Shown here: positions 1 to 64,000 of the stretch, piece by piece
How positions within the stretch are numbered: the stretch's first letter is position 1
Layout of the letters: every line of letters starts with the position of its first letter
Source of the DNA: Salpingoeca rosetta
Taxonomy: Eukaryota > Protista > Choanoflagellata
Length of the DNA: 64,000 bases
Direction: 5' to 3'
Assembly: GCA_033442325.1 (NCBI GenBank)
Contig: JAWQFM010000035.1
Coordinates: forward strand, 656,421 to 720,420
The notes under the pieces: generated by a model
The model's input: only the letters and a program-made list of their open reading frames with translations
Told to the model about the DNA's origin: nothing
Database searches by the model: none
Program-made: the position numbers and the translations under genes

Positions 1-19
1 CGACTACACATGAACTCAC

Positions 20-373
20 CCTCTCCTGGTACTCTGGGTGCTTTGAGAGGTTGTAGGTGAGCCAGCTGAGGGCGGTGGACGTGGTGTCGTGGCCTGCGAA
101 GAGAAACGTGTCGCACTGGCTGCGAATCTCTTCGTCCGTCAGTGCTGGGTTGCCGTCCTTGTCGCGCGAGAGGAGACAAATGTCCAGGAAGTCGAACAGC
201 GCACGCCCAGAGGGGCTGGTAGCGTTGATTGTAGATTGAGAGGGGGAGCCAGTGAGTGCGTGTTCAGTGCGAGTGTTCGTACGGGTGTTCGTGCGAGTGT
301 TCGTGCAAGCGAGGGCGAGTGAGCGTTCACGCAGAACGTGAAAGGAAGAAAGACAAGGCAGCTGCATGATCGA

Positions 374-452
<79 letters not shown>

Positions 453-1356
453 CACCGCTTGTCGCGTGCGACGTCCTCGATGCTGACGCCCTTGAGCTCC
501 TCCTTACGGCGCGCAATAATCTGGCGGCCACACGCAGCAGGCACGCGGGCAGAGTTGCGAGAGTAGTAGCGATGAACGTTAGGTGCGACAATGGCAGCAT
601 ACGGGCGGACGATCAGAAAAACATACACGCACACATACACACAGAAGCACGTACATACATACATACAGACACACAGAAGCACGCACAGAAGCACACATAG
701 ACACACAGAAGCACACATACAGAAATCAAGCATGTACAGTGCCTGCAAGCAAGCAACCGTGCATGTTAGTTATACGTGTAGCGCACCTCGTTTGCCTTTC
801 CGTGGACGTAGTCGAGGACGGCCTGGAACTCGCGGCCCTCATCAGAGCGCTCGTAAATCGTGTCAAACAGGTATTTCGGCGTGCGCACGCGCTGCAGTGT
901 TGTGTGTGTGTGTGTTGTGTGTGTGTGTGTTGTGTGTGTGTGTGTGTTTTGTGCGTGTGTGGATGAGCCAACAGGCATCGAGAGCGGAGGGACAAAGGGG
1001 TGTGTGTCGTGTCGACGACGAGTAGAGATACAGAGATAATGCTGCAAGTAATGGGGCACTAACACGTGCACAAAAGACGAGCACAGCGAGCGCAGACCTT
1101 GGTGATGAAGTTTGCAATCTCGCCAATGGCAGTGGCATACTTCTCCTTGGGGTTGGTCTGGCACCCGCTCTCGTAGCTGATTCGTGGTGGTGGTTGTTGG
1201 GGGTGGAGGCGTATGTTGAGGTGTGGTGAGGTGACACATGGGAGATAATGTGACACAGGCGGACACAAGAACAGACAGACAGACAGACACACACACGCAC
1301 ACGCACGAATGTACCTATTCACACACACGCACACGCACACGCACACACACACGCAT

Positions 1357-1401
<45 letters not shown>

Positions 1402-2320
1402 CACACACACACACACGTATGCACGCACCCGAAAGCGCATCTGCAGATGGCGTCGAGAGTGAGGAGGCAAAAGTCTGGGAAGACGTCCACCTCCTTGTCT
1501 GGGGTGGCGGCGTAGCGGTTGAACTTGGTCACAAGCTCCTCCGTCGCCTCCACAATCACCTGCACCCACAGCCAACACACGTGCAATTACACATGCACAG
1601 GTATACACAATCGTGTGAGGAGAGTGCACGCGCATCTTGTGTCGTCATGTCGTGTGCGCCAGCACTTCTTGGTTCGTGCACGTGAGTACATGCGTGTGTG
1701 TGTGTGTGTGTGTGCGCACGTGTGCGTGTGTGCACGTGTGTGTGCGCGTGTGTGTGTGCGTGTGTGCTCACCGTGGAGTAGTTCTTGAGGAGGACGCGGT
1801 GGAATGCCGGGTTGAGGAGATGGCGCATTGTCCGCCACTCCTCGCCCTCCTGCCGGGCACATGCAGCCACACACCGCGGAAATGCGTAGAGTGAGCACAC
1901 ATATGGCACGCAAGCATCGCAAGCGGTGCGGAGAGACAGGCAAAGGGACAATGGAGGAAGAAACAGGTCGAGAAATTTACACAACAGAGGGAAGCACAAG
2001 GCACGTAAATCTTCGTTCAAATAGAGACACGGACACATCCACAGACACACAAGCACAGACAGACACAGGCACAAACAGACAGACGCACGAGGAGGAGGAG
2101 GGACTTCTGGCCGAGCCAGGGGCGGACGAAGCGGTAGAGCATCTGGGTCTTGGGGGAGTTGCGAGTAATGACCTTCTTCACATCAGCAGGCTGGTAGACA
2201 ACCTGCTCCGAGACAAGCACCACCATGGCTTTGTGTAAGGAGCGAGCAGAGGAGACGGTGCAGGGGATCTCAAGCGTAGGCAGTCAAGGAAAATGTGCAT
2301 GTACACAACAGCACATGCAG

Positions 2321-2361
<41 letters not shown>

Positions 2362-2514
2362 TACAATGCAAACAGGGACAGCATGCAGCTCCAGCGCACC
2401 ACATGGGGCATCAGCACGGTGTGCCAGAAACGGATGGCCCCGCCTCGGTTCTCGCGGCTGTACTTGAGAATGTACTTGAGGGATGCAGCGTTGTTCGGGT
2501 GCTCCTTCATTGTC
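20..2514 (-). CDS. Cytochrome P450, CYP4-clan-like (copy 1); 3' part runs off the left edge; N-terminal anchor exon not identified
   Basis: GT-AG exons approx 2514-2400 ([19 protein letters not shown]), 2205-2089 ([20 protein letters not shown]), 1850-1773 ([17 protein letters not shown], WxxxR C-helix), 1559-1429 ([13 protein letters not shown]), 1177-1098, 891-787, 520-456, 215-20 ([42 protein letters not shown]-helix). Confidence 0.9.
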
Positions 2515-2611
2515 CTGTGAAGATGAGTGAGGGTGTGTATGTACAGGTGTGTGAAGGTGTGTGAAGGTGTGCATGCGTTTGGAGATCACTTGCATGCAAC
2601 GCGAAGAATAC

Positions 2612-2697
<86 letters not shown>

Positions 2698-2926
2698 CAA
2701 AAGCACAAATGCAAACAGGCTTTCAGTTTGTCGTTGAACAGGCACACTGATCATGCACGTGGTGTAACAGGTGTGCCAAACACAACAGCACAAACAGCGA
2801 GGCTTTTGGTTTGCTTGCTTCATTGATCCTCATGGCTGACGGCCTTTGGTGTTGGTCAAGAGGAAACACAGGGAGGATGGAATACGAGCAATGGCATGAG
2901 GAGGAGGGCGGGATGAGCACGGGAAG

Positions 2927-8898
<5,972 letters not shown>

Positions 8899-9150
8899 CT
8901 TGCTTTCGTGTTTTGTTGTGCGCTCGCGACTGTCCTCCTCTCTCGCCACAGCTGCCGAAATTTCACTGCTGTCGTTGCAAACTTTCACAACCCGGATCGC
9001 TTGCTGCGGATGTGTCAGAATTCGAGCGAAACTGACCGCAGACAAGCAGGTGGTGTTGGTGTTGGTTCACATGCAGCAACACGATCAGCGACAGCAGCAG
9101 CAGCGGGAAGAGGAAGTGGAGGACAGGAAGTGACAGGAAAGGGAGCCAAG

Positions 9151-16558
<7,408 letters not shown>

Positions 16559-17043
16559 GCCATTGCGACAATGGTGGTGGTGGTGGTGGTGGTGGTGGTG
16601 GTGTGTAAGTGTGATTGGTTCTCCTACTGTCGTGTGGTGCTCGCATCTGCAGTGCACACGTGCATTTTGTTTGCGTTTGCGGGTGTGATGACTTGTCCTT
16701 CTCGTCGCGCCAATGAAGCGATGGGGCAACAACGTTGTAATTCATGAGAAGAGTGAACACAAGCACACCCAAGAGCAGCGTAGGAAACAGAGAAACACAC
16801 ACGCACACCACGTTCACCAGCACACGACACGTGAGCAAACACGAGCGCGACGGCAACGAGGAGGTTCGACAACGAGTGCACGCAACCGTCACGGTCATCA
16901 CCACCCGCACAACAGCAGCGACACAAACATCATCTCACTGAAGTGGATGGCATGAGCGGTGGGAGGGAAGCAACACGAACAGGGCACGGGAGGAGGTGTT
17001 GGTGGAGGCATTGGGATGGGGGGGGGGGTGGTGGCATTGGGGA

Positions 17044-18542
17044 TCAGCCCTCCTTGACGAGAGCGATGAGGATGCGACGATAGTCACCGCTCGTGTCGTC
17101 CTGAGAGAGTCAATGGCACGACGTCAAGTGGCATGGCATGGTGGTGGCGGAATGGTGGTGAATGTTGGTTGCACATTAATGCACGCATACAGACACACAG
17201 ACACACACACGTACACAGACACACACAGACACACAGACACACACACGCACACACAAACAGACACGCCCCCCCCCCCCACCACCACGATCCTTCTTTGTGT
17301 GTACCTTGATCATCTTTGCGAGGCTCTTGTTGTACGTGTCGAAGAAGCGTTCCTTGATCTCCACCATGTCCACCTCGGATCGCGAAACGACAATGCGCAC
17401 CAGCGTCTCGTCGTCAGTGCCGGCGCCTGCAATTGATGGTAGTGTGTCAGTGGTGGCAGGAGGGCGTGTGCGCGGAAGCAACGCACACAAGACACACAAA
17501 ACACACACACACGCACAGACACACACACACACACACAGACACACGCAATGCAAGCATGCAAAGAGATATCGTATTGCAATGTATTTGTGCGTGCAGCACG
17601 GTTGTCAAGCGTGTGTGTGCGTGAGCAGGGGTAGTGTGCGTACCCTTCATGGCCTTGTAGAGGCGCTCAGCAAAGTAGTTGGGGCGGTCCTTGATGCACA
17701 TCACCACGGCCTGGTATCCACGACGAACAAGAGGGGAGAGAGGGAGGGGTCGTTTGGGATGAGCGATGGGTGACAGCAGCCAGTGAACAGGATGGTTACA
17801 CAAAAACAGACGAGCAAGCATGCACGCACCCAATCCAGCCAAACAAAACAAACAAAACAAACAAAACAAAGCAAACAAAGCAAACAAAGCAAACAAAGCA
17901 AACAAACAAACAAAAGCACACCACAGCAACGTCAGCACACCAAACCAAAGCCAAACAAAACAAAACAAAACAAAACCACGACCAAGCCAAGGCAAGCCAC
18001 CATAAAATTGCGGGCGCACCTTGAAAGCGCTCTTGAGGTCACCGCTCATCTCGTGCTCGATTGAGCGGACAATGTCGTAGGACGAGATCTTGCGGTACTC
18101 CTGGAACGTGGCTCGCAGCTGCGGGTAGCTGCGCAGCGCAATGATCTGATGCAATACGCGCATTGCATGCAGGCACGGATGTGATGGTGATGGGGGGGGG
18201 GGGTGAGTGTATGAATGGGGTTACTGTGCATGTGTGCGAGCGCGTGCATGTTCACATGTCGTCACACATCATCGCAAGTGCGTGCACAAGTGCGTGTGCG
18301 GGGGTGTGTACACACACCTGGTTGAACTTTGACTCGTCGGTGCCCCAGCGCTTCTCGCCGGCCTTGTACAGCTCCTCAGCCTCGCGCTTGGCTTTGGCCA
18401 TGTCAACCTCAGCCGACTCCTCCTGGTAGTAACAACCAGTGATCATTGTGGATGAGGTGGTGATAGGGTGGCGATGATGCGGTAAGCAACACGGGTGGTG
18501 ATGTTTGTGTAAGTGGCGCAGAAACAGAAAAAAAATCACTTT

Positions 18543-18626
<84 letters not shown>

Positions 18627-19303
18627 CATCCAGACACACAGTCATCCAGGCATTTACGCACACATAGACCTCCAGACACACATATACGCACACAAAACAC
18701 AACACACACGTACACATACACACAGAACATGGTGCGCACCCTGTTGCCCTGGACGCATGAGACGAGGAGGCGCTTGAAGTGCCCGCTCGTGTCGGACACA
18801 ATGTCCTTCTCAAGATCACGACCGTACACTAAGTTGCATTGAATTGGAGTGCAGAGGCGACAGGAGGGGATGGGTGCGAAGGTTAATAAGGTGAAGTTGA
18901 AGGTGATGGTGATGATGACAGTCAAATCATGTGCGGCGTGTAGTGGTGTCGATGGAAACAAATGACAGCTGCAGCGTGACCACGCGAAGGAAACCCCTGC
19001 TATATCTTGTTGTGACATCTCTCCTCCTCACATTGCTGCCCCTCCTCCCGCGCCAAATCGCCCATCGTGTTACCGCGCAACTCACGTTCTTTGTACGCGG
19101 CCTTGATGGCGTGAATCTCCTGGTTCGTGCGCGTGCAGATGACCTCAATCAGCGCCCGCTCGTCAGTGCCCATGCCCTGCCGTTGACAAGGCCGGTGATG
19201 GTGAAGTGTGGTGCAGGCATTGATGGATGGATGTGAGCTGCAAGATCACGGGTATCAAAAATACATACACACAACACACATGCGCACTCACAAAGACAGA
19301 CAG

Positions 19304-19343
<40 letters not shown>

Positions 19344-19592
19344 AGACACGCAGACACGCACAGACACACACACACATAGACACACACCTTCATGGCCTTC
19401 CTGAGGCAGCGAGCGTCAAAGTGGGGGCGGTCGTAGAGAAGACCAACAAGCACGTCCTCAAAGTGCCCGCTCGTCTCGGACTTGAGATCCTTCTCAAGAT
19501 CCTTGCCGTACATCGTCTGGTCGCGTTTGGAACCCGAGGGGGAGGGGGGTGGAAGTGGGTGGAGGTGATGGTGTGGAGAAATACGTCGCATG

Positions 19593-19656
<64 letters not shown>

Positions 19657-20259
19657 CAGAGACAGACACAGAGACAGACACACGACAGCAGCAAGACGCT
19701 TGCGTGTGGCGGTCACCTTGAACTGGAGCTTGATCTTGAGGCGCTGCTCGGCGGTGCGGTTGGTCAGCACGTCGATAATCGCCTTCTCATCCGTGCCCAT
19801 GCCTACAGGCAGTACAGTCGAAACGCGCGCGCACACACACACACACATACAAACACGCACACACATACAAACGTGGGCATGAAAACATGTACACACACAT
19901 GTGAGTGTGAGCAACCGGAAACAGACGACAGATGCGATCAACAACAGGAAGTAGGAGAACAAGCAGGAGGTACAAGTTCAAGTGCAGACACCAGAGGCAC
20001 AGCAGTAATAGATAATCAACACTGTCTCCACATTCCATTTCTTTCCATCCACCTTCCCCCTCCCTCGTCATTGTGCACGAGTGGTTGCGCGTACCCTTCA
20101 TGGCCTTGCGGAGAGCAATGGCATCCTCTTCAGCGTTGAAGTTCGGGTACGGGTGCACCGTCGGGTGCCCAACCGGCTGGCAGCGGCAGAACGTCCATTA
20201 TCACATCATCACAGTAGCACAACAGCAGGAGGAGGTACGACAGGCGTGAGTAAACGGTA

Positions 20260-20299
<40 letters not shown>

Positions 20300-20977
20300 G
20301 CATGCATGCACGCACATACACACACAATGCATGCATGCACGCATACTACCTCCGCCACCACCACAGGTACAAATTGCAAGCTATTGCTCACCTCCAGAGA
20401 CATGCTCTGCATGCTGCTCGTCACGTCGCCAACGCTGCCGCTGCTGGCTGGCGGTGGAGGCGCTGAGCGCTGTGGGGGCGGTGCCTGCTGCGTCGTCGGT
20501 GGTGGTGGCGCAGCCTGGTGCGGCGACGGCGGCTGTTGCTGGCCGTACCCCTGGGGTGGTGGCTGCTGTTGGCCATAACCCTGCTGTGGTGGCTGTTGCT
20601 GACCGTACCCTTGGGGTGGTGGGGGTTGTTGACCATAGCCCTGAGGAGGAGGTGGCTGTTGGCCGTAGCCCTGAGGTGGTGGCTGTTGGCCGTAGCCCTG
20701 GGGAGGAGGGGGCTGCTGACCGTAGCCCTGAGGTGGTGGTTGCTGGGCGTAGCTGTGGGGTGGAGGCTGCTGCCCGTATCCCTGGGGCGGCTGGCCGTAC
20801 CCCTGTGGCGGGGGCTGCTGGCCATAGGGCTGGGCCGGCGGGGGCGCGTACCCAGACTGAGGGGGCTGGTGGAACCCGCCGCCATAGGGGGGCTGCTGGC
20901 CATATGGGCCTGGCGGCGGCTGTTGCTGCTGCTGGTACCCGCCGTACGGTGGCTGCTGGTACCCACCACCATACGGG

Positions 20978-21010
<33 letters not shown>

Positions 21011-21324
21011 GGCGGCTGGCCGTAGGCGCCCGGTGGGTAGGCCGCGTTCTGCCCGGGGTACTGGACGCTGCCTGGACCATAGCCTGAGAGAGAAGGCACA
21101 CGAAAACAAGCACGATCGGTGACGGGGCGGATGACGTGTTGGTGTGCGCGTGAGTTGGACGGGTGTGTGGCGTTATGGATGAATGTGCGTCGAAAAGGAC
21201 GAAACGGCAAGGGTTGCAAAAAAAAAAAAAAAAAAAAAGGAGAAAAGAGAGCCACCAAGCAAAGGGCAGGGGTGGCACTCACTCATGGCAGCGTACCTGT
21301 GGGAGGTGGAGGAGGGTAGGACAT
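17044..21324 (-). CDS. Annexin with long G/Y/P/Q-rich N-terminus (annexin A7/A11-like)
   Basis: Starts [22 protein letters not shown] repeats 20530-21080. Four annexin repeats: [71 protein letters not shown]. Ends [18 protein letters not shown]. Confidence 0.95.
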
Positions 21325-21909
21325 GATGGGGGGCTTTTCTTCTTTCCTTTTCGGAAGGGTAGAGAGGAGGACACGTAAAATCTGTTTGTGATGGGCAAAC
21401 AAACGATGGACAGGCAGACAGATCGATACGCAAGCAGAGGCGCGGGGGAGGGGCTGGATGAGAATCGAGCGAAATCGTGAGGAAATGTAATCGAAGCGAT
21501 AATGGCGAACACGCACGCACAGAGACATGGAGGGGGAGATACAGGAGAGGGGGAGCTGTGAAGATGCAGGAACACACTTACGCACACCACGGCAACAACG
21601 AAACAAGCAAAGGCCACTCACCAATCCAAGAATCCACTCACGCAAACACAAACAGAAGCAACTCACTTGTTTGCCGAGATGCGTCGTCGTCGAAACAGTG
21701 AAATCCGTTTGTGGGAAATGACAGCGACGAATATCCACTGAAAATATACACCAATCGCCATTACCACAAGGCGCAGAAGGAGAAAGGGTGGATGCTGTTG
21801 TTGTTCTTGGACGACCAAGCACACGACTCACACACTGACAAAAGTGCACATACACACACCCATACACACACACACACACACACTCACTCACACAGACATC
21901 AGTGCCGGC

Positions 21910-23011
21910 ATGTCGATGGCAGCAAGAGGGGTGGACGCAAAGAAGTCCGTTGTGGAGGACGCCAACAGCTTGGAGTTCTTTGAGGGTGCGTCGTCCATGT
22001 GCACACAAATGCGCTTCATGTTCTGTGCATGCGTGTTGTGCGTGTTGTGTGTGTGTGTGTGTTGCACCAACGTCTCAGTTAGATCGGCCGTGGTCACTGG
22101 TGCAGACTTTGAGCAGGTGTCGACCGTGCCGCTGCTGTTGTCGGAGGTGGAGAAGATCCTGGAGGCGCGAAAAGACCTGCAGCTGCGCGAGGACCCAGAT
22201 GCGGCCATGAGCGCCGAGTTTACAAAGACCCTCGACTACGCACAGCGATTCGGACACTCGCGCTCATACGAAGCAGACGAGGCCCTCCGATCGTACGTCA
22301 GATTGTAGATTGGATTTTGGATTGCTTGCGTGCGTGCATGTGTGCGTGCGCGCGCGCGCGCGCGCGTGTGTGTGTGTGTATGCGTGTGTGTTCGCTGCGC
22401 GCTCGTTGCTGTGTTGGGCGTGTGCTTGTTCACTGCAAACATACACACACGCATGTACACACACACACACATTCACCTACGCACACACACACACATACAC
22501 ATACTCACAGGATTATGGAAGAGTTGCGGACACAGACACCAGATATGGAGAAGAGGTTGCACAAGTTTGAGGAGGTGCAGTTGATCAACCTGGCGCCAGA
22601 GACCGTGGAGGAAGCAAAGGCCCTCATCCCAACGTGAGTCAACGCAGAGGAGGCTGTGAGGAGATGAGAGGAGATTCGGGGGATGGGGTCGCTTGCTGGC
22701 TGCGTTTGGGAGCTGTGCGCGAGAAGTAGTTTTGCTGTCTTGAATACCGCACTGCCTTGAATGTCTCACAAATATTGTCTCCTCCTTCCCCCTTCTCACG
22801 CACACATGCGTGCATGTGCGCGCGTGTGTGTGCGCTTGTATGTGTGCGTGTATGTGTGCGTGTGTGTGTGTGCGTGTGTGTGCGTGTGTATGTGGACGCG
22901 TCTACTTCCTGTGTGTTGTGTGTGAATGTGCACAGGTTGGTGCGTGTGGACGACGATATCTTGGAGAATGTGCTGCAGCAGATTATGGCGTTCCGTTCCT
23001 TTGCAACATAA
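21910..23011 (+). CDS. RPB4: DNA-directed RNA polymerase II subunit RPB4
   Basis: Four exons: VEDANSLEFFE/DFEQ..PLLLSEVEKIL..FTKTLDYAQRF / LHKFEEVQLINLAPETVEEAKALIPT / LVRVDDDILENVLQQIMAFRSFAT*. These are typical RPB4/POLR2D motifs. Confidence 0.93.
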
Positions 23012-23216
23012 CCGCTCCTATGTGATCGTGTGTGATGTGTGTGATGTGTGTGATGTGTGTGCATGTGTGTGTGTGTGTGTTGGATGTGGTGGTAGCACAG
23101 GGGCATGGAGGACACCGCTGTTCACACACGTGCAGCAGCAGAAAGAGAGAGTAAACAAACGAAGCAAGCAGAAGCAAGCAAGTGAGGCATTTTGGAGGAC
23201 AGTCAAACAAACAACA

Positions 23217-31674
<8,458 letters not shown>

Positions 31675-31951
31675 TGATGGGCTTTGACACGGAGTTGAGT
31701 TGCTTCGTCGTGGATTAGTGTACTGTATCAATGTATGGTTGTATTGCATCTGAGCCATTCCAGTAACTGACGTGAGGTTGATTGATAATTGAACACGTTG
31801 AGATGAAGTAACGAGATGGCACAGAGAAGTGCACAAAGAAAACATGCAGAAGGTGCGAACAGCGGACACACACACACGCACACACACACACACACACACG
31901 CACACACACGCACACACACACGCACACGCACACACACGCACACACACACAC

Positions 31952-31988
<37 letters not shown>

Positions 31989-32012
31989 TACACACACAAA
32001 AGTACGTGCACA

Positions 32013-32704
32013 TCACGTGCTGAATCTGCGGGTGAGCAGCTGCGCGATGTTGCGGGCGGCAATCACGGATCCCTCCATTGCGCTCGCCACAGACTCCATT
32101 GCGTTGACGTGGAACACATTTGGCGCCACCTCAATTGGCTGATACAGCGGTGGCAGCGGCTGCGGTGACTGGGCGAGCGTGCGGCCCCCTACGAGAGCAT
32201 CACTGTCAACGTCACCAGCACCAGCACTCACACCACTCGCACCATCACTTCCACCACCACGATGATGATGATGAAGATGATGATGATGATGAGCCACCAC
32301 GTCGGAGAAAGGGTTGAGTCGTGGGAACGTGTAGTGCCATGTGTGCTGGACGACGCGTGAGCGATCGACGAACATGCTATCGAGCGTTGTGTTGTCAGCA
32401 CCACCGACCGTCGTCAGCTTGTACACGCTCCTGTTGGCTGCCGTCGTGGCCACCAGTTGCACCGCCGTGAACCCGTCACTGGTGGCGTTGGCTGTTGTCA
32501 GGATTTGCTCGGGCATGGTTGCGTTTGGCGGCGCGTTGAAGCGAGCGGGTCGCAGACCAGCCGCCTCCACGATGGTCACCGTGCACGACACGAAGGGCCG
32601 TGGTCTGAAGTCGGCAGTGATGTTGATGTTCGACCACGATGCAGAGAGGAACTCCAGTGGCAGCGCCACCACCACCGCGTCCACGTCGTCAAGCTCAATA
32701 CCGA

Positions 32705-32797
<93 letters not shown>

Positions 32798-33830
32798 CGT
32801 TGTTGACGTTTGGTTTCGCAGCCTTGACGGAGAACGTGTTGGCCGTGTCGTTGAAGTGGATGCGCGTGACACGCGCGTTGACGTTGATGTTCTTGGTTGC
32901 GTTGTGTGCCATCTGCTGCACAAGATAGCTGTTCCCCTTTGCGCAGCTGTGGGCGCTGGTCATGCTCACCAGCGACACGAGCGTGGCAAACGAGTGCGCC
33001 GTGAGATTCTGCCCGTAGATGACACGGACCAGAGGCTCCAGATAGAACGACTTGGCGGTGGCAGAGATGGCGCGCTGCTGGCCAAAGTACTGCAGCGAGG
33101 TGACGCCCGTGTACGTGCTCAAGCCGCCGTGGTGCAGGAACATGCTGATATTGCGGAACGGCTTGCCGTCCTCAAACTGCCCGCGTTCCAGGTAGTTGAG
33201 GTTCAACTTGCCCAGGAACCCGACCGTGTCCTCTGCAATCACAGCGTCGGATATGACGTCCTTCTCCAGGAAGTGCATGATGTCAAAGAGTGCGCGACCC
33301 TGCCAGATTGCCAACTCGGGCATCTTCGGCGGCACGCCAACAGCGTGTTGGGTTGTTGCACTGGTCTGCTGCGTCTGTTTCCGCCTCTGTTGCACCTGCT
33401 GTTGCTCCTGCTGTGGTTGCTGTTGTGAGGCCGACTGCTGCGTGTGGGCGCCGGTGTTGCTGCGGCGTGTCAGGTCCACGGGAATGTCGAGCTCCTTCAC
33501 AATCTCTGACACGTAGTGGTTGACATTTGCCCATGCGTCGCCGCCAAGCTCGATCGGCCCATCCACCCCAGGCCATGAGATGTGCTTGAGCCGGCCACCG
33601 AGCTCGGAGTGCTGTTCAAACAGGTGCACGTCAAACGAGCCGTGGTGCTTGTTGAGGTAGTAGGCGACTGCAGCGCCACCGATGCCACCGCCGATGATGG
33701 CGATGCGAGGACGCCGTCCTACGCGCTGTGGTCCTTGCTCACCACCTGCATCGGCTGCCGTCGCGCTGGTGGCCGCACCAAGCACAGCCAGACAGGCTAA
33801 CACGCTGACGATGACAAGCAGAAGGCGCAT
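32013..33830 (-). CDS. Prenylcysteine oxidase/farnesylcysteine lyase (PCYOX1-like), intronless, with signal peptide
   Basis: 605 aa ORF with a signal peptide, FAD motif RIAIIGGGIGG..LFEQHSELGGR..IELGG, VRVIYGQ, and the family C-terminus FHVNAMESVASAMEGSVIAARNIAQLL. Contains poly-N, Q-rich and poly-H inserts. Confidence 0.9.
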
Positions 33831-34072
33831 GCTGCGTCGGTTGTTGTTGGCTGTCGTCGTTGCTGCTGATGGCTGTCCTCCAAGACGAAGTAAAATTCAC
33901 TATATCTTCAAATAATTCTCCACATCCAGAGTGGAATCTCGCCCACAAACAAACAACAACAGCGACGACTGACTTTGCTTCTTGCTTGCTGGCTGGCTTG
34001 CTTGCTTGAGTTGCTTGAGTTGCCTCTCCTTGGTTTTGCTTTGTGCAACCGACAGTCAGACAACAGCCAACG

Positions 34073-34171
34073 ATGTGGCGTGCAGGGCTTGACGATCTTG
34101 AGGTGGAGTACGACAGCGGTGACGACTGGGAGACGGACGCCGACTTTGAGGTGCATGATATTGTGTGTGCA

Positions 34172-34223
<52 letters not shown>

Positions 34224-35320
34224 GTGTGTGTGTGTGTGTTATGTGTGTGTGTTTGTGTGAGGCGTGTGTTGGGGGTGGTGTGTTGTTGTGTGTGTGTGTG
34301 TGTGTGTAAGTGCACATCCTGCTAGCGGCATACGAGATGCCCTGGAGCCTCTAAAGCGAGGAGTGGCGCATGCGATTGCAGGAGGACTGCCACTTTCAGG
34401 ACAGAACTGGTAATTGTACCCGCTCAGGCAACGATGACCTTATAAGGTGACAGGTATCGAGTCATCGAGTTCTGCTCATTAATGGGGCACCGATGTAATG
34501 TGTGCCGGCCCCCCTTTGCTTGCTCTGCTGTGATCCATTCACGCGCACTCCGAGCCGATCGGAGCCACATGAAACGGCACTCATTCACCTTTGTGTAGCA
34601 CTAGACAGGATCCTACCCGGACGGAAGAGTATGACGCGAAGACATGCATTTTCCGCCAGTTGGCTAAAGAAAAGAAACATCTGGAATCACATATCTTCTC
34701 CACGGGGGTGCAGTGGAGAATAATTCGGGGTTGCCATGTTATGTGTGTGTGTGTGTGTGCGTGTGTGTGTGTGTGTGTACGTGTGTGTGTGTGTGTGTCG
34801 TGCAATGCAATGCAATGCAATTCAATGCAATAGTGTCTGCCTTTGCTTTTGTGCGCAACATCATGCCGTGCCGATCGATTGTCCCCTCGCATCCCGCTGC
34901 GACCTTGTGAAATCGCCCACTCTCTCATTCTCTGATATACGGCAACGGAACCAGAACGATGTGAGCGAGAAGCAGCAGCGCTGGGGCTCCCGCACCGTGG
35001 AGGGGTCTGGCCGCGTCGGCGTCATTGAGGGCGGGTGAGCATACCGACGAGAGTATGTGGCGGAAGATCTGACTGCTGCTCGACCGTGTGCTTTCACCGG
35101 TTCATCCATGTGTGTTTCCTTACTTGCTCACATATACAATTGCGTTGCTTGATTCCTTTTCATTGCGCTTGCATTGTTAAGGCTGGACGCTCTTCGTCAC
35201 GCCGTCGAGGAAGGCGACAAGGAGATCAAGTCCACGCAGCGCAAGTGAGCTGTGTGTGTTTGTCTGTGTTTGTCTGTGTGTTTGTCTGTGTCTGCGGGTT
35301 TGCTTGTGTCTGCGTGTCTG

Positions 35321-35380
<60 letters not shown>

Positions 35381-36015
35381 TGTGTGTGTGTTTGTGATGT
35401 GCTGAGAGGTCCCCTTATTGCAGCCATTCACTCCCCCCTGCTTTTCTTTCCCCTTTGCAGGGAGAACTTTGCCCATGGATATGGCGGCAAGTACGGCGTG
35501 CAAACCGATCGCCAGGACAAGGTCATATTGCGGTTGCGTAGCGTGTTTGCTTGTTTGTTTGTTTGTTTGTGTGTGTGTGTGTGTGTGCGTGTGTGTGTGT
35601 ACGTGTGTGCGTGCGTGTGCAATACGCCATTGAAATGTTCTCAATCATGTGCGTGTGTATTTGCACTCTATTGCTGCAGAGCGTGGTTGGTTACGAGTAC
35701 CAGCACGAGAAGCAGCTGCACTCGTCCCAAACGGACGCCAAGAAAGGCTTTGGCGGCAAGTTTGGTATCGACCGCAGCGCCCAGGTGTGCGCAATGTGGC
35801 ATCACCTGCTGTGTGTGTCTGTGTGGGTGTGTCTGTGTGTGTCTGTGTGCGTCTGTGTGTGTCTGTGTGTGTCTGTGTGGAACAGTGCATCTGACGTCAC
35901 GCTTGCAATCTAACATGTGCATACCACACGCGCTTTGTGTTACGACGTACAGGGAACCACCACATCCGACACAGCCGATGAACGTGAGTTGCCTTGACCA
36001 TACGCACGCACGCGA

Positions 36016-36082
<67 letters not shown>

Positions 36083-36292
36083 ATCTTACTTGCGTGTCTT
36101 GTCATCTCCCTCCCTTCATCATCATCTCATGGCACCCCCACAACCCCGCAACCCCCCTCCCACCACCACCACTACCACCACCGCGCAACGCAGCGGAGGC
36201 TGTTGGTGCCAAGTACGACAAGCCCGACGTTGTTGGCGCCAACGCGTCCTCCCTCCGCGCCCGTTTCGAGTCAATGAACCAGCAGAAGGAAG

Positions 36293-36333
<41 letters not shown>

Positions 36334-37528
36334 TGTGTGTCTGTGTGTCTGTGTGTCTGTGTCTGTGTCTGTGTGTGTGTGTGTGGACTACCTTCTGCTT
36401 TCGCGTTCGCCCTTCTGTTCGCCGCATGTCTCCACCGCCCACCACCCATCACAACATTCCCCCCCCCCCTATCACAATATCAGGAGGCTGCGGCGAAAGT
36501 TGCGCGGGAGCGAGCGGAGCGGGCAGCGCGCGATGACGAGCAGTGGCAGCAGGAACAGGAGTCCATCGCCACCCACCAGCAGCACGACCACGCCGAGGAC
36601 CAACAACAGCAGCAGCAAGAGCAGCAACAGGAGGGAGAGGAGAAGGAAGAGGAAGGCCAGCAAGAGAGTCACGAAGCGCCACAGGAGCCCGAGATGGCCG
36701 TGGAGGAGGAGGAGCAACAGCAGGGGGAGGAAGCCGCGTCCACTGGCGGACAGCGCGCACGTGCTCTCTACGACTACCAAGCCAGTGCGTTGTTGACTTG
36801 TCAGCAGGGGCTGTGTGCGATGTGCAGTTGGCTCCCTGCAAGCACAGAAACACCCACACACATCACACACACACACACACCCACACACATTACTCACACA
36901 CTCTCACTCACTCACACACACACACTCTCACTCACACACCCACTCACTCACTCACTCACTCACACACACACTCACACACACACACACACACACTCACTCA
37001 CTCACTCACTCACTCACTCACTCACTCACTCACTCAGTCACACACTCAGTCAGACACAACACACTCTCTCTCACTCAAACACACACACTCACTCACTCAC
37101 TCACTCATTTGAGAATTCAGTCACTCACTCAATCAGTCANNNNNNNNNNNNNNNNNNNNNNNNNNNNNNNNNNNNNNNNNNNNNNNNNNNNNNNNNNNNN
37201 NNNNNNNNNNNNNNNNNNNNNNNNNNNNNNNNNNNNNNNCTCTCTCACTCACACACACACACTCACTCACTCACTCACTCACTTGCACACTCACTCACTC
37301 ACTCACTCACTCACTCACTCGCTCACTCACTCACTCACTCACTCACTCACTCACTCACTCACTCACTCACTCCCTTGCGTGCGTGTGTGTTCAGCTGGGG
37401 AGGACGAGATTTCGTTTGACCCGGACGATGTGATTGAGGATGTGGATCAGGTGGACGAGGGATGGTGGATGGGCACATGCCGTGATCGCCGCGGCCTCTT
37501 CCCCGCGAACTACGTCGAGCTCATCTGA
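34073..37528 (+). CDS. CTTN: Cortactin/HS1 homolog
   Basis: [35 protein letters not shown] (NTA with DDW). Cortactin repeats [43 protein letters not shown]. 31-nt exon 35953-35983. ASSLRARFE coiled coil. SH3 [38 protein letters not shown]. Confidence 0.95.
36895..37372. repeat. (CACT)n/(CA)n microsatellite spanning an assembly gap in the last cortactin intron
   Basis: Tandem CACT units on both sides of the N run. Confidence 0.9.
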
Positions 37529-37911
37529 ACACGCGCGCGCATACACATGCATGCACATACACATGCACGTGTGCGCATTGTTTGGGTGTTGTGTTGCGGG
37601 TCGATGATAGGGTGTGTTACTGTTGTTCGATGGGTGTGTGAGTGAGTTGTTGTTGGCTTGCATTCTTGTTTGTGGGCGCTCTCCTTTTTGCCCCTGTGAC
37701 ATTGACGGCTGTTCTGCTTGCGTCTGCTGGTGTGTCTTGCGTGTGTCTGCATGTCTTCATCCCTGTGCCTGCTTGCTTGCCCTGCTGGGGTGTTGCTGTT
37801 CACTGGCGTTTATTCGCAACTGAACGCTGTAAACACCACCGGCATTGAAACAAACAAACGACACACACCACAACACACACATCCCAGTCAACACCTGCGT
37901 GTGTGCGCGGG

Positions 37912-38104
37912 CTATGCGTTGGCGGCGGTGATCTGGTGCGCAATGTGCACCGCCGGATTCAGCACCACGTTGCGCTGATGGGGTGCCATGCAAAGCGGGG
38001 GGGGGGGAGTGAAGGGGGAAAGGGGCATTGAACGAAACACATGGTGTGAGCGAGAGGTGTTGAAGGGTGTTGGGAAGGGCGATGGAAGGGGTTCACGTAC
38101 CCAT

Positions 38105-38193
<89 letters not shown>

Positions 38194-38194
38194 C

Positions 38195-38225
<31 letters not shown>

Positions 38226-38498
38226 TGTACACACACACACACACACAGACACGCACCTACCCTGGCTGCTGGATTGATGCCCGGGGTGTGCTGGACAGCG
38301 TCGAGCCAGCGGATGAGGTCGTGGCACGCCTGGTAGTCCGCGTACGTCACCTGTGACTGTGGTTCGTCGGTGGTGCGCAGGTGTAGTGGGCTTTAGTGAG
38401 CAAAGGATGGCGTGTTTGCTGGTGCAAGGCGCAAGTGGCGTTGTTGTTCAACACAACGCACAACGCACAAAGAGCTCAGCACACACACACACACACAC

Positions 38499-38574
<76 letters not shown>

Positions 38575-38997
38575 AAGCCAACCAACCATGATGGTGCAGA
38601 CGGCGGCCCACATGGCAAAGTCCGCCAGTGAGGGCGATGAACCTGCAACACCTCCAGTGATGGTGGCAGCGTCGTTGATGATGGCGTTGATCTCTGCCAG
38701 CTCCTGTCGACGGATCTGTGCACCGCGGCCCTCCTGTACCGCCACCAGCGCCTCCGCACGCGCGCACATCTCCTCCACGTTGCCGCCCTGCAGCATCGGG
38801 TGCTGAGCGCACATGGCCTGGACACATGCAAAGATGCCCTGCGCAGGGGCGTCGGTCTTTCCTGCCGTGTATGTTGCAGTGGTGGCGGTCTCAGACACCT
38901 CTGTGCGCACGTCGAGCTGCAGCACCCCGGAGATGACGGACACCAGCCGCTCGAGGCTCTGCGCAACGTGTATGTGAGTGAGTGAGTGAGTGAGTGA

Positions 38998-39062
<65 letters not shown>

Positions 39063-39413
39063 TGTGTGTGTGTACACGTGTGTGTGTAAGGCGTGTGCGC
39101 ATACACAACATCACAGCACATGACACCACACGCCACCAACACTGCGACCAAACATGGGTGCTGGGCACGCACCTTGGGCAAGGTCAGTGTGCCTGGCGCA
39201 GAGCACCGCTTGATGGCGGGCCGTGATGCAGTGGCAGGTGTTGTCGTGGCAGTCTTGGCCGGTGCAGGTGCGGTGGCGCCGCTGGCCTTTCCAGCACGCT
39301 TGGCGAGAAAGCGAGCAATCTGCATGCATGGGAGAGGCGAACATAGAGCGCGCGTGGACATTTGCGTCGGTGAGCGATTAACAGTGAGCCCATTAGCAGC
39401 CAGCACGCATGAC

Positions 39414-39506
<93 letters not shown>

Positions 39507-39731
39507 CGCACACACACCTGCTCATCTGCGTCGTTCATTTCAATGGGAGCTGGCTCTTGCTGCGTGGGAGCAGCAGGAGCGGCTCCACGAGCCCTGGTAA
39601 CCAGACACCCACACATGTATAACTGCAGTGAGCAGGCAGTTCCCTTTAACCACATCCCCTCACAACAGCTCTCACAACGCATGGGCTTACGCGAGGAAGC
39701 GCTGCACTTGATCCTCAGCAAAGTTGGCCAT
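37912..39731 (-). CDS. GST-C-fold protein, AIMP3/EEF1E1-like (multisynthetase-complex scaffold candidate)
   Basis: Spliced MANFAEDQVQRFLA/ARGAAP..DEQ/IARFLAKR..PK/SLERL..SPSLADFAMWAAVCTIM/VTYADYQACHDLIRWLDAVQHTPGINPAAR/RNVVLN..*. SLAD and RW..VQH.PGI match the AIMP3-type GST C-terminus. Confidence 0.65.
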
Positions 39732-40194
39732 CTTGCTTGTTATCGTCTCTCGTGTGTGGCGGAAAATAATTGCACGCAATCGCCACCCAATATGGGACCA
39801 GCGAACTAGCGAAGACCCACCTCACAGACCCTCTCTCCTTCTCTCTGTCTCGCTACCGCCTTGCTTGCTTGCAAGCAACCAAGTAGACGTGCCTCGGCTA
39901 GCTCCCCTCTTCACTGCCTCACCCAATACACGTGTAATGGCTGTTGATTGAGCGATTGGTTCGCAAGGTCAGGGTAACGGGGAGAACAGACAAAGATCTA
40001 AAAGTCTAAAGGACACAAAATGCATGGCCTACTATTGCATGAACCATACAATCAACCAGAGGAGGCAGCGCACAGTTCACCTGTTCACGGCCGAGGGTGT
40101 AGAGAACGAGGCACAAACAGAACAGTCAAGGCGACCGGAGAGGGGCAGGGGGGCAAGAAAGGCAGTGAAGCCATGGAGAGACCTACTACACAGG

Positions 40195-40292
<98 letters not shown>

Positions 40293-40298
40293 CGGCAC

Positions 40299-41405
40299 CT
40301 AGACGAATTGGCAAATAGCCGGGCAACCAGGGCCGAGTGTGGCATCGTTGCTGTTGCCATAGAAATTCACGCAAGGGGCCTTGCTGAAGTCGCCGATGCA
40401 CTCAACCAGGCCGAGTTTCGGGTTGTTGCGAATGGCGAACGAGGCTGCAATCTCCGCACTGGACGATGTAAAGGTCAGGGACTTCAGCGCCGTGTTGCTT
40501 TGGATTTGCAGCACACCAAACACTCGAAGCGGCCGTTCAGGGCCGCCAATGGTCAGATCAGTGAGAACGTCGTTGGACTCAATGCGGATATCGCCGGTGC
40601 TGACCAAAGCTGGAAGGTGCAACCGCAACATTGCTGTGTTGCCCTTCACATCCATGGCGCCGGACACAACTTGGAGGGACGGAAAGTCGATGACTGTAAG
40701 AGCGTCGTTCGACTCAATCTTGAGATCCAGTCCGACGGATTGGAGCGCAGGGAGGTGAACCGCCGTCAAGGCATTGTTTGTACGGAAGTACACCTCCTCG
40801 CCAACCGTCCGGAGAGCGGGGAAGCTGATGCTCGACACGTGCAAGGACGTTGCTCTCAAGTTGCCGCCAACTGTGAGCAGGCGCGCCATGGTGGCTGCCG
40901 TTGTCGGGGAGAGTGGGTTGATGTCAATGGTACCGTCCACCACGGTGATGTCCTGTACAGCGTCGCAGCAGCACCGAGATATGTCGGAAGCCTCGCACAC
41001 GCCCGAGAGCACGCTGTCCCCATTGCCGCAGTCAACCTCGCCCGGTACTTTGATGAGGCACTCCGTCTCTGTCGTGTTTGGCGCTGCGAGAGCACGGACC
41101 TCGGCCAGCTGCATGCGCAGGTTGGCAGCCTCGCGCTTCAACGTGCTCACCTCGTTGATCAAATCATGCACGCTGACGCCATCCACAAACACGCCGCCAC
41201 CGCCGCCGCCAGTCGTGTTTGCGCGCGTCCACATGTACGTGTTGTTGAGGCTGCGGATGTGCAGGTTGTCGTTCTCGTCCGTCACAATCCTTGCCTTGTT
41301 CTTGCTGGCGCCACCGACGTCGCCAGCCGCGTCCCTGCCCATCGCCACAACAACCAACACCGCCACAACAGCGCCCAACGTCGCACGCGAGAGCCTTTGC
41401 ATCAT
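40299..41405 (-). CDS. Secreted protein A: signal peptide + cubilin-N-terminal-like module/coiled coil + receptor L-domain/LRR-type repeats
   Basis: Intronless 368 aa ORF: signal peptide, ARIVTDENDNLHIRS, VFVDGVSVHDLINEVSTLKREAANLRMQL, RCCCD, repeats LxxVGxxLxIxxNxxLxxIxFPxL, ends CPAIC. Confidence 0.85.
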   Translation of the reverse strand: MMQRLSRATLGAVVAVLVVVAMGRDAAGDVGGASKNKARIVTDENDNLHIRSLNNTYMWTRANTTGGGGGGVFVDGVSVHDLINEVSTLKREAANLRMQLAEVRALAAPNTTETECLIKVPGEVDCGNGDSVLSGVCEASDISRCCCDAVQDITVVDGTIDINPLSPTTAATMARLLTVGGNLRATSLHVSSISFPALRTVGEEVYFRTNNALTAVHLPALQSVGLDLKIESNDALTVIDFPSLQVVSGAMDVKGNTAMLRLHLPALVSTGDIRIESNDVLTDLTIGGPERPLRVFGVLQIQSNTALKSLTFTSSSAEIAASFAIRNNPKLGLVECIGDFSKAPCVNFYGNSNDATLGPGCPAICQFV

Positions 41406-41708
41406 GTCTTTGCTTTTGATTGATTTGAGAGAAATGTGTACGCACGCGAAAAAGAAAGAGGGAAAGTCGACGATGCATGTCGGTTGTCGTGTGCTGGGTG
41501 GGGGTGGAAGGTTACTACTGTTGAATAGTGTGGTGTGACAGGAGAGCAGGATGAGGGTAGCAAGAAGATATTTGGGTACGTGGACGCACGTCTACACGTG
41601 GCCTAAGAGATGGAGGATGAACCACGAAAGTGGAAGCAATATCGAGCAGGAGAGGGAAGGAACTATGACAACACCACTCAAAGAGCGGTGCAGGAGGTGG
41701 CTCATCAT

Positions 41709-43003
41709 TCAAGAACACTGCGAAGGACAGTTGTTGTCAAGGGCAATGGGACCAGTCAAGATGAGGCAGTCACCCGGGGCGTTAATGGGTGCAGTGCAGC
41801 TGACTTGTAGGGTTTCCTCGCCAGAGTGATTGATGACTATGGGTGCAAGGGTGTTCAGCTCCGCCGCAAACGATATCTGGGAGAGGTCTGGGTTGCCATA
41901 AATGTCAATGCCGCCGTGAATGTTGATGGAGAGGCCGTTGACGTTGTCACCAAGCACCAGCTGACTTAGATACTGGTTGTCGGAGATATCCATCTTGCCT
42001 CCGACCGCCGACAGCGTCGAGAAGTCAAGCGAGGACACGGCGAGTTCTCGAAGGGTCAAGTCACCCGTCACAGACGCAAGCGACATTACGCTCACGGCGG
42101 ACAGTGTTGGGTTATTGCTGATAGTGAGTGGGCCGTCGACAACGGAGAGCTTGGAAGTCACCACGGTCGAGAGTTGATGGTTATTGCTGATCACCACGCC
42201 ACCAGCGTGGAAGAGGGCTGGGGCGTAGAAGGTAGTAAGCGCCACGTTCTGCAAAAGCACCACCATGCCACCGACAGTGTGGAGGGAGGCGAAGAGCAAG
42301 GTTTGCAGCCCCACCCCTTCAACCTCGAGTTTGCCGAGAACGCTGGTCAATTCCGACAACTCGACACCTGGGTCTGCGTGTGTGTCCATGAGCAGGTGTC
42401 CGTGAACCATCTCGAGGTCAGACACTTCCTCGCAACAGCAGTGATTCACGTCCTGCGCCTCAGTGACAATGTCTGGTATGGTGTTGGCTTTTGTGCAGTC
42501 AAGGCTGGGGAAGTTACCACCAGTGGTCGTGCTCGGTGGCTGCGTTGTGGTTGCCGCAGCTGCTGTGGTTGTGCTGGTGTTTGTTGCGGGCAGGAGCGAG
42601 CGCACGTGCGCCAATTCTTGTTGCAGCTGCTCCACCTTGGCTTCCAGGTCCGCAAACCGCTCAAACATGCGGCCCAGGTTCTGGCCGTTCACAAACACGC
42701 TGCCACTGCTGCTTGTGTTGGTGGTGGTGGTGGTGGTGCCATTGCCGCCGTCGATCGGGCTCTGTTGTCGGGTGTTGATGAAGGTGTTGTTCAAGCTCGT
42801 GATGTGCAGGTTCTTGTACTCGTCAGACACGATGCTCGCCTTCCCACTCTGTCCCTGCTGCTGCTGTCCCTGCTGCTGCTGTTGCTGCGCCTCTCCCTGC
42901 ACCAGCACGCCGACTCCGCCACACGCAACAATGGCCGCTACCAGCGCGAGTAGGACAGCAGCCCGCGCAGGCACACATCCTCTTCGCGACGCGTGCGTGC
43001 CTC
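41709..43003 (-). CDS. Secreted protein B, paralog of A; start codon unresolved
   Basis: ASIVSDEYKNLHITSLNNTF..VFVNGQNLGRMFERFADLEAKVEQLQQEL, HCCCE, same repeats, ends NCPSQCS*. The ORF-track start at 43079 is TTG and no in-frame ATG precedes the signal peptide. A CAG acceptor near 43004 suggests a small upstream exon. Confidence 0.8.
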
Positions 43004-43108
43004 CTGTGTTGCTTGTTGTGGGTGGGAAAGCACAGAGGAAACGAGAGGAAAGTGCGAAAGAAACCACAAGCGCACACAAAACACCACGGCAAAACGCTCT
43101 TGACGTGC

Positions 43109-43640
43109 ATGCATGGCATGATTGATGGACACTGTCCTCCTGTCAGCACCGCACAAAGACACACAACCCCACTCATGTCTTCTTCCGCCAAGCAACACGG
43201 TGGCTCCTCTGCAGGGATGCGGCAAGGACAGGGTGGTGTGGATCCACCGGATGCGGATGCGGTGGTGGTGGTGGGGCTGGGGACGTGGGCGCTGATTGCT
43301 GCGCAGTTGGCGAAGAGCTCACCGCGCACTTTATTCAACCTCATGATGACAAGCAAGGAGTTCTACGCGTCCTTGCCGTTTGCACTGCCAAAGTGGTGCC
43401 TGGAACACGCGTACAACCCAGCCAAGGCATCGCCCGCCACCACTTGGCTGCCTCGCCCGTGCCACGACAGCGCACAAGCAAGCACGAGCACGTCCGATTC
43501 GCAGCGACCCAGGAACTCACAGCGGAACCACCAGCAAAGATCACGATCCCCCCACACGCAACAACAACCACAGCAACAGCAAAGGTCGGGACCCCCCTGC
43601 ATACAACAACAACGACCGCAGCAACGGCAAAGACCACAGC

Positions 43641-43687
<47 letters not shown>

Positions 43688-45514
43688 CGACCACTACAAC
43701 CACGGCAACCAGAGCAGCAGCACGCACAGTCACAAGAAAGGTGGTGGCTCGAACGGTTCCTCGTGCATTCATGGCTTGGTGTGTGGTGGCTCGTGCGTGA
43801 GACAGAGGCAGTCGAGTGCGCGGCCACCGCCAACACGCGCATGTTCTCCGCGTGCGTACGCGTGGAGTTTGACCGCAGGCCTTCACCGGCACGGGTGGAA
43901 GGCTGGCTGTGGGGGTGCGATGACACAAGTGAGCCGCCAGCCGATGCGCCCGCCGCGCCCCGTGATGACGCCCTGGCAGCCCGCGTGCGCGTGTCTGTGG
44001 ACCTGTTCACGCAGGTTCAGGCCGACCGACTCACGGCGTTCCTCAAGAGGCTCGTCCCAGCTGTGGACCACGTGAACGTTGTCGTCCACGCCACAGCGCA
44101 CGGGGGCGTGCAGCTGCTAACAATCCACGACGCGCCAGCCCTTGATCTGGAGCTGCACACGACGCTGCCTTCCGTCAGTTTGCACAACATCCGCAACGTG
44201 AGCATCATGTCCACGGAACAGCAGGAGCTGCGCGGCGTCATGCACAACGTGGAGTGCGTGCAGGTGTTCAACGACGTGAGCCCGTCCGAGGACTTTCAGT
44301 TGCTTGGAGGCATCCCCAGCGTCCACATTGAGCACACGGCGATTCTGCACAGCCTCTGGTTCCTGCAAGACGCACACCGCGTGCACCTTTGCAATTGCGG
44401 CATCCCAGACATGGAGCCCATTGCCCACATCCGACACCTCATCCTCGACAACTGTGAAACCGACGAGGACGAGTCGGAGAACCCCACCTTCACGGGGGAG
44501 GACATTTCGTTGGTGGACATGCAGCACATGTACGGCACGCTGTCAATGCCATACGCCACCAGAGTGGTGGTTGACAACTGCGACCTCATCAACAGCGTGC
44601 GGTGCGCGCGGCGCCTCTCGTACATGAAGCTTGTCATGTGCGAGCACTTGACGACGCTGCCGGAGTTTGAGCACGTGGACCATTTAGAGCTGATTGGTGA
44701 ATGGAGCATCGAAGAGCTGCAGCGGGTCGCTCCCTTGACAGACAAGCTCACCCTGTCGTACATGGGCGCGGACGCGCGCGTGCTCCACGCGCCCCTGGCG
44801 TGTGTCAACGTCACCCGCAACTGGCACACGTATTTTGAGGGAGATCACGCTGGTGCCCCGAGCGAGCCCGTGCCGCCAACTGTGGACCGTGTGCACCTGG
44901 ACCTGTGCGACATGGAGCAAGTGTGCGAGGTCGTGGTGCAGCTGTGCCATGTGAAGGACATTACGCTTGTGTTCAAAACAACCGTGCGCGTGGACGTGAG
45001 CCCCCTTACTGCTGTGCGCTCGCTGCGTCTTAGCGCCAGCTTCGACACAGCGCACCCACAGCTTGTGGGGCTGGCATCCCTCGCACACCTGCACTCCCTG
45101 CATCTCTCCTACATGCACTTGGACGGCGTCACCATCACCTGCCCCACCGTATCGCTGCGCGGGTGCACTGGCACGGCCGCCATCATTGGGGTGCGCGACG
45201 CACATGTGGAGGGCACGCACCTCCGTGTGACGGAGGTGCGGGCCGTTGACAACCTTGAGCTGGAAGGTGTCAAGCATGTTGGCGCAGTGACAAACGTGGT
45301 TTCATGTTCTGTTCGCTTCGACCTTCCCACCCGCCCGCGGGTGCTGAATGGCGTGCGGCGCCTCACCTTGCATCGGTGCACTGTCTCCGACCTCACCTGC
45401 TTCGCTGACGTGCAAGTGCTGCGCGTTCGCCAGTGCTCTGGGCCTCGCAGCGTGCTGCCTGTCACTGGCACGTGGGATCGGCGTGTGCACCCTTTCCCAA
45501 CCAGCATACGTTGA
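43109..45514 (+). CDS. Intronless F-box-like/leucine-rich-repeat protein
   Basis: About 800 aa ORF (first ATG 43109, possibly 43175). F-box-like TWALIAAQL..LFNLMMTSKEF, a poly-Q linker, then degenerate LRRs (LQDAHRVHLCNCGIPDMEPIAHIRHLILDNC; LNGVRRLTLHRCTVSDLTCFADVQVLRVRQC). Confidence 0.7.
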
Positions 45515-45541
45515 TAGGGTGATTTTGATGTGCGTGCTTTA

Positions 45542-45636
<95 letters not shown>

Positions 45637-46475
45637 ACGTGTTACGTGTGTGTGTGTGTGTGTGTGTGTAAATACGTGTTACGTGTGTGTGCGTGTGTGT
45701 GTGGTCCTCTGCCTGCCTGTGCCTCCTCTCCCCCTCTCCTCCCCCCCCCCCTCTCCTTCTGTCGGGTTGCTCCCAATGGATCCATGCATGCTTCTGTGTC
45801 CATTGCCACCAAAGGGTCATTTATTTCGGTCAAAGCAATGCGTCAACGCTCAAACAGAGCAAACAAAGCAGCCAAAGGACATACAGAAGCTACAAACACA
45901 CGAACGAGCGATGGGAGCGCGAGGGAAAGCTTGTCAAGGAAGGAGGGAATGATGCGTGTCGGTAAAAGTAGGTAGTGTAGGGTAGCCATGGTGTGCACAT
46001 CAAGTGCCATGCAAAGCAAATGACAGTGGCCTCTCCTCAAAAGACGATGCAAACAGAGCAAGGCTTTGCTCCCGCTCAACGCAAAGAAAATGGGGGGGGG
46101 GGGTAACGCAAGCAGCGAAAGGGAGCGGGTAAGCAAGCAACAAAACAAAAGAACGCAGAAAGAAACAAGCAGCTGTAGACACGGCGAACAAAGCTGTCCA
46201 GAAGGCAGGGGGGGGGGACAAAAGCACAGCGGGAAGGAGCACGGCGTGCGAGTGGTAGGTGGCGTTGCGTGCGCACCGTCAGCAAGCATGCCATCAAAGA
46301 ACATAAACGGAACAGAGGCAGTCAACGGTCAACAGGCGTTGTCGAAAGCCAACAACAGAAGAGATGTTGTCGACATAGTCATCAGCAAACGCGGAGAACG
46401 CAGAAGACGTGCCCTCAAGCGCGTCCAACAAACCCAAACAAAACACAAAACACATGCACATGCACGCATGTATGG

Positions 46476-47720
46476 CTACTCGAGAGTAAGAAAGCATGAG
46501 CCTGGGCAGTTGGTTGTCATCACACCATCGTCGATGTCCACACACTCGACGTTAATGTCGCTGCAGTCAAGAGCACTGAGTGGGTTGCCCTTGAGAAACA
46601 GGCCACCCCCAATGGACAGCGACTGCGTGAGGGCCAGCTGTGTGATGGCGTTGTTGGCGAGGTCCAAATGGCCACCAATGGAGGTGAGCGAGTTGAAGTG
46701 AACGGCGGTGAGAGCGTTCTTGGCGAGGTCGACATTGCGGCCAACAGACGTGAGGCTGCCAAAGTCGATGGAGGAGAGATAGTTCTCGGAGGCATCCAAG
46801 TCCAGGCCAATGGCGTTCATGGTGAGGGGAAGATGCAGGCTCTGCAGCTTGTTGCGGGACACGCGCAAGCTGCCACCAACGGAGACGAGCTGGCTAAAGT
46901 TGATGGAGAGCATGGCATCGCTGTGCAGGGTGAGGTCCGAGCCCACAGCCTGCAGCTTGCCGAGGTCGACGGATTCCAGGGCGACGCTGTTCAGCAGGAA
47001 CTGGCCATCGACGCGCGACAGCTCGCCGAGATTGAGGCTGGTGAGGTTGCGGTGGAGGAGGCTGACTGTGCTGACACGGGAGACGCTGCCGAGGTTGAGG
47101 GTTTGAAGCGCGTCGCTGCTGAGGATGAGCGGGCCTGGGATCTCCTGCAGGGCGCCAAACTCGATGCTGGTGAAGCTCCCCCTGCTGCTGAGAATGCCAC
47201 CGCCGATGCTGACCATGTTTCCAAAGGACACGGTCTTGGCATTGGGGTCGATGTACACGGCGCCGGAGACGTGCGTGAGCTGGTAGAAGGCGTCGCAGCA
47301 GCAGTGGACGACCGTCTCGGCTTCACACGCGCCGATGCCCAGGACAGCGTCGCGCGAGGCCTGGCTGTCGCAGTTGAGGTGCTCGACGCGGTTTCCCTGG
47401 CACACCACGGATGGCGGGGCGACCAAGGCTTCCAGTGCCCGCATGCGAACTTGTTGCTCGCGCATGGTTGAGATGAGGTCGATGTCGCCGAGGTAGACGG
47501 TGCCATTCCAGTGGGGCTCGAGGAAGATGCTGCGAGCGCTCTCGATCCGCAGGTTGTTGCCGTCGTCCGTGACAATGCGCGGGCGTGTGGGCCCACTCCC
47601 ACCCTGTCCTGCATCTGCTGCGACTGCTGGGTTTGTGGTGCACAGCAGCATTAGCAGCACGCAAGGCAGCAGCAAGCAGCGGTCCTGCTGCAGCAATCGT
47701 TGTCGCTGTTGTCTCATCAT
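46476..47720 (-). CDS. Secreted protein C, paralog of A and B
   Basis: ATG at 47720 (MMRQQ..LLLPCVLLMLLCTTNPAVAA), PRIVTDDGNNLRIESARSIFLEPHWNGTVYLGDIDLISTMREQQVRMRALE, HCCCD, about ten 22-aa repeats (LTSVGRNVDLAKNALTAVHFNS), ends NCPGSC. Confidence 0.87.
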   Translation of the reverse strand: MMRQQRQRLLQQDRCLLLPCVLLMLLCTTNPAVAADAGQGGSGPTRPRIVTDDGNNLRIESARSIFLEPHWNGTVYLGDIDLISTMREQQVRMRALEALVAPPSVVCQGNRVEHLNCDSQASRDAVLGIGACEAETVVHCCCDAFYQLTHVSGAVYIDPNAKTVSFGNMVSIGGGILSSRGSFTSIEFGALQEIPGPLILSSDALQTLNLGSVSRVSTVSLLHRNLTSLNLGELSRVDGQFLLNSVALESVDLGKLQAVGSDLTLHSDAMLSINFSQLVSVGGSLRVSRNKLQSLHLPLTMNAIGLDLDASENYLSSIDFGSLTSVGRNVDLAKNALTAVHFNSLTSIGGHLDLANNAITQLALTQSLSIGGGLFLKGNPLSALDCSDINVECVDIDDGVMTTNCPGSCFLTLE

Positions 47721-48294
47721 GTGGGTGGTGGGGTGTGGAGGTTGTTGTGGTGGTTGTGGTGGTTGTTGTTGTGGTTGTGGTTGTTGTTGTGGGGACCTTT
47801 GGGAAAATGCATCTGTCCTGTGGTTTGCTCCTTGTGCTTTGCTTTTGCTGTGGTTGCTTGCAGGGAAAGCAAGCAAAGGCGAGGGAAGTCGTCACCGCAG
47901 CAAAACAGTGGAATGGTGAAAGCAACGCAGTTGGCCAGTGGCTTGGTTGCTGTGGCACACAAAACGCGCATTTCAGAAAGTTTGTGCGAAACACGGGAAA
48001 AATTAGAATGAAATGGATGGCAAGGGCAAAGTTGACAAAGGCTGTCAAGGTCAATTTTGCCTTTGCCCAGCGGGAAAACAAACAAACCCAAAGAAAGAGC
48101 AAAAAGGCGGAGACGGCACCAAACAAGCAACAAAACAAGGGTGTTGTTGGTGGTGTGGTGAGTGTTTTGTTGTAGTTGTTGTTGGCGTCGTTCGAGGTGC
48201 TGAAGCAAAGCCAAGGGATCGCGAGAGGAGCAAGAAGGACGAGCAGGGGAAGACACAAGCAGTTGTAGCAGACACAAGCAGTCGCCGTTTCGTC

Positions 48295-48319
48295 ATGGAC
48301 AACGAGGTGTGTATGGTGT

Positions 48320-48359
<40 letters not shown>

Positions 48360-48953
48360 TGTGTGAGTGTTTGTGGTGTGTTTGAGTTGAGCGAGATGCT
48401 GTTGTGAGCTGCGTGTGCAAAAAACTCCAACATCACCGCCAACACCACCACCACCACCATCGCCGTCATGGCTATCCTGCTCACTTCTCCCTACTGCGCT
48501 GCTCTGTTGTCACGAACAGGCGGATCGCACATTGATCTTCACGGGTCGGATAGGGCACGCTGACTTTATCAACGGCAGCTTCCAGCTCCAGGATGAGGTT
48601 GGTGTGTTGTGTGTGCTGTGTGTGTATGTGTGTGTACCTGTGTATGTGTACCTGTGTATGTTGTGTGTGTACCTGTGTGTGTTGTGTGTGTACCTGTGTT
48701 TAGCAGTCACTCCCGCAACACCTACGTACCTGTCTACGCCCTCAACCCTTGGTATGTCGTGTGTTTCGCAGACGGTGAATGGGAAGCCCGTGTACTTGTC
48801 AGACCACGAGATCCCCGATGGTTATGATGACGCGTCTGGCTGCAAGCTCTACCTCTACTTTCACGAGGGTGAGGCCGATGTGTGTGCTGAATGTGTGTGT
48901 ATGTGTTTTGTGGGTATGTCTGTGTGTGTGTGCGTGTGTGTGTTTTGTGGGTA

Positions 48954-49003
<50 letters not shown>

Positions 49004-49509
49004 ATAACAACTACATGTACCACCAGGCACTACAAGTGTTGATAATAGGGATACAAGGACGCAGGGGCCGGCCACGCTCCAGTTGTTTACCTTGTCCCTG
49101 TGTATGTAGTTGATCTGCTATTATACATAATTGGGGCAAGGCGGATATGATTTTCGTCAATGCGCGGACAATAGTCTGATGTATTTTTTTTTTTTTTTTT
49201 TGTGTTTTTCTATCTTATGGTGGCAGGGGCACCAGCGATTCTGTCCAGCACAGTGGGACACCCGGTTATGTAGCTTGACTAGATGGCAGGATACGGACGT
49301 ACTGGGCAGGATCAGTGTTAGTTGACAATGTTTGCCAGCTACGCCAATTTTCGTTGATGTCCGATTCACTTGACTGCACATCGGACAACTAGAGTAGAAT
49401 TTCAACGCCTCAATGACTCGGCAGTTGCAGCTCGTCTCGACACCTTGAGTGAATTTGCTGTGTTTGTTGGTGTGTCTGTGTGTGTGTCGTGTGTGTGTTT
49501 GTTGGTGTG

Positions 49510-49552
<43 letters not shown>

Positions 49553-50367
49553 GCAGTGTGTGCATGTGTGTGTGTGTGAGTGCTATAATTACCCGTCTAC
49601 CATGCACCTTCGTGAACAGTGTTGTCTGCCTGCCTCGCATGTGCTAGCGTGAACGTGTTCATGCGTGCCTGCCCAATGTGCGCCACTGCTGACTTCACTT
49701 GCTGCAACTCGTCATGCCTGGCAGAGAACGACGCGTGGGTGGTGAGCCATGTGCTGAACTCGCTGGACGTGATTGCCTTCGCTCCGTCACGCATCACCAG
49801 CATCTGGCACGTGGCCACGGGCAAAGGCCCCTTTGTCCCCGACCCAACTGTCAAGCTCATTGCCGGTGCGTGCGTGCGTGTGTGTGGTGGTGTGTTGTGG
49901 TGTGGTGTGTTGTGGTGTGGTGTGGTGTGGTGTGGTGTGGTGTGGTGTGGTGTGTTGTGTTGTGTTGTGTTGTGGTGTGTTGTGTCGTGTGTGTCGTGTG
50001 TGTTGTGTGTGTTGTGTGTTGTTGTGTTGTTTCTTGTGCATTCACACCTGCATTGGCGACGTTCTGTGCATTCCATCGTCAACACCACGCACCCCCCCCC
50101 CCATAATCGCCGCTCACTTCATCCCATTTGTGCACGCATGCCACCGCAGCGTCGACGGGCAAGGTTCTGACGCGTCTTGGCGCGTGGACGGTGGAGCCAT
50201 CGGGGGAGGTGGCACTCAAGATCGAACACCCTCCAGGTACACCGACCACGACGATGGTGCTGTTGGTGATTGTTTGGATGGTGGTTGTTGTGGTGGGGGT
50301 GGTGGTTAGGGGGATGGTAAGAATGTGTAATGGCGCGGAAGGCTGCCGTACACGTGTCTATCGCGTT

Positions 50368-50412
<45 letters not shown>

Positions 50413-51145
50413 CATATATGTCTCACACCAACACCACGCCACTGCACGGTCAGAGCCCGGGAGCGAGCGGCCAATGACGATTGTTGAGCTGTTGCGACTG
50501 GCAGCGGACCGGTTCTCCGATCAGCACGCGCTTGCATCCATCAAACCAGACGGCACATGGGCGGTGGGTTGCCGCAGTCGTCGACTCGTGCTGGTGGTGG
50601 TGATGGTGGTGGTGGTGGTGGTGGTGGTGGTGGTGTGTGTGTGTGTGTGTGTGTGTGCATGTGTGCGTGTGCGTGTGTGCATGTGTGCATGTGCTTGTTG
50701 AGGAAAAAAGTTACACGTGTTACGGTCATGACTGTAGCGCCGTCATGCTTCCCCTCCTTCTCTCACTTGCACGGTTGAATGCAACCATCACCACCGCCGT
50801 CAACCATCATCCCCCATCATTGCCATCACAGTTCCGCACGTACCGGGAGCTGTTTGATGAGTGCGTGTATGTTGCGCGGGCGCTGGTGAAGTTGGGCCTT
50901 CGCAAGCACCACACCGTCCTCATCTACGGAACAAACGCTGCTGAGTGGACCATCACCGCTATTGGTGCGTGCGCGTGTGCGCGCGCGCGTGTGCGTTGGG
51001 GGGGGGGGCGTGGTTTTTCATGCTCTTTCTTGTGAAAGCTCCTTCTTTGTGTTTTTTTCTGACCCTTCATGCATGGCTTGTGCATGTGCGTGTGTGCAAG
51101 TGCCATCGTGTCTCCCTGCTCCCACACACGGGTCCTCCCCACGTC

Positions 51146-51235
<90 letters not shown>

Positions 51236-51710
51236 CGCACGCACGCACGCACGCACGCACACACACACGCACGCACGCACACACACAACACACACACACA
51301 CACAACNNNNNNNNNNNNNNNNNNNNNNNNNNNNNNNNNNNNNNNNNNNNNNNNNNNNNNNNNNNNNNNNNNNNNNNNNNNNNNNNNNNNNNNNNNNNNN
51401 NNNNNNNNNNNNNNNNNNNNNNNNNNNNNNNNNNNNNNNNNNNNNNNNNNNNNNNNNNNNNNNNNNNNNNNNNNNNNNNNNNNNNNNNNNNNNNNNNNNN
51501 NNNNNNNNNNNNNNNNNNNNNNNNNNNNNNNNNNNNNNNNNNNNNNNNNNNNNNNNNNNNNNNNNNNNNNNNNNNNNNNNNNNNNNNNNNNNNNNNNNNN
51601 NNNNNNNNNNNNNNNNNNNNNNNNNNNNNNNNNNNNNNNNNNNNNNNNNNNNNNNNNNNNNNNNNNNNNNNNNNNNNNNNNNGTGTGTGTGTGTGTGTAG
51701 TGTGTGTAGT

Positions 51711-51749
<39 letters not shown>

Positions 51750-53260
51750 TGTGTGTGTGTGTGTGTGTGCGTGTGTGATGGTGGCAGGAGTGAGAGTGGT
51801 GGATACTGGTAATCGCTGAAATGACGCTGTAATATCGAGCGTTGTTGAAATGTGATGCTTTGCCCTCCCTCCTCTCCCCGAGCTGTTGAATGGTGCGAAG
51901 TGGAGGTTCAACAGTGCTGACTTCGTTCGTACTGCATGCGTGCGTGTGTGCGTGTGCGGATGCTTTTTTGATCCAGGGCGTCATGCTGAGTCACGACAAC
52001 ATCACGTGGACCGCGCGCACCCTGGCACAGGTAAGCAGCACCGCCGCATGCGTTCGCACACAGCTACACATTTATGCACATGCCCCACCTCAAAGTACGC
52101 ACAAGCACACTTCACACGGACATACAGACAGACAGACACACACGCACAGACACACAGACACACAGACAGACACACACACACACACACACGCACACGCACA
52201 CACACGCACACACACACACACACACGCACACACACTGAATACACACACACACACACCACCACGGGCGTGAAGGCGCTTGGGGCGGAGCCGGCGCAGGACC
52301 GGCTTGTGTCGTATCTTCCGCTGGCGAACATGGCGGCGCAGATGATGCACGTGTGGATGCCAATTGCAGCCGTCGCCACCGTCTACTTTGGCAAGCCGGA
52401 CCCCTTTGAAAAGGTGCATACATATGCACATGCACATACGCACATGCACACATGTACACGTGCTCACGTGTACTTGTTTGTGTGGGTGGTTTCACATGTA
52501 TGCGTTTGTGCTTGTGTTGGTCACCTTATGTGTTTGCTTGTACATCTTCATGTATGTACCTCATACACACCCATGCTTCCTCTCTAACTCACACATGCAT
52601 ACACATGCACACACATGCATACACATACACACATATACACACATATATCCCACTCATGTGACACCCCCCCCCCCACACACACACACACCACCCCCTTCCA
52701 AGCTTGACTTCATGTCGACGCTGCGGGCTGCTAATCCGACGCTGTTTGTTGGCATTCCCTGGGTCTGGCGCCGCCTGTACGAGCACGGCAACGAGACAAA
52801 ACGCCTCTCTGCCTGGGTGCGAACGCAGTGTACGCCCTTGCGCTTTGATGTGTGGCTGTGATATATGGGGCTGGTGTGCTGCGTGTGGGTTGGTGGTTGC
52901 GTTACTGTGGTTTGTGTGTGCCTGCATGAACACATTGAGTGGTACGTTCAACATGTGATGTGCGCTCGTACAAGCTTCATTTCCGCATCCCCTCACACGA
53001 CCTCTCACCCTTCCTCCTCCCTGCTGCGCTTACTCAAACGCCTCGTTCATGAACACCACCGCCGCCACTGCCACGTGTGCGCGTGCGTGCCCACGTGTCA
53101 GGCTGCGCGCAAAGGGATGAAGGGGAGCATTCGTCTGCAGCGCGGGGAGGGGGTCAACTGGAAGTTCAAATACGCAAACAAGAACACCTTCTCCAAGATC
53201 AAGAAGGCCATTGGTACGAGTCTGCCAGTACGCACGACATCGTCACTGACGCTCGTGTGT

Positions 53261-53315
<55 letters not shown>

Positions 53316-54403
53316 GTGTGTGTGTGTGTCCGTGCGTGCTACATGGTGTCGACTGAAGATGAACATTTATGTTTGACTCACACCGCTCCTGTTTCACTGC
53401 CCCCCCCCCCCTTGTTACCACAATCATGCACCCCTGTGTCCAGGCCTCGACGAGTGCCGACTGGCGATGTGCATCGACTCCAACCTGAGCCCGGCCATGG
53501 CCGAGTACTTCCTTGCCATCAACCTCCCTGTCTTTGAGTCGTACGGGTGCGCGGAGTGTGCTGGTGTGCACACCATCTCAATCCCGGGCCAATCCCGCCC
53601 CGCTTCTGCAGGCAAGCAGCTGCCAGGCACACAGGTAATGCACGCTCTGTGTGTGTGTGCGTGCGTGTGTGTGTCTGTGTGTGTGTGTGTGTATTTCTGT
53701 GTCTGCCTGTACGTGCGTGTGTGTGTGTGTGTACATGTGCGTGCGTGCGTGTGTTTTGAAACGAAGTAGTCCCACACCTCGTATTCGCTTCCTCTTACCC
53801 CGTCTCCTCAACACGATCTGCTGCCACCACCACATCACTGCAGGTGCGCATGACGCACGGCTCGCACGAGATTCTGATGTACGGGCGGCATGTGATGATG
53901 GGCTATCTGTTTGATCCGGACGCGACGTCTGATGCCATTGACGAGCGCGGCTGGCTCCACACCGGCGACATTGGCCAGGTGCCGACTGCACTGGGGGAAG
54001 AGGTGGAGAGGGGGAGGGGCGACTGAGTGGAGGGGGAGGGGTGTTGGTAGCAAGTGTCTGCGTGCGTATGTGTGTGAGTGTGTGCGTATGTGCGTTTGTG
54101 TGTGTGTGTGTGTGTGTGTGTACATGTATGTGTGTATGTGTGCGTGTGTGTATGTGCATACGCATGTGCTGGCAAGCATCTGCGATTGCATCAGCATTCA
54201 ACCATCTCACCACTCACCAATTCCGCCATCACCGCCACCACCTCTGCAGGCTGACCGGAGCGGGTTCCTGTATGTGACAGGACGTCAGCCGGACCTGCTG
54301 CTCACTGCTGGCGGCGCGTATGTTCCGCCCGTCCCCATCGAGACCGCGCTCAAGGTTCCTGCACACACGCACGACAATGATGATGATGATGATGATGATG
54401 ATG

Positions 54404-54479
<76 letters not shown>

Positions 54480-56205
54480 AAGTGTACGTGTCTCCACGCT
54501 TGCATGTTGCTTCACATTCCTCTCACACACGCCCTGTTTACCCCCCCCCAATCCTATTCACACGTGTGCCGCGGTCCAGGCTGAGCTGCGTGGTCTGGTG
54601 AGCAACGCTGTGCTCGTCGGCGCAAAGAGGAAATCGCTCGGTGTTCTCCTCACTCTCAACGTACGTTCCTTGTACACGATGGTGACACTGAATTGCAGCT
54701 CATGTGTGTGTGTGTGTGTGCGGGCGCGTGTGAGTGATTTGTGTGTGTCTTGTTTTTCACACTCCTGCTCACTGCTGAACACAAGCGCCGCGACTCACAC
54801 CACCACCACACACCACCCCACACCACCCCACACCACCCCACACCACCGCATGCCACCATACACCACAACGCCAGACGCTGACTGACGACCACTACACGCC
54901 GACGGACGAGCTTGCACCGGACGCCGTGTCCGTTCTGCGCGAGATGGGCTGCACCGCCACCACGGCCTCGGCCTGTCTAAACGGGCCCCACACAGACCGC
55001 GTGATGCAATTTGTGCATACTGCCCTTGAAAACGTCAACGCGAAGGTGGTGAGCGAGGACCAGCGTGTGACGCGTTTTGAGTTCCTCCCACGCGGATTGA
55101 GTCAGGACACGCGTGAACTTGGGCCGACGTTTAAACTTCGCCGTCACTTTATCGCCATCAGGGTTGGTCGACGGGGAAGAAGGACAGAAGAGAGGCGAGG
55201 AGAGAAGGAGGCGGTTGCATGAATGCATGTATGATGTGTTTGTGTGTGTGTGTGTGGGAAAGTGTGCGTGCGTGTGTGTGTGTGTGTGTCTGCGTGTGAT
55301 TGTATTCGTTGTCTGGTTGTTTGTTTGTGTGTGTGTGTGTGTGTGCGTCATCAGTTGTATCTCTCGCTCTAACCACCCATCCTCCTGCTCCTTTCCTCTG
55401 TGTGCCATCGTTCGTGTGTCTGCACAGCACGCGAATGTGATTGACCGGATGTATGAGGGCGAGGAATTGGACGACTATGAGCAGCAGCCCTGGTACCACG
55501 GCCCAATCACCCGCGCCGACACCATCAACCTCCTCAAGGTGCGGGGAAGAGAATATGTGTTTTGTGTATGTATGTGTATGTGTGTGTGTATGTGTATGTG
55601 TGTGGGTGTGTGCATGCATCATCCTCGCATCATGTGTCTCTATTACCTCTCCCTGATGTACGTGAACATCCCACACCGACTCACATCTCGCAATACACAC
55701 ACATACACACATACACATACACACACACACATCGTATACCACGCCAGCGTGATGGCGGCGGGTATGACGGGTGGTTCCTGATTCGTCTCAGCACAAAGGA
55801 GAAGAACACGTTTGTCATCACCCTGTGCTTCAAGGGCAAACTCTATCACAACCAGGTACACACGCATGTGAATGCGTTGCTTTGGGACGTGGACAGCACC
55901 TTTGGTTTCGTTCAATCCGCTCGCATGCAAACGTTGAATATCCATGTTCAAGTTTCACGTCGTTCAAATTTCTCACCTCCTCACACTTCTCGCACCTCCA
56001 CTGCTTAACCGCCTCCCCCGGGGCAACCTTGTTACGATAACAGATCAAGTATGCGGATGGGGTGTACAGCACGCACAAGGACCAGGGCAACCACCAGTAC
56101 AACACGCTGCAGGAGCTGGTGAACCACCACCGCGAGGGGAAGAACGGCTTCCAGACGGTCCTCACTCGCCCGTGTGCTCGCCCCACCGCCTCCACTTCCG
56201 TCTGA
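48295..56205 (+). CDS. Bubblegum-family (ACSBG) long-chain acyl-CoA synthetase with an extra N-terminal domain and a C-terminal SH2 domain
   Basis: [31 protein letters not shown] (51978), [74 protein letters not shown]. Then [59 protein letters not shown] (SH2). Confidence 0.9.
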
Positions 56206-56436
56206 ACACACACGCGTCGGAAACTATGTGTGTGCGTGTGTGCGTGTGTGCGTGTGTGCGTGTGTGCGTGTGTGCGTGTGCGTGTGTGCGCGTGTGTGTA
56301 TGTGCGTGCGTGCGTGCGTGTGTGTGCGTGTGTGTGCGTGTGTGTGTGTGCGTGTGTGTGTGTGTGTGTGTGTGCGTGCGTGTGTATGTGTGCAGAGTCA
56401 TGTCTCCTTGCGCATAATGGCAAGTGTTTGCTTGCG

Positions 56437-56470
<34 letters not shown>

Positions 56471-56907
56471 GAACTGCACAATTTTTTGTTGTTCTGGAGC
56501 CACTGTTCCTTCCCGTCCTGATTCTGTTTCAGACACTTCCCCCGCCCTCCTTGCCTTCTTGCCTCTTCTTCCTCTCTGCTGTTGTTTCGTACCCGTGGCA
56601 CTGCATGTGTGGGGTGTGACGTGCCAACTTGGCGTTCTGCTGCGGCAGTCGACGTCGGTGTCCGTGCAATTTGGCAGTTGTTCACGTCGCCTATCCGTGT
56701 TGCACATTCCCTTCTCCTTCTTCCCCCTTGTTTCCTCTTCTTTGACCCTTCTTCCCGGTTTGCTCCCGTCTCTCTTTGTCACCTTCACTTCCCTTCTGCT
56801 GCTCTTCTTCCCTCATCTCTCGTGCATGACCCCTCTCGCCCCTTACCGTGCCTCTGTCCTCATCGTTGTGGCAGTACACAGCAAACGACACAAATGACAG
56901 ACCGCGA

Positions 56908-56989
<82 letters not shown>

Positions 56990-57377
56990 GTTGTCGGCGC
57001 ATATGTGGGCAAGGGTGTGGATGGCACAGTGATGTTTACATTGACAGTGTAACACAGCACAAAGACAACAACATTGCCAGTGTCACCCAGGTACAACGAC
57101 AGCAATCGACGGGGTTGGCAGAGAACGAGCACAAGTGCCATGAACGACAACGGCAGCACGTCAAGGACAAATTAAGCGTAACGTAAACAGGAAGCAGAAA
57201 CCACTCGTGCTGTTGTGCGCAGCGAGCGTTGGGAAAGTGAGGTGTGGCAGCACTGCATTACTGAAGCTCATGCGTTTGTGCACGTACACACATACACAGG
57301 CAAGCGCTCCGCGACACAACAGCAGCAACAACAGAGGTAACGTCGTTGGCGGTTGTGCGGTTGTGTGTCGGGTGTTC

Positions 57378-57693
57378 TCACACCTTGTAGAAATGGCGGC
57401 AGAACAGCATCGTCGCCGTCACAGCAACGACGGTGAGGGCAAAGTGGGAGTCGGACACGCGGACGGGCCCTTTGGTCTCTGTGATGGGGGCGCGCTCCCT
57501 CGTCACCGCAAACCTGATCATCTGCGTCGAGCCAGATGCACGCGTGCGCCTGGGCTTGGTGGCGGACTTGGCTGCCTGTGCAGGTTTCTCCTTGCGCTGT
57601 GTGGGCGGTGTTGGATGCCGGGCAGCAACTTTTGCGTAGGACACTACCAGCAGGCGCATGGGGAGGCAAGCAGCAAAGGGAGCAGGTGCAGAT

Positions 57694-57727
<34 letters not shown>

Positions 57728-58133
57728 GGTCTTTGAAGAGAGTGGGAAAGGCATGAAGCACAACGATCATGCAGCTCTGAGCACAAACACAAACACAACA
57801 AACAGACACAACAAGCAAACACACCGCAGTTCCTCAACGTAAGCATAACGCTGCACAAATACACACATGTATGTCTACCTTTGGCTGTGTTGCCGTTGCC
57901 ATTCTGTGGCGCCACTGTTGCTGTACCTTCCTGCGTCTTTGGCTTCTTGGCTGCTGGAGGCTCCTTAGCCGCGTCCTGCTTTGTCATATTTTTGTTGCTG
58001 CTCTTTGTGCCATTGGGCCCGCGTCCCGCTGGCTGTGGTTTGCCGCCGTCTGGCTGGTGCAGGCCCTCAATGTAGCGCTCCAGCTCATCAAAAACAATTC
58101 GGCCATCCTACAAAATGTGTGTGTATGTAGGTA

Positions 58134-58165
<32 letters not shown>

Positions 58166-58175
58166 TGTGTGTGTT

Positions 58176-58259
<84 letters not shown>

Positions 58260-58639
58260 GTATGCGTGTTGTGTGTGTTGGTGGCAGGCAGTGCATTTGC
58301 GGCAATTCGTTTGGGACATGCGTGTGGGTGAACACTTCCAAGAAGAGCGAGGCATTGCAGGTGAACATTGTGTTATTGTGCGTGCATGCAAGCAATGTCA
58401 AAGTTAATAAACATGTCCCTCGTACGTGATCGGCATCGAGCTCGTTCCAGAACGTCTTCCAATGGAAGTTCTCGCCATAATGGAGCAGCTTCTGCAGGCC
58501 CGCGTCCTGGAATGCAGCAGGTGCGCCGGCCAATGGGGGTGAATGCAGGTGAGGGGAGTGGTGGTGGTGGTGGTGAGCTACAGTACAGTAACGTGGCGAT
58601 AACGCACGACAACATTGCACGACGAAAGGAAGACGACAC

Positions 58640-58675
<36 letters not shown>

Positions 58676-58833
58676 AACCACATCACATCATCACTGCATT
58701 GCTGGCAACGAAAGCATACCTTGTGCACGAGCTTCTTCAGCTCGTTCTTGCTGAGCCAGCCGTTGCCATCTGCGTCTGCTGCAACCAGGATCTCCCTGGC
58801 CTTGGCCGCGGCCTGCTTGTGGTCCATCGTCAT
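57378..58833 (-). CDS. Two-EF-hand protein with K/P/A-rich linker and C-terminal hydrophobic tail
   Basis: Four exons. EF loops DADGNGWLSKNE and DADH/DGRIVFDE. Ends HFALTVVAVTATMLFCRHFYKV*. Confidence 0.78.
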
Positions 58834-59072
58834 CGTGAGGAGGGAGAGGAGGTTGTGGGCGCTGTGCGGTCTGCTTCTCGAGTCGTCTGCTGGTTGGATG
58901 GTGTGCAACTGCAAGCAAGCAAGAGCACAAAAAAAAAATTGCTGCTACTCGGCGTCCGCGACACCATTAACAGTAGCGGATACAAGGGAGTGTGGTGGAA
59001 CAGAACTCACACACAAGCAAGTCAAGCACACACACGAGCAAGCACACACACGCACACACACACTGTGTCACG

Positions 59073-59578
59073 ATGTCGTCGTGCTTCCAGTGCAAGTCGC
59101 TGTCTGCCCGGCGTGTAGATCGCGTGTTCCCGCGCGATGACACCAACGTGCCAAGACGAGGTGAGGTGCAAGGAATGTGAGAGATGGGGGGGATTGGGGG
59201 AATATGTGGGTGGATGGAAAGTTGGGTGCGCTCATGGCGTGCGTCCATCAACGCCATCAACAGCAGACACGATCACGAACCGGCTGTTGCTTGTCATATC
59301 ACGTTCCTCTCTATCATGTTGTCTTCTCTCATCTCAGTACTGCACACTCTTCACCACTGCGTCGTTCACGCACGAATTCCACGTTGCAGATGCGCTGCAA
59401 CACTTGTCATGGTACTGCCTGTCGCATGCGCGGAAGCTGCCGAAGATCTCGCGCTACCTGGCCAGACGCATCAAGGCTGCAGAGGCCAGGGGACAGCACT
59501 CGTGAGTCTCCCTCGCTGTCGCGTACATTCCCTGTCTTCCTCCATTCGTGTTCGTGTGTGCGTGTGTGTGTGTGTGTG

Positions 59579-59627
<49 letters not shown>

Positions 59628-59997
59628 CGTATCTCGTTGACCGGTTGAACTCACAGCTCCTTTGTACTGATCTCGCCACGTGCTGTGTGCTTCCCTTTGT
59701 CTATGTGCAGGCGCGTGTCTGTTGGTTTGCAAATCTTTGATGAGCTGATACGCAAGTGCCACACCGAGGCACGGCTGTTCTTACAGCAATATCTCCTCGT
59801 CTTGCTGGACCTCCTCACCTCAGAGCATCCGTATCACGCCGTGGCCGTGGAATCGGTACGTGCTTTTCTTTGTGAAGGGCGATGAGGGGCCCGCTGTCAT
59901 GGATGCACCGTGTATGCCACCCGCACACACCTACCATGTCACCACATCTTCACACAAGCCCATAAACGTCACACCCCCACCCCCACACACATACACA

Positions 59998-60087
<90 letters not shown>

Positions 60088-60242
60088 ATCACCCACACAC
60101 ACACAACCGCAAACAAACACATTTTCCAGTTTGAGCGGTTTGCGGGCATTGATGCAGACACGCCCGTATATCGGCACATGTGCGCAGACTTCATCCGCGT
60201 CTTTAGTTCGCTCTGCTGGTGCACAGAGGCACCACAAGACAG

Positions 60243-60280
<38 letters not shown>

Positions 60281-61685
60281 GCGTGTGCGTGCATGGTACA
60301 GGAGAGGCACCACTTCTTGTCGTTGTGCCCTTCCTCCCTCCCACCCATTCCTCGCAGCCTCTCTGTCAGCACATCACACGCTCATCCCATCACACGCTCA
60401 TCCCATCACACGCTCATGCCATCACATCACGTTCCATCACATCACGTCACAATGTCCATGGCAACACCATCAGCGATGAAGCTGTGCGCATGTCAGGCCT
60501 GCGGGGGTTGGCGGCCATTGTCGAGAAGGTAGGGGCAGCCACACCCCTGTCTCCTGCTGTTGTGCCATGTGTGCTTCTCAAACCACGTCCTGCCACTATC
60601 ATTCCCTCTCTCCTCTCCTCTCCTTCTTGCTCTCATCTCCCCCACGCCCACCTCAACTTCGACCATTACCCCGTGCCCCCCCCCCATTTTCCTTGTAACT
60701 GCATTCACGTCAGGACCGGGACACGGCGAGCGAGTCTGCGCTGTATGACGAGTACAGTCTTGGACAGGTCATCCCAGCCCTCCTCTTCAACGTCACAAAG
60801 TGCGACAATGATGGTGGTGGCGGTGGTGGTGGTGGTGGTGGTGGTGGTGGTGGTGGTGGTGGTGGTGGTGGTAGATGGTGGTAATGACGGTTGCGGTAGT
60901 AGATGGTGGTGGTAGTCGATGGTGGCCGTGCACATGATCATATCAGCAGACACAATCATCATTTGTCTTTCATTTTCACCTCAGCACACGAACAATAACC
61001 CTCACACCACTCATGCCACCACGCCACCCATACCACCACCACCACCACCTTTACCACGAATGGCCAAAGGGGGGACCACCTGACCCCGGCGTCGCTGATC
61101 ATCCGGCGTCGCAGCGGGAGCGATATTGAGGGCGGCGACGAGCAGGAACTCCCGTCAGACCCGCCCCAGGTGCACCCGCAATGGTGGTGGTGGTGCTGGT
61201 GATGCTGCTGGTGATGGTGGTGGTGGTGGTGGCGATGATGATGCAGGGTACAGTGGGCATTTGACTGTTGTGGGGAAGAAACTGTACGCCGTGGCGTTAA
61301 ACTGTGAATGGAGATTAACATGTTTTGTATGTTCTGTCGCTGACACTCACGCGTCCGCCACACATGTTCGCAATGTTGTGCATCTGTGTGACCGCCCACA
61401 CCTCTCTCCCTTCTCTCTATCACCTCTTGGTCTCCTGCAGTTGGCATCGCGTGTTCTTCAGATCATCTGTGAGCACGCCACGCTCGCCACGGCAAAGGCC
61501 ATCTTGCGACCGCTATTCGGGTCAGTAGCATGCATGCACGCATGCACGCATGCACGCACAAACACACACGCGTCATGTACACTGGAGGATTACTTCTTTC
61601 ATGACACTCAACACATACACGCACCCTCACCTACATCAACACATCATTCACGTGCATGTATACACCAACAACCTTCACACATACG

Positions 61686-61753
<68 letters not shown>

Positions 61754-61983
61754 TACACGCACACACGCACGTTTGCACCGGACAGCTACCTTGCGGACTT
61801 TGGTCTGTGGGAGGAGCGAGAGGACGGCGTTGCCTCTTACGCAATCACACTCGTACTGTCGTCATTGGAGGGACAACTGGTCCACATTGTGTGCACGGAG
61901 CTTGTGCGCCACCTCAACTCGCGTGACACCCTCGGCCCGCTCGCCAAGCGAAGCATCATCAAGGTGCCATCCTGCTGCTGAAC

Positions 61984-62062
<79 letters not shown>

Positions 62063-62791
62063 GAAGGAGAGAGACACAGAGAGGGCAGTTGTAACCTTTG
62101 TGTACGTGTGTGTGTTTGTTGTTTGTTTGTTTGTTTGTTGGGTGACTTGCGTTGCAACACGTCATGCGACACCAATGTGACTCTTTTGCTTACGGCATGA
62201 CCTTCTCATCCGCCACTCACCCATCAATCACCAGGCCATCTCCACGGTGTGTGCGAGTGTGTCGAGCATTCCGTTCACATATGTTCTGGACATCTACAAC
62301 GCCATTCTCGCGTGAGTTGCTGCGGATGTGGCATGAAGAGAGACCTCATTCACGGCATCGCTATTCCCCTTGCTGCCCCCCCCCACACACATCACGCATG
62401 GTCCTTCTCACGCTATGGCTTAGTCCTCCTCTCGATCCAACACCACACCACACGCACACGTCACTGCTCTGCCGCACGCCATGACATGATTCCGCATGAC
62501 AAAACAACGTAATCCACCAAACCAACCCCTCCTAACCCTCTTTCATCATCACCACACCCCATCTCATCTCCAGGCACCTGCGCAAGCCGCTGCCTAATGC
62601 GACGGCTGCGGATGCGCAGCTGCTGGAGGACTCAATCGTGGCCGCGTGTGCGGACGTTGCGTCCACTCTTCCGCCGATGCAGAAGACGGAGATCCTGATC
62701 ACCATCTTCACCAAGGTGGCGACGACACACGAGGCCAAGGCCAAGCACCAGCTCATCGAGTGCGCACGCGGCGCCGCCAACACCCTGGAGG

Positions 62792-62858
<67 letters not shown>

Positions 62859-63912
62859 GATTGTGGTGAAGAGCGCGGGGGGATTGTGCGTGTATGTGTG
62901 TGCATGTGTATGTGTGTGTATGTGTATGTGTGTACATGTGTATGTGTGTGTGTGTATTGCGTGTACAACTCGCTCTTCAGTACCCAAGCCCTTCACTTAA
63001 CTACCTAACCATCACCGCCCATCATCACCCTCACCGCCTTCATGGCGATCAGGTACAATCGTTGTCGTCTGCGCTGCCAGATGCGCTGCTGAAACCACTC
63101 CTACAGACCACCATCCACTCCGACGAAGGTGCTGTCCATCATGATGGTGGGGATTGGTGACGACGCTGATGACGGTGGTGGTTCCATGTTTTATCGTGCA
63201 TTGTGACGCATATGACGCGCGACATGTGTGTATTCTCACCACCTCCAATTGCATGATTGCAATGATGATTGACGTGTGTGCAGATGTACAGACGTCCTCC
63301 ACCGCTCTCCTCTTTGATCTCCTCCAGTGCCCGCTCGGTTCGTCACTCCCCCACCTGCATACACGTACACGCGCACGTTGTACACACGCACTTGTCATGC
63401 ATGCGTGCTCGCTTCCTTGCGTGCTCTATTGTGTGCACACACGCCTTCATGCTTTCGTCCCCTCCCCCACAACACCGGCATCTCACCTGCCACCATCTTC
63501 ATCGCCCATCAACACCCAACCCCAAACCCCACGCAACAAACCACCACCATCGCCATCACCACTACCATCATCATCACCATCACCACCATCATCACCACCA
63601 CCACCAGAGGTGTCGCCCTCGCACGCCATCACGACGTCATCGCTCTCTGCGCAGCGATCAAATGACTCCCGCCGATCGGACGAGACGACGCTGACGGCGA
63701 CCACCACAGCGACAGCCACTGGACGCAGCCCAACCCGTCTCCAGCGAAAGTGAGGCGTGTGTGTGTGTGTATGTGTATGTGTGTGTGTGGTGGGGGGGGG
63801 GAGTCGAGTGCCCGTGCGGTGTTGTTGCTGTCATGTGCTGCATGCATGCATGGCTTTGTGGGACGTGCTGCAATTGCACTTGTGGCCCACCGTGTGGCAG
63901 TGGCACGCACAC

Positions 63913-63997
<85 letters not shown>

Positions 63998-64000
63998 AGA
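59073..64000 (+). CDS. EFR3: EFR3 homolog (plasma-membrane PI4KA scaffold), partial; continues past the window
   Basis: MSSCFQC (Cys-rich N-terminus)..RRVDRVFP/..LSWYCLSHARKLPKISRYLARRI/..FDELIRKCH/..FERFAGIDADTPVYRH..FIRVFSSLC/..VRMSGLRGLAAIVEK. This aligns by eye with the EFR3 N-terminal repeats. Confidence 0.88.

What the first reader, a model, noticed from the sequence alone, without database searches (positions are those of the whole stretch)
40299..47720. Cluster of three secreted proteins joining a cubilin-like N-terminal trimerisation module to L-domain/LRR repeats
Seen: three divergent paralogs share signal peptide, (R/S)IV(T/S)DxxxNLxIxS, VF/Y(V/L)xGxx(L/V), a heptad coiled coil, a Cys cap with CCC(D/E), 22-25 aa LxxVGGxLxIxxN repeats and a terminal CPxxC. 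None has a TM or GPI tail. Known: cubilin's N-terminus (PRM/IxTxxGNLxF..G.I.LN..DL + coiled coil) forms a trimeric beta-helix that docks on the membrane protein amnionless; similar repeats build receptor L-domains (EGFR/insulin receptor) and fungal Ecm33-type proteins. Paralog C (PRIVTDDGNNLRIES..GTVYLGDIDL) is the closest match by eye. Inference: a diversified family of trimeric ligand-capture heads (prey, bacterial cue or matrix recognition), possibly tethered by an amnionless-like anchor. This would be a pre-metazoan, cubam-like modular receptor system.
Basis: partly seen in the sequence, partly recalled or inferred. Interest (0 to 1): 0.85.

Follow-up and report, generated by a model that had tools for sequence, protein, structure and literature searches.

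The report
Secreted L-domain proteins with trimer stalk
Three neighbouring genes of the choanoflagellate Salpingoeca rosetta encode secreted leucine-rich "L-domain" binding proteins whose short N-terminal stalk is, of all solved structures, most like the three-chain head of animal cubilin, but the match is too weak to prove common descent and no membrane partner was found.

Summary
The window is Salpingoeca rosetta scaffold GL832988.1. Three minus-strand paralogues (A 40299-41405, B 41709-43176, C 46476-47720) share these parts:
- a signal peptide;
- a ~40-residue four-strand segment;
- a ~25-residue heptad helix;
- a Cys cap with CCC(D/E);
- 22-23-residue L-domain/LRR repeats;
- a terminal CPxxC.

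None has a TM segment or GPI tail.

The L-domain call is solid: Pfam PF01030 is above threshold for A and B, and the fold match to LRR solenoids reaches Z about 20.

The cubilin reading is partly supported. An AlphaFold model of C's N-terminus finds cubilin (6GJE) as rank 1 of 350,542 chains by Foldseek and rank 2 of 48,161 by VIA. Both alignments use the register of the sequence alignment. But the scores are at noise level (E 0.8; Z 2.5). Sequence tests give P about 5e-4 to 3e-3 for this one pre-chosen pair, and HMMER finds nothing.

Trimerisation is inferred from R-hxxhE motifs in the helices and from family members carrying one or three stalk modules (the third weak in one), never clearly two or four.

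An amnionless-like anchor could not be tested. The same head also forms the ectodomain of TIR+SH2 membrane receptors. First-stage readers noted similar "cubilin-N-like" modules at eight other places in this genome; those notes are unchecked.

The parts
40299..41405 (-). Paralogue A, single exon, 368 aa (P0003)
   Evidence: ORF with ATG; called gene of 368 aa; Pfam Recep_L_domain 26.1 bits against a cut-off of 21.8
41709..43176 (-). Paralogue B, PTSG_10808, 416 aa (P0002). Exon 1 is 43131-43176, the annotated intron is 42914-43130, and exon 2 is 41709-42913
   Evidence: Gene call and name; splice coordinates worked out from the sequence and reproduced as a 416-aa product; Recep_L_domain 22.3 bits; weak RNA coverage
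46476..47720 (-). Paralogue C, single exon, 414 aa (P0001)
   Evidence: ORF; gene call; minus-strand RNA at depth 2.5-9.6 in run X17; AlphaFold model with mean pLDDT 78
47421..47585 (-). C stalk module: four short beta-strands (residues 46-83) plus a helix (82-100) that carries RMRALE
   Evidence: AF2 secondary structure; best PDB match is cubilin 6gje_B; R-hxxhE motif
41079..41297 (-). A stalk module (residues 37-84) plus heptad helix (85-109, carrying RMQLAE)
   Evidence: Alignments A3/A4/A7; motif
42606..42842 (-). B stalk module (residues 40-100, with a Thr-rich loop inserted between strands 3 and 4) plus helix (carrying RFADLE)
   Evidence: Alignments; motif
47295..47402 (-). C Cys cap (C107, C117, C132, CCC140-142)
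   Evidence: Cys positions; invariant CCC
40965..41060 (-). A Cys cap (C116, C126, C137, CCC145-147)
42432..42497 (-). B Cys cap (C155, CCC174-176); it lacks two of the cap cysteines
46566..47288 (-). C solenoid of about eleven 22-aa L-domain/LRR repeats
   Evidence: Lag-22 autocorrelation; pLDDT above 90; VIA Z 18-20.6 to internalins, Leptospira LRR proteins and decorin
40401..40958 (-). A L-domain repeats
   Evidence: Pfam PF01030 at residues 154-227; lag 23
41805..42422 (-). B L-domain repeats
   Evidence: Pfam PF01030; the family profile hits 11,062 L-domain proteins

Best explanation
A, B and C are secreted proteins with no anchor of their own. Each has a ligand-binding head: a Cys-capped L-domain/LRR solenoid closed by a CPxxC cap. 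The head hangs from a short N-terminal stalk made of a beta-hairpin, two further strands and a ~25-residue coiled coil. The stalk most likely brings three chains together in parallel. The strands would wind into a small intertwined beta-helix and the helices into a three-stranded coiled coil, as in the N-terminus of cubilin. This would give a three-armed, collectin-like, multivalent binder. Shown here: the architecture, the secretion signals, the L-domain fold, transcription of C, and the family's distribution. Inferred: trimerisation, the beta-helix geometry, and ligand capture as the function. The stalk is a reusable cassette in this lineage. The same head without the stalk forms the ectodomain of type II membrane receptors with cytosolic TIR and SH2 domains. 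That argues for a recognition role rather than a purely structural one.
For: Architecture and secretion. L-domain: Pfam above the curated cut-off for A, B, PTSG_07860 and others; 11,062 profile hits, including proteins named Ecm33; fold Z up to 20.6. Stalk and cubilin: the N-terminal AF2 model (4 strands plus a helix, pLDDT 70.6) gives 6gje_B as Foldseek rank 1 of 350,542 chains (TMq 0.42, 25% identity). VIA places it at rank 2 of 48,161 chains, tied with rank 1, aligning model residues 1-62 to cubilin 41-104. The next hits are phage triple-beta-helix spike and baseplate proteins. The sequence alignment uses the same register, with C R46 opposite cubilin Q41: score 41, z 6.2, 0 of 5000 shuffles; hhalign P 4.5e-4 to 3e-3. 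[quoted passage not shown] Trimer: the R-h-x-x-h-E trimerisation motif defined in PMC3653964 is present in the helix of A, B, C and P0030, with a Lys variant in P0115. The background rate is 0.31 per 1000 aa. Three of the four multi-module relatives carry three tandem modules; the fourth has two clear modules and a weak third. Language-model neighbours of a triple-module region are phage tail-fibre and YadA-stalk clusters, at scores of 0.80-0.89, which count as leads only. Recognition role: the same cap, repeats and CPxxC follow TIR+SH2+TM in PTSG_03080, PTSG_02597 and a Microstomoeca roanoka protein.
Against: No score linking the stalk to cubilin passes a database-wide threshold. The Foldseek E of 0.8 is what a chance top hit gets; the viral library's top hit has E 0.66. 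The VIA Z of 2.5, with rmsd 7.9 A, is far below the tool's stated noise band. HMMER sees nothing. Foldseek uses residue identity, so its ranking is not independent of the sequence resemblance that suggested cubilin in the first place. Only C, and weakly P0115, resemble cubilin pairwise; A and B do not. The strict R-hxxhE definition is met only by C and P0030, and the motif also occurs in some dimers. The modules are homologous, so motif counts are not independent. The AF2 models are single chains built from 5-sequence alignments, with N-terminal pLDDT of 43-77. No oligomer was modelled. Function and ligand are unknown. Expression is low, and A was not examined.
Confidence: 0.55

Rival explanations
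1. These are ordinary lineage-specific secreted L-domain (Ecm33-like) matrix or coat proteins. The N-terminal segment is a choanoflagellate-specific spacer or small domain, and its resemblance to cubilin is chance. Its oligomeric state is unknown, possibly monomer or dimer.
For: All cubilin scores are at noise level. The DxxGNLxh hairpin motif is common; the top HMMER hits of the module profile are teneurin YD repeats and a sliding clamp. The closest named relatives of the head are fungal Ecm33 wall proteins. The N-terminal pLDDT is low.
Against: The protein chosen in advance came out as rank 1 and rank 2 in two PDB-wide searches, in the same register as the sequence alignment. Both modules sit at the mature N-terminus and run straight into a coiled coil. 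R-hxxhE motifs and the one-or-three module counts fit three-fold symmetry.
Confidence: 0.3
2. One reading: a pre-metazoan cubam-like system, in which the open N-terminal face of the trimeric beta-helix docks on an amnionless-like transmembrane protein that tethers and internalises the ligand-capture heads.
For: In cubilin the N-terminal strands (residues 42-49, with Met44 at the centre) form the amnionless interface, and an uncapped beta-helix end needs a partner (PMC6283879). The S. rosetta modules place a conserved Ile or Val at the Met44-equivalent position, right at the mature N-terminus. None of the proteins has an anchor of its own.
Against: None of the 892 first-stage notes on this genome mentions one. 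No paper links amnionless or cubilin function to choanoflagellates. No candidate anchor lies in the cluster. The triple-module relatives place modules internally, which fits a stalk unit better than a dedicated docking head.
Confidence: 0.1
3. The three clustered paralogues assemble as an A:B:C heterotrimer rather than as homotrimers, as Drosophila cubam combines two cubilin paralogues.
For: There are exactly three divergent paralogues in one cluster. The Drosophila CUBAM abstract describes a tripartite complex with two cubilin paralogues (PMC8710305, listed).
Against: B has much lower RNA coverage than C in the same run. The helices differ in length and in the position of the motif. Single-module relatives occur alone on marine metagenome contigs.
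Confidence: 0.1

Closest known systems
Cubilin N-terminal region (residues 36-135; PDB 6GJE, cubam)
   Same: It sits at the mature N-terminus of a secreted protein with no anchor of its own. The order of parts is the same: hairpin, two further short strands, a (G/N)D-x-D-L transition, then a coiled coil. It is the best PDB match of the modelled module. Paralogue C is 34% identical over 38 residues, with hydrophobic residues opposite cubilin's M44, V52, L54, I61, F63, I71, L73 and L78.
   Different: No score is significant. The module is followed by a Cys-capped L-domain solenoid, not by EGF and CUB domains. The coiled coil is shorter (~25 aa) and carries R-hxxhE. A and B have Gly- or Thr-rich loops inside the beta part. 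Relatives carry the module three times per chain. No amnionless partner is known.
Receptor L domain superfamily (Pfam PF01030), including fungal Ecm33/Sps2 and many bacterial proteins
   Same: The repeat sequence and fold match. Pfam scores are above threshold, and the family profile hits 11,062 proteins.
   Different: There is no GPI signal, unlike Ecm33. There is no furin-like Cys-rich domain or kinase, unlike EGFR and the insulin receptor. The family has its own CCC(D/E) N-cap and CPxxC C-cap, plus the N-terminal stalk.
Collectins and ficolins (trimeric neck coiled coil carrying three recognition heads)
   Same: They work alike, by inference: a short trimerising neck presents three binding domains for multivalent recognition.
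   Different: The domains are unrelated. Collectins use a collagen stalk and a C-type lectin or fibrinogen head; here there is a beta-helix/coiled-coil stalk and an L-domain head.
Phage tail spikes and fibres, and trimeric autotransporter stalks
   Same: These are three-chain beta-helix/coiled-coil stalk segments. They appear among the structural and language-model neighbours. The cubilin paper itself noted the likeness to phage and type VI secretion spikes.
   Different: All these hits are at noise level. The proteins here are eukaryotic secreted proteins with a different head.
Extracellular LRR proteins (internalins, decorin, LRIG, Toll ectodomains)
   Same: They are the best fold matches of the head, Z 17-20.6 over about 290 residues.
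   Different: Sequence identity is 14-22%. Pfam assigns the head to the L domain rather than to LRR families.

Membership tests
Receptor L domain (PF01030) | Score at or above Pfam's gathering cut-off of 21.8 bits | tested here: met
   A 26.1 bits, B 22.3 bits. C has no hit itself but aligns end to end with A and B. Relatives score 24.6-86 bits.
Receptor L domain (PF01030) | Single-stranded right-handed beta-solenoid of ~22-25-aa repeats | tested here: met
   AF2 pLDDT above 90 across the repeats; period 22-23 aa; VIA Z up to 20.6 to LRR-type solenoids.
Fungal Ecm33/Sps2 wall proteins | C-terminal GPI-anchor signal | tested here: not met
   No C-terminal hydrophobic stretch; the proteins end 1-5 residues after CPxxC.
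Cubilin (orthologue) | EGF repeats followed by CUB domains | tested here: not met
   Pfam finds no EGF or CUB domain in A, B or C.
Cubilin-type N-terminal trimerisation module | Significant sequence or profile similarity to cubilin residues 36-80 | tested here: inconclusive
   Pairwise, C has z 6.2 and 0 of 5000 shuffles as good. hhalign gives P 4.5e-4 to 3e-3 and probability 4-33%. HMMER gives 0.7-0.9 bits, and 6GJE is not listed at E<=10.
Cubilin-type N-terminal trimerisation module | Hairpin plus short strands plus coiled coil that superimposes on a 6GJE cubilin chain | tested here: inconclusive
   6gje_B is Foldseek rank 1 (E 0.8, TMq 0.42) and VIA rank 2 (Z 2.5, rmsd 7.9 A). These scores are at noise level.
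Cubilin-type N-terminal trimerisation module | Three chains intertwined into one beta-helix | not testable with these tools
   Only single-chain prediction is offered. Indirect support comes from R-hxxhE motifs and one-or-three module counts.
Cubam-like receptor system | An amnionless-type membrane partner with a three-faced beta-helix | not tested
   The protein-database searches were exhausted before an amnionless query could be made. There is no mention in the first-stage notes or in papers.

The most novel reading that the evidence does not exclude
The hairpin/beta-helix plus R-hxxhE coiled-coil unit is an ancient holozoan three-fold assembly cassette, homologous to cubilin's amnionless-docking head. 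Choanoflagellates would use it in two ways. Used once per chain, it gives homotrimers (A, B, C and marine relatives). Used three times per chain with ~40-residue Pro-rich return linkers, it gives single-chain pseudo-trimers (PTSG_10026, PTSG_04244, PTSG_11196 and probably PTSG_07860). In both cases it would display L-domain and other recognition heads. Animals would have kept only the cubilin version.
Probability: 0.3. Interest if true: 0.75.

Novelty: new variant of a known kind. Interest (0 to 1): 0.55.

Why it matters
Cubilin's intertwined N-terminal beta-helix was described in 2018 as an unexpected receptor design, conserved 'from insects to man' (PMC6283879).

If the S. rosetta stalk is the same device, three things follow:
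- The device predates animals.
- It was a general-purpose way of making three-armed secreted binders.
- The S. rosetta family offers small, intronless, genetically tractable proteins for studying how such trimers fold without amnionless, or with an unknown partner.

Independently of cubilin, the head domain links these secreted proteins to TIR+SH2 membrane receptors. [quoted passage not shown] The organism's behaviour is known to be steered by bacterial and algal cues (abstracts listed).

If the resemblance is chance, these remain an uncharacterised but unremarkable L-domain family.

Tried and rejected
- **Word-indexed homologue searches** with C, and with the N-terminal region of P0115, returned only the queries themselves. 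The 5-sequence profile added only L-domain proteins.
- **PDB sequence searches** with the whole-family profile and with the 3-, 6- and 16-module profiles gave only coiled coils, designed proteins, a sliding clamp and teneurin.
- **Pfam on the N-terminal pieces** gave nothing for A and C. B hit PF21467 (beta-galactosidase galactose-binding domain, 29.1 against 27.3 bits). It rests on a G-x-V-F-V-N-G-Q-x-L-G-R stretch next to a Thr-rich run and is absent from the paralogues, so I treat it as spurious.
- **Sarcoglycans**: I considered sarcoglycan-like strands, from my own recollection. No Pfam Sarcoglycan hit appeared at E<=10. The dystrophin-glycoprotein complex entry 8yt8 (chain O, which I did not identify) appears only at VIA rank 19, Z 2.1.
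- **ESM Atlas** searches by features and shape gave nothing usable for the module of C.
- **The viral structure library** gave only noise.
- **RNA reads** were too few to confirm or reject B's intron. The 'joints' at 43279/42870 are reads of CAG/CTG-type repeats, not splices.
- **Earlier organism guess**: the (CA)n microsatellites and intronless ORFs first suggested a kinetoplastid. The record name ruled that out.
- **Method note**: It matched 6gje_B residues 15-53 exactly, and only that verified stretch was used.

Full report
**Where this is.**
A protein identical to paralogue C is recorded on scaffold GL832988.1 (738,859 bp) of assembly GCA_000188695.1, so the window is from Salpingoeca rosetta. 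Cluster look-ups name paralogue B as PTSG_10808, 'Receptor L-domain domain-containing protein'. No paper in the library mentions these locus tags.

**The observation.**
Three minus-strand genes are present:
- A, 40299-41405, 368 aa.
- B, 41709-43176, 416 aa in the public model.
- C, 46476-47720, 414 aa.

A plus-strand gene of 765 aa lies between B and C. The three proteins align end to end at 26-32% identity, with more than 40 invariant columns. A family HMM finds only these three copies in the six-frame translation of the window.

Each protein has one hydrophobic stretch, at the N-terminus. None has a TM segment or a C-terminal hydrophobic tail. The mature chains hold 8-10 cysteines, grouped in an N-cap (with the invariant CCC) and a C-cap (CPxxC). 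The repeat period is 22 aa in C, 23 aa in A and marginal in B.

ORF B has no in-frame ATG. The annotated model supplies a 46-nt first exon and removes 217 nt (42914-43130). That removed stretch itself encodes an in-frame signal-peptide-like segment. The RNA reads were too few to decide between the two readings.

Stranded RNA-seq of the species shows transcripts of the expected strand over C and its 3' UTR (depth 2.5-9.6 in run X17, much lower in X16 and X18). Coverage over B is only weak.

**The head.**
Pfam's Receptor L domain scores above its curated cut-off in A and B. It also does so in relatives.

A profile of the three mature proteins hits 11,062 proteins at E<=0.001 among 1.84 billion representatives. 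Almost all the hits fall on the repeat region. They include fungal proteins named Ecm33 and many bacterial proteins.

The AlphaFold model of mature C has pLDDT above 90 across the repeats. It superimposes on LRR-type solenoids with Z up to 20.6. Foldseek agrees only weakly, at E about 1e-4. The 'L-domain/LRR repeat' part of the finding is therefore sound.

**The family.**
Proteins that also carry the N-terminal module are few.

Single-module members:
- A, B and C.
- A Tara Oceans marine-metagenome protein (P0115/P0151).
- Another marine-metagenome protein with a mucin-like linker (P0030).

Multi-module members, all from S. rosetta:
- PTSG_10026 (P0042), PTSG_04244 (P0103) and PTSG_11196 (P0028, which also has a VWFA domain) each have three modules in tandem. 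The modules are separated by roughly 35-55-residue linkers (Pro-rich in PTSG_10026).
- PTSG_07860 (P0124) has two clear modules and a degenerate third.

Observed counts are therefore one or three (the third module of PTSG_07860 is weak), never clearly two or four.

The same cap, repeats and CPxxC, without the module, follow a TM helix in PTSG_03080, PTSG_02597 and a Microstomoeca roanoka protein. In these the N-terminal cytosolic part carries TIR and/or SH2 domains. First-stage notes on this genome describe the same 'inverted Toll-like' receptors.

**The cubilin question: what cubilin looks like.**
In the crystal structure of cubam, cubilin residues 36-135 form an N-terminal hairpin, a three-turn beta-helix intertwined from three chains, and a coiled coil. 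The N-terminal strands (residues 42-49, with Met44 at the centre) dock on amnionless (PMC6283879).

**The cubilin question: sequence tests.**
I verified a 39-residue stretch of cubilin against 6gje_B and compared it with the modules.
- Pairwise, C aligns over all 38 residues with one gap: 13 identities, score 41, z 6.2, and none of 5000 shuffles as good.
- P0115 gives z 2.1. A, B and PTSG_07860 give z between about 0 and 1.2.
- hhalign with 3-, 5-, 6- and 16-module alignments always returns the same end-to-end register. P ranges from 4.5e-4 to 0.017 and probability from 1% to 33%.
- HMMER profiles score 0.7-0.9 bits, and 3-6% of shuffles do as well.
- No PDB-wide HMMER search lists 6GJE at E<=10.

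A raw score of 41 would be matched by chance many times in a database of PDB size. That last point is my own estimate from Karlin-Altschul statistics.

**The cubilin question: structure tests.**
An AlphaFold model of C residues 46-107 has four short strands and a helix, with mean pLDDT 70.6. I searched it without naming a target.
- Foldseek ranks 6gje_B first of 350,542 chains: E 0.8, probability 0.30, TMq 0.42, 25% identity.
- VIA-align ranks it second of 48,161 representatives, tied with the first: Z 2.5, rmsd 7.9 A, model residues 1-62 on cubilin 41-104.
- The next VIA hits are the phage phi92 spike and two phage baseplate proteins.

The register is the one given by the sequence alignment. 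However, these scores are what top chance hits receive. The unrelated viral library's best hit has E 0.66 and the same probability. Foldseek's score also includes residue identity, so its ranking is not independent of the sequence resemblance.

My reading is that cubilin is the closest known structure. The similarity in position, order of elements and hydrophobic pattern is real. Homology is possible but not demonstrated.

**Trimerisation.**
The helices of A, B, C and P0030 contain R-h-x-x-h-E, and P0115 has a Lys variant. This motif specifies parallel three-stranded coiled coils, though it also occurs in some dimers (PMC3653964). Only C (RMRALE) and P0030 (RLQALE) meet the strict residue definition.

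The one-or-three module count fits three-fold symmetry in either of two ways: three chains with one module each, or one chain with three modules. Serial stalk segments within a homotrimer are also possible.

Language-model neighbours of a triple-module region are phage tail-fibre, gp37-trimer and YadA-stalk clusters. Their scores (0.80-0.89) count only as leads.

No multimer could be modelled with these tools.

**Anchor.**
No first-stage note and no paper mentions one. Nothing in the cluster looks like an anchor. The 'cubam-like system' is therefore untested.

**Verdict.**
This is a real, expressed, lineage-restricted family of secreted L-domain proteins with a stalk module that Pfam does not recognise. 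It is probably trimeric and cubilin-like in design. It is a new variant of known kinds (L-domain binders; trimeric stalk-and-head proteins). The homology claim to cubilin remains open.

First-stage readers flagged 'cubilin-N-like' modules on other secreted proteins at eight further places in this genome. I did not check those notes. If they hold, the cassette is widespread in this organism.

Noticed in passing
P0065 (PTSG_03080), P0090 (PTSG_02597), P0082 (Microstomoeca roanoka); not in the window: The same CCC(D/E) Cys cap, L-domain repeats and CPxxC form the C-terminal ectodomain of type II membrane proteins. Their N-terminal cytosolic part has TIR and/or SH2 domains. The heads of A, B and C therefore belong to a receptor ectodomain family.
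   Followed up: partly
P0042 (PTSG_10026), P0103 (PTSG_04244), P0028 (PTSG_11196), P0124 (PTSG_07860): Relatives with several stalk modules have three in tandem, the third degenerate in PTSG_07860. The modules are separated by roughly 35-55-residue linkers (Pro-rich in PTSG_10026). Single-module proteins have exactly one. This pattern fits three-fold assembly, possibly as single-chain pseudo-trimers.
   Followed up: partly
window 42914-43130 (-): The annotated intron of paralogue B is in frame with exon 2 and encodes a strong signal-peptide-like stretch (KD19 up to 2.81), but the ORF has no in-frame ATG. Either the gene model or the start is uncertain. The RNA reads were too few to tell.
   Followed up: partly
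window 43217-45514 (+): A 765-aa gene on the opposite strand lies between B and C. It has a long poly-Gln/Pro tract and LRR-like C-terminal repeats, but no Pfam family above threshold. It is transcribed (depth 2-8.5 in run X17, plus-strand RNA). It is not related to the family.
   Followed up: partly
window 42576-42842 (-), N-terminus of B: There is a Pfam PF21467 (beta-galactosidase galactose-binding domain) hit just above its cut-off (29.1 against 27.3 bits) on the GSVFVNGQNLGR stretch plus the helix. It is absent from A and C and is probably spurious.
   Followed up: no
window about 38450-39720, 40150-40300, 45540-45800, 48300-49100: Long (CA)n/(GT)n microsatellites flank the genes and create many spurious Thr-His and Cys-Val ORFs on both strands.
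   Followed up: no
RNA runs X16-X18 laid on window 41730-47720: One of three RNA-seq runs of the same study (X17) has about ten times more reads over C and the middle gene than the other two. This suggests condition-dependent expression.
   Followed up: no
L005-L007 and L002-L004 (Tara Oceans and other marine metagenome contigs): Single-exon genes for single-module family members occur on short marine metagenome contigs. The family therefore exists in uncultured marine eukaryotes beyond S. rosetta.
   Followed up: partly
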